From an uncultured Candidatus Saccharibacteria bacterium (GTDB lineage Bacteria; Patescibacteriota; Minisyncoccia; Phycocordibacterales; SIBU01): a stretch of 64,000 nucleotides of DNA. Within the stretch, counting starts at the first letter, position 1; each line of letters opens with the position of its first letter. A program made the translations under genes and the position numbers. Where the stretch lies: positions 1,653 through 65,652 of the forward strand of contig CAYSEN010000001.1 of the NCBI GenBank assembly GCA_964430335.1, read 5' to 3'. Of this stretch, positions 1 to 64,000 are shown piece after piece. The notes below the pieces were generated by a model. That model was not told where the DNA came from and did not search any database. It was given only the letters and a program-made list of their open reading frames with translations.

Positions 1-59
1 ATAAAATCAAACACGCTCTCAAAATTTTAGGAAAATAAAATGACCAGTGTAAACACTGG

Positions 60-275
60 TCACGAGTCATCTTTGTCCTTCATTCCCACCAAAGTGATTC
101 CGAAGACACAAAGAAACACTAGGCCGAAACACAATTCGGTATCTGGCTGACCAAACAGCTTGTCTAATGGCGGAACCACCTTACTGAGAGCGATGAGGAA
201 AACGACCCCGATAAAAAACCAACCGAGAATATTCAAACGCTTCAGGGATTGCATAAAATTACAGACTATTTTCAA
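60..275 (-). CDS. small hypothetical membrane protein (2 predicted hydrophobic helices)
   Basis: ORF track. Hydrophobic stretches are WFFIGVVFLIAL and LCFGLVFLCVFGITLV. A perfect 9-bp hairpin (tgaccagtg/cactggtca) lies at about 41-62, just 3' of the stop. No family recognised. Confidence 0.3.
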   Translation of the reverse strand: MKIVCNFMQSLKRLNILGWFFIGVVFLIALSKVVPPLDKLFGQPDTELCFGLVFLCVFGITLVGMKDKDDS

Positions 276-329
276 TACTACACATAAACGTCATTTGCTC
301 AAAGCTTTATTTAAAACTAAGATAATATC

Positions 330-1595
330 GTGGAAACAGTCATCAAATTCGCAAAAAAGTTACTGCCGAGCAAAGTAGTCTCAAAACTACTGCCTTTTTA
401 CCATTTTCTACTGGCAATAACTGGCGCAGTAATCTACCGCTTCCCTTCTAATTCTGTGAAGGTGGTTGCAGTTACTGGAACAAAAGGTAAAAGCTCTACA
501 GTTGAAATCGCAAATGCCATTCTAGAAGAAGCCGGATTTAGGACTGCAATATTGAGCACCATTCGTTTCAAAATTGGTAACGAAAGTAAGCCTAATCTTC
601 TAAAAATGACCACCCCTGGAAGATTTTTCGTCCAAAAATTTATACGCGATGCTGTAAACGCTAAATGTGATTATGTCGTTTTGGAAATGTCTTCTGAGGC
701 CGCAAAGCAATTCCGCCACAAATTCATTTCCTACGACGCTTTGATTTTTACAAACCTCTCTCCCGAGCACATTGAATCACATGGATCGTATGAGAATTAT
801 GTAAACGCCAAGCTATCAATCGGAAAGGAATTGGAAAAAAGCGGTAAACAAAACAGTGCGCTTGTAGTAAACGCTGACGAAAAAGAATCAGAAAGATTTT
901 TGAAATTAAAAATTCCTACAAAATTAAGTTACAGTCTTAACGAAAGCGCCTACAAAACCGAAAAAGGCAAAATTAGTTTTAATTTTGACGGCCAAGTGCT
1001 ATCCGCCCCACTCGAAGGTAAATTTAACATTTACAACTGTCTAGCCGGTGCCACCTACGCCAAAAGCCAAGGGATTGATACAGAGACCATAAAAAAGGCG
1101 CTAGAAAAAATAAAAATTATTAGAGGAAGAGTTGAGCACATAAACTGCGGTCAGGATTTCGATGTGGTTGTCGACTACGCCCATACCGCAGATTCCTTGG
1201 AAAAACTTTATCAAGCTTTTCCAAACCAAAGAAAAATTGCCGTGTTAGGAAATACAGGAGGAGGTAGAGACACTTGGAAAAGGCCAGTCATGGCGGAAGT
1301 TGCTGATAAATATTGCAACTACATCATTTTGACAAACGAAGACCCTTACGACGAAGACCCTCGTGAAATAATTAACCAAATGATTCCTGGGATTAAGAAT
1401 CACAAACCAGAAATAATTATGGATCGAAGAGGGGCGATTGAGGCCGCCCTTCGGGCGGCCTCCCCTTCCTCCGTTGTCTTAATCACCGGTAAAGGCACCG
1501 ACCCTTTTATCATGGGGCCAAATGGATCCAAAACCCCTTGGGATGACGCTACTGTCGTACGAGAAGAATTGAGTAAACTTCTAAAGAAAAAATAG
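330..1595 (+). CDS. murE: Mur ligase family protein, MurE-like (UDP-MurNAc-tripeptide synthetase)
   Basis: P-loop VTGTKGKSST, the DYAHTADSLEKL motif (MurE DYAHTPDAL) and the glycine-rich GNTGGGRDTWKRP (MurE GGDRDxxKRP). Shorter than typical MurE, so the MurE assignment within the Mur ligase family is tentative. Confidence 0.6.
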   Translation: METVIKFAKKLLPSKVVSKLLPFYHFLLAITGAVIYRFPSNSVKVVAVTGTKGKSSTVEIANAILEEAGFRTAILSTIRFKIGNESKPNLLKMTTPGRFFVQKFIRDAVNAKCDYVVLEMSSEAAKQFRHKFISYDALIFTNLSPEHIESHGSYENYVNAKLSIGKELEKSGKQNSALVVNADEKESERFLKLKIPTKLSYSLNESAYKTEKGKISFNFDGQVLSAPLEGKFNIYNCLAGATYAKSQGIDTETIKKALEKIKIIRGRVEHINCGQDFDVVVDYAHTADSLEKLYQAFPNQRKIAVLGNTGGGRDTWKRPVMAEVADKYCNYIILTNEDPYDEDPREIINQMIPGIKNHKPEIIMDRRGAIEAALRAASPSSVVLITGKGTDPFIMGPNGSKTPWDDATVVREELSKLLKKK

Positions 1596-1637
1596 CTTCT
1601 TCTTGCTTCTTGTTGGTCGATTAATTATTCTTTCACC

Positions 1638-2552
1638 ATGCCCGAATTACCTGAAGTTCACACAACAGCCACCATGCTAGATTCGCTCATTAAAAACGAG
1701 CGAATTGTTTCTGTTTGGACAATTTACAACAGCAAAAGTCATGTGGGCAAAGACAACATAAAAAATCCTAAATTTTTTGAAACTTTTAAAAAGGAAGTGA
1801 TAAACGGGAAATTCACAAACATTTACCGTAGGGGAAAAAATGTGTTGATGGAATTAAATAACGGAAAAACCATTTTAGTTCACATGAAAATGACAGGCCA
1901 CCTACTTTATGGCAAATATGCACTTTCAAAAAAGAATATCTGGGAAGCCAAAGAAAAAGGCCCTCTGCAGGACGCGAAAAATCAATTCATCAGATTTGTC
2001 ATCACGTTATCAAACGGCAAAAACCTTGTACTCTCTGACATGAGAAAATTCGCCAAAGTAACCGTTTATCCCACAGACAAAATACACTCCTCTGTTCACC
2101 TAAAGGATACTGGACCAGAGCCACTTGAAAAAAATTTTAATTTAAGTGTTTTTGTCGAACGACTGCAATTGAGACCAAACGGAAAAATTAAGCAGGTCTT
2201 ACTTGACCCAAAAATTCTTGCCGGCGTTGGGAATATTTATTCTGATGAAATGCTCTTTCTTTCCGGAATTCACCCCTTTAGTATTGTGAGAAAAATTCCA
2301 GAGAATAAATTTGGCGAGTTGTATAAAGCCATGAAATTGGTTCTTAAAAAAGGTATAGATTTTGGTGGTGATTCCACCTCTGACTACCGAAACCCGTTAG
2401 GAGAATTTGGAAAATTTCATCATCACCACCAAGCCTACAGAAACACAGGAAAAGCCTGCGAGATAAAAAATTGCAACGGAGTTATACAAAAGTTAAAATT
2501 TGGTGGTCGAAGCGCACATTTTTGCAACAAACATCAGATTTTATACAAGTAA
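1638..2552 (+). CDS. mutM: formamidopyrimidine-DNA glycosylase (Fpg/Nei family)
   Basis: N-terminus MPELPEVHT (catalytic Pro2/Glu3 signature of Fpg/Nei). C-terminal zinc finger CEIKNCNGVIQKLKFGGRSAHFCNKHQ. Confidence 0.8.
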   Translation: MPELPEVHTTATMLDSLIKNERIVSVWTIYNSKSHVGKDNIKNPKFFETFKKEVINGKFTNIYRRGKNVLMELNNGKTILVHMKMTGHLLYGKYALSKKNIWEAKEKGPLQDAKNQFIRFVITLSNGKNLVLSDMRKFAKVTVYPTDKIHSSVHLKDTGPEPLEKNFNLSVFVERLQLRPNGKIKQVLLDPKILAGVGNIYSDEMLFLSGIHPFSIVRKIPENKFGELYKAMKLVLKKGIDFGGDSTSDYRNPLGEFGKFHHHHQAYRNTGKACEIKNCNGVIQKLKFGGRSAHFCNKHQILYK

Positions 2553-2569
2553 ACTGATATAATATTTTT

Positions 2570-3517
2570 ATGCATGAAGATATAAAATGGCTATTTGGAC
2601 TAATCCTAATATTTGGACTTTTCTGGTTCATTTCGATGTTCTCAAAAACACCGATAAATCAAACTCAAGGTTCGCAGGAAACACAAAACCAGTTTTACGA
2701 AACAAGTAATCAAAACACTTATGGTTCAAACCCTGGCTATGGAACAACAAAACCAACTGCAACAGAGGAAATCGGCCAAAGCATAAAAAACGCCACAGCA
2801 AAAGCAGAAGAAATAAAGGCCAAGCTAGCAGAAATCGAGAGAGCTAAAAACACTTCCCCACTAAATGGGAAACTTTCACTTTCAAATGTATCGAGAGGTT
2901 CTGGAACTTCTGCTGGAGAATTTGCAGTTGTAAGAGCAAACCCTAACAACAAAGAAAAAATACTAATTACTGGACTAAGACTCCAAAGTCCGGTTTCAGG
3001 GCAAGGTGCAAATATTCCAAAAGGGGTGGCTTTATACTTTCAAAACCAAATCAACAAAGAAGAGCCCATATATTTAGCTCCAGGCGAAACAGCCTACATC
3101 ATTACCGGTCGTTCACCTCTTGGAACATCATTTAAACTGAACAAATGTACGGGATTCTTTAATCAATACCAAAGCTTTAATCCAGGAATTCCAAGCCGAT
3201 GTCCAAATCCCAACGAGTCTGACTTACCAAACAACGGCACAATATACAACGACGCCTGCCGAAGCTATATCAATTCTGTGCCAGGTTGCAGAGTAATCAC
3301 CGACACACCAGCAAACATTTCCCCTGAGTGTAAAAGATATGTCACAGAAGAACTGACTTATTTAAAATGTGTTGATAAATACAAAAACGGCTCAGACTTT
3401 TATGACCCTGAATGGCGAGTCTACCTAGGCAGAGATGACGGACTGTGGAAAAGCACAAGAGAAATCGTACAGCTGGTAGACCAAAATGGAAAAATTATAG
3501 ATATGGTTAACTACTAA
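2570..3517 (+). CDS. hypothetical membrane-anchored/secreted protein, cysteine-rich C-terminal domain
   Basis: N-terminal TM (LFGLILIFGLFWFISMF), a low-complexity linker and a C-terminal region with 8 Cys. No family recognised. Confidence 0.5.
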   Translation: MHEDIKWLFGLILIFGLFWFISMFSKTPINQTQGSQETQNQFYETSNQNTYGSNPGYGTTKPTATEEIGQSIKNATAKAEEIKAKLAEIERAKNTSPLNGKLSLSNVSRGSGTSAGEFAVVRANPNNKEKILITGLRLQSPVSGQGANIPKGVALYFQNQINKEEPIYLAPGETAYIITGRSPLGTSFKLNKCTGFFNQYQSFNPGIPSRCPNPNESDLPNNGTIYNDACRSYINSVPGCRVITDTPANISPECKRYVTEELTYLKCVDKYKNGSDFYDPEWRVYLGRDDGLWKSTREIVQLVDQNGKIIDMVNY

Positions 3518-3523
3518 TCAAAA

Positions 3524-3565
3524 TAAAACCGGCGCGACCAAGGGTTGCGCCGGTTTTATTGTAAC
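3524..3565. terminator. bidirectional rho-independent terminator between convergent genes
   Basis: GC hairpin ccggcgcgacc-aaggg-ttgcgccgg flanked by A-run and T-run. Confidence 0.7.
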
Positions 3566-4035
3566 AACCTAGAAATCCCGATACCGACCGTGATTGAAAT
3601 GTTTAGAGACTCTTTCTTCCCTTTCATCGGTATCTCAGCCACAACATCACACTTTTTTAATACAGATTGTGAAAGTCCTTCCACTTCATTACCAAATATG
3701 AAAGCAACAGGATTTTTTATTTTAACCTCTCGATAATCTACGGACTGCGAAGCTATCTCGAAGGCAACTTTGTAAACACCTTTTTTGTTTAGAAAAGAAA
3801 AAACATCAGCCATCTTTGGAAAATGCATCCAAGCAACAGTTTTCTCGGCACCCAACGACACCTTAGCAAAATCACTCCTCGCCCTACCAAAACGATCAAG
3901 AGGTGCGGGTGTAACACCAACCAAAATCACGCATGGCACACCAAGACAGTCAGCAGTTCTGAATATCGAGCCCACATTGTGCACGCTTCGCACATCAGAT
4001 AGGACTATGTAGGAATCGTAATTAACGTCATTCAT
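3556..4035 (-). CDS. SpoU/TrmH-class RNA 2'-O-methyltransferase (TrmL-like, 159 aa)
   Basis: SPOUT motifs HNVGSIFRTADCLG, FIFGNEVEGLS and IPMKGKKESLNISITVGI. Confidence 0.75.
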   Translation of the reverse strand: MNDVNYDSYIVLSDVRSVHNVGSIFRTADCLGVPCVILVGVTPAPLDRFGRARSDFAKVSLGAEKTVAWMHFPKMADVFSFLNKKGVYKVAFEIASQSVDYREVKIKNPVAFIFGNEVEGLSQSVLKKCDVVAEIPMKGKKESLNISITVGIGISRLLQ

Positions 4036-4112
4036 GGCCCAACCTTATCAAACCGAAATGAAATATCAAGCATGTGCATGCCTATTTAAATTACTTATGC
4101 TAAAATATTGAA

Positions 4113-4496
4113 ATGTTAAGCATTTTCCCAACATTATTTACTTACAGCCTAGTAGTACCTTTGGTTTTTAGAATTGTCATCGGATTGGTATTTCTAACTC
4201 TCGGTTATAAAAGTATCAAAAGCGGTCTGGTGTCACCTTCTCTCAGCACAAATCCTATTGTTTCTAAAATTGTTATTGCGGTAGAAATTGCAGGAGGAAT
4301 ACTGCTAATCATTGGCCTTTGGACACAAATTGTAGCCATGATTTTGTCTGCTCTTTCTTTGCTTGGAGTACTAAAGAAAAATCCTGAAGGAGCTGCTGTT
4401 GTAATTCCAAAAGAAGTACTAGCACTTTTATTACTAATTACCGCTTCTCTAATTTTTCTAGGACCTGGTTTCTACGCTTTTGATTTACCTCTATAA
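4113..4496 (+). CDS. small integral membrane protein (DoxX-like topology)
   Basis: Four hydrophobic helices in 127 aa. Family assignment is by topology only. Confidence 0.4.
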   Translation: MLSIFPTLFTYSLVVPLVFRIVIGLVFLTLGYKSIKSGLVSPSLSTNPIVSKIVIAVEIAGGILLIIGLWTQIVAMILSALSLLGVLKKNPEGAAVVIPKEVLALLLLITASLIFLGPGFYAFDLPL

Positions 4497-4545
4497 ACTT
4501 GAATTAAACTGGCTTTTGAAGTATCTTACTCATGAGTTTATTTAT

Positions 4546-4618
4546 GCGCCCATAGCTCAGTTGGTAGAGCACCTGCCTTTTAAGCAGAGGGTCGTAGGTT
4601 CGATTCCTACTGGGCGCA
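4546..4618 (+). tRNA. tRNA-Lys (anticodon UUU)
   Basis: Manual fold: acceptor gcgccca/tgggcgc, D-arm gctc-agttggta-gagc, anticodon stem cctgc/gcaga with loop cTTTTaa, T-arm gtagg-ttcgatt-cctac. No encoded CCA. Confidence 0.85.
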
Positions 4619-4626
4619 CAAGACGA

Positions 4627-4654
4627 AAAAATCCGGACTGCTCCGGATTTTTTC
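4627..4654 (+). terminator. rho-independent terminator after tRNA-Lys
   Basis: aaaaaatccgga-ctgc-tccggatttttt. Confidence 0.75.
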
Positions 4655-4659
4655 GTACC

Positions 4660-4705
4660 TGTGCGAGCCGGAGCCATGTTTCGCTACCAAGCGAAACGGG
4701 CGAGG
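4660..4705. repeat. 46-nt direct repeat, copy 1 (copy 2 at 4899-4944), hairpin-containing
   Basis: Identical tgtgcgagccggagccatgtttcgctaccaagcgaaacgggcgagg at both loci. Internal hairpin gtttcgc/gcgaaac. Confidence 0.8.
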
Positions 4706-4837
4706 CAAGGTCATGAAAATTTTCGAGTGGCGACGAGAAAATTATTCCTGACCACAGGCGAAATGACCAAGCAGGTCTAAATGACCTGCGTGTAGGAATC
4801 GAACGGCGGAGTATAAAATTTTCAGCAGAAAATTTTT

Positions 4838-4900
4838 CGAGCCGGTGACCAGACAAAACTTTTTGACGAAAAAGTTTTAGTCGAGGGAGATTTCCTATTG
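4838..4900 (+). ncRNA. conserved tRNA-trailing structured element (copy A; homolog at 62056-62120)
   Basis: cgagccGGTGACCAGACAA-[hairpin aaactttttg/caaaaagttt]-TAGTCGAGGgagatttCCtaTTG aligns with 62056-62120 cgaggcGGTGACCAGACAA-[hairpin atctacaaac/gtttgtagat]-TAGTCGAGGtcgaatCCctgTTG. Flanks are conserved and the hairpin base pairs covary. Confidence 0.5.
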
Positions 4901-4944
4901 TGCGAGCCGGAGCCATGTTTCGCTACCAAGCGAAACGGGCGAGG
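4899..4944. repeat. 46-nt direct repeat, copy 2
   Basis: Exact copy of 4660-4705. Confidence 0.8.
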
Positions 4945-5026
4945 AGGGGTCGCGAGTTTCGAGGCTGACGAGCCGAAGAAAACTTGTGACCACAAGAAAG
5001 TTCACTTAATGAACTATGTTTCTACC

Positions 5027-5428
5027 CTACTCCCTCCCAATCAAATAAACCCCGAGTAATTTTCTAAAATATTCCGTTTCGGGATTAAAACACGCTTCTT
5101 TTATATGCAATAAAGGATGTGACTCCGGTGAATACTCATAATGCGCTCGGATTTCTCCATCAATAAAAAGTCTAATGTGGTACTGAAAAATCTCTTTATC
5201 GATTTTTCTCATACTCAAAACCTCTCCGGGATCTTTCCATGCAATTTTTGCCAATTCAAAACCTTGGTCAAACAAATACGCCTCTAAATCCAATCTGTTG
5301 TAATTGGCGTTTAAATGACCTAGTAAATATTTTTGTCTGAAATCATGAAAACCCAATTTTTCAACCGTTCGTATGATCGGTGGCCAAACCTGATAGGCCA
5401 AATTCCAAAAGAATCGGATTTTTTCCAT
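5027..5428 (-). CDS. hypothetical protein
   Basis: ORF track only. No motif recognised. Confidence 0.4.
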   Translation of the reverse strand: MEKIRFFWNLAYQVWPPIIRTVEKLGFHDFRQKYLLGHLNANYNRLDLEAYLFDQGFELAKIAWKDPGEVLSMRKIDKEIFQYHIRLFIDGEIRAHYEYSPESHPLLHIKEACFNPETEYFRKLLGVYLIGRE

Positions 5429-5437
5429 ACAAGTATA

Positions 5438-6154
5438 TTACACGCTCAATATAAATCTCTCAAGACGACTAATAAAATCCACCTCCCCTCTGTGGGCATC
5501 GTGATAAATTGAAACCAGCTCTTGCGCAAATTTACTCAAATCATTATCACTAAAATTTTTCGCATATCTAAGCGCCTTGTTAAAAACAAAAGGGTTTAAA
5601 CCAGATTCGGTAGCGTTTTTAGTTTCTGATGAAATAATCATATTTTTAATCTGCCAAAACAAAATTCCAGAAATTTCCTCTGGTGTGGCCCCACTTCTTA
5701 TGGCTTTCTCATAAATTACCCAGAGTTTTTTCCTATTTCTTTCTCCTAAGGCATCGGCCAAAGCAAAGGTGTTAAATGGTTCAACTTTTTTTTCTTCTTT
5801 ACCCTCGAAGGACTGCACCTTATCGGCAAATTTACCGACCGCATCTAGAGTTTTTTTATCAACAACCTCGTTTATAAAAATAAATACGTTTTCTGAATTT
5901 TTTAGCAAATCCAGCTTTTCAATCACAAAATCTTTAATTTCCTTATTCTCAAAAATCCTGCTAGCAAGAACTATAAATTTTCTTTCAAAAAGCCCCTGTG
6001 AACCAAGAAATTCCTCAAACCTTCCTTCGCTCCAATTGTCCTGGTCAATCTTAAAAAGCTCGGCATCTGGTTTTCTTTTCTGCATAACCGAAACCAGTTC
6101 AAGCGCCTTCGCCCTAGCTGCGTCCATATTTTTTCCGTAAAGAAAATAAAGCAT
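5438..6154 (-). CDS. holA: DNA polymerase III delta subunit-like (HolA-like, short)
   Basis: N-terminus MLYFLYGKN resembles the delta-subunit start. All-helical C-terminus. Lies immediately downstream of polA. Tentative. Confidence 0.45.
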   Translation of the reverse strand: MLYFLYGKNMDAARAKALELVSVMQKRKPDAELFKIDQDNWSEGRFEEFLGSQGLFERKFIVLASRIFENKEIKDFVIEKLDLLKNSENVFIFINEVVDKKTLDAVGKFADKVQSFEGKEEKKVEPFNTFALADALGERNRKKLWVIYEKAIRSGATPEEISGILFWQIKNMIISSETKNATESGLNPFVFNKALRYAKNFSDNDLSKFAQELVSIYHDAHRGEVDFISRLERFILSV

Positions 6155-6203
6155 GAATGTTTGAAGTAACTATTTGTCTTTTCTAATGTCTAATTACTAG
6201 ATA

Positions 6204-8675
6204 CTACTTACTTTTCTCCATCTCTCCCCAGTTTTCTCCAACCTTCACTTCTACCTTGCAAACCACACCCTTGGTTTTTTCTGGTGAAATCACACTCTCC
6301 ATAATTTTTTTCGCCTCTGATATAAATTCACCTTCCGCACCTTTTTTAACTTCATAAACCAATTCATCGTGCACTTGGAGCAACAAGAAAACCTTGTCAT
6401 TCAAATTGTTTTTTTCAATGTACTGGTCTGCGTGAATCATCGCGATTTTAATAATATCCGCCTCCGTGCCTTGAATCGGCGCGTTAATAGCCATTCTCTC
6501 AGCTGCCGCTCTAATGAAAGGCAACTTTGAAGAAATTCCTGGAAAATATCTTCTCCTGCCAAAAAATGTTTCAGTGTAGCCTAACTTTCTTGTCTCAGAC
6601 TTTACATCTTCCAAATACTTGGCTAGGCCGGCAAACTTTGAAAAATAATCATTGTAAAATTTTTGAGATTCTTCTCTCGTTGTCCCCTCACCCAAATTCG
6701 CCCTAAGCGCATTTACACCCATTCCGTACATGACTCCGAAGTTGATGACTTTTGCCTTTCTTCTCATGTCAGGAGTAACCTTTTCAGGAGGTACACCGAA
6801 AACCTCCGAAGCCACTGCTGTGTGCACGTCCTCGCCGTTTTTAAAAATCTCAATCAATTTCTGATCGCCCGACAAAAAAGCAGCGATGCGGAGCTCAATT
6901 TGAGAATAATCAAACGCTACAAACTGAAAACCTTTGGTAGCCACAAAAGCGTTTCTGATCGCCCGGCCCAATTCCGTCTTGTTTGGAATGTTTTGCAAGT
7001 TAGGATTTTCACATCCCATTCTTCCCGTTGTTGTTCCAGCCTGCAAAAACTGAGCGTGAAGTTTTCCGTCTTTATCCACCATTTCAGGAATCGTGTCGAT
7101 GTAGGTTCCCAAAAGCTTTGAAAGTTCTCGGTATTCCAAGATCAAAGAAATTATTGGATGGACATCTCTTAGTTTCTCCAATTCAGATTCCTTAGTAGAA
7201 AGTGCTCCACCACTAGTCTTTTTCTGATTCTTGGCCTTAAGTCCAAGTTTTTCAAACAAAATCACACCGAGTTGCTTGGGAGAGCTAACGTTAAACTCCT
7301 CGCCGGCCAAACTCCAAATTTTCTTTTCAAGTCCAGCTAATGTTTTGTGATACTCCACCGACAATTCCTTAAGACGTTCTTTGTCTATAGCAATTCCCCG
7401 CTCTTTCATTTTAGAAACAACTGGCATTAGAGGAACCTCTATGTCGTTGAAAACTGAATTTAATTTATACTCGCTGAGTCTTTTTAAAATAATCTTTTCC
7501 GCTTCTTCAAAAGTTTTAGCACCTGTAAAATTCAAAATATCATCGAGCGTAGGATTTGTGGTGTTGGAATTGACCAACCACAAAGCAATAGCCACTCTCG
7601 CTAAATCTTTTGGATCCGGCGCTGGTATCGAGCTTGCAGAAGTTGAAAATAGGTTCTGAACTGGCGCTTCATTTTTAGTCTCCACTTTGTCACCCACTTT
7701 TGCACCGTTCTCCTTAGTTGAAGTTACACTTTTTCCGGAAAGTGCCTGTGTTAATCTCTGTCCCAGATTTCTAAACTCTAAGTCTGCAAAAATCTTTACG
7801 ATTTTCCCAATTTCAATACTTTCCTTCCACTCTTTTTCTGGCAAAACAAAATCGATAGGCGCGTCTCGTCGAATAGTGGCTAGCATTTTGCTAAACTCTG
7901 CTTCTTCTTCGTTGTCCTTAAGTAATTTAATAATGCGATCAGTAAGACCTGCTTTTTTAAAAGCCTTATCATCTTTTTTTAGACTTGCGTAAATATTTTC
8001 AACAGTGCCAAAGTTTTGTATCAAAATTGAAGCAGTTTTTTCACCGATCCCTTTAATGCCGATGATGTTATCCGAAGGATCTCCTCTTAGACCTTTGTAA
8101 TCTGGTAAGAGTTTAGGCGGAAAACCGAACCTTTTAACCACAGCTTCCTCGTCATAAAGGATCGTATCTTGAATACCTTTTTTCAACGTGTAAACCTGAA
8201 CCTTTTCATCGTCGACAAGCTGGAGTGTATCCATATCTCCTGAAGCAATTATAATGTCTGTTGGATTTTCACCTTCCTTTAGTTTTGAATTTCTATCATT
8301 TATCTTGTCGACAATTGTTCCTAAAATATCGTCGGCTTCAAAACCTTCCTTGTCATACATAGGAATTGAAAACGCTTCGAACACATCTCGAGATCTTTTC
8401 ATCTGAGAAACCAACTCAGGGTCTGCTTTTGCCCTCCCTGCTTTGTAATCTTTGTAAGCCTCGTGTCTGTAGGTCGGCTTTGGTAAATCGTACGCCGCCA
8501 CAATATAATCCGGTTTTAAATCAGCGATAATTTTTATTAACATGCTAGCAACACCATAAAGAGCGCCGGTAGGTTCACCTTTTGAACTGCTAAAGTCAGG
8601 TAGAGCATGATAGGCTCGATGCAATATCGCGTGAGCATCAAGTAACACCAGCCTTTTATTGTCATTTTTGGACAT
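6204..8675 (-). CDS. polA: DNA polymerase I (5'-3' exonuclease plus polymerase domains; apparently no 3'-5' exo domain)
   Basis: Motif A DYSQIELR, motif B RRKAKVINFGVMYGMG, motif C VHDELVYEV. N-terminal FEN-like LLDAHAILHRAYHA. Confidence 0.9.
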   Translation of the reverse strand: MSKNDNKRLVLLDAHAILHRAYHALPDFSSSKGEPTGALYGVASMLIKIIADLKPDYIVAAYDLPKPTYRHEAYKDYKAGRAKADPELVSQMKRSRDVFEAFSIPMYDKEGFEADDILGTIVDKINDRNSKLKEGENPTDIIIASGDMDTLQLVDDEKVQVYTLKKGIQDTILYDEEAVVKRFGFPPKLLPDYKGLRGDPSDNIIGIKGIGEKTASILIQNFGTVENIYASLKKDDKAFKKAGLTDRIIKLLKDNEEEAEFSKMLATIRRDAPIDFVLPEKEWKESIEIGKIVKIFADLEFRNLGQRLTQALSGKSVTSTKENGAKVGDKVETKNEAPVQNLFSTSASSIPAPDPKDLARVAIALWLVNSNTTNPTLDDILNFTGAKTFEEAEKIILKRLSEYKLNSVFNDIEVPLMPVVSKMKERGIAIDKERLKELSVEYHKTLAGLEKKIWSLAGEEFNVSSPKQLGVILFEKLGLKAKNQKKTSGGALSTKESELEKLRDVHPIISLILEYRELSKLLGTYIDTIPEMVDKDGKLHAQFLQAGTTTGRMGCENPNLQNIPNKTELGRAIRNAFVATKGFQFVAFDYSQIELRIAAFLSGDQKLIEIFKNGEDVHTAVASEVFGVPPEKVTPDMRRKAKVINFGVMYGMGVNALRANLGEGTTREESQKFYNDYFSKFAGLAKYLEDVKSETRKLGYTETFFGRRRYFPGISSKLPFIRAAAERMAINAPIQGTEADIIKIAMIHADQYIEKNNLNDKVFLLLQVHDELVYEVKKGAEGEFISEAKKIMESVISPEKTKGVVCKVEVKVGENWGEMEKSK

Positions 8676-8691
8676 AAAGCTATTGTAACAA

Positions 8692-9159
8692 CTATAGAGT
8701 TATTTTTCTCGTCTGGTCGTCAACAAATTCAAAATTCATTTTTATAGTATCGTCGGGCAATACATCGGCGACTAAATCTGCCCACTCAATCAAAATTAGA
8801 TTTTTAGGATTTTTTAAAATATTATCGATTCCCAATTTTCTCAATTCATCACCACCCTTCAAACGATAAGCGTCGATGTGTATCAAAGTGTCAAAACGAG
8901 AGTATGAAATTTTGTAAAATTTCATTATGACAAAAGTCGGGCTAGTGATTTGTTCTTTCACGCCAAAGGCCTCCGCTACATATTGCACAAAAGTGGTCTT
9001 ACCAGCGCCCAAATTTCCCACAAGGCCGACAACAGTGGCGCCACTTCTTTCACTTTCTACAATGATCTCACGTAAGGCCTCAACTGCCCCCTTGGTCTCT
9101 TCTAAACTTTTACTGAAAATATCCATAAGCGAAATTGTAGCATATACATTTTTTCCCAA
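8692..9159 (-). CDS. tsaE: tRNA threonylcarbamoyladenosine biosynthesis protein TsaE
   Basis: P-loop VGNLGAGKTTFV. Size and architecture of YjeE/TsaE. Confidence 0.8.
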   Translation of the reverse strand: MGKNVYATISLMDIFSKSLEETKGAVEALREIIVESERSGATVVGLVGNLGAGKTTFVQYVAEAFGVKEQITSPTFVIMKFYKISYSRFDTLIHIDAYRLKGGDELRKLGIDNILKNPKNLILIEWADLVADVLPDDTIKMNFEFVDDQTRKITL

Positions 9160-9213
9160 AAGAAAAAGGCACTTCGATAATCTCGAAGTGCCCGCGTAAA
9201 TTTTGAAGTTGGC

Positions 9214-9789
9214 TTATGGGCCAACTCGGTACCGCCTGATGGGCCCGGGACCATTGAGGTCCCGGATCTCCCGGATTCCTCCGGGAGATCCCCAGTAACG
9301 GTACCCTCCAGGGGGCGTGGGTGGTTCCCAACTGTATCCAGGAACCGTACCACCCTGTGGAAGCACGACCGGGACAGCTGGTGGTGTCATGACAACACCT
9401 TGAGGTGGCTGGGACCAAACCTGCCCTGGAGGAGGCGTGGCCCAGCTTCGCTGGGGACCAAAATTGAACTGTCCGTTCGATCCTGCTTGCGCCTGCTGTG
9501 CAGACGCAAGCCCGTTGGTGCGAGCGTACTCATGCTCACGACGCTCGTACTCCATCTTCACCATCGCCTCCTCGTGTCGGAGGCGTGCCTCCTGCAGTGA
9601 CCGGACATGCCGGTCGTATTGCTTGCCGCCATTTTCTAGCACCCTCTGTTCGGGCTCTTGCCCAAACTGATAGGGGCCCTGTCCACGAACGGCGCGGACG
9701 TGCTCGACCCGTGGGGTCGACGAACAACCGGCGAGAAGTACGGCCATTGTGGCGACGATGACCGAACCGATGAATTTAAAGGTCTTCAT
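9214..9789 (-). CDS. proline-rich lipoprotein encoded in a high-GC (about 60%) gene
   Basis: Signal peptide plus lipobox LLAGCSS. Pro/Gly/Gln-rich C-terminus. Composition is sharply different from the flanks. A hairpin ggcacttcg-ataatc-tcgaagtgcc lies 3' at 9166-9190. Confidence 0.5.
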   Translation of the reverse strand: MKTFKFIGSVIVATMAVLLAGCSSTPRVEHVRAVRGQGPYQFGQEPEQRVLENGGKQYDRHVRSLQEARLRHEEAMVKMEYERREHEYARTNGLASAQQAQAGSNGQFNFGPQRSWATPPPGQVWSQPPQGVVMTPPAVPVVLPQGGTVPGYSWEPPTPPGGYRYWGSPGGIREIRDLNGPGPIRRYRVGP

Positions 9790-9973
9790 AACACAGAATT
9801 TCTGTAATGGAGCATTTTGCTCCGGGTTGAATTGCAGGCGGATTTGCCTAATATAATAATAGCATTATTTGTGCTAAATGTCAATACATAGTTGGGCTCT
9901 AATCGCCTTGTTTTCCAACATTTTTTAGCCTTTTCCATTTGTGTAAAGATATAAAAAAAGCTAAAATCTTTGC

Positions 9974-11650
9974 ATGGTAATTCAATTTGACGAGGACAAA
10001 CAAAATCAAAAACTCGACACTCTCCGAAAAAAAGAAGAAGAAGACTTCGCAAAGGACACCGCTGAAAGACTTGGACTTGAATACATAAACCTAATTCTTG
10101 TACCCATAAACACCGAGGCACTAAAATTGGTGCCCGAGCAACAAGCCAGACAGGCGAAAATTGCCCCTTTTAACATTGTCGGAAAAAAAGTTCAGGTTGC
10201 AGTCTCCTCCCCCGAATCAAGCGCTACAGCAGAGGTTTTAGAATCACTATCGAAAAGCGGTTACAGCTTGATCGTGTTTGTAACAACTCACGAAAGCCTA
10301 GAAAAAGCTTGGGGCTACTACAAAGATCTTTCATACTCAACAGAATCGACCGCAGGAGCGCTCGACGTTTCAAGTGATGAAATCGGTCAGTTTCTATCTA
10401 AGGTACACTCCATTAAAGATATTGGTACCCTCATTGAAGATATACTTGCTCAGAAAAAAAGTTACAGAATCTCTCGCTTGATTGAGATCGTCCTTGCCGG
10501 AGCAATAGCAACACACGCTTCGGATATTCACATAGAACCAGAAGAAGGTTACGCAAGGCTCCGCTACAGACTTGATGGGGTTTTAAACGATGTTCTCAAA
10601 TTTGATAAGGAGACTTTTGACTTAGCCCTATCTAGAATCAAATTGCTTTCTGGTCTAAAGCTAAATGTTAAATCTGAAGCTCAGGACGGAAGATTTAGTG
10701 TAAAAATAAACGGTGATGATATTGAAATAAGAACCTCCCTGCTCCCAGGAGCTTACAGCGAATCAGTGGTAATGAGAATTCTTAACCCTAAATCGATCAA
10801 TGTGCCGATCGAATCGCTCGGCATTAACCCAAAACTTTTGGAAATTTTGCTACATGAAATTAGTAAACCTCACGGTATGATTCTCACCACAGGTCCTACA
10901 GGTAGCGGTAAAACTACAACGCTCTACGCTTTCCTTAAAAAAATTCACACTCCAGACATAAAGATTATTACGATTGAAGATCCTATCGAGTATCACTTAC
11001 CAGGAATTGTGCAAACTCAAACAAATTCTGAGAAGGGGTACACTTTCCTAGAAGGATTACGTAGCGCGCTTCGACAAGACCCAGACGTGATCATGGTTGG
11101 TGAAATCAGAGACAGCGAAACAGCTGAAATCGCAGTGAACGCCGCCGAAACAGGACACTTAGTGTTCTCTACTCTTCACACTAATACTGCAGCTGGTACA
11201 TTCCCACGCCTCGTAGACCTCGGAGTGAATCCAAAAACCATGGCCTCAGCAATCAATGTATCGATGGCTCAAAGATTGGTAAGAACCCTGTGCAAGGATT
11301 GTAAAAAAGAAGTTGCGATTACCGGAAAAGAAAAAACTCTGATTGATAACATCGTCGCCTCCCTTCCAGATCAAAGCGAAGTTACAAACACTGAAAAAAT
11401 GTGGGTTGAAAATGGTTGTGACAAATGCAATCACACAGGTTTTAAAGGAAGAGTCGGAATATATGAGGCAATTTTAATGAATGAAGTAATAGAAACCGTA
11501 GTAAGAGAAAATCCTAGTGAAAGAGAAATTCAAAAAGCTGCTCTACCACAAAAAATTCCGACAATGAAACAGGATGGAATCATAAAAGTCCTAAACGGTA
11601 CGACTTCCTTAGGAGAATTATCAAGAATAGTCGACCTAGAAAAAGAATAA
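9974..11650 (+). CDS. pilB: type IV pilus/type II secretion assembly ATPase (GspE/PilB family)
   Basis: Walker A GPTGSGKTTT. A GspE N-terminal-like domain. Tetracysteine CKDC...CDKC. Confidence 0.85.
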   Translation: MVIQFDEDKQNQKLDTLRKKEEEDFAKDTAERLGLEYINLILVPINTEALKLVPEQQARQAKIAPFNIVGKKVQVAVSSPESSATAEVLESLSKSGYSLIVFVTTHESLEKAWGYYKDLSYSTESTAGALDVSSDEIGQFLSKVHSIKDIGTLIEDILAQKKSYRISRLIEIVLAGAIATHASDIHIEPEEGYARLRYRLDGVLNDVLKFDKETFDLALSRIKLLSGLKLNVKSEAQDGRFSVKINGDDIEIRTSLLPGAYSESVVMRILNPKSINVPIESLGINPKLLEILLHEISKPHGMILTTGPTGSGKTTTLYAFLKKIHTPDIKIITIEDPIEYHLPGIVQTQTNSEKGYTFLEGLRSALRQDPDVIMVGEIRDSETAEIAVNAAETGHLVFSTLHTNTAAGTFPRLVDLGVNPKTMASAINVSMAQRLVRTLCKDCKKEVAITGKEKTLIDNIVASLPDQSEVTNTEKMWVENGCDKCNHTGFKGRVGIYEAILMNEVIETVVRENPSEREIQKAALPQKIPTMKQDGIIKVLNGTTSLGELSRIVDLEKE

Positions 11651-11669
11651 CTTGCAAAAAATTGAACAA

Positions 11670-11701
11670 TACCGGCTCGACATGTGTCGAGCCGGTATTG
11701 C
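11670..11701 (+). terminator. rho-independent terminator after pilB
   Basis: aataccggctcgaca-tg-tgtcgagccggtatt followed by T-rich sequence. Confidence 0.7.
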
Positions 11702-12078
11702 TTTTCCTATTTTTCCTGTTGAAAACGTTTTTTTCGATTGCCTTTAAAAAAAAGCGATAGTACTATAAGTGCAGTAGTTTAATTTCAGAAGAAAGTTCTT
11801 CCAAAACATAAATCTCTAAGCAATACTTTTAATATGCGTACTAAAAGTTAAATATATCCCCAAGGATAGCCCCAGCAAATTACCGAAGTAATAACCAGAA
11901 CGTCCTCAAAAAAATATTAGGAAGCCTCGGAAGGCCTAATTGCTTAGAGATTTATATTTTGGATGACAATAATTCACCAAAAAAGAATTTTGACGAATCG
12001 GCAATAAAAAATACGCATAACTGCGCAAATGAATTAGCCTTTTAAGGACTGCAGAGAGTCTATCACACAAAAGATTTT

Positions 12079-13158
12079 ATGTCAAGAAAGTCTAACACAA
12101 AACGAGCAGAAAATGACTCCGAAGAAAACAACACACCTGATGAAAAAACCATAAAAGACAAGGTTTTTTCGGACGATGAAGGTTTTTTAGATCAAACTCT
12201 AAGACCAAGTCATTGGGACGAATATATCGGTCAAAAAAATATTAAGGAGAATTTGAGGATTCTTTTGACCGCTGCCGCTGAAAGAAAACACCCGCCGGAG
12301 CATCTTTTGTTTTACGGCCCTCCAGGATTGGGAAAAACTACCCTCGCCCACCTCATTGCCAAGGAAATTGGTGCACAAATCAAGATAACTTCAGGACCTG
12401 CCATTGAAAAAGTTGGAGATTTAGCATCCGTACTTACAAATTTGTCACCAGGAGACATTCTTTTTATCGATGAAATTCACCGTCTCAACAAAGCTATCGA
12501 GGAAGTGCTATATCCAGCAATGGAATCTGGTCAGCTCGACATCATAATCGGCAAAGGTCCATCAGCCCGCACAATCCAACTTGAACTTCCTCCTTTTACT
12601 CTAATCGCCGCAACTACACGCATCGCACTTCTCTCTTCCCCGCTACGATCACGCTTTGGCGGAGGAGTTTTCAGACTCGAATTTTATTCTGATGAAGAAA
12701 TAGAGGAAATTGTAAAAAGATCTGCAAAAATTTTAGGAGTGGCGGTAGAAAAAACCGCCTCGCAAGAAATTGCCAAGAGAAGTCGTTTCACTCCAAGAAC
12801 TGCAAACTATCTTTTAAAACGAGCCCGAGATTTTGCTCAGGTGAACAAAGGTGATCTTACAAAAGAGATCGTTGATAAATCACTAGCACTGCTCGGAATC
12901 GATGAGCTTGGACTTGGGCACTCAGACAGAGCGCTTCTAAATACACTTATAGAAAAATTTAACGGTGGCCCTGTTGGACTAAACACTTTAGCAGCAGCTC
13001 TTTCTGAGGAGCAAGCAACCATAGAAGAAGTTCATGAACCCTACCTTCTCCAACTTGGCCTGATCGAACGCACACCGAGAGGACGTGTCGCATCCGAAAA
13101 AGCATATCGTCATCTCAAAATCTCCGTTCCAAAAAATCTTCAAGAAAAGCTCCTGTAA
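12079..13158 (+). CDS. ruvB: Holliday junction helicase RuvB (with roughly 45-aa acidic N-terminal extension)
   Basis: GPPGLGKTTLA Walker A, DEIHRL sensor, and RuvB C-terminal winged helix. Confidence 0.9.
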   Translation: MSRKSNTKRAENDSEENNTPDEKTIKDKVFSDDEGFLDQTLRPSHWDEYIGQKNIKENLRILLTAAAERKHPPEHLLFYGPPGLGKTTLAHLIAKEIGAQIKITSGPAIEKVGDLASVLTNLSPGDILFIDEIHRLNKAIEEVLYPAMESGQLDIIIGKGPSARTIQLELPPFTLIAATTRIALLSSPLRSRFGGGVFRLEFYSDEEIEEIVKRSAKILGVAVEKTASQEIAKRSRFTPRTANYLLKRARDFAQVNKGDLTKEIVDKSLALLGIDELGLGHSDRALLNTLIEKFNGGPVGLNTLAAALSEEQATIEEVHEPYLLQLGLIERTPRGRVASEKAYRHLKISVPKNLQEKLL

Positions 13159-13177
13159 AACAGCCAAAATAAAAGCC

Positions 13178-13212
13178 GCCGCGACAAGGTCGCGGCGGCT
13201 TTTATTTTTGTG
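13178..13212 (+). terminator. rho-independent terminator after ruvB
   Basis: aaaagccgccgcgacc-aaggtcgcggcggcttttattttt. Confidence 0.8.
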
Positions 13213-13482
13213 TGCCGAAGAGAGAGATTGCGATCCAAAAAGGTTGAACCTTTTTGGATCTAAACACACATTTCACTCTGCATTTTGTGGGCTTGTGACC
13301 AGCATCAATCTCAAAGTTAAATATTTAGAATGATGGCTGCATTAAAATGTGGAGAATTTTCATCCAGCACAAATCACTTTGTGATGGATTAACCCTAAAT
13401 CGAAACTTGAGATTCTCCCGAACTCACGCTTCTCTTAACCTTCGCGGACTTTTATAAGGAGGTCCGCACCCCGTGAAATAGA

Positions 13483-13791
13483 TCAACCGCCTTGGCTGAC
13501 CCATCGCTTGGCGGCATCAAGAGCCTCTCCAGCGTTCTCGAAACAGACAATGTCCGTTTCGTTGTGCCAGAACTTAATCTGGTCTGTGGCGTTCGCCAGC
13601 GCATCCAGCACCTCGGCGTCCGTCACTATTTTTCGAGTCGGGTGTAAACCCCGACCGAAGAAGCGTTCGAAACAACCTTCGGAACCTCGAACGCCTGAAA
13701 TCTGGAATGTTCGGTCACCAACCTTCCATTCCAGAGATTTCCGATTCCCCTCCACCCAAATGCGGAGGAGGGCTAGTTGTGTGGTGTTCAT
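13483..13791 (-). CDS. hypothetical protein (high-GC island)
   Basis: ORF in a high-GC region. No family recognised. Confidence 0.35.
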   Translation of the reverse strand: MNTTQLALLRIWVEGNRKSLEWKVGDRTFQISGVRGSEGCFERFFGRGLHPTRKIVTDAEVLDALANATDQIKFWHNETDIVCFENAGEALDAAKRWVSQGG

Positions 13792-13816
13792 AATGAACAG
13801 GGTGTGGGGTAAAGCC

Positions 13817-14197
13817 CTACACCAACGAGATCAGACAGACCTCTTTTTCCGTCATGTCACCCATACACCCGTAAGGGCAGTGGCCCTTTGGGGTGACATC
13901 GTAATCGTAGGAGATTCCAATGTTGCCGCAAATGCAGCAGCCTCCTCCTGGGACCCACCACACACCGGCGATGGGTTGAAAAACTCCCGTAGGAGTCAGA
14001 TAGGCCAGGAGTCCTTCGGATTCCTGGCCGCTATAGACAAGACGCTTTTTTGCAGCGTCTAGCACGGGGACACACTCTTCCCCCTGTGTTACTGAGCCGT
14101 CGGCCCAGTAACAGACGTAGCGAGGAATCTCGTTCCTCGCCTGAAGAGAACGAAGCAATGCTTCGATCTCTTTTTTTGATTTTGTTGAACTACTCAT
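13817..14197 (-). CDS. hypothetical Cys-rich protein (high-GC island)
   Basis: Cys cluster GGGCCICGN...HCPYGC. No family recognised. Confidence 0.35.
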   Translation of the reverse strand: MSSSTKSKKEIEALLRSLQARNEIPRYVCYWADGSVTQGEECVPVLDAAKKRLVYSGQESEGLLAYLTPTGVFQPIAGVWWVPGGGCCICGNIGISYDYDVTPKGHCPYGCMGDMTEKEVCLISLV

Positions 14198-14285
14198 AGA
14201 ATTTCATTTTCGAAAAATCAAAAACAAAATTCTATGAGTAGTGCTGAATACTGTCTTTAGATTTACCAACGTTTTGATAAACCCA

Positions 14286-14321
14286 ATAAACAGGAGAAGT
14301 TGTAACCGCAACTTCTCCAAA
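14286..14321. repeat. hairpin direct repeat copy 1 (ataaacaggagaagttgtaaccgcaacttctccaaa)
   Basis: 10-bp perfect stem ggagaagttg/caacttctcc. Near-identical copy at 16058-16093. The flanks (tgataa... and ...cgacaattt) are also shared. Confidence 0.75.
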
Positions 14322-14481
14322 CCTAACGACAATTTTTTCTCGGGATAGTCGTCCTTCCCATGACACTGCATGTCAGGCCACACCATTTAGAACGGTGGCA
14401 ACTTTCCAGCATTTTTCATGCCGGACTTTTACGCACTTCTGTTACGAAGGTGGTGCGATCCTTCGGATGTCTTTCCATCAG

Positions 14482-14805
14482 TCAGAGAGTGACGCGGATA
14501 GCCACAACCTCGTCGTCCGCACTGCATTTGAATATACCAAGTACCTGTTCAAGGCCGTTTGTGCGACGTTGAAAGTCTTGGTCATCATTTGCATTGTGAC
14601 GATTGGTGGCATTTTCATGCGCAGTCTTCGGGAAAAAACAAACGCAATAAACGCTGTCGTTCCAAAAACCTGAACATGAATCCTCATCACTCTCTCCCTC
14701 CAAAATCGCTTCTGGCACATAAGTGAAATCAAATGTACCGAAGGTATTTCGAGCAATCTTTATTGCCCGAATGATCTCAGAGGGATTAAGGCTAACTTCC
14801 TTCAT
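14482..14805 (-). CDS. hypothetical protein (107 aa from MKEV start)
   Basis: Strong SD GGGAGGAG upstream of the ATG (MKEVSLNP). The ORF-track N-terminal extension is probably not translated. Confidence 0.4.
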   Translation of the reverse strand: MKEVSLNPSEIIRAIKIARNTFGTFDFTYVPEAILEGESDEDSCSGFWNDSVYCVCFFPKTAHENATNRHNANDDQDFQRRTNGLEQVLGIFKCSADDEVVAIRVTL

Positions 14806-14923
14806 GGAAGCTCTCCTCCCACTTTTTTCACTGAAGTGGCAAACCGTCGAATGCAGTTCCGCCAAACAGCTCACGTTTTACGATAGGCAGTGAGGGCCTT
14901 TGAGAGACTGACGGTCTCTCAAA

Positions 14924-15853
14924 CTACTTGAGGTACTTCGTGAGCACCTCAACCACCCGCTCGACTGAAAGGGTCGAGCTGACACCCTGAGGGCTTCCGC
15001 CGATGGTCGGGGAACCTCCCCAACCCGGCTCGAGGGTCGCCAACTCGGCGAGCGCGGACTTGATGTCCGCGTACTTGCTGGCCTCGAAGGCGCAGATCGT
15101 GAACTTCCGGTGGGGCTCTCCCGCCCCGAGCCGAAAGCTCGGGTTGAGCGCCACCACGACCGGCGCCAGCGCATAGCCAACCGACGTGGCGGCGCGGTGC
15201 GTCGACTCGACGACCGCAATGCACCCGCCGGCACAAACCTCGTGCCGAATCGCTCCGCTCTCAAGAGCGGCGATCATGTCGGCGCGCTCGCGCTCAACCT
15301 GAGCGCGATAGTTGCCCGGCTCCTCGCCGGTCAACAACCACTTTTCCATAGTGGCGACCCGCTCCCCGAGTGGGATCTTGAAGTCCGCAACCGCCGCCGC
15401 AATCGCGGCGAGCGGTCGGGACGATTCGGCCCCTGCCGAGCTATCGTCCCACGGGCTGCCCCGGGTCGGGAGGGGTTTCGGGCCGGTGTACCCGCCACGT
15501 GCGAACTTGTCGGCGGCGGCAACCATACTGATCCGATCCATCGCGGACTCGAGACCTTCGCCCTTCGCCCGGATGTTGAAGATCGCCATCGCCCCAACAC
15601 TGTCGAGGTCGGCTCGCACAGTGACCAATGTCGCCCTCTCGGCCGGGATCTCTACCGTCAGCGCGGCCTCGATGGCCGAGCTGTTGGCGTCTCCTTCCGA
15701 TCCGTGCTGGGGGTCGAGGTTGTACACGCACCGAGCCGCAAGGCTCGGGACGGTCACCTCGATTCCGAACACCTGCCCGGACGAGAAAACCTTCTCGTTC
15801 GCCTCAGAGGCGGCCGGAAGATTGCGGGGATCCAGAATTGCAAAATGAAACAT
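14924..15853 (-). CDS. hypothetical protein (309 aa, about 65% GC) with C-terminal Gly-rich motif GWGGSPTIGGSPQG
   Basis: ATG (MFHFAILDP) preceded by AGGTGA. Many overlapping ORFs here are high-GC artefacts. No confident family. Confidence 0.45.
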   Translation of the reverse strand: MFHFAILDPRNLPAASEANEKVFSSGQVFGIEVTVPSLAARCVYNLDPQHGSEGDANSSAIEAALTVEIPAERATLVTVRADLDSVGAMAIFNIRAKGEGLESAMDRISMVAAADKFARGGYTGPKPLPTRGSPWDDSSAGAESSRPLAAIAAAVADFKIPLGERVATMEKWLLTGEEPGNYRAQVERERADMIAALESGAIRHEVCAGGCIAVVESTHRAATSVGYALAPVVVALNPSFRLGAGEPHRKFTICAFEASKYADIKSALAELATLEPGWGGSPTIGGSPQGVSSTLSVERVVEVLTKYLK

Positions 15854-16057
15854 TTTGTAATTCACCTATCTTCAAACAAAAGCAAAAAAATGTGACTATT
15901 TTGGTACACACTTATTTTGTTCTCACAAAACGCGGGTTTCTAAGTCGCGAATTGTGCCTGAATCGGATTTGTCGACAAGTGAGCGGGGGTCTAGACTGTC
16001 CCCATTCACCTGTCGAAACCAATTCGTGTCTACAGACTGGCAAAATTTGTCAGCCTG

Positions 16058-16093
16058 ATAAACAGGAGAAGTTGTAACCACAACTTCTCCAAA
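16058..16093. repeat. hairpin direct repeat copy 2 (ataaacaggagaagttgtaaccacaacttctccaaa)
   Basis: See copy 1. There is one loop substitution (g to a). Confidence 0.75.
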
Positions 16094-16158
16094 ACCCGTG
16101 CGACAATTTATCCATTTTGTGGAATAGGAAGTCGCCCTTCCTTTGTTGTTGGTCTGGA

Positions 16159-16557
16159 CTAGCGATATGTTGCATCTTTCCAGACTGTAAAACTACGACC
16201 TTCCGCGGTCGTAGTTTCGATGATCTGGTGACCGGGAGCTTCCCCGGTCTCAGCCAGAACCTCCTCATCCAGGCATTCCATCCTGGATGAAAGAGTGGTC
16301 AGCCGGAGATTCCCGGCCACGGCGAGTTTCTCGAACTCGCCGTTCATCTCGCGCAACTGCGCGAGACAGTAAGCCAGATGTTCTGGCGCATCTTCGACGC
16401 CTGTAGCATCGACCGATATCTCCGGACCGCACAGGCAGTCCGGAGATGTCTCATTCAGAAAGAGCAACTGCCCCCTCCGAACGAACCACAATTTCATTTT
16501 CATAAAATTGTAAAAAGGATGGTACCGCCAGCCAACATGGCCAGCGAACAAATACAA
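16159..16557 (-). CDS. hypothetical protein (island)
   Basis: ORF track. AGAGGG-like SD before the first ATG. Confidence 0.3.
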   Translation of the reverse strand: MYLFAGHVGWRYHPFYNFMKMKLWFVRRGQLLFLNETSPDCLCGPEISVDATGVEDAPEHLAYCLAQLREMNGEFEKLAVAGNLRLTTLSSRMECLDEEVLAETGEAPGHQIIETTTAEGRSFTVWKDATYR

Positions 16558-17189
16558 TCCCTCTTTCCGGCACTAAGTAAATCTAACGCCGGAGAAGAGG
16601 AATAACATTGCGGTTATTGCTTTGGCAAAATTTGTTCCGCCTTACTCCTTCCTCTCTATTTAGTTTTCAAATTACTTCCCTACTCTACCTATCACTTTCC
16701 GCAACTCGCGGACTTCCTGGTGTAAGGACATTTTGAAGTACAAAGTGGGTTAGACTTTACACTTCATCGATGTCCTGACGAGCCTTCTCGTCGACAACGG
16801 GCGATGAGTTTACCTTAAAGGTATATCTCCGTCATTTGGAATGGGTTTCGAAGCCAGACCATATGTAGAGCACTCATCATTCGAAACGAGATATTCAAAA
16901 GGCTGCCTCTCTCCCCACTCTCTCTTCTTTCCATACTTAGCCGCTTTCGCGGAGGCTATGGGACCTTCCCTTTCGGGCTAGAGGTGGGGGGCAATCTTTC
17001 GGCTATCTCCTGAACGAACTTGACTTTCTGGCAATAGAATATCTTAATTAGATAGCGAGTGTCAATTATTTATGACATAAAATGGCCGGTTATTGCAAAA
17101 TCTAGTAACAACATGGATTTTATGGCTTATCCACATATTACTATTGTCATATACTTGTGACAAAAACAGCTTTATGCTAGACTAAAAGT

Positions 17190-17996
17190 ATGGAAAATTC
17201 ATCATACGAAAAATTTTTAAGCGAGTTGGGCCTAACAAAAGAACAATCTTCCGTGTATGAAAGCCTTCTAAAAAACGGCCTTTTGCCGGCTAGACTTGTT
17301 TCCTTAAAAACAGGAATAAAGCGCAGCTTGGCCTATAAGATAATTGAACAGCTGATTGCCCTAGGTTTGGTTGAAAAAAGGGAAAATATTGGCAAAGTCA
17401 CTCTGTTCTTCCCTACCCATCCCGGAAAACTTCGTGAATTGGTCCAGAGACGCGAGGAGGAGCTGAAAAAGGCGGAGGCTAGCCTCGGTGGAATTATGGG
17501 CAAAATGGTTTCGGATTTTAATTTACTTTCAGGAAAGCCAAATGTTCAATTCTATGAAGGAATGGACGGTATGAAAAAAGTTCTTGAAGACTCTTTGACT
17601 GCGGAGGGTGAGATTTTGGCTTACTCAGATATTGTGGCGATACAAAAATACATACCCGAAGTAAATGCTGACTACGTTGCGAAAAGAAGAAAATTTGGTG
17701 TTAAGAAAAAAGGTTTGATATTTGATTCTCCAGAAGCTAGAAAAATACTAGAGGGTTACAATCCTGACATTACTGAAAACAAATTCATTAAATTTAAAGC
17801 TGATCCTTCAAAAACAATTATGCAGATATATGACAACAAGATTTCATATATCACTCTTAGTGAAAATCAAATGATAGGCGTTATTGTGGAGGACAAACAA
17901 ATCGCTTCACTGCACAGAAACCTATACGAGTATCTTTGGAATACTATTCCGCAAGACGGCTCATCTGCGTCGGTCGCGAAAAAGTTTGAAGATTAG
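17190..17996 (+). CDS. TrmB-family transcriptional regulator (N-terminal winged HTH plus C-terminal domain)
   Basis: N-terminus LTKEQSSVYESLLKNGLLPARLVSLKTGIKRSLAYKIIEQLIALGLV is wHTH-like. Size is typical of TrmB. Confidence 0.5.
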   Translation: MENSSYEKFLSELGLTKEQSSVYESLLKNGLLPARLVSLKTGIKRSLAYKIIEQLIALGLVEKRENIGKVTLFFPTHPGKLRELVQRREEELKKAEASLGGIMGKMVSDFNLLSGKPNVQFYEGMDGMKKVLEDSLTAEGEILAYSDIVAIQKYIPEVNADYVAKRRKFGVKKKGLIFDSPEARKILEGYNPDITENKFIKFKADPSKTIMQIYDNKISYITLSENQMIGVIVEDKQIASLHRNLYEYLWNTIPQDGSSASVAKKFED

Positions 17997-20373
17997 CTTC
18001 GTCAATTTTCTCAAATACAAGAAGCACCGTGTCGGCCTTTTTGTCCCTGATGTATCTTGTTAAAACATTTCTCTTCCCTCCCTCCTTTTGGTTTAGAGGA
18101 GAAAATGCTTCAGGAGTTAGTTCGGACAGTCTCAATTCAACACACTCAAAAGGCAAAGTTCCGGATTCTTTTTTCTGTTTAATTTCTTCGGCGGTCATTG
18201 ATTTAGAGGAGAAAAGACCGACACTTTGGTCATTTCTCACAATATCCATCGAGTATATTTCGTGGACCTGTTCTGCTCCCGTTCCTACGAAACCTCTCTC
18301 TACGTAATTCGAGGCAATTGCCTCGGTAGCAGTACAGCTGGCTTCGATTACAGAGTCTTTGGCCACAACGTCGAGTGATTTCTGCATCAAAGCCTCCCCG
18401 ATACCAGAACCACGATATCTTGGATTCATGTTGAAAGCGCCGAAGTATGTAGTATCAGACTCAGTAATGCCAAGTCGATAAAAACCTTCAATGACTCCTT
18501 CGTATCTTAGAATGTAAAATCGATTTGCAGGGTCTCTTACAACAGAGTCAAATCGCTCGATAAGCATTTTTTGGAATTTTGGGTATAGGATGTAATTAAT
18601 TTTATACAGCTCTTTCATTCGGTCGACGTCTGCCGGCGACAGCTCCCCACCACTAACTTCACTTTCGAAACTAACCCCTTTGATTTCTGAAAAATCAGGA
18701 GTCTCGCCGTTTTGAGAAAATTCTCTAAATGATGCGGCGAAGAGTGAGGCATCTGCACGAGTGAGCTCAAGTTCTTTTTCGAGTTCTTCCGCTGTAACAG
18801 TTTCAGCTCCCGCAGAATTTAATCTGGTGGCGAATCCTGAGAGCAAATCCCTTCCTCGACGCATCAAATTGTCTTGAATAGATGAAATTGTGGCCTCGTT
18901 GGCATCTTTGCCGTAGTGTTCTCGAACATAGGAACCAGCGGATTCGGCAGCGTCGACTAGCTCAGAATATTTGATAAAAATTCTTTCAGCCTGGTCCTGT
19001 GGCAATTTTTCACCAAGTTCAACAATACTGTCACCAAATTCACGGCCATATTCTAGAGAAAGGAACGTGCGAAAGCCGGTTTTTCCGTATCTGGAAACAA
19101 AATTTTGTACAGGTGGAATATGCTTCGCTTCTTTTGTTTTTATAAAATTTAGAAACTGAAATTGTTCGGACAATGACATTTCTGAAATTTTTATTCCGAA
19201 ATCTTTCTCCACTCTTTCACGTGTTGGTTTTCGTAATAGATACGCATAACTGGCCAAGTCTTCTTCATTGGCTTCACCAAACACTGCCAAATCCTCAACG
19301 CGCGCCACCCTCATTGTTGAATAAATTTCAGAATAAAGTGAACTTCTTTCTTGCATTAATGGATAGCCCATAGAAATTTGCCCACTTTTTCTCAAAATTT
19401 TATCTATATCCTCACTTAATTCAGAAATTCTACCCACAAGATCCTCTAGTTTTTTACGGTCAGATGGTTCACTTATATACAAAACATCATCTAGATGAAA
19501 TGCGTAGCGATCGCCAGTTATTAAAACCGGCAGATGGTCCTGATCAGAACCCCAGTCTCCATTTTCCATCGCAGAATATACTTCTTTGGCTCTTACATTT
19601 AACAAATAACTACCTTGTTGTTTTTCTACTGCTTCGTTGAGCAATTGTCGAAGACGAGGAGCCTCTTTTTCTGAAAAACTTGTGTCTGCAGAAATAAAAT
19701 AAAGTCGTTTTAAAAATTCGATAAAATTTGCGGTTTTGGAATAATTATCTGGATTTTTAAAATCGAGATTCCTTTCTATTGCACTGTCATAAGCACCGCC
19801 TGAAAACGCATGTAAATATTGGAGTGAGCTCATTAGGTCCTGTCTAAGAAATTTACTTGCTCCATATCTTCCTACCGCCTGAGCAGTTTCATCGATTAAA
19901 ATGTCGGGTCTAACAAAGTGATTTTGTCCAAAAATGTTTTCTATTGCACCTGCGCCGTTTGGATATTTTTCATAGAGTTTCAGATTGGCACGAAACGCCT
20001 TATCACCAATAGACTCATCGTTTGGATTTAGCCTAGTTAAATCTGTATTTATCATTAAACCTTGGGTAATTTTCACAACCATATCGAAATCTATTTTTCC
20101 ACCCTCGCTAGATCTTTCTAAGGTCTGTAAATTTCTTTCAACGAGCAAATCGACCGACTCTTGTGACAGTTGGTGCCTTTGAGGAACTTGTGGCAAAACA
20201 CTCATTAATCCCTCCAGTTCCTCATCAGTTAAATTTTGTATGGTTTCGTTTATTTTTTCCTCATCTTTGCTTTCGATAAGAGAAATCAAATTCCTAGGCA
20301 ACTCAACACCCTCTCCTGTTCTGTCAGGAATTTCTCTACCAGAAGCCTCTTCCAAAAAATTTTCATGTGCCAT
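17944..20373 (-). CDS. large (809 aa) cytoplasmic protein with C-terminal GNAT acetyltransferase-like domain
   Basis: GNAT core NMNPRYRGSGIGEALMQ ... VERGFV near residues 620-700. The N-terminal 600 aa is of unknown family. Confidence 0.55.
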   Translation of the reverse strand: MAHENFLEEASGREIPDRTGEGVELPRNLISLIESKDEEKINETIQNLTDEELEGLMSVLPQVPQRHQLSQESVDLLVERNLQTLERSSEGGKIDFDMVVKITQGLMINTDLTRLNPNDESIGDKAFRANLKLYEKYPNGAGAIENIFGQNHFVRPDILIDETAQAVGRYGASKFLRQDLMSSLQYLHAFSGGAYDSAIERNLDFKNPDNYSKTANFIEFLKRLYFISADTSFSEKEAPRLRQLLNEAVEKQQGSYLLNVRAKEVYSAMENGDWGSDQDHLPVLITGDRYAFHLDDVLYISEPSDRKKLEDLVGRISELSEDIDKILRKSGQISMGYPLMQERSSLYSEIYSTMRVARVEDLAVFGEANEEDLASYAYLLRKPTRERVEKDFGIKISEMSLSEQFQFLNFIKTKEAKHIPPVQNFVSRYGKTGFRTFLSLEYGREFGDSIVELGEKLPQDQAERIFIKYSELVDAAESAGSYVREHYGKDANEATISSIQDNLMRRGRDLLSGFATRLNSAGAETVTAEELEKELELTRADASLFAASFREFSQNGETPDFSEIKGVSFESEVSGGELSPADVDRMKELYKINYILYPKFQKMLIERFDSVVRDPANRFYILRYEGVIEGFYRLGITESDTTYFGAFNMNPRYRGSGIGEALMQKSLDVVAKDSVIEASCTATEAIASNYVERGFVGTGAEQVHEIYSMDIVRNDQSVGLFSSKSMTAEEIKQKKESGTLPFECVELRLSELTPEAFSPLNQKEGGKRNVLTRYIRDKKADTVLLVFEKIDEANLQTFSRPTQMSRLAE

Positions 20374-20471
20374 GCAACAATTATAGAAAATGTGACGTAA
20401 AAAGCTATTGAATTTGTTTTTTTAGCTCTTTCTCCTATACTAATAACACCTTACCACTTAACCATAAACAC

Positions 20472-20999
20472 ATGTCGGGACATAACAAATGGTCACAAAT
20501 TAAAAGACAGAAGGAGAAAACTGACGGTCAGAAAAGTAAGATGTTTTCTAAATATGGCAAATTGATTGCCATTGAAGCAAAAAAGGCTAACGGTAATCGC
20601 GAAGCTGCCGGACTTAAGGCCGTGATTGAGCGTGCAAAGGCTGAAAACATGCCAAATGACAACATCGAGCGTGCCATCAAAAAAGCTACGGATAACTCTA
20701 TCCCTCTTGAATCGATTACCTACGAAGCCTACGGACCAGGAGGGTGCGCTATGGTAATTGAAGCCTTGACTGACAATCGTAATAAAGCTGCCCAAGAGAT
20801 TAAATTTATTCTTTCACAAAACGGTTTCGCTCTTGCTGGAATGGGAGCGGCTACTTGGGCTTTTGCTAAAGAAGGCATGGTTTGGAAGCCAACCACCACG
20901 GTTCCTCTTGAAGATGCTGACTTGGAAAAATTGAGTAAATTGGTTGAGGACTTGGAAAATAATGATGAGGTACAGGACGTCTTCACAAACGTAGAATAA
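20472..20999 (+). CDS. yebC: YebC/PmpR-family protein (short, 175 aa)
   Basis: MSGHNKWSQIKRQKEKTD...MPNDNIERAIKKA matches the YebC N-terminus. Lies immediately upstream of ruvC, as in the classical yebC-ruvC arrangement. Confidence 0.7.
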   Translation: MSGHNKWSQIKRQKEKTDGQKSKMFSKYGKLIAIEAKKANGNREAAGLKAVIERAKAENMPNDNIERAIKKATDNSIPLESITYEAYGPGGCAMVIEALTDNRNKAAQEIKFILSQNGFALAGMGAATWAFAKEGMVWKPTTTVPLEDADLEKLSKLVEDLENNDEVQDVFTNVE

Positions 21000-21001
21000 A
21001 A

Positions 21002-21478
21002 ATGAAAATCCTCGCTGTAGACCCGGGGTATGAAAAAATCGGCATAGCCATACTCGAGAAAAATTCTGGCAAAGAAGAGTTGGTTTTTTCTGAGTGTTTT
21101 AAAACCTCCCGAAAAATTTCTCCCCAAGAAAGACTTCTCTCCCTTGGACAAGAGGTTATGAGGGTTATTGAGGAATATCATCCATCAGCTCTTTCGATTG
21201 AAAAACTTTTTTTTGAAGTAAATCAAAAAACTGCCATGCTGGTCTCAGAAGCAAGGGGTGTAATTATCTACGAAGCCGTGAAGGCGGGCTTAAAAATTGA
21301 GGAATTTACACCACTTCAAGTTAAAGTGGCGGTAACTAGCTACGGTAAGAGTTCGAAGAACCAAGTGAAATATATGGTTGATAGGTTGATCAAAATAAAA
21401 AAATCTATAAAAGAGGATGACGAATATGATGCTATTGCACTTGGTTTAACTTATTTTGCTTGTGTAGGCAAAAACTAA
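21002..21478 (+). CDS. ruvC: Holliday junction resolvase RuvC
   Basis: ILAVDPGYEKIGIAI N-terminal catalytic motif. About 158 aa. Confidence 0.8.
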   Translation: MKILAVDPGYEKIGIAILEKNSGKEELVFSECFKTSRKISPQERLLSLGQEVMRVIEEYHPSALSIEKLFFEVNQKTAMLVSEARGVIIYEAVKAGLKIEEFTPLQVKVAVTSYGKSSKNQVKYMVDRLIKIKKSIKEDDEYDAIALGLTYFACVGKN

Positions 21479-21479
21479 C

Positions 21480-22082
21480 ATGGAAAACATTTTGTACTTA
21501 AAATTTGCATCTTCGGTCTTGGCAAGCATCATCACGTTTTTTGGTTTTTACCCTTACATAAAAGATATATTTGCCGGGAACACAAAACCTCATTTGTACA
21601 CATGGCTTATCTGGTCACTAACCCAAATTACGAATGCGATTATTGTTGCAAGAGGAGGAGCGGGTTATCTAGCCTCTATATCATTCGTTACTGGGTCATC
21701 GCTTGTTTCATTAGTATTTATACTCAGTATCAAATATGGAACTAAAAATATTACCAAGACTGACACTAGCTTACTGATATTAGAATTGGTCGCAATTTTA
21801 TTTTTATGGAAATTCAATGACCCACTGACCTCACTCTTATTAATTTCCTTCATTGATCTGGCTGGTTACATTCCAACTATAAGAAAGTCGTTTGAGGAAC
21901 CATGGAGTGAATCTTTAATATTTTGGATCTTAATGAATGTTGGAAATATTTTTACATTAATAGCTCTCAACAAATACAACATTTTAACCACTTTTTACTT
22001 AATTATTCTCTTTGTAGGCAATAGTGCAGTTTTTTCGGTATGTATACTTAGAAGGAGAATTATTGATAAGATAAGCAAATAA
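21480..22082 (+). CDS. hypothetical polytopic membrane protein
   Basis: About 6 hydrophobic helices. Confidence 0.45.
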   Translation: MENILYLKFASSVLASIITFFGFYPYIKDIFAGNTKPHLYTWLIWSLTQITNAIIVARGGAGYLASISFVTGSSLVSLVFILSIKYGTKNITKTDTSLLILELVAILFLWKFNDPLTSLLLISFIDLAGYIPTIRKSFEEPWSESLIFWILMNVGNIFTLIALNKYNILTTFYLIILFVGNSAVFSVCILRRRIIDKISK

Positions 22083-22290
22083 GTTGTCCACAGAAAGCAG
22101 GTATTTGCAAAAAAAATGGCTATTTGATAAAACTATGACACTAGGGTGTTTCCTTTAAAAAGAACAAGGAAAATACTCATTAACAATTAACTTTTTGTTC
22201 ATGGACGACGAGAACGAGACATTAGATCCAGATCTTATGGATGAAGCATCTCCAGATCTAGGAGATGGTGAGGAAGAAGACATGATATAA

Positions 22291-22324
22291 AAATAAACCC
22301 CCTTTAAAGGGGGTTTATTTTTAT
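22291..22324. terminator. bidirectional terminator (serves tyrS on the minus strand)
   Basis: aaataaaccccctttaaagggggtttattttt. Confidence 0.8.
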
Positions 22325-22325
22325 A

Positions 22326-23540
22326 TCATTTGATTGTTACTTTTAGGAATCGATGTTTCCCGACCTTAAACACAGCGGAAGATTCAACTTTGAAGTTAAA
22401 ATCCAAAATCTTTACGACTTTTCCATCCGATTCTAGAAAACCGACCGCGTTTTCCCCAACAAGCCTTCTCCATTCTGACTTTGAAGATATTAGGCTGGTT
22501 TTGAGCAGACACTCGGACAAAAGGCTTCCCTTCTCTGATTCAATTTCTGGTATCTCGTCTGGAATTTCACCTTTGCTAAAAGTTTTAAGAAAATTTTCTT
22601 TCGCAACTTTAGCTTTTTTGTCTCCGTAGTAAACAGCCACTACCTTTTCTGCAAGTCTCAATTTCAAATCTCTAGGATTAACTCCGGATTCTAAACTTTT
22701 TTTAATATCGGCTATTTCGGAAAGTGGCACGGTTGTACACAATTCAAAAACCGGCAAAATAAAGTCATCAGACCAACTCATTACTTTGCCAAAAATTTCA
22801 TCTGGTTTTTCGTTTAAAGAAACCATGTTCCCCTCTGTTTTACCCATTTTTTTGCCAGTAGAGTCGACAAGCAACTTCATTGAAATAACCACCTTTTCTT
22901 TGTCGTTTAGCTTTTTAAGCAAATCCCTACCCATCAACATATTAAAGGTTTGGTCATTTCCTCCTATCTCTCCATCTACATTCATCGCAACCGAATCGTA
23001 ACCTTGTAAGACAGGGTAAAGGAATTCACTTAAATACAGATCTTTTCCTTCACTAATTCTTTTCTGGAACATGTCTCGCTTAATGGTCTGAGCATAGGTT
23101 ACATTTGAAAGAAGTTTGGCAATGTCCACCATCGATAATTTATTTATCCACTTTGAATTATATTTTAATTCGGCAGGATTATTGCCTGAAAAATTCAAAA
23201 TCTTTGAAACCTGCTTTTTGTAGAACTTGGCGTTGGCTACAACTTGTTCGCGAGTAAGAGGGACTCTCATCGACATTTTATCAGGATCGCCAATCATGGC
23301 TGTAAAATCTCCGATCAGTAAAATAATTTTATGTCCTAATTTCTGGAATTGAGCCAATTTTAGCATCGGAATTACATGACCAAGATGAAGGGTTGGTCCT
23401 GTAGGGTCGGCTCCTAAATATATAGTTAATTTCTCACTTTTTGAGAGTTTTTCTTGCAAATATTCCCTGCTCGGGTATATTCGCTCAACTCCTCGGGTTA
23501 ACAGTTCGTTAATTATTTCTTGATTTTCCATGAACAACAT
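22326..23540 (-). CDS. tyrS: tyrosyl-tRNA synthetase
   Basis: HIGH motif LHLGH, KMSKS-like KMGKT and a C-terminal S4-like domain. The true start may be the internal Met (MENQEI, about 23531). Confidence 0.9.
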   Translation of the reverse strand: MLFMENQEIINELLTRGVERIYPSREYLQEKLSKSEKLTIYLGADPTGPTLHLGHVIPMLKLAQFQKLGHKIILLIGDFTAMIGDPDKMSMRVPLTREQVVANAKFYKKQVSKILNFSGNNPAELKYNSKWINKLSMVDIAKLLSNVTYAQTIKRDMFQKRISEGKDLYLSEFLYPVLQGYDSVAMNVDGEIGGNDQTFNMLMGRDLLKKLNDKEKVVISMKLLVDSTGKKMGKTEGNMVSLNEKPDEIFGKVMSWSDDFILPVFELCTTVPLSEIADIKKSLESGVNPRDLKLRLAEKVVAVYYGDKKAKVAKENFLKTFSKGEIPDEIPEIESEKGSLLSECLLKTSLISSKSEWRRLVGENAVGFLESDGKVVKILDFNFKVESSAVFKVGKHRFLKVTIK

Positions 23541-23594
23541 TTTAGCATAAACACCTTCTTAAAATCTTGTAAGGACGTGGTATTATATTATCCA

Positions 23595-26123
23595 ATGAAA
23601 CACAAAGAAACTGTGTCTAAGTATCGAATTTTAAAGGAATTATTCTTGGGTCTAATTATTTTAGGAACTATTGGCGTGGGTGGCGTACTACTTTGGGTTT
23701 CGACATTCACCATGCCTGACCTGTCCTCCTTTAGCGACAGAAAAGTTAGCGAATCAACAAAAATTTATGACCGAACAGGCAAAGTTCTACTTTACGACTT
23801 AAACCAGGGTACAAAAAGAACTAATGTCGCCGATAGCGAAATTTCAATAAATGTTAAAAATGCGACCGTCGCTATAGAGGACAGCGATTTTTACGAACAT
23901 CACGGTATTAAAATCACTTCCATTTTCAGAGCAATTATTGCCAATATTTTCTCTAGAGGTTACAGCCAAGGAGGTTCTACTATAACCCAACAAGTAGTAA
24001 AAAACTCGCTTCTTACAACTGAGAAAAAAATCTCAAGAAAACTGAAAGAGTGGGTTTTGGCCTTAAAACTAGAAAGAGTTCTCAACAAAACTGAAATCCT
24101 AGACATCTACTTAAACGAAGCTCCATACGGAGGGACTATTTACGGAATAGAAGAAGCTAGCCAAACATATTTTGGGAAAAAAGCTTTGGATTTAAGCCTG
24201 GCAGAATCTGCTTATCTCTCTGCCCTACCAAACGCTCCGAGCTACTATTCACCTTACGGCAACAATAAACAAAGACTAGAAGATAGAAAAAATTTGGTCC
24301 TATCAAAAATGCTTGAGAAAAAATTTATTACTCAAGAAGAATATGATAAAGCTAAGGCTGAAAAAGTAGCCTGGAGACCTCAAGAAAATACTGGAATCAA
24401 GGCGCCACATTTTGTGATGTATATTAGGCAGTATCTAGAAGAAAAGTATGGAAAATCGATGATAGAACAAGGTGGTTTGAAGGTGACAACCACATTAGAT
24501 TACGGCCTACAGGCAAAAGCTGAGGAATTGGCAAACAAATACGCACTCGAGAACGAAAAAAATTACAATGCCGAAAATGCTTCTATCGTGGCATTGGACC
24601 CGAAAACAGGACAGATTTTGGTAATGGTTGGTTCCAGAAATTATTTTGATAAAAACATTGATGGAAATTTCAACGTAGCGCTGGCCCACAGACAACCAGG
24701 TTCTTCATTTAAACCGATCGTCTACGCCGAAGCCTTCATAAAAGGTTATACACCGGACACGGCTGTTTTTGACTTACAGACCGAGTTCTCCTCCGAATGT
24801 AACCCAGACGGAACACCTATTGTGAAAGGTGATGAGAAGAAGTGTTACATGCCTGAAAATTATGATCATGTTTACAGAGGTCCTATAAGTTTCCGAAATG
24901 CACTAGCACAATCGATAAACGTACCGGCTATTAAAGCTCTTTACTTAGCGGGTTTAAAAGATTCGCTTAGATTGGCAAAAGATATGGGCATTAAAAGCCT
25001 TACCAACACTAATCAATACGGATTAACTCTCGTTTTGGGAGGCGGAGAAGTTTCCCTACTTGATATGAGTAGCGCTTACGGGACATTTGCAGCTAACGGT
25101 GTAAGAAATCCATACCAAGGAATATTAAAAGTGGAAGATAAAAATGGAACAGTTCTTGAACAATTCGAACCTCATCCAATCGAAGTGATGCCGGAGCAAG
25201 TCGCTTTAATGATTTCAGATGTTTTGAGCGACAACAAAGCTCGTACACCAGCTTTCGGTGAACATTCAGCTCTCTATATCGAGGATCGACCTGTGGCTGT
25301 CAAAACCGGTACCACCAACGACTACCGTGACGCGTGGATTATGGGATATACACCAAACCTTGTAGTAGGTGCTTGGGCCGGAAACAACGACAACAGCCCT
25401 ATGGAAAAAAAGGTGGCAGGCTTTATAATCGCTCCGCTTTGGAATGCGTTTATAAAAGAAGCTTTGAAACAATACCCAGTTGAGAATTTTAAAAAACCAG
25501 ACCCAATAGATAAATCAACTCTCAAACCAGCATTGGCCGGCTTTTGGCAAGGTGGTAAAGCTTACTTTGTAAATAAATTATCTGGAGAGAAAGCAACAGA
25601 CGCCACCCCTCCTGAACTTAGAGAAGAAAGAGTTATAAAACAAATCCACTCAATTCTTTTCTGGGTAGATAAAGACAACCCAGCAGGACCGGCACCAGTA
25701 AACCCTGACCAGGATCCTCAATTTAAACTTTGGGAATACCCTATCAGAAAGTGGGTTACGGCAAATAATGTTATTGAAGAAGGTGAAAATGTTATTCCTG
25801 TAAGCACCGACTCCATGCACGGGCCAGAGTCAATTCCAACAATTACCATTTCAAACCCAATTTCTGGAACTCTATATCCTAAAAATCAAAATATTGTTAT
25901 TACAGTAAATACAAGCGGAAGATTCCCAATCTCAAAGGTGGATTATTTCATCAATGGTGCTTTTGTGGGTTCAGCTACTAGAGCTCCATGGAGTTTTAGC
26001 TTCCTTCCTAGGGAGTTGGATACCTTAAGAACTGAAAATGAGCTAAAGGCGATCGTCTACGACACGGCCTTTAACCGAAGCGAAACAAAAATCACCTTTA
26101 ACATTGCTTCCTCTAGCATTTAG
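23595..26123 (+). CDS. class A penicillin-binding protein (glycosyltransferase GT51 plus transpeptidase)
   Basis: GT51 EDSDFYEHHGI. Transpeptidase SSFKP, SIN and KTGTT. Start chosen at MKHKETV to avoid overlap with tyrS. The ORF track extends to 23520. Confidence 0.85.
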   Translation: MKHKETVSKYRILKELFLGLIILGTIGVGGVLLWVSTFTMPDLSSFSDRKVSESTKIYDRTGKVLLYDLNQGTKRTNVADSEISINVKNATVAIEDSDFYEHHGIKITSIFRAIIANIFSRGYSQGGSTITQQVVKNSLLTTEKKISRKLKEWVLALKLERVLNKTEILDIYLNEAPYGGTIYGIEEASQTYFGKKALDLSLAESAYLSALPNAPSYYSPYGNNKQRLEDRKNLVLSKMLEKKFITQEEYDKAKAEKVAWRPQENTGIKAPHFVMYIRQYLEEKYGKSMIEQGGLKVTTTLDYGLQAKAEELANKYALENEKNYNAENASIVALDPKTGQILVMVGSRNYFDKNIDGNFNVALAHRQPGSSFKPIVYAEAFIKGYTPDTAVFDLQTEFSSECNPDGTPIVKGDEKKCYMPENYDHVYRGPISFRNALAQSINVPAIKALYLAGLKDSLRLAKDMGIKSLTNTNQYGLTLVLGGGEVSLLDMSSAYGTFAANGVRNPYQGILKVEDKNGTVLEQFEPHPIEVMPEQVALMISDVLSDNKARTPAFGEHSALYIEDRPVAVKTGTTNDYRDAWIMGYTPNLVVGAWAGNNDNSPMEKKVAGFIIAPLWNAFIKEALKQYPVENFKKPDPIDKSTLKPALAGFWQGGKAYFVNKLSGEKATDATPPELREERVIKQIHSILFWVDKDNPAGPAPVNPDQDPQFKLWEYPIRKWVTANNVIEEGENVIPVSTDSMHGPESIPTITISNPISGTLYPKNQNIVITVNTSGRFPISKVDYFINGAFVGSATRAPWSFSFLPRELDTLRTENELKAIVYDTAFNRSETKITFNIASSSI

Positions 26124-26131
26124 TATTTTGT

Positions 26132-26389
26132 CTACCTTAATCCTGAGATCTTAGTAGGTCCTAGATTATTTGATAGTTCTTTTAAAAAGAACTGTCTTTT
26201 AATGAACAATTCGCTTTTTAGTGCTGGAGAAGCTTTTACATACAAAACCCCTTCCCTTATTACAATATCCGCCAACTCTAATTTTAGATTCAAATGCTTT
26301 TCGACAAGTTCGGAAAAAATTTTTTTGACGGCAATATCTCCGAGTCCAAGCGATTTAAACTTTTCTAAGAAGAATGAGATTTTTTCCAT
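26132..26389 (-). CDS. DUF721/DciA-like small protein downstream of dnaN
   Basis: 85 aa with pattern VKKIFSEL...REGVLYVKASPALKSEL...LNNLGPTKI, resembling DUF721. Its position after dnaN is typical. Confidence 0.5.
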   Translation of the reverse strand: MEKISFFLEKFKSLGLGDIAVKKIFSELVEKHLNLKLELADIVIREGVLYVKASPALKSELFIKRQFFLKELSNNLGPTKISGLR

Positions 26390-26402
26390 ATTTAAAACCT
26401 CT

Positions 26403-27503
26403 TTATTTGTTCATTGGCATCACGAGGTAGGTAAACATCTTATCGGACACTCCTCTAATCACCACGGGCCTATTAGGGCCTGAGAACGACAAGCTAATAC
26501 TGTCTGTGTCTATTGATTGCAAACAATCATTTATATATCGGAAATTAAAATTCACTTCGTTGGACTCCCCTGTCATGGCCGAATCAATTAAGGTCGTGTT
26601 TTCACCTAAGGTTGTGTTTTTTGTGGTTAGTTGGAATTTCTTCTCAGAAGGTGCGATATTTAAATTGATTTGGTTAAAGGCGTCTGAAAAGATAGTACTG
26701 ATTTTTAAGGCTCTTATTAAATCTTCTTTTAAGACAACAACTTCGGTTTTAAACTCTTTAGGGATAATCTGTTGGTAATCAGGAAAAGCTCCTTCAATCA
26801 ATCTTGAGGTTAAGTAGGTACCTCCAAAAACAAAAGCGATTTGATGTTTGTTAAAACGAACTTCTATTGATTGAGGATTTTTCTCTAAAATCCTCATGAT
26901 TTCTGCAATATTTTTAAAAGGGATTAGAATCTTCTCGAATTCCTTACCAATTTTAAATTTTATTTTCTTTTCTGCTAGTCTAAATGAATCGGTCGCAGCA
27001 AAGACTACGTTATTATCATCTGAATAAACACAAACACTCGATAACTCTGGCTTGATACTTGAATTAGAAGAACTGTAAGACACAGACTTTAACCCCTTCA
27101 CAAAATCATGAGATTCAATTTCGAAAGACTGTTCGTTTGAGATCTCAGGGATAGTTGGAAAATCTTCTGAAGAAAAACACTTTATATTACTTTTACTTTT
27201 GTTGGAGGTGACAGTAAGAGTCAGCTCGTTACTCTCGAGTTTTATGTTTTTTTCATTAGAGATACTAGAAACAATAGAACTCAAAACATTTGCTGGAACA
27301 GCCAAAACACCCTCTTCATCAACCTTTGCCGGTATCGAGCTTTGGAAACCTAGGTCTAGGTTAGTGGACCTGATTTGTAGTAAACCTTTTTTAGCTTCAA
27401 TAAGTACACAAGAAAGCACTGGTAAGTTTAAATTCTTTCCAGCTATTTTCTCTGCTTGGTTTAGAACTTCCTGCAATTTGTTCTGTACACATTCTACTTT
27501 CAT
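26403..27503 (-). CDS. dnaN: DNA polymerase III beta sliding clamp
   Basis: 366 aa with a three-domain pattern. Immediately downstream of dnaA. Confidence 0.85.
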   Translation of the reverse strand: MKVECVQNKLQEVLNQAEKIAGKNLNLPVLSCVLIEAKKGLLQIRSTNLDLGFQSSIPAKVDEEGVLAVPANVLSSIVSSISNEKNIKLESNELTLTVTSNKSKSNIKCFSSEDFPTIPEISNEQSFEIESHDFVKGLKSVSYSSSNSSIKPELSSVCVYSDDNNVVFAATDSFRLAEKKIKFKIGKEFEKILIPFKNIAEIMRILEKNPQSIEVRFNKHQIAFVFGGTYLTSRLIEGAFPDYQQIIPKEFKTEVVVLKEDLIRALKISTIFSDAFNQINLNIAPSEKKFQLTTKNTTLGENTTLIDSAMTGESNEVNFNFRYINDCLQSIDTDSISLSFSGPNRPVVIRGVSDKMFTYLVMPMNK

Positions 27504-27710
27504 ATTCTATATATAAGATTATTACTACTACTAAGGGTGTGGATAATGTGTGTTTCTAATAATAATGTTGCTAATTAAGGTTTAAATGGAATTTTTAAAA
27601 ATGATAAGTTGTGGAAATCTTAGGAAGAATTGTGGGTGAAAAAATCAGAATCCATAAATCGTGTTTTTATTCCCCATACTGTTCTCCACTTTTACACAGG
27701 TTATCCACTT
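27504..27710. promoter_or_regulatory. DnaA-box cluster in dnaA-dnaN intergenic region (oriC-associated)
   Basis: Perfect TGTGGATAA at about 27538-27546, TTATCCACT at 27701-27709 and variants TTGTGGAAA at 27609. AT-rich. Confidence 0.5.
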
Positions 27711-29057
27711 TTAAAGCATTGTTCTAATCTGGTCTAATTCCTGGCTAAGACTCGTGTCCATTTTCAACTCCTCTTTAATCTTTTCACATGAATGAATCAC
27801 TGTTGTATGGTCTCTGCCTCCTAATTTCTGACCAATCAAAGGATAAGATATTCTGAAATCCTCTCTTAAGATGTACATTACAAGCTGTCTTGGTTTTACT
27901 ACTTCTTTTCTTCGGGTTTTTTCATAAATATCCGCTTCTTCTATGTTAAAGAAGCTTGCCACAGCCTTTGTTACTTCTTTAACCGAAATCGCTTTTTTAG
28001 GTTTCGCACTGTTTTTTATCAGATTTCTGACTTCAGCAATACCCAACTCTCTACCTTTGAGTTGAGATTGGCAGATTAGTACGTTTAGCATACCTTCAAG
28101 TTCTCGAATGTTTCCCTCAAGAGAGTTGGCTAGGTGATCTAAAACATCTTCTGAAACAGACACAGAAGACATCTGAGCTTTGGTTTTAAGAATAGCCAAC
28201 CTTGATTCCCTATCAGGTGTAGGAATGTCTACTATCATACCCGCAGAAAATCTGGATTTTAATCGGTCTTCTAGATTTTGAATGTAATTTGGATGCTTAT
28301 CAGATGAGAATACAATCTGCTTGTTACTTTCGTGCATAGTATTGAACAAATGGAACAACTCTTCCTGGGTTTTTTCTTTGTTTGAGAAGAATTGAATATC
28401 GTCCATGATTAAGATGTCATACTTTCTGTATTTATCCTTAAAAACATTGATTTTATTGGCTTGTACGGCGTTGATGTAATCTATGGCGAACTTCTCTGAG
28501 GTCACGTAAAATATTTTTTTACTAGGGTTTTGTGCCCTAGCGTAATTGCCTATAGCTTGTATCAAGTGAGTTTTACCGTGCCCTGTGTTTCCGTAAATAA
28601 ATAATGGGTTGTACACACTTCCTGGTTTTCTTGCCACAGCCTGAGCGGCGGCATGAGCCAATTCATTAAAAGGTCCAACAACAAAAGACTCAAACGTGTA
28701 TTTTGGATTTAAGTTGTTCTCTTTATCAACATACACATCCTGTAGGGGTAACTCAGCGGTAGGACTTGGTTGTTGACTTCTCGCATTCTCCGCTTCCCTT
28801 CTCTTGCCGTCATCCTTAGTGATTATGTATTCGAGCGCCCTTGTGTGCTCGTCGAGGTTTCTTAAGGACTTTAAGATTGTTTTGTGGTATTTGTTGAATA
28901 GCCAATCCTTAGCGAAGGCGTTTGGTACTGATATGAATACCACACCATCGTCTCTTTTGATTATCCTTGTATCCTTAAACCATGTGTTAAAGTTGGCTTT
29001 TGATACCGTCAGTTCGATTTCTCCTAGTACATTATTCCAGAGTTGCTCATTTTCCAT
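27711..29057 (-). CDS. dnaA: chromosomal replication initiator DnaA
   Basis: Walker A GNTGHGKTHL, box VII/sensor motifs, and a C-terminal DNA-binding domain KLGGRDHTTVIHSCEKI. Confidence 0.95.
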   Translation of the reverse strand: MENEQLWNNVLGEIELTVSKANFNTWFKDTRIIKRDDGVVFISVPNAFAKDWLFNKYHKTILKSLRNLDEHTRALEYIITKDDGKRREAENARSQQPSPTAELPLQDVYVDKENNLNPKYTFESFVVGPFNELAHAAAQAVARKPGSVYNPLFIYGNTGHGKTHLIQAIGNYARAQNPSKKIFYVTSEKFAIDYINAVQANKINVFKDKYRKYDILIMDDIQFFSNKEKTQEELFHLFNTMHESNKQIVFSSDKHPNYIQNLEDRLKSRFSAGMIVDIPTPDRESRLAILKTKAQMSSVSVSEDVLDHLANSLEGNIRELEGMLNVLICQSQLKGRELGIAEVRNLIKNSAKPKKAISVKEVTKAVASFFNIEEADIYEKTRRKEVVKPRQLVMYILREDFRISYPLIGQKLGGRDHTTVIHSCEKIKEELKMDTSLSQELDQIRTML

Positions 29058-29207
29058 AGTTTGAATGATTATTTAAGTCGTCTCATTATATACTTATTTA
29101 TAAAGGCATGAACTTGTGGAAAATCGTGAGATATGTTTATAATGTGTGAACAGTTTGGGGATAACGATACTCAACAATATAAATTTCAAGTATTTACTTA
29201 ATCTAAT
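29058..29207. promoter_or_regulatory. dnaA/rpmH divergent promoter region with weak DnaA-box variants
   Basis: TTGTGGAAA at 29114, TGGGGATAA at 29157 and TATAAT at about 29136. Confidence 0.35.
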
Positions 29208-29342
29208 ATGTCTTTTACATACAAACCAAAAAGAAAAAAGAGAGCTCGAACCCACGGTTTTCTTGTTAGACAAGCAAAACACGGAGGTAAGAGAGTGATA
29301 AAGAGCCGAAGAAGAAAGGGTCGCAAGAAGCTTACCGTCTAG
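29208..29342 (+). CDS. rpmH: 50S ribosomal protein L34
   Basis: Translates to MSFTYKPKRKKRARTHGFLVRQAKHGGKRVIKSRRRKGRKKLTV (44 aa), below the ORF-track cutoff. A classical L34 sequence upstream of rnpA. Confidence 0.85.
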   Translation: MSFTYKPKRKKRARTHGFLVRQAKHGGKRVIKSRRRKGRKKLTV

Positions 29343-29370
29343 TCTTCATCTCAATAGGTCATTTAATTTA

Positions 29371-29721
29371 ATGATCCCCTCAAAAAGAAAGGTTGGAAAA
29401 CACCTATTTAAAGCCGTTTTATCCAAAAACCGGTCATTTCATTCTGATCATTTTAATTTAAAAATAAGCAATATTGGTAAAAATAAGGCTAAGTTTTCGG
29501 TTGTAGTGTCTAAAAAGGTTGAAAAAACCGCAGTTAACAGGAACCTAACCAAAAGAAGGGTTTATGGTGTATGCAGACCGTTGATAAAAGACGTTGTTTC
29601 TGGAACTGTTGGTGTGTTTTTCGTGAAGAAAAGCGTTGTAGGTATACCTTTCAATGATTTGGAGCTAGAAGTCAAAAATCTGATTAGTAAAACTGGTATC
29701 ATCTCAAAAATTACGCTATAG
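29371..29721 (+). CDS. rnpA: RNase P protein component
   Basis: VVSKKVEKTAVNRNLTKRRV (RNR motif). Position between rpmH and yidC. Confidence 0.85.
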   Translation: MIPSKRKVGKHLFKAVLSKNRSFHSDHFNLKISNIGKNKAKFSVVVSKKVEKTAVNRNLTKRRVYGVCRPLIKDVVSGTVGVFFVKKSVVGIPFNDLELEVKNLISKTGIISKITL

Positions 29722-29730
29722 TGTTGGCTA

Positions 29731-30456
29731 ATGATAAGCCATATATTTAACCTAGTGTTTTACCAGCCGTTGTATAACGGCCTCATTCTTTTGATGGATC
29801 TTATTCCTTGGGCTGACGCGGGGGTCTGTGTTGTTATTTTTACAATACTGGTTAAGCTCGCCCTATTCCCTATTTCCCAGAAGGCCACAATCACTCAGCT
29901 TAAATTAAAGGCTCTAGAACGCGACTTAGCTGAGCTCAAGGAAAAGCATAAGGATGACAAAGAGGCTTACACTAGAGCCACTCTAGCTTTTTATAAAGAA
30001 AAGGATGTTAATCCATTCTCGACTTTTTTCCTCACCTTAATTCAAATACCTATAATTTTAAGTCTTTACTACATTTTTTACAGCGGAGGATTACCTGTGG
30101 TTGATAAAGCAATCCTATATTCTTTTGTTAAGGTTCCTGAGGTTGTCATGCACTTTTTAGGGTTTATAGATATTACACATGGTAGTATTTATCTAGCAGT
30201 TTTGGTTGCCGTCAGTCAGTATTTCCAAATTAAATTTTCAATGCCAGATCAAAAACCTCACACCCCTGGCACTTCAATGAAAGATGATTTTGCAAAGGTT
30301 CTAAATTTACAAATGAGATATTTCTTACCAGCTTTTGTAGGAGTCATTGCCTACAATATTTCTGGCGCCGTCTCTCTTTATTGGATCACTAGCAATCTTT
30401 TTGCCATAGGTCAGGAAATTTATGTAAGAAAGTCCTTTTTAAAAAGAACAACATAA
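29731..30456 (+). CDS. yidC: membrane protein insertase YidC (short form)
   Basis: Conserved TM1 region ILVKLALFPISQKA. 5 TM. Operon context. Confidence 0.85.
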   Translation: MISHIFNLVFYQPLYNGLILLMDLIPWADAGVCVVIFTILVKLALFPISQKATITQLKLKALERDLAELKEKHKDDKEAYTRATLAFYKEKDVNPFSTFFLTLIQIPIILSLYYIFYSGGLPVVDKAILYSFVKVPEVVMHFLGFIDITHGSIYLAVLVAVSQYFQIKFSMPDQKPHTPGTSMKDDFAKVLNLQMRYFLPAFVGVIAYNISGAVSLYWITSNLFAIGQEIYVRKSFLKRTT

Positions 30457-30465
30457 ATAAAATCT

Positions 30466-30954
30466 ATGCCTTTAGATAACACGGTTGAAATCATAAAGAA
30501 TATTCTAGGTTTAATGGGTTTAAGGTTTGATTCGGTGGAGAAGGTTGAAGATTCGAAATCGAATTATTTTAAGTATTTAATAAAAACAGAAGAATCGGGA
30601 GTATTGATAGGTCCAAACGGAGCGAATCTAGATGCTTTAAATTACTTAGTACGAAAAATTGTTAGTAAGCAAAATGGCGACGAAACCTCAGCTAAGTTCT
30701 CTATTGATGTGAATGGATATCACGATAAAGCCCTTGAGTCCTTGAAGACTAAGGCAAAAATAATGAGCGACAGAGCCAAATCTTTTAAAATTGATGTAGA
30801 ACTAGACCCTATGTCGTCTTACGAGAGAATGATCGTTCACTCACACCTCGAAGGTGTTCCAGAAATTAAAACCGAATCAATCGGTGAAGGTTCTAGTAGA
30901 AGAGTGGTAATAAAATATATCGGAGCTGTCTCGAATCCAGAGAAATTTATTTAA
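30466..30954 (+). CDS. khpB: Jag/KhpB RNA-binding protein (KH plus R3H)
   Basis: R3H motif YERMIVHSHLEG. Follows yidC. Confidence 0.75.
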   Translation: MPLDNTVEIIKNILGLMGLRFDSVEKVEDSKSNYFKYLIKTEESGVLIGPNGANLDALNYLVRKIVSKQNGDETSAKFSIDVNGYHDKALESLKTKAKIMSDRAKSFKIDVELDPMSSYERMIVHSHLEGVPEIKTESIGEGSSRRVVIKYIGAVSNPEKFI

Positions 30955-32192
30955 TTTGATCCGAGTCTAAGGCTCCAGATATGATAATCAATTTTGTTGG
31001 TTATCATTAGGTAATCTTCTTTAGGGCTAAGCATGAGGTTCATTCCGTCTATATCTTTCTTAGCGTAGTCTTTCAATCTCAATAGTAATTCCCCTGATCC
31101 GGTATCCGTATTTATTTTCCATATTTCATCTGAAAACAAAACTTGTCCTTTATACCAAGAGTCCGGGTACAAACCTTGCGGAATATATGATGGAACACTG
31201 CAATAGATAATTTCTTGGTTATTCTTTGACCAGACACATTTTTCTGGGAATGTAGAAACTGGCGTGTCGGTTACCTTCCCTGTTTTGAAGGAATAGATCT
31301 TAAAATTTATTCCACCTGATGTGCTTTCCGAATAAACTGCGCGCTCGCCTTTCAAATCAGTTTTAGTGGTCAGTCCATTTATGTTAGATATCGCCTTTGT
31401 TAATTGGCCGTTTTTAGCATTTAGCATAAACATTACCCCACCGGCGCCTGCAGATGGTTTCGATGTTATTGTGATAATGTTTGAGCTAGGCCAATCAACT
31501 AGCCACTCCGTAAGTGGTGAATCAAAAATTTGTGTCCTTTTAGCGTTATCAAAATCTGCCACAATTCCGTTACTGCCAACCGAACTCTGGAGTAAATAAA
31601 AGATTTTATCTTTGTCTGGGTTGATTGTGATTGATTTGATATTTTCCGCCATAAAATTACCACCCAAAGCACCGTCTGGATGATCAGAGTTTTTGTCCTG
31701 TATGTAGGCGTTGTATGACTTTATGTTATCGCTATCATCCTCCGCGTATCTTATTATTATTTTCTTCCCTGTTTTGTCCCAAATCGCTTCTTCGATTTTT
31801 GGAATGGTCGTGTTGGTCACTCGATCCTCGGCGTCATTTTGGGGACTAACATTGTATACATTACCTGTCCCTTTTTCTATAAAGCTAACAATAATATTTG
31901 ACGAACTCGCCGTGATTGTCGCTCCTGCAATCGGTCTGGTTGAGAGTTCTTTTAAAACAGGGATAAACGCGTTTCCTGTCGGTGTTTCGCTCTGGCTGGG
32001 TGTGCTAGTACCGATGTTTGTTTCTGGGCTGGGATTCTCACCTCCTGGGAAGGGGTTTTCGATTTTAGGGTTTTGGTTTTGGTTTGAATCTACCTTATTG
32101 TTATTTTTTGTATAAAAATAGAAAACAAGCAGGCCTCCTGAAACCAGAAGCAAAACCAAAATAATTATGATGATAGCGGTTTTTTTAGACAT
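30951..32192 (-). CDS. N-terminally anchored extracytoplasmic protein (operon member)
   Basis: TM IIIIILVLLLVSGGLLVFYF followed by a beta-rich domain. Last gene of the minus-strand operon. Confidence 0.5.
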   Translation of the reverse strand: MSKKTAIIIIILVLLLVSGGLLVFYFYTKNNNKVDSNQNQNPKIENPFPGGENPSPETNIGTSTPSQSETPTGNAFIPVLKELSTRPIAGATITASSSNIIVSFIEKGTGNVYNVSPQNDAEDRVTNTTIPKIEEAIWDKTGKKIIIRYAEDDSDNIKSYNAYIQDKNSDHPDGALGGNFMAENIKSITINPDKDKIFYLLQSSVGSNGIVADFDNAKRTQIFDSPLTEWLVDWPSSNIITITSKPSAGAGGVMFMLNAKNGQLTKAISNINGLTTKTDLKGERAVYSESTSGGINFKIYSFKTGKVTDTPVSTFPEKCVWSKNNQEIIYCSVPSYIPQGLYPDSWYKGQVLFSDEIWKINTDTGSGELLLRLKDYAKKDIDGMNLMLSPKEDYLMITNKIDYHIWSLRLGSN

Positions 32193-33287
32193 TTAATTAT
32201 TTGGCCAATTTCTGCAACTAAGTAGAATATGACTCTTGCCAGATGTCTGACCTGTTTGATCCGCACAAGCCTTTTTAATAATTTCGATTGTTTCATCGGC
32301 TTTTTTTCTTATTGCCTTTGCTAGCTCTGGGTCACTATACTGATTATTTGCCCTACTTATTGCGGCGACAGCTTCATTGTCTACCGTTCTCATCATCTCG
32401 TTGGCAATCTTAGAGTTCCCTTTGTTTATATCGTTGAAGGCTATGAACGGAGCGGTAATATTTAAATTTTGAAATTTATCTAACTCCAATTTTTTAGCAG
32501 CGGGCTCGTCATTGAACCTAAGCATGTCTTTTATTTCGTTGTTAAAACTACCAATCATTAATTTTTGATAGCCTGACGCATTTTGAGCACTATCAGCAGA
32601 CAGGTCATTTACCGTCTGATTAACAGCAAGTCTCCTATTCATTTCTATTGCTTTTTGTGATTCCATTTGCAACGCGTCTTTTTCCAGTTTATCAGCTGCG
32701 TCCCTCATGGCCACATAAGATTCTGGACTGGTTGCCTGATCCATTTGAGACCGGATCTGATTAGCCGTGGCCTTCTTTTCATCGGCGGTTTTTGTTACGT
32801 CAGCAACTTCTTGTCGCAATTTAGTATAAAGATTATCGAGGGTTTGAAGATCTGTCGGAGCCAGAATTTCTTTACCAGCCTTTGCCTGCTTCCAGAATAG
32901 AAAATTCATACTCACGAGCGTTGGGTCAATGGTATACAAAATAATGTAGGAAGTAAGAGCAAGTATAAGCCCTCCAATAGCTCGCTCTATTCTCGCCTTC
33001 CCTTCCTCTTTTCCTGTAATAGCGTCGGTCGATAGGTATTCAAAACCGCCAAGAACTATCATTAAGAATGCCAAAATACCTGCTAAAGCAATCCCGACTT
33101 TAAATGAACCAATTAAATAAACAGAAAGGTTGGTAGCACATGGTGGAGTGGCACAGTTGGGCGTCGTGCCTGGGATAGGCGCAAGTGGTACATAGTCAGC
33201 TGCCGAGAGTGTTAAAACTGGTAAAAGAAAAAAACTTAGGATTAGCAGAGTTTTAAATAGGCTGTTTTTTATTTTTTTTAATCGCAT
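32193..33287 (-). CDS. membrane protein with VirB2/TrbC-like N-terminal module (signal peptide plus two hydrophobic helices) and coiled-coil C-terminus
   Basis: Signal peptide, then VGIALAGILAFLMIVLGG ... AIGGLILALTSYIILYTI with a short charged loop between. The pilin-like topology is only suggestive. Confidence 0.4.
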   Translation of the reverse strand: MRLKKIKNSLFKTLLILSFFLLPVLTLSAADYVPLAPIPGTTPNCATPPCATNLSVYLIGSFKVGIALAGILAFLMIVLGGFEYLSTDAITGKEEGKARIERAIGGLILALTSYIILYTIDPTLVSMNFLFWKQAKAGKEILAPTDLQTLDNLYTKLRQEVADVTKTADEKKATANQIRSQMDQATSPESYVAMRDAADKLEKDALQMESQKAIEMNRRLAVNQTVNDLSADSAQNASGYQKLMIGSFNNEIKDMLRFNDEPAAKKLELDKFQNLNITAPFIAFNDINKGNSKIANEMMRTVDNEAVAAISRANNQYSDPELAKAIRKKADETIEIIKKACADQTGQTSGKSHILLSCRNWPNN

Positions 33288-33292
33288 TTTAT

Positions 33293-34306
33293 TTAAAATT
33301 GAACCTCACTTGTTTTTCCAAAACTCAAAGAGATGTCATTTGCTGCCATTTGGAACATCTTATCTGGGTTTGAAATTTGAAGGCTTACAAAGGATACACC
33401 TTTTGTGTCTTTGTCTTGCCTAAAAATTAAAGTGCTTTTGTTACCAGAATTTACAATGTTGCCATTTTGTCTCCATTCATATTTCAAATTATTACCTTCC
33501 CTCTCTTTTGCGCCAATAAAATATGGAATACCGACAATGCTTATTTCAGATTGACTAAGTACTGTATTGCTACTTAAGGCTCTGTTGTACTGTATTCCAT
33601 ATATAGGACTGTTTTCATAAAACAAGAGTTGAGGCAGTTGAGGTGCTAGGGAAATTGTTTTTGAAGCGTTGTATTTTTTATCTAACGTGGACACATCTAC
33701 TGATATTTTAACTGTGTTTGGCAACGTTCCGCCAGTGTAAATCATGTAATTTTTACCTAAACCTGAGGCTTGGGAAACTGCATCTCCGTCTATTGACCAC
33801 GTGTATACTAGATTTTTAGAAGATTCCTGAACGCCTCCGATAACAATGTTTGGCACTGCGACAATCTTAACACTCCCCTGCATTGGATAGATGGCCTTAC
33901 CTTTATAGAAAGGAGGTGTATAGGATTGTGCCTCCCAAATCAAATCCACATTTGCCGGGTTAATGTTTAGAGTTTGTTGGTATGATTGCCCATTCTTGTC
34001 TTTTATTAAAACAAGAATGTTTGTACTGCTACCAATGGGGCCAGTTTTAAACATTAATGTTTTGTCACCAGTGGCCTCCTTTTCTAGTTGACCGTTAATG
34101 AACCAAGATATTTCAGTTCGGTTTAAATCAATTGCATAGCTCTCCAAATTAACTTTAACGAATTGGTTTGGTCCGGGATAAGTAGGATCAGTGGTTATCA
34201 GTATGTTGTTTGAACTTCCAGAACCGCCTAATACTTGAAGGTCGGCAAATGATACTAAAGGTAATAAAAATAAAGCTATGAGAAATGTGATTGAAACAGG
34301 TTTCAT
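33293..34306 (-). CDS. secreted beta-rich repeat protein (operon member)
   Basis: Signal peptide. Repeated roughly 90-aa Ig-like segments. Confidence 0.5.
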   Translation of the reverse strand: MKPVSITFLIALFLLPLVSFADLQVLGGSGSSNNILITTDPTYPGPNQFVKVNLESYAIDLNRTEISWFINGQLEKEATGDKTLMFKTGPIGSSTNILVLIKDKNGQSYQQTLNINPANVDLIWEAQSYTPPFYKGKAIYPMQGSVKIVAVPNIVIGGVQESSKNLVYTWSIDGDAVSQASGLGKNYMIYTGGTLPNTVKISVDVSTLDKKYNASKTISLAPQLPQLLFYENSPIYGIQYNRALSSNTVLSQSEISIVGIPYFIGAKEREGNNLKYEWRQNGNIVNSGNKSTLIFRQDKDTKGVSFVSLQISNPDKMFQMAANDISLSFGKTSEVQF

Positions 34307-34333
34307 GTACTAATATTTTATCACAGAAAAAAA

Positions 34334-35236
34334 TTATTCAGTTAAGCTGTTTTCCTCATCTTCTTTAGCCTTTTTTCTTTGACCGTAAGAGAGAGATAAA
34401 TCTAGCAAATTACTTCTAAACTTTAAGGCGTCTTTGCTTTTTTGCCTCTCCTCGTTGTTTGCGCTCCCCCTTAGGTCTAGGCTGTTAGGATCTGAAGCGT
34501 CATCTTCCGCCCCTTGGTCAGAATTATTGTTACTATAACTTCTGCTTTCACGACTGGTCTGCCTTCTCGAGGTTTTTTGTTTCGGTGTGCTGTTTCTGTT
34601 GTTTTGATTTTCCTCCCCGATTGCTCCTTCATTGTTGTCTCCCAATTCACCACCATCTGAGTCTCCGTTTTCTTGATCATCATCCCCCTCCTCATCTTCG
34701 TCATCTAATTCCGGAGGAACGGATTCGTTTTCTGCCACCTCACCCGCTAGAGAGGCTCCTTCGGCACCAGCACCTACTTCTGCCCCTACCCCAGAGGCCA
34801 CAGCTCCTTCAGCTGCCAAAGAAGCACCTCCTGTTTCAGGAGCCAAAGCCACAGCTCCGGCAGCCACCGCGACTTTTGCAATTTTTGCTAATTTCTTTTC
34901 AGCTTCTACGGAAGCGTACATTACAATCCCGTCTAAAAACCAAAATGGCATCGCGTCTACGTCAGGAATCTCTTCTAGTAAAAACCCTAAACTGACAGTT
35001 AGTATTTTAGGTGCGTCAAAATTTACTCCTCTTAAATATAGATATGTCGGCCAAGCAAGTCCTGTAGCGAAGCTAATAAAACGATTCAAGAGTGTCCCTA
35101 CAGTTGCTATGAAAGGAATTCCAATCCAATCCAACACAAATTGGGCAATATCAATAATGCCGAGAATGGATATAACCATTCCCCACTCTAGTTTGCTGAT
35201 GTTTGGGCCACTTTTTTTAGCTTTTTTCTCGGCCAT
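34334..35236 (-). CDS. membrane protein with Ala/Gly-rich region and disordered acidic C-terminal tail
   Basis: 3-4 TM helices, then a DDEDEEGDDDQENGDSDGGE tail. Confidence 0.5.
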   Translation of the reverse strand: MAEKKAKKSGPNISKLEWGMVISILGIIDIAQFVLDWIGIPFIATVGTLLNRFISFATGLAWPTYLYLRGVNFDAPKILTVSLGFLLEEIPDVDAMPFWFLDGIVMYASVEAEKKLAKIAKVAVAAGAVALAPETGGASLAAEGAVASGVGAEVGAGAEGASLAGEVAENESVPPELDDEDEEGDDDQENGDSDGGELGDNNEGAIGEENQNNRNSTPKQKTSRRQTSRESRSYSNNNSDQGAEDDASDPNSLDLRGSANNEERQKSKDALKFRSNLLDLSLSYGQRKKAKEDEENSLTE

Positions 35237-35248
35237 TTGCTAAGGGTT

Positions 35249-37066
35249 TTACTTCTGGTCGCTGCTTTCCAAATCTTGTTTTGCCTGCTTGATCGCAAGT
35301 AGTTGTGACGGGTCTGAGGTGATGATCTGGTCTTCAGTGTACGAAGCGATCACTTTTATAGCGACGTGCTTTAGTCCCACGAAGAAAATTCCCTCACCTA
35401 CGTCCGATTCGAGTAGCAGATATTTTTCTTCATCAGTAAGACTAAAAGTTTTTTGAATTTTATCAATAGACGAGGGTGATTGTTTTAGCAACATTTGAAT
35501 AGAAGAGTTCGTGATGATAGGTAGTCCGTATGGAGATTTTAGGAAGTCGTCCACGTCTTGAGTAATGGTTGAAAGACCAAGGTAATATTTTCTTCCTCTT
35601 TTTGCCAGTCCAAGTAGGAATGAAGCCGTATCTTCTGATTTCATCATCCACCAAGCCTCGTCGATAACCAAAAGTCTTTTCTTAAGGTTTTTACGAATGG
35701 CGTTCCAGATGTAGTGCATGACTATATACATCGCCACCGGCTTTAGTTCATCTTCCATGTCTCTAAGAGAAAATACGATAAATTTACTATCAATATCGAT
35801 GTTTGAAGGTCGGTTAATAAAACCAGCCCAAGTTCCTCTTGTGTATTTACTTAGTCTTTGGACCAAAGAGTCCGCTCCTTCCATTCCAGCCAATACCAAT
35901 TCAAAATCAGACAGAAGTGGTGGCTCTACATTTCTAAAATCTGAATCAGGTGAAATGTCTTTGAGTGCGTACGTTTCGCTGATTGCGCGGTCTATAAGAG
36001 CGTCTTCCTCTGGTGTTAGGCCCCCTAACATGATTCTGAAAAGGCCAACAAGGTTAATTATGTTAGAGCGTAAAACATCTGCTGGTGACTCGTCTTCTCT
36101 TGGAATAGGCAAATCAAATGGGTTTATATGATGACTTGAGTTTAGTGAAATCGTAAAGTACTTCCCTCCCGTAGCCTCTGCCATATATTCGTATTCTCTT
36201 TCAGGATCAATCACGATAACTTCTGTATCAAACATCAAAGTTCTTAAAATTTCCAATTTGGTATTGTAACTTTTACCAGAACCAGATTTCGCAAAAGTAA
36301 TTGAGTTGTAGTTTTCCAAACTAAATCGATCAAAAAGCACAAGCGAAGAATTATGTCTGTTGATTCCGTACAAAATACCTTTGTCAGAAGTTAGGTCGAA
36401 AGAAGTGAATGGAAAAAGCGAAGAAAGAGGTTCAGAATTTAACTTCGAATGAATCATGAGTTCATCCTTAGCCATTGGCATAACACTTCGGAAACCTTGT
36501 TCTTGTTGGAAGAGTGCAGGCTTAATGTAAATCAATTTCGATTCCAAAAGTGATTTTATCTCCGACTCAATTTTGTCGAGCTCTGCATCAGAGTCTGCGT
36601 AAATAGACATGTACAGACCAACATCAAATAATTTTTCCTGAGCTTGCATCAAATTGTCACGCAACCTCTCAAGGTCTTGATATGCAGTATCTAGCATCGG
36701 GTCTCTGACCAGCCCTTTTTTCTCCCTAGTGCTGATTTGGCTTTGAACCTCGGCCACTTTTTTCTGAAATTGTCTCAAGACAGTGGCTGTGTCTATCGGG
36801 TGAATCATTATGGAAATATCAAAAACCTTGTCTAGGTTTATGATAGGAGAAAACCACCCAGCTGAAAGAAATCTAGGATATGAAATTACGAAAAAAGTTC
36901 TTACGATTTTATCACCCAAGTTTAGCGCTCTCGGACTAACCTTTAGAGCTGATGGTGCTATAACATCCTTAAGCTCTAATACACCTGCCTCGTAAATTTC
37001 TTGTGGAAGAATCGAGGCGATGTCTGGAGTCTTATCTTTGCTTTTTAGAAAATCAAATAATCCCAT
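35249..37066 (-). CDS. virB4: VirB4/TrbE-family T4SS ATPase, C-terminal roughly 605 aa (middle plus ATPase domains)
   Basis: Walker A FAKSGSGKSY, Walker B RLLVIDEAWWMM and upstream VIDPEREY. Start set at MGLFDFLKSK. The ORF-track upstream extension to 37171 is in the overlapping frame. Confidence 0.8.
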   Translation of the reverse strand: MGLFDFLKSKDKTPDIASILPQEIYEAGVLELKDVIAPSALKVSPRALNLGDKIVRTFFVISYPRFLSAGWFSPIINLDKVFDISIMIHPIDTATVLRQFQKKVAEVQSQISTREKKGLVRDPMLDTAYQDLERLRDNLMQAQEKLFDVGLYMSIYADSDAELDKIESEIKSLLESKLIYIKPALFQQEQGFRSVMPMAKDELMIHSKLNSEPLSSLFPFTSFDLTSDKGILYGINRHNSSLVLFDRFSLENYNSITFAKSGSGKSYNTKLEILRTLMFDTEVIVIDPEREYEYMAEATGGKYFTISLNSSHHINPFDLPIPREDESPADVLRSNIINLVGLFRIMLGGLTPEEDALIDRAISETYALKDISPDSDFRNVEPPLLSDFELVLAGMEGADSLVQRLSKYTRGTWAGFINRPSNIDIDSKFIVFSLRDMEDELKPVAMYIVMHYIWNAIRKNLKKRLLVIDEAWWMMKSEDTASFLLGLAKRGRKYYLGLSTITQDVDDFLKSPYGLPIITNSSIQMLLKQSPSSIDKIQKTFSLTDEEKYLLLESDVGEGIFFVGLKHVAIKVIASYTEDQIITSDPSQLLAIKQAKQDLESSDQK

Positions 37067-37070
37067 ATTT

Positions 37071-37721
37071 TTATTTAACTTGAATTGGCTTTTCGGTGTC
37101 ACCCGGATTAAATATTTTGTAGAAAAGTTCCACCACCTCTTCTGTTCCGAGCAAAACTGCTCTAATACCACATCTCATAAGTCCTTGTTCTACAACGGAA
37201 ATTCTCTGTAGCAGTTGGCTTCGGCTCTCCTCAAATGCATCTTGTTTTCTCTGCGATTTTTCAACCGCTTCTTTTCTGGTCAAGAATTTTCCTGCTAATT
37301 CTATCACTCCCCCTTTGGCTTGGAGAGGTGCTGGAGCGTAGGGTATGACAACAAAAAAGGTCTTAGTCATAATGCTCGTGCTTTCTGTAAAATTTTTGAT
37401 GAATTCTATGTACTCTCTTGTTTGAGTTTTCATCAGATCAGTCGTCTGGTTTTTGTAGGTCTCTTCTAGGAGTGCAATATATGGTCTGATATCCAATTTT
37501 CTCGATTCGATAAATAGTTGCACGGAAAAATCTAGAGAATTTAGAAAGTTCTGGAATTGCAATATGATAGCGTTTTGGTTGTCCTCAGACTTTAGTGCAA
37601 AGTTTAAAGACGAAGTCATGACTATTCCACGAAACGAGCCGTCTCTAAGCACGACAATACCGTCCCGAACCTCTTTGATCGGTACGAATTCTTGAGTCGC
37701 CTTAGAACTTTCTGTCGCCAT
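37071..37721 (-). CDS. VirB4 N-terminal domain encoded as a separate 216-aa ORF
   Basis: FVPIKEVRDGIVVLRDGSFRGIVMTSSLNFALKSEDNQNAIILQFQNFLNSL...VQLFIESRK matches, from memory, the first 100 aa of Agrobacterium VirB4 (PYIGHLSDHIVLLEDGS...GVAFELEE...FNTLLRNI...VSIYAHLVRH). The stop TAA lies 4 nt before the ATG of the ATPase ORF. Confidence 0.6.
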   Translation of the reverse strand: MATESSKATQEFVPIKEVRDGIVVLRDGSFRGIVMTSSLNFALKSEDNQNAIILQFQNFLNSLDFSVQLFIESRKLDIRPYIALLEETYKNQTTDLMKTQTREYIEFIKNFTESTSIMTKTFFVVIPYAPAPLQAKGGVIELAGKFLTRKEAVEKSQRKQDAFEESRSQLLQRISVVEQGLMRCGIRAVLLGTEEVVELFYKIFNPGDTEKPIQVK

Positions 37722-37771
37722 GCCTTGTATTATAACTTAGATTGCGATTGTTATTAACGATTTTTCTGTGC

Positions 37772-38200
37772 CTATCTATTTTCCATAGTCTCTTTTACTC
37801 CTGGATTCTGAGTGTCATTTATATCAAGGCTCCATGTGAGATCCTTGAGTTTGCTATCAGATAACTTTGGAACATATAGAGGTGACTGTGACTCCACTTC
37901 TTCTTTGTGCTGAGGTTTCTTCTCAGTTTTCTTCCAAATATAGAGCTTGTCAGTGAAAAAATATTTAAATGCTGCTTCAACCACAAAGACGAAAGGACGA
38001 TTGTTAACCTTGTATAGCGCTAAAGCAAGGGAAAATGCTATTACTGGAGCCATTAAAAATATGGCGATATAAAAGTTTAGGTAATGGTATATTATAAATG
38101 AAAGACCTGCCCCACCAGCAAGATAGACAAATTGTTTGACCGTAAAAGGGCCGAAAATTTTGTCTTCAATTTCTATGAATTGTGGAACTTGGAATCTCAT
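37772..38200 (-). CDS. PrgI/VirB3-like small T4SS membrane protein
   Basis: MRFQVPQFIEIEDKIFGPFTVKQFVYL followed by two hydrophobic helices. Lies immediately upstream of VirB4, as do VirB3/PrgI homologs. Confidence 0.55.
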   Translation of the reverse strand: MRFQVPQFIEIEDKIFGPFTVKQFVYLAGGAGLSFIIYHYLNFYIAIFLMAPVIAFSLALALYKVNNRPFVFVVEAAFKYFFTDKLYIWKKTEKKPQHKEEVESQSPLYVPKLSDSKLKDLTWSLDINDTQNPGVKETMENR

Positions 38201-38208
38201 TTGTTTTT

Positions 38209-40038
38209 TTAAGCTATAGGTTCTCTGTAAGGGTCAGAACTATATTTTGCCTCAGTCTTCTTTGATTGAACAGGAGCTCCTAGTTTCTGTTCAATGATAT
38301 TTTTTGCAGGCATTGTTGGTATTGGTCTTTGACCTATCACTATTTTTGGAATTTCTCTAGGTGTTTCTTTGATTGGGTTTTGTGATGGAGTGCTGGAAAT
38401 ATTAGGCGTAGAGGCTTTAGGTGCTGGTGCGATTACTATTTTCGGCATTGGTTCTGGAGCCTTTGGTTTTGGTGGCGCAGGAGGTTGCGGTAATCTGTCC
38501 TCTACTGGTTTAGGTGGTGCCACAGGAGGCCTTGGTGGTGTCGGAATCTGAGAAACTGGTTTCGGAGGCATTGGGGGAACAGGAGGGGTCGCACTACTTA
38601 CAGGCTTTTGAGGGGGCACAAACTTCGGTGGCTGTGGAGGAACAGGTTTTGCTGGTTCTGCGGGTCTGATATTTTGAGAAATTTTAACTTTTTCTGGCTC
38701 AGGCTTAAACCAATCCTGCGCTGTGAATTTTTCGGTATCTAGAGAAGTAGATGAATTTGGATTTTCGATATCTTTTAAAATTGCTTCTCTGTTAGGCAGG
38801 ACTTCCTCGCTCTTTTTTATAGGTTCTGCTTCGTTTGGTTGTATTGGTGAGAGTCTCGTTTTTAGGGTGTTGCTTGTGTATGAAGAAGGCACTTCCCCGT
38901 TTACTTGTTTTAACGCCTCACGTATTTTAAGGAAAACTTCGTTATTAATTTCTTGGGCAAGAGATTTGGTTTTTTCTTCATTAATTCCGAGTCTTCTTGA
39001 TAGTCTTGGTAAGAATTGAGATGTGGGCGTCATTCCTAGAATAACCATGCCTGTCTCTTCCCCGAGTTCCCCGAGCTTGTCTACATGTAGAGCATATTTT
39101 CTACCGATGTCCAAAACTTTTTTTGCGGAATCAACAGATCTCAATGCGTTTTTTAATGTGTAAGGAAGTTTGTCGAATCTGGCCTGTAGCTCCTTTTCGC
39201 TCAACTTGCTCGAGAGCATTTTCAGGAATGATCCGAGAGGATTTTCGGACATTCTTTCACTATTCATTTCAACAATAGGAGGTCGGCTAAAATTACTTTG
39301 CGCACCGCTAGAAATCTCTGAGCTATTTGCCGTTGAGGTTGGTGTGTAGACTTTTGTGGTGGAGAATTCTGATAGTGGCTGTGGAGGAACAGGGGCTAAT
39401 TTGGATGGCTGGAAATTCTCGAAACCAAAATCCTTTGTGTTACTAATGTATGAGGGTTTGATTTCAGCTTGTTCTTTTGGTTTCTCCGGAATAATTTTTT
39501 TAATTGGTACAGATCTTTCCTGGCTCTGAGCGACTGATTCAGCGGAATCAGGTTCTGATTGCGAATCGATTTTGTCTTGCTCATTAAATTCGATTCCGGA
39601 ATCGTTTATCGGCATTCTTGGGGCGCTAATTTCGGCTTCTTGTGTTTCAGTATTTTCCTGTACAGGATTTCCCTCTTCTTGTGCTTGTGTTTCGGCCGGA
39701 GTTTCGTTGATTGTTAAAGGAGAAATGCCGAGAGCTGGCAGTATTTTGGTAAAAATTTTTTCGTTGATCTCGCTTACAATGGTCGCAACTTTTTCTCTAT
39801 TATCCTCGTCTAATTTTTCTAGTAACTTTTCCTCAAATTCAGTAACCGGTATTTCCTTTTTTGCGATCTTTTCTATTACCTCGCAAGTCTCGCCTATTTC
39901 GGCGTAGGTTATTTCTATTTGATTTAAAATTTCCTCGATCCGTTCAATAAGGGCCGTATCTGGGAAAACAGAATTAAACTCCGGGTTTAACCTTTTAATT
40001 GTTTGAAGTAAATTGTTTTCTTGTGAAATGAATTTCAT
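38209..40038 (-). CDS. acidic/proline-rich low-complexity protein (no TM detected)
   Basis: Extensive PxxP tracts PPQPPKFVPPQKPV... in the C-terminal third. Coiled-coil N-terminus. Confidence 0.5.
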   Translation of the reverse strand: MKFISQENNLLQTIKRLNPEFNSVFPDTALIERIEEILNQIEITYAEIGETCEVIEKIAKKEIPVTEFEEKLLEKLDEDNREKVATIVSEINEKIFTKILPALGISPLTINETPAETQAQEEGNPVQENTETQEAEISAPRMPINDSGIEFNEQDKIDSQSEPDSAESVAQSQERSVPIKKIIPEKPKEQAEIKPSYISNTKDFGFENFQPSKLAPVPPQPLSEFSTTKVYTPTSTANSSEISSGAQSNFSRPPIVEMNSERMSENPLGSFLKMLSSKLSEKELQARFDKLPYTLKNALRSVDSAKKVLDIGRKYALHVDKLGELGEETGMVILGMTPTSQFLPRLSRRLGINEEKTKSLAQEINNEVFLKIREALKQVNGEVPSSYTSNTLKTRLSPIQPNEAEPIKKSEEVLPNREAILKDIENPNSSTSLDTEKFTAQDWFKPEPEKVKISQNIRPAEPAKPVPPQPPKFVPPQKPVSSATPPVPPMPPKPVSQIPTPPRPPVAPPKPVEDRLPQPPAPPKPKAPEPMPKIVIAPAPKASTPNISSTPSQNPIKETPREIPKIVIGQRPIPTMPAKNIIEQKLGAPVQSKKTEAKYSSDPYREPIA

Positions 40039-40050
40039 AAATCAATTTTT

Positions 40051-43000
40051 CTAAGCCTTTCGCCATTGATCGCTAGCAAAAGTAATTTGCTTACTCGGTG
40101 ATTCAGCCTGATTTTCCAGTTCACTGTACACACTTCTGAGTTCAGGGCTCAAAGTTTCGATCGGTCTGGTTATTGTTTTACTTCTAGGATCTAGGAATAA
40201 ATATTTTAACAATCTTCTGTTTTCATCGGTAACTAATCCATAACCATCTTTCTCTGCTTTGTATGATTTCAATAAACTTTCGAATAGAGATGTAATATCT
40301 TCGCTGTCCTTGTCCTTAAATTGTTGGAAAATACCTTCATCGATCATTGAGTGCACTATCTCGCTATTTCTTGTTCGGCTTCTAGCGCCAGCTAATTCGT
40401 TCGCAGCTCTTCCTGACTTCCAGTTTAAGGCAATACTTCTTCTTAATGTGTCTCCAAGAGTGCCTTTTGAGTAAGTTTCCATGAAAGCTGTGTTCATTGT
40501 CTTGCTTATTTCATCTGGTGTTGCACCAGGCGTTGATGTAAGTAGTGCTTGTTTAGCATCTTCTGCAGCTTTTTTGGCTGCATCAAATGCCGCTTTTCTG
40601 GTCACACTCTCTTCCATTGCTTTCTTTTTTACTTCCTCGATTTCTTCCTTGGTTGCGGTAGGTTTTGAAGCCTTTAGGGCAGCCACAGCCTTTTCAGCAT
40701 CTCTTTCCCCATCACTTTTTATGTAGTTAGGGTCATTTGTTACTACGATCTTATCCATGTCAGAATCTTTATCGTAACTTAATCGGTCTCTTAGGTTAAA
40801 GGCGAAGTTTTCATTTGTTCGTATTTCCTTGTTTGTTAACCCCCATCTCATTGTGTGAACTAGCTCTTTTATGTCAAACATGTTTGGAGCTACAAATGAC
40901 GCCAGTTCGTATTCAGGTAGAGTCATCTTGTTTCTAGCCCAAGCTTTAAGATTACCTGGAAGGGTAGGCTTTGATTCAGGGTTTTCAATCTTCTCACCTG
41001 TGTTAAGTACTGCATACCTCACTCCGTTGATTGTTTGAATTGCACTTTCATCTACATCGCCGTTCTCTGGGTTTACCTGAACTTTACCGTCCAAAATGGC
41101 TTTTCGTACCGCTGCCTTCTTAGCGTCGTAATCATCAACCTGTTTTTGATAAACTGCGAATTGTTGAATTTCGTCTTTCCATCTTGAACCAATCATTTCT
41201 TGTTTTTCTTCCATTGTCCAGTGATCATTGGCAAGCACAGCCTTTAGTTGTTTCAGGGTGGCGTACCTTGAGAATTCTTCAATAGTGTGTTCATCCAGAT
41301 CGGCAAAATCCTCCGGTGCAATCCTTGTTACCGCTGAAGACAGTGCAGACTCGGCTTTCTTAGTGGCATCGTCGGCCAACTTGATTCTAGCCTGATCTTT
41401 ACTTGCTCTAGCAGCTTCCATTTCTTCCCTAGCTTTATCCAGCTGAGTTAGTCCGGATTTAGCAAAATCAATTTGCCCAAGTGCAAATCTTCGATTTTTT
41501 AGTTTCTCACTATCTTCATAATATTCTTCAACTGACTCTTCCCCACCAAATTTTGCATGGGCTCCAAAAAGGGATCCACCGGTAGTCTTTTTTCTTATAA
41601 AACTTCCCAATTCAGTAGCACCAAAACCTGTACGTTTGAATTTTTTATCCAATTCGTTGATATCGATATTTTTTTGTACCTTTTCCGCTCCGCTCTTAAA
41701 TTTGTCACCAAAATTTTTAAGTCCTTCTCTACCCGTCCATTTTCCAAGTGTACTAGCGGCTCCACCGACAACATTTCCAACTGCGGATACATATGTGCCT
41801 CTAACTACAGTTCTACCAACAAACGCTCTGGCCTCCTTCCCTACCTCATCTGCAAACTCAACTCCAGTCGCCTCAAGTTTGTGAGCCACCATGATTGAGC
41901 CTAGCATCAATCCAATTAGAAGAATGAAGTTAAATACAAATGCTAGTCCTGCCGTTGTGCCGTTGTCTGCACCTCCAGTACCAAAGATTAGTTTAGCGGC
42001 TGAAACGGCGGTAGAGGCCGCTGAGTACGCAGTGTCTTGTCGGTTTACGGTCATAACACCAAACTTAAATGCATCAGTTTGAATGGTTAAAACTACCACA
42101 TAGCAAAGCGCCATATATATCGGTGCGAATATAGATTGGCTGATGAGTTTTTCCTTCCATTCCTCCGCGTAGTGTTCGGTAGAAGGAAGCACAAATGATA
42201 GAAAACCTAGAGGCGAAAGAATCATTACCATCATAAGTACTACCACTCTTATTATGAAAAGTATGGCTGCTACTATGAAAACGTACGCGGCGGTAATCAT
42301 CAAAATAATGCCGAATATTCCAATTAAAATAATTTTGCCAAAGTTTATTACTCCTCCCGCGATTTGGCTGTTAAGATCAGACTGAATGCCTGCCTGTTGC
42401 AATGCTTGGCCCCCTGCGGTTTGCGGTTCGTAGACTGTTTGTATCTTGAGACCTTCCATGAACGCTCCTGAAAAACTTGAGGTCGGAGTAGCGTAATTAC
42501 TTACAAAGGACTGTATTTCATCCCCGTTTGGTTTAGGATTTGGTGTCACAATCAGGTTATAGAAATGGAGAGCGACAATGTTTGACCCGTCAATAACAGC
42601 CTTTGTAATGAAAAGGCTGAAGTTCATGAGTAATGCCACGATAACGAGATTTACGATAATTTCCTTTGTCTTCCCTGTCGCTAGACCGAGAATGGTTCCT
42701 ATAGCTGTCCAAAGCAAAATGAAAATAAATAAAATATTGGCCAAATCTCTGAAGATTCTCCAACCAATGTCTACTATTGGCACATGCTTCATAAGGTCGG
42801 CCATGTTTAAGGTGTAGTAGATCGACATGTCTAAGATCTTTCCGGCTAGCCACAAAAACCATGAGAAAATCCACATGATTATGTAGACAATACTTGCTGC
42901 GCAAGCGTCCAGGTTTAAGGAAGGAATACCAAAATTGCCACTAAGACATCCGATGGTGGTTGGAGGATTTTTACCGTTTGCACCTTGGTTGTCGGCACTG

Positions 43001-43188
43001 GCCGCTTTTTGACCCGTGGATTGAGGTGTTGTCTGCGCCCCGTTAGGACTCGGTGCCGCAGCTCCTGTAACTACCGAGTTAGGGTTAAGTTCTTGAACCT
43101 GAGCGAAAGCCGTCTCAACACCCAGCGGGTTTAAAAAACCACTTAACAGAGTTGCTAGTATGAATGTTGATAATAAAATTTTTTTCAT
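40051..43188 (-). CDS. VirB6/TrbL-like polytopic membrane protein with roughly 600-aa hydrophilic C-terminal extension
   Basis: Signal peptide, then at least 6 TM helices across residues 95-480. A long coiled-coil-rich C-terminus. VirB6-like topology and neighbourhood. Confidence 0.55.
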   Translation of the reverse strand: MKKILLSTFILATLLSGFLNPLGVETAFAQVQELNPNSVVTGAAAPSPNGAQTTPQSTGQKAASADNQGANGKNPPTTIGCLSGNFGIPSLNLDACAASIVYIIMWIFSWFLWLAGKILDMSIYYTLNMADLMKHVPIVDIGWRIFRDLANILFIFILLWTAIGTILGLATGKTKEIIVNLVIVALLMNFSLFITKAVIDGSNIVALHFYNLIVTPNPKPNGDEIQSFVSNYATPTSSFSGAFMEGLKIQTVYEPQTAGGQALQQAGIQSDLNSQIAGGVINFGKIILIGIFGIILMITAAYVFIVAAILFIIRVVVLMMVMILSPLGFLSFVLPSTEHYAEEWKEKLISQSIFAPIYMALCYVVVLTIQTDAFKFGVMTVNRQDTAYSAASTAVSAAKLIFGTGGADNGTTAGLAFVFNFILLIGLMLGSIMVAHKLEATGVEFADEVGKEARAFVGRTVVRGTYVSAVGNVVGGAASTLGKWTGREGLKNFGDKFKSGAEKVQKNIDINELDKKFKRTGFGATELGSFIRKKTTGGSLFGAHAKFGGEESVEEYYEDSEKLKNRRFALGQIDFAKSGLTQLDKAREEMEAARASKDQARIKLADDATKKAESALSSAVTRIAPEDFADLDEHTIEEFSRYATLKQLKAVLANDHWTMEEKQEMIGSRWKDEIQQFAVYQKQVDDYDAKKAAVRKAILDGKVQVNPENGDVDESAIQTINGVRYAVLNTGEKIENPESKPTLPGNLKAWARNKMTLPEYELASFVAPNMFDIKELVHTMRWGLTNKEIRTNENFAFNLRDRLSYDKDSDMDKIVVTNDPNYIKSDGERDAEKAVAALKASKPTATKEEIEEVKKKAMEESVTRKAAFDAAKKAAEDAKQALLTSTPGATPDEISKTMNTAFMETYSKGTLGDTLRRSIALNWKSGRAANELAGARSRTRNSEIVHSMIDEGIFQQFKDKDSEDITSLFESLLKSYKAEKDGYGLVTDENRRLLKYLFLDPRSKTITRPIETLSPELRSVYSELENQAESPSKQITFASDQWRKA

Positions 43189-43194
43189 GATTCC

Positions 43195-45564
43195 CTATTG
43201 AACGTTGATTGTGCTTGTTTGTGTCGCAATCACACTCTCCTTTGATGTATTTGTGGCCGGTTTATACACTTCTGTAATCAATTGATACTTATATCCTAAC
43301 ACCGCACTGCTTTTAATGTGTCCGATCTGATCGATTTGTAACGAATTAGCCGAGGTTAGTGTTAGGGATTTGTTGTAAGTAAATGTTGTTTGTGACATAT
43401 CATCTGCAAAAAATACGAATTCTGTTTTTTTGTTTTCTGGTTTTGTGGTTTCGTTTATCTGGAAGGAATCAAATAGCGTTGAAAGTGAAAATGATGTTCC
43501 GTCCTGGCTTTTTAGGCTAATTCTTACTCTTAATCCCGGAATGTCTTGGTTGTTATCAAGTACCAAGGCGTTGCTAAATGAATCACCAGGGTTTTTGTTG
43601 ATGTTGTTGATCTGTGCCATTGCAAACGAAGTGTCTAATGGGGATGAGCTGTCTACCGGTCCACCACCTGTTGTGTTTGATGAGGTGTTAGTAGAAGGTT
43701 TGTAAAGCTCTACTTTGTAAATGGCAATTTCGTTTGGATTGGAAACCACGATAGCGTTCGCTGTTATCGGCTGATTTAGTGTGATAGTAAAGTCGTCTAC
43801 AGATCCAGAAAATGTGAAGTTGGAGTTAGCACCGCTGTTACTTGATGGGTAGTGGAAAACCACGTAACTCATAATGTCATTTTTCGAAACAGGAATACCT
43901 GTTTTGTCTGCTGGCATATTTGCTAGGTAGACTTCGTTACCAGTACCGTGACCAGGATATGATCGGACCTTAATAATTTGAACTTTATCAGATTGATTTA
44001 GAGCTGCAGACCACCAGTGTGGAGCAGGTCCACCGCTGGTCCAAGAAAAACTGTAACCCCCTACTGCGTTCTGAGGTCCGTAGGTTCTGCCATCGCCATC
44101 GATTCCTACATAAGACTGATTTAGCTTTGCGCTGTTTAGGTTAATACTTCTGTCCGGAGGTGCTTGTGTTGCTGGTTTTGTGACGACTGGTGCAGTCACT
44201 GAATTGTTGCCGTCAATAAATTCGTTTGTACCGTTTGCAATAGATGTGGTTTTGTCGATGTTCTTACAATAAAGTACGACGTTGTTGTAATTGGCTACAG
44301 TCCACTTTGTGGTGGTGTTGTCTGCGCCAATTTTTACTGTAGGCGTGTATGATGCCGTTTTGCTAACTACTCCGTTGATCTTTACCAATACTGGTGAAGT
44401 AAGGGTCGGTTGAGTGTTGGTCGGTGTATCAACTCCGTAAATGTTTTTATTAAATTCATTACAGAACTGAAGTCCTGTAGGTCCATTGGCACCTGTTGGT
44501 CCAATACCGTTTACATACAGACCGTCTGGAAGATTTTTTGCTTGGTTGTTTTCAGAAATGATTTGATCACTACTACTCTTAAGGGCCTTGTCTACTGCCG
44601 ACTGTCCTCCGTTGTCATATGATGGAGTACTTGCTCCAGCTAAGCCCCCTACTCCTCCTAAGACCTGATTTATTAGTTGTCCAACAAGCGCTCCCAATAT
44701 TGCATCAAGATCTTTTGCTAGGCCAACTCGGTGAACTTGCTCGCCAAGAGTGTTTGATAGTTGGTCTTCGATGAGTGACCCTGGCGTCGTGATCTTCCCT
44801 GTTTTTGGATCTACAGAAGAAAGAAATCCTTTACCGAAATCTAATTGTTTTGTAAGTCTAAACTGAACACCCGCAATTCTTGCGTCAACTGTGTTTACGG
44901 CTTGAAGATATGAGCCGTAAATATTATTTTGCGGAGTGACTGTTAGATTAAGCCAGTTATCCCATCCATTCTTGCCGAACACTCCTGTGGTGAAAGCTCT
45001 TTGTACGTTTTTTTGGATATCACTTAGTCTACACCCCACATACTGATAATAGTCAGGTCTCGAGTATTGAATTCCAAGGGAAATTCTTAATTGAAAATCA
45101 AAAGGACTACATACAATCGAACCGATTGGACCTAGGCCTTCAATGAAAGTTCCCGCAGCCTGATCGGCGGCGTCAGCCAAAAAACCTTGTAGGTTAGTTA
45201 CGTATAGAGGGCTTCCGCTAAAGCCGTTGTTGATCCAGTTTACGGTTTGGGCGGTGAAATTGTCGAGCAGAGATCTGGCCATGATCGTCACAAGTGGCTC
45301 GACAATACATCTCTGTATTGTAAAACCTGTAGTCTGACCTGCTGTTTCGCTGTTTGCGCTATGGTTTGCTGAGTCGTAAGTAGGCACAGCCTGTATTTGA
45401 TTGGCCACTCCTTGGGCTAACTGCTTACCTTTCGTTGCCAAAATTCCCGCCAGACAAGATGAATCGGCGTGCGCCCCATTTGGAAGAGCTGTTAGAAAAG
45501 GTCCTACTATCAAAAGTAATGTTGCGAGTATTCCGAAAGTTTTTTGTTTCAAATTATTTCTCAT
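43195..45564 (-). CDS. large secreted/surface protein (789 aa)
   Basis: Signal peptide MRNNLKQKTFGILATLLLIVGPFLTALPNGAHA. Thr/Ser/Asn-rich beta-rich sequence. Confidence 0.5.
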   Translation of the reverse strand: MRNNLKQKTFGILATLLLIVGPFLTALPNGAHADSSCLAGILATKGKQLAQGVANQIQAVPTYDSANHSANSETAGQTTGFTIQRCIVEPLVTIMARSLLDNFTAQTVNWINNGFSGSPLYVTNLQGFLADAADQAAGTFIEGLGPIGSIVCSPFDFQLRISLGIQYSRPDYYQYVGCRLSDIQKNVQRAFTTGVFGKNGWDNWLNLTVTPQNNIYGSYLQAVNTVDARIAGVQFRLTKQLDFGKGFLSSVDPKTGKITTPGSLIEDQLSNTLGEQVHRVGLAKDLDAILGALVGQLINQVLGGVGGLAGASTPSYDNGGQSAVDKALKSSSDQIISENNQAKNLPDGLYVNGIGPTGANGPTGLQFCNEFNKNIYGVDTPTNTQPTLTSPVLVKINGVVSKTASYTPTVKIGADNTTTKWTVANYNNVVLYCKNIDKTTSIANGTNEFIDGNNSVTAPVVTKPATQAPPDRSINLNSAKLNQSYVGIDGDGRTYGPQNAVGGYSFSWTSGGPAPHWWSAALNQSDKVQIIKVRSYPGHGTGNEVYLANMPADKTGIPVSKNDIMSYVVFHYPSSNSGANSNFTFSGSVDDFTITLNQPITANAIVVSNPNEIAIYKVELYKPSTNTSSNTTGGGPVDSSSPLDTSFAMAQINNINKNPGDSFSNALVLDNNQDIPGLRVRISLKSQDGTSFSLSTLFDSFQINETTKPENKKTEFVFFADDMSQTTFTYNKSLTLTSANSLQIDQIGHIKSSAVLGYKYQLITEVYKPATNTSKESVIATQTSTINVQ

Positions 45565-45609
45565 GAAAAACTCCGTTACCCAAAAATAATTTGGATAACT
45601 TTGTGTAAA

Positions 45610-46584
45610 TTATAACTTATCAAAGAATTGGTAGCCATCCTCTCCTTTGCCGAAAACAACGTCTTTGCTAATAAAATAAGTTTTGAAGGCGGTTACTGAG
45701 TCCGGAAAATTTTTAGCACTGTCTGCGTAGCTAGCCACTCCTGGCAAAGCCTTTATCGGGTCAGTCAAAATGTATTTTAAACCGTTGATACTCCAGGCCA
45801 TGGCTTCTGTGCTATTTAGCAAAGCCAAGTGAAAAGGAACAGCACTTTTTGGCACCTTCATTGCTAATAGAGAGACCCCGATTTTTTTATAGGCGGCGAT
45901 GTTGTCGTTTAATTTTTCAAGCTCAGCAGGTTTTTTACTCTCTTCTGCCCTGTTTACTATTTCTATCTCGTATTCTAGTTTTTTAGTTGGCGGTTTTTTT
46001 AGTAGAGATGCAATAGAATTGCCATAATTTTTTATAATCTCATTTGATTCCTCTGTAATTAAATTTAAGTCTGATTCTGAGTAAGTCTTTAATTTTTGAG
46101 TATCTATTTCATTTTTGATTGCTTTGTTTAGGAATTCCTGAAAATCAGCCTCAGTTGGAGGGTTTTCAGAATTTCCCGAAGCGATTACTTTCACAAAAAG
46201 CTCTCTTGAAAATTTATCGGTGTCGGTTAGATCTTGCTCGGTTTGTGAATTGATTTTACTGCCTACGGTCTCTTGGTCCAATTTGTCATTTGGCCCTGCA
46301 ACTGTTGGGTTTCTACCACTTTTTATCTCCGCTCCATCCATAACTCCGTCACCGTCAGAATCCGGATTGTGTGAGTCGGTTTTCCATAGTTGCTCTTCCC
46401 AATCTTTAAGTCCGTCGCTGTCATTATCAATTGCCAGGAAGGTGTTGTTTGGGGTCACCTTAGGAGTTCCTGCTACATAGGATGTTTTTTGTGTAAGTTT
46501 TGTGGTTAGAAAAATTAACCCAAAGATTACTATTGCTATAGAAATTAATATTAGTTTTTGTCTCTTTGGATTCATGTTAAGCAA
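45610..46584 (-). CDS. membrane-anchored protein with thrombospondin type-3-like Ca-binding Asp repeats
   Basis: TM then DNDSDGLKDWEE and DSDGDGVMDGAE repeats. First gene of the operon. Confidence 0.5.
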   Translation of the reverse strand: MLNMNPKRQKLILISIAIVIFGLIFLTTKLTQKTSYVAGTPKVTPNNTFLAIDNDSDGLKDWEEQLWKTDSHNPDSDGDGVMDGAEIKSGRNPTVAGPNDKLDQETVGSKINSQTEQDLTDTDKFSRELFVKVIASGNSENPPTEADFQEFLNKAIKNEIDTQKLKTYSESDLNLITEESNEIIKNYGNSIASLLKKPPTKKLEYEIEIVNRAEESKKPAELEKLNDNIAAYKKIGVSLLAMKVPKSAVPFHLALLNSTEAMAWSINGLKYILTDPIKALPGVASYADSAKNFPDSVTAFKTYFISKDVVFGKGEDGYQFFDKL

Positions 46585-46664
46585 AACTGCGCGGTAAAAT
46601 ATTCCGCACCACTATAAAAGAATTATATCAGAAAAATTACTATTTTTTTCCACAGATTTTTTTA

Positions 46665-46695
46665 AAATTTGCGACCTTTTTCTTTGTAGTATAAT
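46665..46695 (+). promoter_or_regulatory. sigma70-like promoter (TTGCGA-15nt-TATAAT) giving leaderless or near-leaderless mRNA for 46703 ORF
   Basis: TATAAT ends about 7 nt before the ATG. -35 TTGCGA. Confidence 0.3.
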
Positions 46696-46702
46696 TATTC
46701 CA

Positions 46703-47692
46703 ATGAAATATTTTAGATTGATTATTCTATTGGCGATTTTGTTGCCCAACCTTACTTTTGCCATATCAATTACTAAGACTTTGAGAGTCGGCAGTAGTGG
46801 ACCAGAGGTTTTGGAGTTACAAAGAATTTTAAATAAAGATAAGCAAACAGAAGTTGCCAGTTTCGGCCCCGGTTCATTAGGCAACGAAACCAGTTTTTTT
46901 GGAATTGCGACTAAACAAGCGGTTATAAAGTTTCAGGAAAAATATAAAGACGAGGTTTTGATCCCTGCAGGTCTTTTACGTGGTACTGGAGTGGTCGGAG
47001 CTTTAACAAGAAATAAATTAGCTTCCCTCGATTTTGTCAGTAATGCCCTGCCTTTACCAAAAATTAACGAAAAAACCCCTAAAAACAACAATATTTTGGC
47101 TACCAGTTCTACTCCATCAGACGTTTCTGTGGATTTTAGCAATGTGCAGTTCGATCAGAATAGTTTCCTGTCCGCAATAGAAAAAGTTGGCACAGCGAAA
47201 GGTCTCTCAAAGGAGAAATTGGCCAATCTCAAGACTGAAGTCGAGAAAAATATAAATACCAACCATTCTGAGAAACTCTTTTTATCGAGAGTCCAAAAAA
47301 GCGGGGTTAAGATTCATGTTTCATCAAACGCAACATCAAATAAAAAACCGAATGGCCTCATGACATTTTTTGAAGGTGTTATGGACTTTTTTAAGCCAGA
47401 AAAAGCCTATGCTTTTGGTACGCCTTTTGGTGGCAGAGTGCTTTTCACTTTCCTTTGTACTTGCTCAGGAAATTGGTTGGTCACACTTATGCCGACTGGG
47501 CCAACCTATGCAACACTGCTCACTTATTACGAAGGTACTCAGGCTTACATGGGCTACAATTTACCATTCACGCTAAATGTCTTAGGTGAATACACACAAG
47601 GTTCAGTTTGCGAGTTTTACGTGGGTACTGCTTGTGGCGAAATCCCTTCCGAAGGAATGATTGGCCCAATTACAGGCAGTTCCCCACTATAA
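46703..47692 (+). CDS. secreted protein with N-terminal peptidoglycan-binding (PG_binding_1-like) domain and Cys-rich C-terminus
   Basis: Signal peptide. LRVGSSGPEVLELQRILN...ATKQAVIKFQEKY pattern. Confidence 0.5.
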   Translation: MKYFRLIILLAILLPNLTFAISITKTLRVGSSGPEVLELQRILNKDKQTEVASFGPGSLGNETSFFGIATKQAVIKFQEKYKDEVLIPAGLLRGTGVVGALTRNKLASLDFVSNALPLPKINEKTPKNNNILATSSTPSDVSVDFSNVQFDQNSFLSAIEKVGTAKGLSKEKLANLKTEVEKNINTNHSEKLFLSRVQKSGVKIHVSSNATSNKKPNGLMTFFEGVMDFFKPEKAYAFGTPFGGRVLFTFLCTCSGNWLVTLMPTGPTYATLLTYYEGTQAYMGYNLPFTLNVLGEYTQGSVCEFYVGTACGEIPSEGMIGPITGSSPL

Positions 47693-47698
47693 TTTGTA

Positions 47699-48466
47699 TT
47701 AAATTATCTTAGAAAGAGTAAGCCAGTCTTTTAAACTAAGTTCTTCTGGTCTGGATTTTTCTGATAAACTCATGTTTTTTAGAATTTCCGGATCAATTTT
47801 TAAAGTTCCAGTTAGCATTTTTCTCTTTTGACCAAAGGCTTTTTTGGTAATTTTCCAAAAATTTTCCTCGTGGGCGGCTGATTCAAAGTTTGCTCTAGAA
47901 ATATTCTCGATGGCAAGAATGGCCGAGTCCACTTTTGGCGGAGGATTAAAGTTTCCTTTAGTCACTGTGGCAACATACCTTGGAGTCCCGTAAGCTTTCA
48001 CTCCCAAGGACATAAGACTTTCCTTGTTGTCTTTCGCAACAATTCTTTGTGCCACTTCTTTTTGTATCATGAACACAATTTTTGAAGGCTGGTTTTCGCC
48101 AGCAAGGAATTTCCTAAGTAGCAAACCGGTAATGTAGTAAGGTATGTTGGCAATTATTTTGTATTCATTTGACCTTAAGTCATATTTTTCTGGACTGAAT
48201 TCCAAAATATCCCCTTCTATTAGGTTTAGCTGACCACTTTTTATCTCGTCTTGAAATTTAACACTCAAAGGCTCGATTAGCCTTCTGTCTTTTTCAATCG
48301 CGATTACTTTAGCTCCGGATTTTAATAGTTCGCTAGTCAGTACTCCCATGCCAGGGCCGGCTTCAACAATGATGTCGCTCGGTTTAATGTCTCCCGAATC
48401 GACAATATCTCCAAGAGCTTTTTTGGAGTTTAAAAAGTTTTGACCAAGTGATTTTTTCTGAAACAT
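47699..48466 (-). CDS. rsmA: 16S rRNA (adenine1518/1519-N6)-dimethyltransferase
   Basis: N-terminal LGQNFL. SAM motif VEAGPGMGVLT. Confidence 0.9.
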   Translation of the reverse strand: MFQKKSLGQNFLNSKKALGDIVDSGDIKPSDIIVEAGPGMGVLTSELLKSGAKVIAIEKDRRLIEPLSVKFQDEIKSGQLNLIEGDILEFSPEKYDLRSNEYKIIANIPYYITGLLLRKFLAGENQPSKIVFMIQKEVAQRIVAKDNKESLMSLGVKAYGTPRYVATVTKGNFNPPPKVDSAILAIENISRANFESAAHEENFWKITKKAFGQKRKMLTGTLKIDPEILKNMSLSEKSRPEELSLKDWLTLSKII

Positions 48467-48467
48467 A

Positions 48468-50447
48468 TTAGTCTAAATATATAATTTTCCCTCCACCTGA
48501 AAACGTCTCTTCTTTTTCAGAAAGTTCCTCGTCTATGTCCATTAAGAACTCAGAAGGCATGTTTACTTGCTTTGAGCCGAAGATGGTCCTAACACTTGCA
48601 TAGGAAAGGTATAACTTTTTCTTGGCTCTGGTCAAGGCCACATAAAACAGTCTTCTCTCTTCCTCTGCTTGCCTTTCGTCGAATTTCCCCTTATCCATCT
48701 TTTTGTGAGGGAAAAGATCTTCTTCTAATCCAGTAATAAAAACATATTCAAATTCGAGTCCTTTAGCCGCGTGGACTGTCATTAGCTTTACTGCCTCTCG
48801 ATTTTTCATTAGTTCATCTTGATCTGAGGCCAGCGCCGCTTCTTCTAGTAATTTCAGTATCCCCTCCTCACTGTTTTCATAGACATCGAATTTAGTTGCA
48901 AAAGTCACCAATTCCTTAATGTTTTCAAGTCTTTCTTCTTCATCGCTACCACCCATTTGTAACTCGTGCTCAATGCCACTTAATTTTATAATTTGTTTTA
49001 TTGTTTGAGATGGTTTTTCGATGTTTGAAATAATTTTTATTTCCTCAAGTATTTTTTTAAAGTCTGAAACCTTTTTTCGGGTGGCCGAGGGCAGTGTGTC
49101 TTCCTGTCCAGCTAAAACTTTTAGAACTGTCACTTTACCCAAACCTCTTGCTGGTACATTTATAATTCGCTTTAAGTCCGAGAGACTCTCAGGGTTTAGA
49201 GAGGCTTTTAAGTACGCAATAATATCCTTGATTTCTTTTCTTTCGAAAAATCTGGTTCCTAAAACTTGGTAAGGAACAACTTGATTTAACATCGCCTCTT
49301 CAATAGCTCTTCCTTGGAAATTAGCTCTGTATAAAACGGCAATTTCTGAAGGCGAAACCCCTTTGTCCTCGATAAGTTGTCTTGATCTTATGGCTACAAA
49401 TTTAGCTTCATCGTTCTCGTCGTAGGCAGAAAGAACTCCAATTTTCTCCCCTTCACCGTTTTTGGTGAACAGGTTTTTTTCTCTCCTGACTTTGTTTTTA
49501 GCTATGACACGATTGGCGGCTGTTAAAATTGTTTGAGTCGAACGATAGTTTTCTTCAAGAAGTACCATTTTGGCTTCTGGATAATCTTTTTCAAATCCAA
49601 GAATATTTTTTATATCAGCTCCTCGCCAGCTATAAATAGTCTGGTCAATGTCACCCACTACACAGATATTTCGATTTTTCTCAGCTAAATATTTTGCAAT
49701 CAAATACTGTACCTTATTGGTGTCTTGATACTCATCAATGTGAATATACTTCCATTTGTTTTGATAGTGACCACGAACTTCCTCATCATTTTTAAGAAGG
49801 TTAGCGGTTTTTAAAAGCAAATCATCGAAATCGAGCGCCTTCTCTTTTGAGAGAGCTTCCTCGTAGTGTTTCCAGATAGATAATATGACACTCTGAACAT
49901 ATTCGCCGTCAGTTTTTTCTGCGAATCTATCCACTGTAACTCCCGAACCCTTTTCCCTACTAATTAAATTTTGAATTGAGCTTGGATCAAAATTCTTTTT
50001 ATCTATCCCTGCTTTATCCATGGAGTCCTTGATAATTTTTAGAGTGTCGGATTTATCTAAAATAGAAAAATGCATCGGAATACCGAGCTTTTTAGCGTTT
50101 TCTCTAATTATTTGAACGCCTAAAGAGTGGAAAGTGCACACGGTCGGTATGTTTCTAGATCTGAATTCGTATTCGCTCGAAAAACTAAACTCTGCTATTG
50201 GTAGATTTAAACCCTTATCTTCGTTTAACAGCTTGATTACCCTTTCACGCATCTCCTTCGCTGCTTTGTTGGTAAAGGTGACAGCAAGAATGCTCTTAGG
50301 GTCGGCTCCCTGTTTGATCAGGTGAAGGATTCGATGGGTTATTGTTTTAGTTTTACCTGCACCGGCACCTGCAATGATTAACATTGGTCCATCTGTATGA
50401 AGGACGGCCTCCTTTTGTTGTGAGTTTAATCCGGTTAGGTGTTCCAT
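48468..50447 (-). CDS. UvrD/PcrA-family ATP-dependent DNA helicase
   Basis: IIAGAGAGKTKTITHR (motif I), DEYQDTN (motif II) and further helicase motifs. Confidence 0.9.
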   Translation of the reverse strand: MEHLTGLNSQQKEAVLHTDGPMLIIAGAGAGKTKTITHRILHLIKQGADPKSILAVTFTNKAAKEMRERVIKLLNEDKGLNLPIAEFSFSSEYEFRSRNIPTVCTFHSLGVQIIRENAKKLGIPMHFSILDKSDTLKIIKDSMDKAGIDKKNFDPSSIQNLISREKGSGVTVDRFAEKTDGEYVQSVILSIWKHYEEALSKEKALDFDDLLLKTANLLKNDEEVRGHYQNKWKYIHIDEYQDTNKVQYLIAKYLAEKNRNICVVGDIDQTIYSWRGADIKNILGFEKDYPEAKMVLLEENYRSTQTILTAANRVIAKNKVRREKNLFTKNGEGEKIGVLSAYDENDEAKFVAIRSRQLIEDKGVSPSEIAVLYRANFQGRAIEEAMLNQVVPYQVLGTRFFERKEIKDIIAYLKASLNPESLSDLKRIINVPARGLGKVTVLKVLAGQEDTLPSATRKKVSDFKKILEEIKIISNIEKPSQTIKQIIKLSGIEHELQMGGSDEEERLENIKELVTFATKFDVYENSEEGILKLLEEAALASDQDELMKNREAVKLMTVHAAKGLEFEYVFITGLEEDLFPHKKMDKGKFDERQAEEERRLFYVALTRAKKKLYLSYASVRTIFGSKQVNMPSEFLMDIDEELSEKEETFSGGGKIIYLD

Positions 50448-50790
50448 GAAGCACTACTATATCATGGAGATTAAATTTGGAGTGTGAATTGCCACAAAAA
50501 AGTAAAAAATTTTGACCAAATTCTCATCCACAGGCTATCCACATTAACATTTTTATGTTGTTGACTTTTGGGTACCACAAGCTACACTTATTGGACCGCT
50601 CAGTTTTGATGATATTACCAATATATGGCTTGGTTGAGCCATTTCCAGAGAGGAAGGATGAAATAACTAAGAATATAGGCTTATTTTAGGAAACCCTCAC
50701 AAACCTTTTGAGTCATTTACCAAAATTTGGCTCAATAAGGCCATAAATTCGGCATTTAAAGGCCTTCTGTACTCAAGGCTGGTTTTTGCT

Positions 50791-51756
50791 TTGCTTGCCA
50801 TGGCTTCTCCTATAACAGCCCAGGCAAGCATTTTTTCTTTTGTTTCTGACATTTTTACAGATCACCAGTCTCAAAATACGGCTTCAGTAGTCACCTCTCA
50901 AAACATTGCCGTCCTTCAGGCTGATCTAAATCCGAACGCTAATCTTGCCAAAGGGGGCGGTGATATTATTGTTGTGAATGACACTGCTCTACTACCTGAA
51001 ACTGGACCTTCTGGAAGTATGGCTGATATTGAGGAAGGTCATTCAGATCAAATCAGTATCTACGTTGTCCGCCAAGGAGACACTCTTTCGCAAATAGCCA
51101 AAATGTTCGGTGTTACTGTAAACACTGTCATGTGGGCCAATGACGTTAGTGAAAAAACCTTAAAGCCGGGAGATCAGTTGGTCATTCTACCTATTTCTGG
51201 TGTTCGCTATACCATAAAAACTGGGGACACTCTTAAGAGTATTGCTACAAAGTACAAAGCCGATGCAAATGAAATTGTTCAGTACAATGATTTAAAGTCA
51301 GAGTCACCTCTTGCAATAGGTACAACGATTATCATTCCTGATGGAGAAATCGTAATGCCTAAAACTAGTCAGCCAACATCAAAACTTCACGGTGCAGGTG
51401 GTCCAAATTATGTTGGTTATTACGCCAAGCCACTGTTGACCTACACAAAGAGTCAGGGACTTCACGGTTACAACGCTGTGGACCTTGCTGCTCCTATCGG
51501 CACTCCTATCATGGCTTCAGCTGAAGGTGATGTAATCATTAGCAAGAATTATGGTTGGAATGGTGGCTACGGTGAATATGTTGTTATCTCACATCCAAAC
51601 GGAACACAAACTCTTTATGCACACATGAGCAGTAACCTTGCTTACCAAGGTATGCATGTTTACAAAGGACAGGTAATCGGCTTTGTTGGATCGACCGGAA
51701 AATCTACTGGTAGCCACCTTCACTTCGAAGTTAGAGGAGCAAAAAATCCATTTTAA
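50791..51756 (+). CDS. LysM-domain M23 family metallopeptidase (cell-wall hydrolase)
   Basis: Signal peptide, two LysM repeats (YVVRQGDTLSQIA, YTIKTGDTLKSIA) and the M23 motif GSHLHFEVR. Confidence 0.8.
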   Translation: MLAMASPITAQASIFSFVSDIFTDHQSQNTASVVTSQNIAVLQADLNPNANLAKGGGDIIVVNDTALLPETGPSGSMADIEEGHSDQISIYVVRQGDTLSQIAKMFGVTVNTVMWANDVSEKTLKPGDQLVILPISGVRYTIKTGDTLKSIATKYKADANEIVQYNDLKSESPLAIGTTIIIPDGEIVMPKTSQPTSKLHGAGGPNYVGYYAKPLLTYTKSQGLHGYNAVDLAAPIGTPIMASAEGDVIISKNYGWNGGYGEYVVISHPNGTQTLYAHMSSNLAYQGMHVYKGQVIGFVGSTGKSTGSHLHFEVRGAKNPF

Positions 51757-51785
51757 AAAAACACCTCTAGGTGTTTTTTTTGTTT
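51754..51785. terminator. bidirectional terminator
   Basis: aaaaaaacacctctaggtgtttttttgttt. Confidence 0.75.
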
Positions 51786-53337
51786 AATAGTTATTAAGTT
51801 GTTTTGGTCTGTACTGCATTGCTTCAAGTACGTGCTTTTCCTCGATCTCTTCTTTAGAGTCTAAATCTGCGATCGTGCGAGCCAGTTTTATCACTCGGTG
51901 GTATGCGCGACCAGATAAACCTAGTTTTTCAGAAGACATATTTAGGATTTTAGTAACGCTTTCACTTAGGTTAATAATATTTGAAATGTCTCTAGCGGTC
52001 ATTTCACTATTTGTATTTATCGGCCGTCCGTGCTTTTTGAATCGGCTCTCTTGAATTTTTCTGGCGTTTTCAACTCTTTTAGCAATATCTTTTGTACTCT
52101 CTGCCCTCTCCTTTTTAGAAAGTGTTTGGTGTGAGATACGTGGCACCTCAACCCAGAGGTCGATACGGTCAATTATTGGACCGGAGATTTTATCTTTGTA
52201 TCTTTTGAGTGTAATTGGTGTGCAGATACATTCTTTTTCCTGTGAACCATAGTTTCCACACGGGCAGGGATTCATGGCCGCAATCAAAATAAAATTTGCT
52301 GGAAATTGTACCGTTCCCTTCGCTCTAGATACACTTATGACTCGTTCTTCAAGGGGTTCTCTTAAGGCATCAATTGCACGACGCTCAAATTCCGCAAACT
52401 CATCAAGAAATAGCACGCCGTGATGAGCTAGTGTTACTTCTCCCGGTTTAGGATTTACACCTCCTCCGACTAGTGAAACATAAGAGGCAGTATGGTGAGG
52501 AGATCTTAGTGGAGGTTCTGACATCATGTAGCCTTTCAAAATGCCCGCAACGGAATGAATGGCTGTAGTATCCAAAATTTTTTCAAAAGTGAGTGGTGGA
52601 ATGATATTTTTAAATGCCTTAGCCAACATGGTTTTGCCGGTTCCTGGAGGTCCAAACATGGCGATGTTGTGTCCACCTGATGCGGCAATTTCTAAGCCTC
52701 TTTTTGCTGTATCCTGACCTTTGATATCTGCGAAGTCTACATCAAAGTTTTTAGATTCTGTTTCAATCTCTGTTTTTGGCTGTGGAACAATGGTTTTACC
52801 TACTTTGTCAGGAGTGGCACTTGTGGCCAAGTGTTCGATAATCTGACTGAGGTCTTTTACGCCGTAGACCTTGATCCCTCCAATTAAGGCCGCTTCTTTC
52901 GCATTTTCCTCAGGTACATATATTTCCAAAAAACCACTATCCTTAGCTTTTCTAGATAGTGGAAGAACCCCGTTTATTTTTCTTAGTTTACCGTCTAGAG
53001 AAAGTTCACCCAAAAAAACTTTGTCTTCAGCTTCAAATTTTATTTCCTCTGATGCCTTTAGATACGCGATTGCTATAGCTAGATCAAAAACAGCCCCTTC
53101 TTTTTTCAGTTCTGCAGGAGCTAGGGATATGGTGATTTTTTGGTTTTTCTGTTTTGGAGATTTAAATCCAGAATTTTTAATTGCAGCCGACACTCTGTCT
53201 CTGGATTCCTCTACCCCTTTGTCTGGTAGACCAACAATCGAAAAAGAGTGGAGTCCTTTAGAAAGATCGACTTCAACAGTAATTATTTGTGAGTTTAAAA
53301 TATTTGTCTGAGCACTGTATACTTTGGCAAAAGACAT
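51784..53337 (-). CDS. comM: Mg-chelatase-like AAA+ protein YifB/ComM
   Basis: N-terminal ChlI-like domain, GPPGTGKTMLA Walker A and C-terminal zinc-ribbon cysteines. Confidence 0.85.
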   Translation of the reverse strand: MSFAKVYSAQTNILNSQIITVEVDLSKGLHSFSIVGLPDKGVEESRDRVSAAIKNSGFKSPKQKNQKITISLAPAELKKEGAVFDLAIAIAYLKASEEIKFEAEDKVFLGELSLDGKLRKINGVLPLSRKAKDSGFLEIYVPEENAKEAALIGGIKVYGVKDLSQIIEHLATSATPDKVGKTIVPQPKTEIETESKNFDVDFADIKGQDTAKRGLEIAASGGHNIAMFGPPGTGKTMLAKAFKNIIPPLTFEKILDTTAIHSVAGILKGYMMSEPPLRSPHHTASYVSLVGGGVNPKPGEVTLAHHGVLFLDEFAEFERRAIDALREPLEERVISVSRAKGTVQFPANFILIAAMNPCPCGNYGSQEKECICTPITLKRYKDKISGPIIDRIDLWVEVPRISHQTLSKKERAESTKDIAKRVENARKIQESRFKKHGRPINTNSEMTARDISNIINLSESVTKILNMSSEKLGLSGRAYHRVIKLARTIADLDSKEEIEEKHVLEAMQYRPKQLNNY

Positions 53338-53355
53338 TTTATTTTAATAAAGTCT

Positions 53356-53718
53356 TTATTTCATATGAGCCACACAGGTGCTGGCTGCTGGGTTAGCTTC
53401 CAATCTCTCTTTTTCAATTGGATGATGGTCTGCTTCGCATAGTCCATAAGTCCCCTTTTCAATTTTCTCTAAAGCTTTTTTGATTTCGTTAAATCTAATT
53501 TCCAACTGCTTTAAAATCGCGGTATTTTCCTCATAAGATTCTATGCTATCAGCCACGTCATTTGAGTCAGACGCTAAGGTGTCCATTTGGTCTGGTTTTG
53601 CTTCCCAATCAGATGGGTTCGATGGATTGATTCGGCCAATAGACTCTAATTCTTTTTCAACGACTTTCAGTTCAGATTCTAATAGTGTTTTGAAATGTTT
53701 TGTATTTTCCATAAACAA
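53356..53718 (-). CDS. DksA/TraR-like small protein (coiled coil plus C-terminal Cys/His pair)
   Basis: 120 aa, a helical N-terminus and C-terminal GLCEADHH...STCVAH. Tentative. Confidence 0.4.
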   Translation of the reverse strand: MFMENTKHFKTLLESELKVVEKELESIGRINPSNPSDWEAKPDQMDTLASDSNDVADSIESYEENTAILKQLEIRFNEIKKALEKIEKGTYGLCEADHHPIEKERLEANPAASTCVAHMK

Positions 53719-53735
53719 ATCATAACACCAGATGT

Positions 53736-54665
53736 TTATTGCACAAGTTTTTTGGTGAGCAATCTGGTTATCACCTGATCTAGTGTTTCAGGGTTGGTTG
53801 CGATAATAATAGTATTTTTGTCTAAGAATGAATAAATGAGGTTTATTTTTCTATTTGAATCTCTCAGGGCTCTTGTGTCTCTGTTTTTATATACAACGTC
53901 CTCAAAATCCTTATATTTTTTAATAAGATTTTCGCTGGTTGTGGCCACAACTTCTGCTTCAGGAGCAAAAAATATGCCACCTAGATTATTTTTTATATCT
54001 TTTTCCCAAGAAAGCATCCCGGAAAAAGCTCCTTGGTAATAGTTGGTTTTAAGTATTAAAAATACTTCATTTTTACTCAGCACGTGAACTCCTAGTGTGA
54101 ATTTGTCGTCTAGTGTCCTTAGAAAACTATCAGGTGCGTCTGTTTCTAATAAACTGAAGAACTGACTGGTGGTGATTTTGGTATTTTTTTCATCAATAAG
54201 TTTAAATTCAACCATCGAGCCATTTTTTTCCTTTTGTGATTTTATTTCTGTTGAGATGGCCTCGATAAGTCTGTATCGATTCATCCCAGAAATATTTATT
54301 GTTTTTTCGTTCTCAGTTGAGATCAGACCTTGTTCACTTATCGGGGTCACTGCCTTTTGAGGAAGAATGACGTTTCTGTATTGATAAATATAATAAAGTG
54401 CTCCAGAACCTATTAGGATAAACAAAATACTAATGGTTAAAATTAGTTTTGTGTGATTATGTTCCGGAGGGTCATCTGCAATCATCTGGGCATTTTTTCT
54501 GTCATTCTCAGCGATGGCAATTTTTGAGAGAGTTCCGTCACCTGATTTAATCAACCCTTCCACGTCACCTTTGAAAGTGCGAATCGGGCTTACTTGTTCG
54601 TCTGGTTTTTCATCCATGCTTATATTTTCGCAGACACTTCGATTGTAAGCAAGAAATAAAAACAA
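53736..54665 (-). CDS. hypothetical single-pass membrane protein
   Basis: One TM (LILTISILFILIGSGALYYIY). Confidence 0.45.
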   Translation of the reverse strand: MFLFLAYNRSVCENISMDEKPDEQVSPIRTFKGDVEGLIKSGDGTLSKIAIAENDRKNAQMIADDPPEHNHTKLILTISILFILIGSGALYYIYQYRNVILPQKAVTPISEQGLISTENEKTINISGMNRYRLIEAISTEIKSQKEKNGSMVEFKLIDEKNTKITTSQFFSLLETDAPDSFLRTLDDKFTLGVHVLSKNEVFLILKTNYYQGAFSGMLSWEKDIKNNLGGIFFAPEAEVVATTSENLIKKYKDFEDVVYKNRDTRALRDSNRKINLIYSFLDKNTIIIATNPETLDQVITRLLTKKLVQ

Positions 54666-54694
54666 AAAACACCCTTGTCGGGGTGTTTTTTGTT
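54666..54694 (-). terminator. rho-independent terminator after pnp
   Basis: aaaaaacaccc-ttgtc-ggggtgtttttt. Confidence 0.75.
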
Positions 54695-54695
54695 T

Positions 54696-56867
54696 TTATT
54701 TTTGTGCCGGTTTCTTAATAAAGTTTGGATCGGCGTCCTTGATTGATAATTTTATTCTATCTCTTTCGTCGATTTCTTTTACGATTACTGGGACAACATC
54801 TCCCTCTTTTAAGTATGATGCCACCTGATCAATTCTAAACGGTGCTATCTCTGATATGTGAACTAAACCTTCTGTAGAGCCACCAATTTTTACGAACGCT
54901 CCGAACTCAGCGATTTTTACGACCACACCTTGGAATCTCTCACCTCTTTTGTACTCGTGTGTCATGTCTTCGATAATCTTTTTGGCCTTTTCGGCTGTGC
55001 CGTTTTTACCTGTAATGTAAACTGTTCCATCATCTTCTATATCGATACCGTCAACTCCGGTTTTTTCCTTTATGTCGTTAATAGTTTTTCCGCCAGTACC
55101 AATCACAAGTCCGATTTGATCCACTTTTATCTTTACAAGAAGAATCTTCGGAGCGTTTGGTGAAATATCTGCTCTAGGGAGATTAATTTCGGCTAACATG
55201 ACACCTAGGATTTTTAATCTGGCCTGTTTAGCCTTTTCAAAAGCCTCCTCCAAAACATGAAGTGGAATTCCATCTACTTTTACATCCATTTGCACTGCTG
55301 TTACACCTTTTGTTGTTCCCGCTACTTTAAAATCCATATCTCCGTGATGGTCCTCTGGTCCTTGAATATCAGTGAGAACCTTATACTCTTTAGAATTTTT
55401 CATCATTAGACCTGAGGCGATTCCTGCAACAGGAGCAGATATTGGCACTCCAGCATCCATCAGCGCTAGGGTTGAACCACAAACACTACCCATCGAAGTT
55501 GAACCATTTGAAGCAAATGCTTCAGAAACAATTCTAATGGTGTATGGGAAACTGTCTTTGTGAGGTAAGACCGGTACAAGAGCTTTTTCAGCAAGTGCGC
55601 CGTGGCCAATCATTCTTCTGTTAGTCGAACCAATTCGACCTGTTTCGCCAGAAGAAAATGGTGGAAAGTTATAATGATGCATGTATCTCTTTTTTGTCTG
55701 TGACTCCATTCCTTCAATCACCTGAGATTCACCAGGACCTCCTAGTGTAAGAGCGGATAAAATATGAGTACCTCCTCTGTAGAAGATTCCTGAACCGTGC
55801 AAAATAGGAGAAACTCCCCCAGCTTTAGCAAAAAGCGGTCGTAGTTCGTCCATTTTTCTATTATCAGGTCTCTTGTCATTTTTGATGGCCTCTTCGTGAA
55901 TAAGGTCATTTACTCTTTCTTCAAAATATCCATCTGCTACTCCTGACTTTTGCTCAGGTAATTTCTCCTTGAAAAGATTCATCCATTCTGATTTAAGTTC
56001 GTATATTTTAGCGTTACCAGGTTCACCACACATGACAAAATCTGCCATCTTGCCTTCGATGTTTTGAGCAAATAGGTCAACAATCTCTTTTGAAACCTCA
56101 GGTTTAGGAATTATTTTCTTGGTCTTGCCTATTTCTTTCACTACCATTTTCTGAAATTCTTGAAGTTTCTCGATTTCTTCAACCGCTTTTTTAAGTGCGG
56201 ACATTAGAATTGGCTCTGCGATTTCCTTACCCCCAACTTCAATCATGTTGATATTCCCATCTTTTCCACAAGCGACTATGTCAGCATCGTAATTTTCCGC
56301 CTCTCGTGTTTTGTAATTAGGGTTAATCACAAAGTTATTGGTTTCCTTCTCAATTCCAATTCTTACTGAAGAAACCGGTCCATTCCAAGGGATGTCTGAA
56401 GTGCTAAGAGCAAGCGATGCTCCCAAGACCCCTAAAACATCTGGATCGTCCTCATCGATTGATAGTACGGTTATGACTACTTGAACCTCATGACGAATGT
56501 ATTGGTCAAAAAGTGGTCTGATTGTTCGGTCGACAATTCTTCCGGAAAGGATAGCTTCGTCGGTTGGTCTTCCCTCTCTTCTCACAAAACGACTACCTAA
56601 AATTTTACCTCCAGCATAAAATCGTTCCTCGTAATCAACAGTAAGAGGAAACCAGTCGCCCCCTTCTTTTGCGTTTTTTGACATTACTGCTGTGGCTAAA
56701 AGTACAGTATTACCATATCGGATTATCACCGAACCATTGGCTTGTTCAGCCAAATCACTAAACTCTGCAGTAAGAGTCTTCCCTCCCAACTCTATCGAGA
56801 ATTCTTTTTTCTTCATAACATTTTGAGACCTTCGAATCTGCCCCGTAGTGAATTCAATGGAACTCAC
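54696..56867 (-). CDS. pnp: polyribonucleotide nucleotidyltransferase (PNPase)
   Basis: Two RNase PH domains, a KH domain (GLVIGTGGKTI) and a C-terminal S1 domain (ERFQGVVVKIAEFGAFV). Confidence 0.95.
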   Translation of the reverse strand: MSSIEFTTGQIRRSQNVMKKKEFSIELGGKTLTAEFSDLAEQANGSVIIRYGNTVLLATAVMSKNAKEGGDWFPLTVDYEERFYAGGKILGSRFVRREGRPTDEAILSGRIVDRTIRPLFDQYIRHEVQVVITVLSIDEDDPDVLGVLGASLALSTSDIPWNGPVSSVRIGIEKETNNFVINPNYKTREAENYDADIVACGKDGNINMIEVGGKEIAEPILMSALKKAVEEIEKLQEFQKMVVKEIGKTKKIIPKPEVSKEIVDLFAQNIEGKMADFVMCGEPGNAKIYELKSEWMNLFKEKLPEQKSGVADGYFEERVNDLIHEEAIKNDKRPDNRKMDELRPLFAKAGGVSPILHGSGIFYRGGTHILSALTLGGPGESQVIEGMESQTKKRYMHHYNFPPFSSGETGRIGSTNRRMIGHGALAEKALVPVLPHKDSFPYTIRIVSEAFASNGSTSMGSVCGSTLALMDAGVPISAPVAGIASGLMMKNSKEYKVLTDIQGPEDHHGDMDFKVAGTTKGVTAVQMDVKVDGIPLHVLEEAFEKAKQARLKILGVMLAEINLPRADISPNAPKILLVKIKVDQIGLVIGTGGKTINDIKEKTGVDGIDIEDDGTVYITGKNGTAEKAKKIIEDMTHEYKRGERFQGVVVKIAEFGAFVKIGGSTEGLVHISEIAPFRIDQVASYLKEGDVVPVIVKEIDERDRIKLSIKDADPNFIKKPAQK

Positions 56868-57091
56868 TATATGGTAGAATTTTCAACTCTTGGCACTTTC
56901 CTCGATTTTCAAGGGAAATATCAAAAATTGAATTCTACTTTGGGGTTTTAGGTTTCGTCCAAACGTTGTTTGGGCAAAAACTACCTATTCGAAGACCTCG
57001 GCTAACTTTTAATGTTTAGAGTTTAGCAGAAATGTGAACATTTTAATATTTGACACTTATCTGTCTTTCTTGCTTAGAGAAACAAAAGAAA

Positions 57092-57120
57092 ATGCCCGGC
57101 GCGTTTCGCGCCGGGCATTT
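57092..57120. terminator. GC-rich hairpin terminator between NYN gene and pnp leader
   Basis: gcccggcgcg-tttc-gcgccgggc flanked by A-run and T-run. Confidence 0.7.
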
Positions 57121-57123
57121 TCT

Positions 57124-57696
57124 TTATTCTTCCGAAGGCTTTCTACCGCCCTCCTCAAATTTTTCAACTCTTTCTGGTCTCCTACTTGTGGTACCCATCA
57201 AGTATTTTCTCGGATTTTCATCTAAATCAATAAATTCATCAGCAGCTTCTTTCAATCTTCCAGAGGCGGATTTTCCAAAGGTCACCACTTCTACTTGGCA
57301 ACCTTCGTGAACTTGTAAATATTCTACGAGTGGTACAAAGTCACCGTCTCCTGTTACGAGAATCACAGCATCTAATTTAGGAGCTAATTTAATTGCATCA
57401 ACTGCCATCCCTACATCCCAATCGGCTTTCTTGGCTCCACCAGCAAAAATCTGCAAATCTTTTGTTTTTGCTTCGATTCCCATTTTAGCTAAGGCCTCAA
57501 AAAAGCCCTTTTCATCTCCAGATTCGGTGGTGATGACATAGGCCATGGCACGGATGAGTGCCCTACCTGCCAAAGCGTCTTTAACTACTTGTCCAAAGTT
57601 TACACGGGCGTTATAGAGATTTCTCGCTGTGTGATATAGATTTTGCGTATCAATAAAAATACCAACCCTCTGTTCCTTGTGTTTAATTACAGTCAT
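57124..57696 (-). CDS. NYN-domain (LabA/PIN-like) protein
   Basis: VGIFIDTQNLYH...ILVTGDGDFVPLV pattern typical of NYN nucleases. Confidence 0.7.
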   Translation of the reverse strand: MTVIKHKEQRVGIFIDTQNLYHTARNLYNARVNFGQVVKDALAGRALIRAMAYVITTESGDEKGFFEALAKMGIEAKTKDLQIFAGGAKKADWDVGMAVDAIKLAPKLDAVILVTGDGDFVPLVEYLQVHEGCQVEVVTFGKSASGRLKEAADEFIDLDENPRKYLMGTTSRRPERVEKFEEGGRKPSEE

Positions 57697-57789
57697 AAAA
57701 ATAGACTTCGCTCTTAATTGAGCTTACTTATTAAAAATTACTTAGTTAACTATAGACCAGTATAGCATGAGGTTGCTATACAAATTTAT

Positions 57790-58059
57790 TTAAATTTTCT
57801 TGAGTTCGAGTTTTTTTACCACAGCGTTGTATCGCTTGATATTTTTCTTCTCAAGATACTTCATATGAGATTGTCTATCGGCAACCATAGCCAAAAGTCC
57901 TCTCCTTGAATGTTTATCCTTTGCGTTTTTCTTTAAATGTGAAGCTAGAGCCTCGATTTTCTTGGTAAGTAAAGCAATCTGGACTTCAGAAGAACCAGTA
58001 TCTTTATCGTGAATCGCCACCTCTTTTATAGTTTTTTGTTTCTTGGTCTTGGTTAACAT
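57790..58059 (-). CDS. rpsO: 30S ribosomal protein S15
   Basis: GSSEVQIALLTKKIEALASHLKKNAKDKHSRRGLLAMV matches the S15 core. Start set at the internal Met (MLTKTKK). The ORF track extends to 58095. Confidence 0.85.
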   Translation of the reverse strand: MLTKTKKQKTIKEVAIHDKDTGSSEVQIALLTKKIEALASHLKKNAKDKHSRRGLLAMVADRQSHMKYLEKKNIKRYNAVVKKLELKKI

Positions 58060-58133
58060 GTGCGAAATGATAGCACAAAACAAAATTTTACGCAAGTCTT
58101 TATTTATGTTCCCTTTTATAGGTTATAATTATT

Positions 58134-59072
58134 GTGCGACACGTTATGAAAAACGAAATTGAGAGCCTAAAAAGGCAATTTTTGGAATATATCGAGATAG
58201 AAAAGGGCCGGGCTATAAGAACCGTAGAGAATTATGACCATTATTTGACGGTTTTTATCAGACAGACCAAGGTCAGCGGTCCTAAAGATATAACCGACGA
58301 CAACGTCAGGGATTTTCGTATTTGGTTGAATAGACAATCAAACGGCAATAACCGCGCCACTGGGGACACTATGAAAAAGAAGACCCAGAACTATTATCTA
58401 ATAGCTCTGAGGAGTTTTTTAAAGTTTTTGGCCAAAAGAGGTGTCACTGCCCTGCCGGCGGATCATATCGAACTAGCAAAGGTTGGAGAAAGGCAAATAG
58501 ATGTAATATCTAAGGATGAATTAAAAAGATTGTTTGATGCTCCAAACAAGGAAAAGAATCTAGAAAGAAAGTTTCGCGATAAAGCAATCTTGGAAATGTT
58601 GTTTTCCACTGGTTTGCGTGTTTCTGAGCTTTGCTCATTAACTAATGATCTTGATTTACGTTTAGATGAATTTTCTGTTAGAGGAAAAGGAGGCAAGGTC
58701 AGGGTTGTTTTTTTGTCCGATGAAGCTAGGCACTCAGTAAAGGAGTATCTGCACCTACGTAAAGACATGTCCAATGCGCTTTTTGTTAAATTAAGTGATG
58801 AAACAGCTAAAAATGGTGATGTTACAGGTTTAACTCGGCGATCTGTAGAAAGAATTGTAAAAAGATACGCAACTATTGCTGGAATCTCAAAAAAAGTCAC
58901 CCCTCACGTCATTCGTCATGTGTTTGCTACGGATTTGCTTTCAAATGGTGCTGATATAAGGTCTGTGCAGGCCATGTTGGGCCACGCAAATATAGGCACA
59001 ACTCAGATTTACACTCATGTTACCGACAAACACCTGCGAGACGTGCACAAAAAATTTCACAATAAAAGCTAA
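58134..59072 (+). CDS. tyrosine site-specific recombinase (XerC/XerD family)
   Basis: C-terminal catalytic HVIRHVFATDLL...LGHANIGTTQIYTHV with the nucleophile Tyr. Confidence 0.85.
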   Translation: MRHVMKNEIESLKRQFLEYIEIEKGRAIRTVENYDHYLTVFIRQTKVSGPKDITDDNVRDFRIWLNRQSNGNNRATGDTMKKKTQNYYLIALRSFLKFLAKRGVTALPADHIELAKVGERQIDVISKDELKRLFDAPNKEKNLERKFRDKAILEMLFSTGLRVSELCSLTNDLDLRLDEFSVRGKGGKVRVVFLSDEARHSVKEYLHLRKDMSNALFVKLSDETAKNGDVTGLTRRSVERIVKRYATIAGISKKVTPHVIRHVFATDLLSNGADIRSVQAMLGHANIGTTQIYTHVTDKHLRDVHKKFHNKS

Positions 59073-59112
59073 AAAATGCCTTCGAAACTTCGTTTCGAAG
59101 GCATTTTTTGTT
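59071..59112 (+). terminator. rho-independent terminator after xer
   Basis: aaaaaatgccttcgaaac-ttcg-tttcgaaggcatttttt. Confidence 0.8.
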
Positions 59113-59118
59113 ACTATC

Positions 59119-59928
59119 ATGTGTATGAAAATAATTTCTTGGAATGTAAACGGCATACGGGCTGTTCACAAAAAAAATCTTTTTATTCCCTTTGTTGAGA
59201 AATATAAGCCAGATATTTTGTGTTTACAGGAGACAAAAGCTGAGCAGAACCAATCCTCTGTCGACCTCCCTGAATATGAGGAATATTGGAATTCAGCATT
59301 GAAAAAAGGTTATTCGGGAACTGCTATTTTTACAAACAACGTGCCAATTTCGGTTGCTAATGGTATACCTCAGAAAATCTCCAAAAAATTCAATTTGGGT
59401 CCAGACGAGTACGGTGACCCAACCACCGAGGGTCGCGTAATTATGGCTGAATACAAGGATTTTTTCGTTGTAACGGTTTATACTCCGAATGCCAAAGATG
59501 ATCTGACTCGAATTCCCCTACGTTACAAACATTGGGATCCAGCCTTTCTTGCCTACTGCAAGGAGTTAGAAAAAACTAAACCAGTAATTTTTTGCGGTGA
59601 CTTAAATGTGGCACACACACCAGATGATTTGGCCAGACCAAAAGAAAATGAAGGAATGAAAGGATTCACCAAAGAAGAACGAGAAGGTTTCGAGGCTTTC
59701 ATTCACGCTGGTTTTGTAGATACATTTAGAATTTCCCACAAAGGAAACGGCTTTTATACCTGGTGGTCTAATTGGTCAAATGCTAGAGGAAGAAACGTTG
59801 GTTGGAGAATAGATTATATTTTAGTTTCTCAATCGCTTAAAGATAAAGTCAAAAAGGCGGAAATACTCCCCGAAGTAATGGGCTCAGACCACTGCCCTGT
59901 CTACCTCGAAATCGATTTAAAATCGTAA
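59119..59928 (+). CDS. xth: exodeoxyribonuclease III (Xth/APE family)
   Basis: MKIISWNVNGIRA start region and C-terminal SDHCPV. The ORF-track upstream extension overlaps the terminator, so it is not used. Confidence 0.85.
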   Translation: MCMKIISWNVNGIRAVHKKNLFIPFVEKYKPDILCLQETKAEQNQSSVDLPEYEEYWNSALKKGYSGTAIFTNNVPISVANGIPQKISKKFNLGPDEYGDPTTEGRVIMAEYKDFFVVTVYTPNAKDDLTRIPLRYKHWDPAFLAYCKELEKTKPVIFCGDLNVAHTPDDLARPKENEGMKGFTKEEREGFEAFIHAGFVDTFRISHKGNGFYTWWSNWSNARGRNVGWRIDYILVSQSLKDKVKKAEILPEVMGSDHCPVYLEIDLKS

Positions 59929-60246
59929 AGGACAAGTTATCCACATGTATGTCCTTTACATGTCTTTTACAGCTGATACAATATTGCCAGAGATGTTAGA
60001 ACGGAGATGTGCTCCTCTGACAAAATGTTCTTTGATAAAGTGTTCTAATCTCTTTGAGATTCTAAAGTCAAAATTTAAATTCTGAAAATAAATCCTCAAT
60101 TTCTCTATGTTTTCGGATTATATATTTCAAGTTTAAAAATTCACAATAAGAATCTCTATAAGTTTCAACCGCCTTAAATGGTGCGACATTTTTAGAGCAT
60201 GTTTCAGTATTCATTACCATGAATGTTGTAACATGCTTTAAAGAAA

Positions 60247-60272
60247 GACCGCCTATGGGCGGTTTCTCTTTG
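60247..60272 (-). terminator. terminator hairpin 3' of cca
   Basis: gaccgcc-tatg-ggcggtttc followed by T-rich sequence on the minus strand. Confidence 0.6.
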
Positions 60273-60313
60273 GAAATTTTTGACCATATGGCCTAAAATA
60301 AAGACCAATTTGT

Positions 60314-61846
60314 CTAATTAACCTTATATTTTCCCCTTATTTTCTTTAAATTGTCATTTTCAACCTGATCCTTAGACTCCTTACCTTTTTCTGCTAACTT
60401 TATGAGTGTTTCATCTGAAACATCTTTAAGTTCTATAGCTCTTTGTTCGAGATACTCAGCGGTATTCAACTCCGGTTTTTCTAGCACTTCCTCTAAAAGA
60501 GCAAGCAAAATATGGCCAATTTTGGGTCCAGGGGTTACATGTGTAACCTCCATTAGTCTTCGGCCATCTATTTTAAGCATTCCCACTGTAACAGGGTCCC
60601 TCATTACTTCCTCAATCATTGCCTTATATTTTCTTAGTCTATAAGGATCCTCCTTAGGCCTTCCTGTTCCTATTCTGTCACATATACGTAGGTTCATTAG
60701 GTCCCAGACATTTTCCTTGCCCACCTTAGCAATCAACCTTCTGACCGCAGAAGGAGTGATTTGTTCGGTATCAGAGAAAAACATGTGCCATCTTATTAGT
60801 TTCACTACGGTTTCTATGGTTTTTTTAGGGAAAACAAGCCGATTTAAAATTTTCTCTGTTACACGTGAACCAACAACCTCATGGCCGTAGAAGGTCCATT
60901 GACTTGTTTCATGTGAAAAGCGTCTAGTTTCAGGCTTAGAAATATCGTGAAATAGGGCTGCTAGTCTTATTTCTAGGCTCCATTTCTTGTCCGCAGCGTG
61001 CTGTAAGGATCTTAGAAGGTGTTCCCAGACATCATATGAGTGAGCTTGGTTTTGCTCAACACCGATTGATTTCTCCAGTTCAAGGCTTATAAACTTAAGA
61101 ACACCCAATTCATGGCTTAGAATAAGGCCTGACATTGGATTGTCAGACATAATAATCCTGACGAACTCATCTCTAATCCTTTCATTAGCAATCTCTTTTA
61201 GCAGGTCTGCATTGTTTTTAATAGCTACCGAGGTTTCAGGGTCTATCTTAAAGCCTATTTCGGTCGAAATCCTAACGGCTCTTAGCATTCTTAGCGCATC
61301 CTCGTTAAATCTCTCGTGGGCATCCCCTACCGTTCTAATCAGCTTTGAAGATAAATCATCTTGTCCTTTATAAAGGTCAATCAATTGTCCTTTAACATCT
61401 GAATATATCTTTTCCGACTTAGGATCACTCGTATAATCTTCTATATCGAGCGCAATTGCGTTAATAGTGAAATCTCGACGCTTCAGGTCATCTTCTAGCT
61501 TGTTACTAAATTCAACGCTGTCAGGACGTCTTTTGTCGGAATAATCGGATTCTAGTCGGTAAGGTGTAATCTCAACAATCGAAAGTGTTTCATCTGAAAC
61601 GTTTTCGTTAACAACTCCGACTGTTCCGTACTTATTCTCATAGAATGTCTTTGGGAAGATTTTTATTATATCCTCTGGCCTTGCGTTGGTTGTGAAATCC
61701 CAATCTTTAGGTTTCCTTCCAATTAACAAGTCTCTTACGCAACCGCCGATCAAATAAGCTTCAAAGTTAGCCTTTTTCAGTGTATTTGATACATTTACAA
61801 TCTCGACTGGCAATTGAAAGTTTTGTGCTTGTTTTAAGGCTTTCAT
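60314..61846 (-). CDS. cca: CCA-adding tRNA nucleotidyltransferase with HD domain
   Basis: GGCVRDLLIGRKPKDWDFTT polymerase-beta head motif. HD domain residues later. Confidence 0.85.
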   Translation of the reverse strand: MKALKQAQNFQLPVEIVNVSNTLKKANFEAYLIGGCVRDLLIGRKPKDWDFTTNARPEDIIKIFPKTFYENKYGTVGVVNENVSDETLSIVEITPYRLESDYSDKRRPDSVEFSNKLEDDLKRRDFTINAIALDIEDYTSDPKSEKIYSDVKGQLIDLYKGQDDLSSKLIRTVGDAHERFNEDALRMLRAVRISTEIGFKIDPETSVAIKNNADLLKEIANERIRDEFVRIIMSDNPMSGLILSHELGVLKFISLELEKSIGVEQNQAHSYDVWEHLLRSLQHAADKKWSLEIRLAALFHDISKPETRRFSHETSQWTFYGHEVVGSRVTEKILNRLVFPKKTIETVVKLIRWHMFFSDTEQITPSAVRRLIAKVGKENVWDLMNLRICDRIGTGRPKEDPYRLRKYKAMIEEVMRDPVTVGMLKIDGRRLMEVTHVTPGPKIGHILLALLEEVLEKPELNTAEYLEQRAIELKDVSDETLIKLAEKGKESKDQVENDNLKKIRGKYKVN

Positions 61847-61904
61847 TTAGGGTTATTTTATTATATCTTTTGATTTTTCGCTAATTAGCGTATGATATGG
61901 AAAC

Positions 61905-61976
61905 GCTCTCGTGGTGAAATGGATATCACAACGGTCTTCGGAACCGTCGTTGGGGGTTCGAATCCCTCCGGGAGCA
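61905..61976 (+). tRNA. tRNA-Arg (anticodon UCG)
   Basis: Acceptor gctctcg/cgggagc (one G-U), anticodon stem acggt/accgt with loop cTTCGga, T-arm ggggg-ttcgaat-ccctc. Overlapping ORF 61892-62095 is spurious. Confidence 0.8.
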
Positions 61977-62055
61977 CAATAAGCGAAGCTATATTGCTCC
62001 CGGAGGGATTCGAGCGCCGGAGCACACGAAGTCCAGACTCAGCAGAGTTTGGGTG

Positions 62056-62120
62056 CGAGGCGGTGACCAGACAATCTACAAACGGCGGTTTGTAGATTAG
62101 TCGAGGTCGAATCCCTGTTG
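62056..62120 (+). ncRNA. conserved tRNA-trailing structured element (copy B)
   Basis: See copy A at 4838-4900. Confidence 0.5.
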
Positions 62121-62191
62121 TTTACGATCTTTGAGTATCAAGTCTTCTCATTTGTATAAATTTAATTTCAAGCTATAATGTTTGAAATTAA

Positions 62192-62262
62192 GCGGGTATG
62201 GTTTAGTGGTAGAATGGTTCCTTGCCAAGGAACAGACGGGAGTTCGATTCTCCCTACCCGCA
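62192..62262 (+). tRNA. tRNA-Gly (anticodon GCC)
   Basis: Acceptor gcgggta/tacccgc, anticodon stem gttcc/ggaac with loop tTGCCaa, T-arm gggag-ttcgatt-ctccc. Confidence 0.85.
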
Positions 62263-62373
62263 CAACAGTAAGGGTAAGGAGGCATGTTATGCCTCCGTGG
62301 GAGAATCGAAGCCCGATTGAGCCGAGCTTCCTAGCGAGCCAATTGGGGTACTGAAACTGTAAGTTTAGATTCT

Positions 62374-62392
62374 CCCTACCCGCACATTGTAG
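62374..62392 (+). repeat. 19-nt direct duplicate of tRNA-Gly 3' end (gattctccctacccgcaca), followed by a terminator hairpin at 62396-62423
   Basis: Exact copy of 62244-62262. The sequence between contains an inverted T-arm copy gggagaatcgaa. Confidence 0.7.
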
Positions 62393-62773
62393 AAAAACCG
62401 CTTTTATAGCGGTTTTTCTGTTACGCACTGGGCTGTTTGACGAAACATGGTGCTTTTGTTTACAGCGTGCATAAAAGCAGTCATAAGAACGTGTTGAAAT
62501 AGGACATTTTTAAAAGACCTTAGATTTTGGACATTCGTCACTATGTGACCACTAAATATCTCTTTGATGACTCATAAGGTCCGGGATTATATTCATTGTT
62601 ATCAACAAAAAACCTCAAAACTGTGGATAACTATGTGAACTAGTGTATAAGAGACAGTTTACCGCCAAAAGAGACATTCATCTCTTTCTGCCTTTTAATG
62701 GCCTAAAATATGGCTATTACAGGTATTTGTCCGATTCCGTTATCAGTTTCACGTGAAAAAAATGTGATAAAGT

Positions 62774-63175
62774 GTGTTTGTGGACATAAGGAAAACAGAA
62801 ATTCAAAAAACAGGGGCTTTAGGTGAGGATTTGGCGGTTAAATACCTTGAAAATAAAGGCTATTTTGTAATTAGACGTAATTATCTCAAAAAATATGGAG
62901 AGATAGATATAATAGCCAAAAATAAGGATTTAATTCATTTTATTGAGGTGAAAACTGTTACTGTTCCATCGGGTTTAAATTCAGGCAATGATTTTCATCG
63001 TCCAGAGGATAATGTTCATAAACAAAAGCTTCTAAGGCTTTCCCGAACTATTCAGGCCTATCAAATTGAGAATATGAAGGAAGGGGAGGATTGGCAGTTT
63101 GATGTGGTGACTGTTTTGCTCGACAAAATCAATAAAACGGCCAAAATCAATCTGATTGAGGATATTGTACTTTAA
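62774..63175 (+). CDS. yraN: YraN-family (UPF0102) endonuclease-like protein
   Basis: GALGEDLAVKYLENKGYFVIRRNY...GEIDIIAK...IHFIEVKT. The start may be a downstream codon. Confidence 0.7.
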   Translation: MFVDIRKTEIQKTGALGEDLAVKYLENKGYFVIRRNYLKKYGEIDIIAKNKDLIHFIEVKTVTVPSGLNSGNDFHRPEDNVHKQKLLRLSRTIQAYQIENMKEGEDWQFDVVTVLLDKINKTAKINLIEDIVL

Positions 63176-63322
63176 GGAATGGCCGTTTTTAAATTTATAT
63201 GATAAGCTTTGCATTCTAAGAATATTGATAAGTAAGCTGTGTCGTTTTCGTAGAGTGTGGTTTACAGGAAGTGTAAAAGTTCGGGGTTATTTGATCATTA
63301 ATTAATTTCTAGTGTTGTTCGT

Positions 63323-63393
63323 CGGGGCGTGGTGTAACGGTAGCATAAACGCTTTGGGAGCGTTCAGTCCGAGTTCAAATCTCGGCGCCCCGA
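63323..63393 (+). tRNA. tRNA-Pro (anticodon UGG)
   Basis: Acceptor cggggcg/cgccccg, anticodon stem aacgc/gcgtt with loop tTTGGga, T-arm ccgag-ttcaaat-ctcgg. Confidence 0.8.
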
Positions 63394-63521
63394 CGAAACA
63401 CAATAGTATTTAATGGACAAATGACAGGACGAGCGAGGAGTATCCTTGGCCCAAAGGGCTAAGTTCAAGTTTATGTCTCATCGATCCGTAGAGAATATTA
63501 TTTCTAGAACAAGCAAACACA

Positions 63522-63830
63522 ATGAGCAGACTTTTTCAAAGAAAAATAGAAGATTTTTCTTGTGAGAATTGTGGTCATGAGGTTACTGGCAATGGATACA
63601 CAAATCACTGTCCAAAATGTTTGTGGAGTAAGCACGTAGATGTAAATCCTGGTGATAGGGAAGAGAAGTGTGGTTTTCTAATGGAGCCAGTGTCTTACGA
63701 AAAAAGAGGAGAAGAGTTTTATATAACACACAAATGTCTCAAGTGCGGTTTTGTAAGAAAAAACTCTTTTACTAAAGGGGATAATTTTGAAGCTCTGCTC
63801 AGTATTGGCAAAGACAGTACTATTGCTTAG
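63522..63830 (+). CDS. RNHCP-domain zinc-ribbon protein
   Basis: CENCGH...YTNHCPKCLWSKHVD...CLKCG. Confidence 0.6.
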   Translation: MSRLFQRKIEDFSCENCGHEVTGNGYTNHCPKCLWSKHVDVNPGDREEKCGFLMEPVSYEKRGEEFYITHKCLKCGFVRKNSFTKGDNFEALLSIGKDSTIA

Positions 63831-64000
63831 ACCTCAGTTCTTTTAATAGCAAACTTCTCAAATCAGGCATTACTTGCTTGTAGAATTCTTGGCTGAAAAT
63901 TTCAACGTCCGATTTCAGTAATTGATCTAAGGTTGTACCAGAATTTTGAAACAGACTATTGTTGATATGAGCTATGGATATTGCTTTTAGATTTCTACCG

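Follow-up and report, generated by a model that had tools for sequence, protein, structure and literature searches.

The window, i.e. the whole 64-kb stretch of DNA that was analysed, contains a tRNA-Gly(GCC) gene whose 3' part is repeated a short distance downstream. The window contains just two copies of the 19-mer GATTCTCCCTACCCGCACA (62246–62264 and 62368–62386), and 100 shuffles gave no match for this repeat with up to two mismatches allowed. With one mismatch, the repeat grows to 22 nt (TTCGATTCTCCCTACCCGCACA at 62243–62264 and TTaGATT... at 62365–62386). The two 22-nt copies are 122 nt apart from start to start, and 103 nt lie between the 19-mers. The first-pass annotation had reported a repeated tRNA-Gly end. 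The repeat was confirmed, but its second copy lies about 6 nt away from the place given there, and the interval of 112 nt agrees with neither distance. At tRNA-Gly, a direct repeat of the tRNA 3' part, of the type known from att pairs, is present. The only mismatch of the downstream copy to tRNA-Gly is C56 to A.

Between the two copies, GGGAGAATCGAA (62299–62310) is a perfect complement (12/12) of the T-loop and the 3' strand of the T-stem of tRNA-Gly, and the inverted T-arm copy noted earlier is hence real. The hairpin AGAAAAACCGCT/AGCGGTTTTTCT (62391–62419) has a perfect 12-bp stem and a T run at its end. It had been described as a strong terminator; our own scan found it terminator-like, but the consensus terminator scan of the tool did not list it. 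The ORF listing held no plausible coding gene for the 103 nt between the 19-mers, and the ORFs listed across them all cross the tRNA gene or the terminator as well. Two DnaA boxes, one perfect and one with a single mismatch, lie near 62600 and do not form a cluster.

We refer to the 3' half of the tRNA as A, to its upstream and downstream copies as A(up) and A(down) and to the inverted copy as A'. The stretch 62265–62386 is one member of a widespread family of structured elements in Patescibacteria (CPR). A unit of this family consists of the tRNA, an inverted copy of the tRNA 3' half that is split by a hairpin, a core with a three-way junction and a direct copy, which in the family layout runs from T54 of the tRNA to just beyond the discriminator. 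The parts of the unit are given in Table 1.

Table 1. Features of the tRNA-Gly locus and of the related tRNA-Arg and tRNA-Lys loci in the window.
Feature	Position	Strand	Basis or score
tRNA-Gly(GCC), host tRNA	62192–62263	+	ARAGORN; Rfam tRNA model 70.2 bits
tRNA-Gly, T-loop	62243–62249
tRNA-Gly, T-stem 3' strand	62250–62254
tRNA-Gly, acceptor 3' strand	62255–62261
tRNA-Gly, discriminator A	62262
A(up), tRNA-Gly 3' half, T54 to 2 nt beyond discriminator; first repeat copy	62243–62264	+
A' acceptor part GGGTA, complements TACCC of either A copy	62272–62276	+	minimum-free-energy folds
Branch hairpin GGAGGCAT-GTT-ATGCCTCC, within A' at the acceptor/T-stem boundary	62278–62296	+	fold
A' T part GGGAGAATCGAA; final GAA is junction J1/2	62299–62310	+	repeat pairs; helix P1
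P2, GCCCGATTG pairs with CAATTGGGG, around P2a hairpin CGAGC-TTCCTA-GCGAG	62311–62348	+	covariation; R1
Junction J2/3, TACTG	62349–62353	+
P3 hairpin AAACT-GTA-AGTTT	62354–62366	+	helix 3 covariation
A(down), direct tRNA copy, T54 to 2 nt beyond discriminator	62365–62386	+	21/22 bases
Match to covariance model R1 over its full length	62296–62388	+	68.5 bits, E = 4.8e-16
Terminator-like hairpin and T run, directly 3' of the element	62391–62419	+	inverted-repeat pair; own scan
Related element of another core class, after tRNA-Arg(TCG) (61905–61977)	61978–62125	+
tRNA-Arg element, 29-nt inverted copy of the tRNA 3' half	61990–62018
tRNA-Arg element, partial direct copy TCGAATCCCT	62107–62116
Tandem related units after tRNA-Lys(TTT) (4546–4619)	4620–5010	+
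tRNA-Lys units, inverted T-arm copy	near 4793–4803
tRNA-Lys units, GGTGACCAGACAA motif	4844–4856
tRNA-Lys units, repeated motif GTGCGAGCCGGAGCC	4661 and 4900

The core type of the tRNA-Gly unit was named class 2. It is defined as GAA-GCCYGATTG-(P2a)-CAATYRGGR-TACTG, followed by the P3 hairpin with a GTA triloop. The window matches this core pattern at 62308–62353, with P3 at 62354–62366. The placement is that of class 2, too: a same-strand tRNA lies upstream, and an inverted and then a direct copy of it surround the core. The covariance model R1 was made from metagenome copies only, with the window sequence excluded, and its one hit in the window is at the element.

Several details of the unit recur in the family. 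The acceptor complement sits 5' of a hairpin family-wide, the branch hairpin has the same position in the family alignments, and its loop ATGTTAT is also found in four other members. The P2a hairpin (~62323–62338) carries tandem G-A/A-G positions. It is identical with the gagccg-rich stretch that had been likened to M1; both share a GAGC...GCGA module, but the resemblance ends there. The GTA triloop of P3 is present in 108 of 120 family members. The final two T of the P3 3' strand are T54 and T55 of A(down).

Compensatory changes were found in 18 of the 28 core pairs. Of the core cells, 95.0% were paired, compared with 77.6% in shuffles. The covariation score was 0.475 versus 0.155 in shuffled data (0 of 500 shuffles reached it), and slid controls remained at ≤0.11. 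Helix P2 was 95% paired, with nine pairs changed on both sides, and helix P3 was 99% paired, with both-sided changes in all five pairs. Part of the apparent sequence conservation is fixed by the core pattern used for collecting members, and the invariance of TACTG across the set is uninformative because it was part of the search pattern. The fold was assigned to the tRNA strand because of G-U pairs (40 of 57 sequences at one P2 pair). The z-score of the element fold was −7.5. Judged by these substitutions, selection maintains the structure of the core, and the folded form is the RNA of the tRNA strand.

The search for the insert elsewhere returned many further copies: the pattern GAAGCCYGATTG-N16-46-CAATYRGGRTACTG was found in at least 120 metagenome stretches. 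The size of the elements is about 100–200 nt. Of 131 copies listed, 87 lie at most 250 nt downstream of a same-strand tRNA, and the tRNA-attached copies listed represent 36 different anticodons. The attachment is not absolute, as neither an upstream tRNA nor an upstream A was recognisable for 28 copies. In viral contigs, neither the class 2 pattern nor the Arg/Lys-type patterns had a match. A lone class 1 match there is due to chance, being located inside a GC-rich coding region without a tRNA.

The arms follow the local tRNA. The median alignment score was 30 for direct and 23 for inverted arms, compared with 12 and 13 for mismatched loci, and the direct copy was perfect over 21 nt in about 25 of 87 cases. 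Of 47 cases, 24 have the left edge of the repeat at T54 or one base earlier, and 36 have the right edge 0 to +4 nt from the end of the called tRNA. Where the A copies differ, A' agrees with the upstream tRNA at 107 positions and with the downstream copy at 2, an asymmetry that is inflated by indels shifting the register of downstream copies. A' tracks the upstream functional tRNA even when A(down) has decayed. It contains no complement of CCA, and its complementarity continues into the trailer or spacer hairpin. CCA is encoded in 7 of 43 downstream copies versus 61 of 404 tRNA genes in general, i.e. without enrichment. After the 384 tRNAs examined, core-less hairpins (A' followed by A at once) were absent, and the gap between A' and A was always 60–180 nt. 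A strict, seamless Watson-Crick palindrome through the spacer occurred in 5 of 31 cases, and many more of the listed spacers were near-palindromic by eye once G-T pairs were permitted. Of 82 members, 28 have a terminator-like hairpin in the space that separates the tRNA from A', and such a hairpin could restrict read-through into the element.

A decayed tandem duplicate of tRNA-Gly, with collapsed D and anticodon arms and an expanded T-loop, is scarcely credible as the origin of the unit. The unit does allow a drawing with a stem like that of the acceptor, a single hairpin and a stem like that of the T arm. Where the tRNA stems depart from Watson-Crick pairing, however, A' complements the 3' strand in 24 instances and carries the base of the 5' strand in 3 (31 informative positions), and A' is therefore an inverted copy and not a tRNA 5' strand. 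A' also contains a complement of the T-loop, which is found in no tRNA 5' strand. The same core stands behind 36 anticodons, and both ARAGORN and the Rfam tRNA model are silent at 62265–62390.

The minimum-free-energy fold of tRNA-Gly with its element (62192–62425) is a swapped form, in which the 5' half of the tRNA pairs with A(down), and A(up):A' folds as an insert at 53/54. A crude window test put the pairing of the A' acceptor part with A(down) only a little above the control. The swapped fold would fit an intron-like insertion into the T-loop, the real gene being positions 1–53 plus A(down), with A(up), A' and the core excised or tolerated. tRNA introns are abundant in Patescibacteria (PMC13011429), which also speaks for such an insertion. 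It is nevertheless very unlikely: the upstream copy is already a complete tRNA and needs no splicing, A(down) is degenerate in many members and the group I intron models had no match. For copies without an upstream tRNA, upstream segments were joined to A(down); none of these was called a tRNA, and no split or T-loop-interrupted tRNA could be rebuilt.

The presence of the element is polymorphic between related genomes. Across orthologous loci, the spacing from tRNA-Arg to tRNA-Gly ranges from 1 to 1705 nt, and an inverted T-arm copy was found at 18 of 59 tRNA-Gly(GCC) loci. The earlier idea of an inserted element has thus withstood the comparison of orthologs. In 46 pairs of units behind different isoacceptors, the variable interior of P2a was at least 85% identical while the arms were unlike; the top identity was 97% (His versus Ser and Arg versus Ser). 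Whole units are duplicated in tandem at three loci. Four further loci carry arrays, and some arrays mix core classes.

These observations bear on whether the unit could be an immobile, vertically inherited tRNA trailer that is encoded by the host and acts in cis, with A' controlling maturation, decay or termination of the precursor. A' would then pair with the 3' half of the precursor and the trailer, and A(down) would be a dispensable by-product. Such a device would explain why A' keeps its perfect complementarity to the upstream functional tRNA at loci with a decayed A(down). As the complementarity enters the trailer or spacer hairpin and not the CCA end, the partner of A' would be the unprocessed transcript in cis. 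The A:A' pairing is thermodynamically favoured, and structural selection on the core also speaks for a trailer of this kind. Against it stand the patchy occurrence in related species (roughly one in three Gly(GCC) loci, with polymorphic spacing), the near-identical cores behind different isoacceptors, the tandem arrays, some of them with mixed core classes, and the copies without an upstream tRNA. Patchiness, shared cores, arrays and tRNA-less copies fit a spreading cassette better than an essential vertical device, and we consider the immobile trailer rather unlikely.

The first-pass annotation had named, as one of two options, the remnant of an element integrated into the tRNA 3' end. In the classical form, the locus would be an att pair of an integrase-mediated island or prophage in the T-loop region of tRNA-Gly of which nearly everything has been deleted. 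The extent of the repeat agrees with this, as integrative elements at tRNA genes leave a partial tRNA copy as attR over the T-loop to the 3' end (PMC9897764), and the neighbourhood includes a tyrosine recombinase gene at a distance of about 3 kb (58134–59072). This gene, however, is located outside the repeats and is Xer-type in appearance. The insert has no ORF. Far from being random remains of an island, it forms a conserved structure with covariation that recurs at 120 or more other loci and behind 36 anticodons. The known examples span 9–23 kb (PMC9897764), the class 2 pattern is absent from the viral contigs searched and integrases do not recur near members (large serine recombinases in 3 of ~115 loci). 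The remnant was given up as highly improbable.

A partner protein was not found either. When 552 ORFs within 3 kb of metagenome copies were clustered, the maximum recurrence was 9 of ~115 loci. The commonest neighbour families were DUF5673-like, YraN and TsaD, whose recurrence reflects synteny. No transposase, integrase or reverse transcriptase was recurrent in the neighbour clusters checked.

With Rfam 15 at gathering thresholds, the tRNA alone passed, both in the window and in good family members. At E-values up to 10, nothing credible was found over the element among self-cleaving ribozymes, group I and II introns, tmRNA, Y RNA and motifs associated with reverse transcriptases. Two candidates in the tRNA-Lys units were rejected: RT-11 (20 bits versus a threshold of 143.5, with an unconvincing alignment) and Hammerhead_II (17.6 bits versus a threshold of 37). 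A literature search that included the exact core strings returned no description of the class 2 family. This tRNA-tailing family is apparently undescribed.

Our preferred explanation, to which we assign a probability of about 60%, is that 62265–62386 is a copy of an uncatalogued family of structured-RNA cassettes which are probably co-transcribed with tRNAs and are gained, lost and retargeted among tRNA genes. The elements sit immediately 3' of tRNA genes on the tRNA strand and consist of three parts. The first, A', is a Watson-Crick inverted copy of the host T-loop, the T-stem 3' strand and the acceptor 3' strand, broken in class 2 by a hairpin at the acceptor/T boundary. The core follows as a conserved three-way junction of GAA, P2/P2a, UACUG and P3 with its GUA triloop. 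The third part, A(down), repeats the tRNA in direct orientation, starting at T54 and ending 1–2 nt beyond the discriminator. In the window, tRNA-Gly and the unit probably share a transcript in which the unit forms the 3' trailer, because no terminator-like hairpin lies between the tRNA and the unit and one follows the unit. By pairing with A(down), A' could form a free-standing minihelix that resembles the acceptor/T stack of a tRNA and bears the core. Alternatively, A' may pair with the tRNA's own 3' half, which would free the 5' half of the tRNA for A(down). The cost of the cassette to the host would be low because an intact tRNA gene is always retained. The flanking A repeats would permit precise loss, duplication and re-insertion through recombination at tRNA genes.

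More speculatively, the units may be programmable, tRNA-specific guide RNAs, with A' capturing the 3' half of the cognate tRNA or pre-tRNA and the core acting on the tRNA. We regard this as improbable. A' would be a bipartite guide using a T-loop toehold, re-templated on each move to a new tRNA. As a ribozyme or by recruiting a protein, the core could bring about cleavage, exchange or repair of the 3' half, or quality control. If this were true, an RNA-guided system that targets tRNAs and is free of protein genes would be spread over the tRNA genes of Patescibacteria.

Compared with known systems, the cassette shares features with several and agrees with none. Like integrative elements at tRNA genes, it has a repeat from the T-loop to the 3' end, keeps the tRNA intact and is polymorphic in its presence. 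Integrative elements comprise kilobases and an integrase, whereas the insert in the window is 103 nt of ORF-less DNA with a conserved, covarying RNA structure; class 2 also carries the tRNA 3' half in inverted form, and its core stands behind at least 36 anticodons. MITEs, Correia, ERIC, RPE and REP/REPIN sequences are likewise small, non-coding and multicopy, lack a transposase of their own and have inverted-repeat arms and a stable transcript fold. Unlike in these repeats, the arms of the cassette take their sequence from the neighbouring tRNA and vary with the host, there is no fixed terminal inverted repeat, the position is tRNA-proximal and co-oriented and no related autonomous IS element was found. 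A MITE or other non-autonomous DNA transposon was accordingly rejected, given the arms that vary with the host tRNA and the lack of a recurrent transposase; in place of a short target-site duplication, some 21 nt of the tRNA are repeated.

The tRNA-like domain of tmRNA, viral tRNA-like structures, mascRNA and bacterial Y RNA also hold a foreign domain in a tRNA-shaped frame, and engineered tRNA scaffolds use the same embedding. By this likeness, a coaxial acceptor/T helix that ends like a tRNA could attract RNase P, RNase Z or the CCA-adding enzyme. In class 2, unlike in tRNA mimics, the T-loop is paired and opened into a three-way junction, and a D arm is missing. Mimics have a fixed identity, while class 2 copies the neighbouring tRNA, and the Rfam mimic models had no match.

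As a perfect complement of ~20 nt at the tRNA 3' end, A' resembles the primer-binding sites of retroviruses and LTR retrotransposons. Unlike these, it omits the CCA complement and runs into the trailer, and no reverse transcriptase is nearby. A retroelement with a tRNA primer-binding site was rejected for these reasons (no CCA complement, no CCA enrichment and no reverse transcriptase in the clusters checked). In its extent, T54 to the 3' end, A is equivalent to a fragment of the tRF-3 type. The tRNA introns of Patescibacteria are found in the same phylum, reside in tRNA genes, are structured RNA and mostly lack homing endonuclease genes, as does class 2. These introns are self-splicing group I ribozymes at position 35/36 of the anticodon loop; class 2 is located after or at the 3' half, is far smaller and matches no intron model, and its host tRNA is complete without splicing.

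If confirmed, the family would be a new and abundant class of structured-RNA elements, accompanying 36 anticodons among the copies collected, in a phylum that is noted for its minimal genomes. The architecture of class 2, a constant, covarying core with arms rewritten for each host tRNA, lies outside the known families of mobile elements and non-coding RNAs. It would account for many partial tRNA copies and long palindromes beside tRNA genes in Patescibacteria assemblies, and the class 2 models can be used as covariance-model seeds for annotation.

The two other element-bearing tRNA genes in the window show the same principle. The first-pass annotation had suggested a miniature element akin to those after tRNA-Lys and tRNA-Arg, and this holds in outline: the arms follow one logic behind all three tRNAs, with the 3' half first in inverted form, then a structured core, then a full or partial direct copy. 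The Gly core class, however, differs from the Arg and Lys core classes. The core of the tRNA-Arg element reads GCCGGAG...GAGGCGGTGACCAGACAA-hairpin-TTAGTCGAGG, and in the predicted fold, tRNA-Arg and its element form an A:A' hairpin of 26 bp.

The 3' end of tRNA-Gly(GCC) is duplicated, as the first-pass annotation had claimed. The 19-mer GATTCTCCCTACCCGCACA was found exactly twice in the window (62246-62264 and 62368-62386) and had zero matches in 100 shuffles with two mismatches allowed. If one mismatch is accepted, the repeat is 22 nt long (62243-62264 and 62365-62386), and its two copies start 122 nt apart. The annotation had placed the second copy about 6 nt off and had counted 112 nt between the 19-mers, where there are 103 nt. 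The inverted T-arm copy it had reported inside the insert is GGGAGAATCGAA, a perfect reverse complement of the T-loop and the T-stem 3' strand of tRNA-Gly, and the hairpin after the second copy was recovered as well. Its reading as an att-site remnant was rejected. Its other reading, a miniature tRNA-targeting element, was upheld and considerably extended: the best-supported interpretation is that the insert belongs to a new family of structured RNA cassettes that tail tRNAs.

Features of the tRNA loci and their trailers in the window
Feature	Position	Strand	Basis or remark
tRNA-Lys	4546-4619		
tRNA-Lys(TTT) trailer	4620-5010		two or three tandem units
Neighbouring gene	60314-61846	-	CCA-adding enzyme domains
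tRNA-Arg	61905-61977		
tRNA-Arg(TCG) trailer unit	61978-62125		other core class; fold z-score -5.2
tRNA-Gly(GCC)	62192-62263	+	ARAGORN, Rfam tRNA model
Class 2 unit	62265-62386		after tRNA-Gly(GCC)
Inverted T-arm copy	62299-62310		GGGAGAATCGAA, inside the class 2 unit
12-bp hairpin with terminal T run	62391-62419		after class 2 unit

Class 2 units (the core type found behind tRNA-Gly) have a common layout, read from the downstream sequences: the tRNA, an optional spacer hairpin, an inverted copy of the tRNA 3' part (A'), a core and a direct copy of the tRNA sequence beginning at T54 (A(down)). Within A', the acceptor part, complementary to the acceptor 3' strand, precedes a branch hairpin; the final bases of the T part are ATTCGAA. 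The core reads GCCYGATTG, AG, the P2a hairpin, C, CAATYRGGR and TACTG, and its helix P3 has 5-6 bp and a GTA triloop. The tandem G-A module GAGC...GCGA, recurrent in the core, resembles a protein-binding K-turn-type motif. The same frame also hosts at least two other core types, class 1 (GCCGGAGC...GCGAGGCGGGGTCGC...GTGACC) and class 3 (found in loci L027, L040, L045, L065 and L080).

The class 2 unit has a conserved RNA fold, which lies on the same strand as the tRNA. From 57 copies, RNAalifold predicted the helices P1, P2/P2a and P3, with pairing kept through two-sided changes in 18 of 28 pairs. An explicit count gave 95.0% paired cells (shuffles: 77.6%). The covariation score was 0.475 (shuffles: 0.155), a value that none of 500 shuffles attained; with the partners slid by 1-3 columns as a control, it was ≤0.11. 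At one P2 position, 40 of the 57 sequences have a G-U pair. As the opposite strand would give an A-C mismatch here, the conserved fold belongs to the tRNA strand. Folded alone, the window unit had a z-score of -7.5.

The arms are specific to the adjacent tRNA. The direct copy had a median score of 30 against the local tRNA and 12 against tRNAs of other loci, and the inverted copy scored 23 and 13, respectively. In ~25 of 87 cases, the direct copy was a perfect 21-mer. As a rule, the repeat begins at T54 and its end is at most a few bases away from the tRNA 3' end; three long exceptions were tandem duplications of whole units. The duplicated copy takes in the 'CA' after the discriminator, which is present in most tRNA genes of these genomes. 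Across the 404 tRNA genes of all loci, the discriminator is mostly followed by C-A-N (CAA 151, CAG 59, CAT 35, CAC 26), and only 15% encode CCA.

At G-U or mismatched positions of the tRNA stems, A' was the Watson-Crick complement of the tRNA 3' strand in 24 instances and had the 5'-strand base in 3, which excludes a decayed tandem tRNA duplicate. Where the tRNA 3' part and A(down) differ, A' is biased towards the upstream, functional tRNA, which it matched at 107 positions, against 2 for the downstream copy; indel register shifts account for part of this. Tandem arrays occur, and in these each A' matches the immediately preceding A (L130). Arms and cores occurred as a set: core-less hairpins, with A' directly followed by A, were found after none of 384 tRNAs. 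Near-identical cores have been re-associated with different tRNAs: 46 unit pairs behind different isoacceptors were 85-97% identical in the variable P2a interior while their arms differed. Units have therefore been retargeted to new tRNAs recently in comparison with the divergence of the cores.

The class 2 core pattern was found in more than 120 metagenome stretches among the matches listed and in zero viral contigs. A same-strand tRNA lay ≤250 nt upstream in 87 of 131 collected copies, with 36 different anticodons. The remaining copies were at contig ends, in tandem arrays, behind tRNAs missed by ARAGORN or without a recognisable tRNA. Among those missed by ARAGORN there are probably intron-containing tRNA-Asn genes, of a kind already described (PMC13011429). 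A covariance model built from metagenome copies alone had its sole match in the window at 62296-62388 (68.5 bits, E = 4.8e-16). In 80 orthologous loci it gave 17 matches at E < 0.01, and all those checked were behind tRNAs. Upstream of some class 2 units without a tRNA (L085:2545-2800, L084, L097, L183), there is a conserved 26-nt sequence, GTCGAACCAACTCCATCTCGGCGCAC, which looks like a tRNA 3' half that has diverged; its copy in L085 adjoins the start of a divergent protein gene.

The presence of the unit is polymorphic. The gene order CCA-enzyme, tRNA-Arg(TCG), tRNA-Gly(GCC), tRNA-Pro is broadly conserved, and the CCA-enzyme relatives among GTDB species representatives were all Patescibacteria (Paceibacteria, Parcubacteria, Taylorbacteria and similar; 61-69% identity). 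Even so, the locus varies greatly: the Arg-to-Gly spacing ranged from 1 to 1705 nt. An inverted copy of the gene's own T-loop/T-stem was present ≤350 nt downstream of 18 of 59 tRNA-Gly(GCC) genes (an estimated ~0.8 expected by chance), and it varied along with the tRNA T-stem (e.g. CTCCC, CCCGG, CTCGG). The comparison of orthologous tRNA-Gly loci, suggested with the original claim, thus favours a dynamic element. Upstream of the CCA-enzyme gene (L002-L081), the orientation of tRNA-Arg and/or tRNA-Gly was flipped in many loci (e.g. L002, L006, L017, L019, L026, L028, L040, L041, L044), which suggests frequent small inversions.

The main alternative is a cis-regulatory trailer that serves the host alone. 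Most of the evidence is common to this reading and to the cassette family, but the patchy, array-forming and retargeting behaviour fits such a trailer less well. As a cassette, the unit would be gained, lost and duplicated via recombination between A repeats, and homology to conserved tRNA sequence could promote recombination of DNA taken up from relatives. The cost to the host would be low because the complete tRNA gene is retained. The arms might be re-templated by repair or gene conversion in the A:A' hairpin, by a templated copying step or by selection.

In the window, there is no terminator-like hairpin between tRNA-Gly and the unit and one after it. A TATAAT box was seen by eye 12 nt upstream of tRNA-Gly; the consensus promoter scan listed none at this site. 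From the sequence, we infer that tRNA-Gly and the unit are probably co-transcribed. Of 82 cases across the family, 28 had a terminator-like hairpin in the spacer and 12 had one after A(down) (background: ~2% per 100 nt). Spacer hairpins of related sequence recur behind different tRNAs, which suggests that the spacer is part of the unit. In minimum-free-energy folds, A' preferred the 3' half of its own tRNA. When tRNA-Gly and the unit were folded together, the tRNA 5' half paired with A(down), and the tRNA 3' part with A' formed an insert at position 53/54; for tRNA-Arg, a 26-bp A:A' hairpin was obtained. A' may switch between A(down) and the tRNA's own 3' half, and A':A(down) would form a free-standing minihelix like the tRNA acceptor/T stack.

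The feature is outside every family tested against. Rfam 15 contained zero matching families at any threshold tried, viral collections were negative, and no integrase, transposase or reverse transcriptase was recurrent near the copies. A literature search, exact core strings included, did not find the element family described. Classical integrative elements likewise leave a copy of part of the tRNA, but are 9-23 kb long and encode recombinases (PMC9897764). CCA was no commoner in downstream copies than in tRNA genes generally, which argues against copying from mature tRNA. A T-loop-interrupted tRNA was rejected, as copies without an upstream tRNA could not be rebuilt into one.

In the trailers of tRNA-Arg and tRNA-Lys, too, an inverted copy of the 3' half of the respective tRNA is combined with a G-rich, structured core and a direct copy that is either full or partial. 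In the tRNA-Arg(TCG) unit, the inverted copy is 29 nt long (61990-62018, 86% complementary), the core is GCCGGAG...GAGGCGGTGACCAGACAA-hairpin-TTAGTCGAGG, and the end is a partial direct copy, TCGAATCCCT (62107-62116). The tRNA-Lys(TTT) trailer contains GTGCGAGCCGGAGCC twice (at 4661 and 4900) and GGTGACCAGACAA at 4844. Its weak sub-threshold Rfam matches, RT-11 (4769-4889, 20 bits) and Hammerhead_II (4928-4981, 17.6 bits), are probably due to chance. The tRNA-Pro trailer (63395-63520) has GACGAGCGAGG and a partial T-arm-like AGTTCAAG (63462-63469), which may be a decayed unit or chance.

An ORF of ~225-240 aa recurs beside these tRNAs and elements: between tRNA-Arg and tRNA-Gly in L013, L015, L070 and L027, at L130:810-1538 and at five further metagenome loci. 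Its product has a helix-turn-helix (HTH) at the N-terminus and a LAGLIDADG-resembling motif (YWGEGDK), with weak HTH matches only in Pfam; the ORF may be a homing-endonuclease-like gene that stands on its own. Directly 3' of a class 2 unit behind tRNA-Gln (L197:6004-7740), there is a gene for a large serine recombinase, as at two other loci; some units may be at the edge of integrated elements. In the window, an ORF for a tyrosine recombinase, Xer/phage-integrase type (58134-59072), overlaps the beginning of a second ORF (59017-59928), which is of the endonuclease/exonuclease/phosphatase family. The segment 14001-16000 has a GC content of 0.54 (elsewhere in the window: ~0.39) and may be foreign DNA. 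At 62599-62630, 3' of the element, there is a perfect DnaA box, TGTGGATAA (62622-62630), and a one-mismatch box, with no cluster; similar strings occur 3' of tRNA-Gly in L065, L056 and L014.
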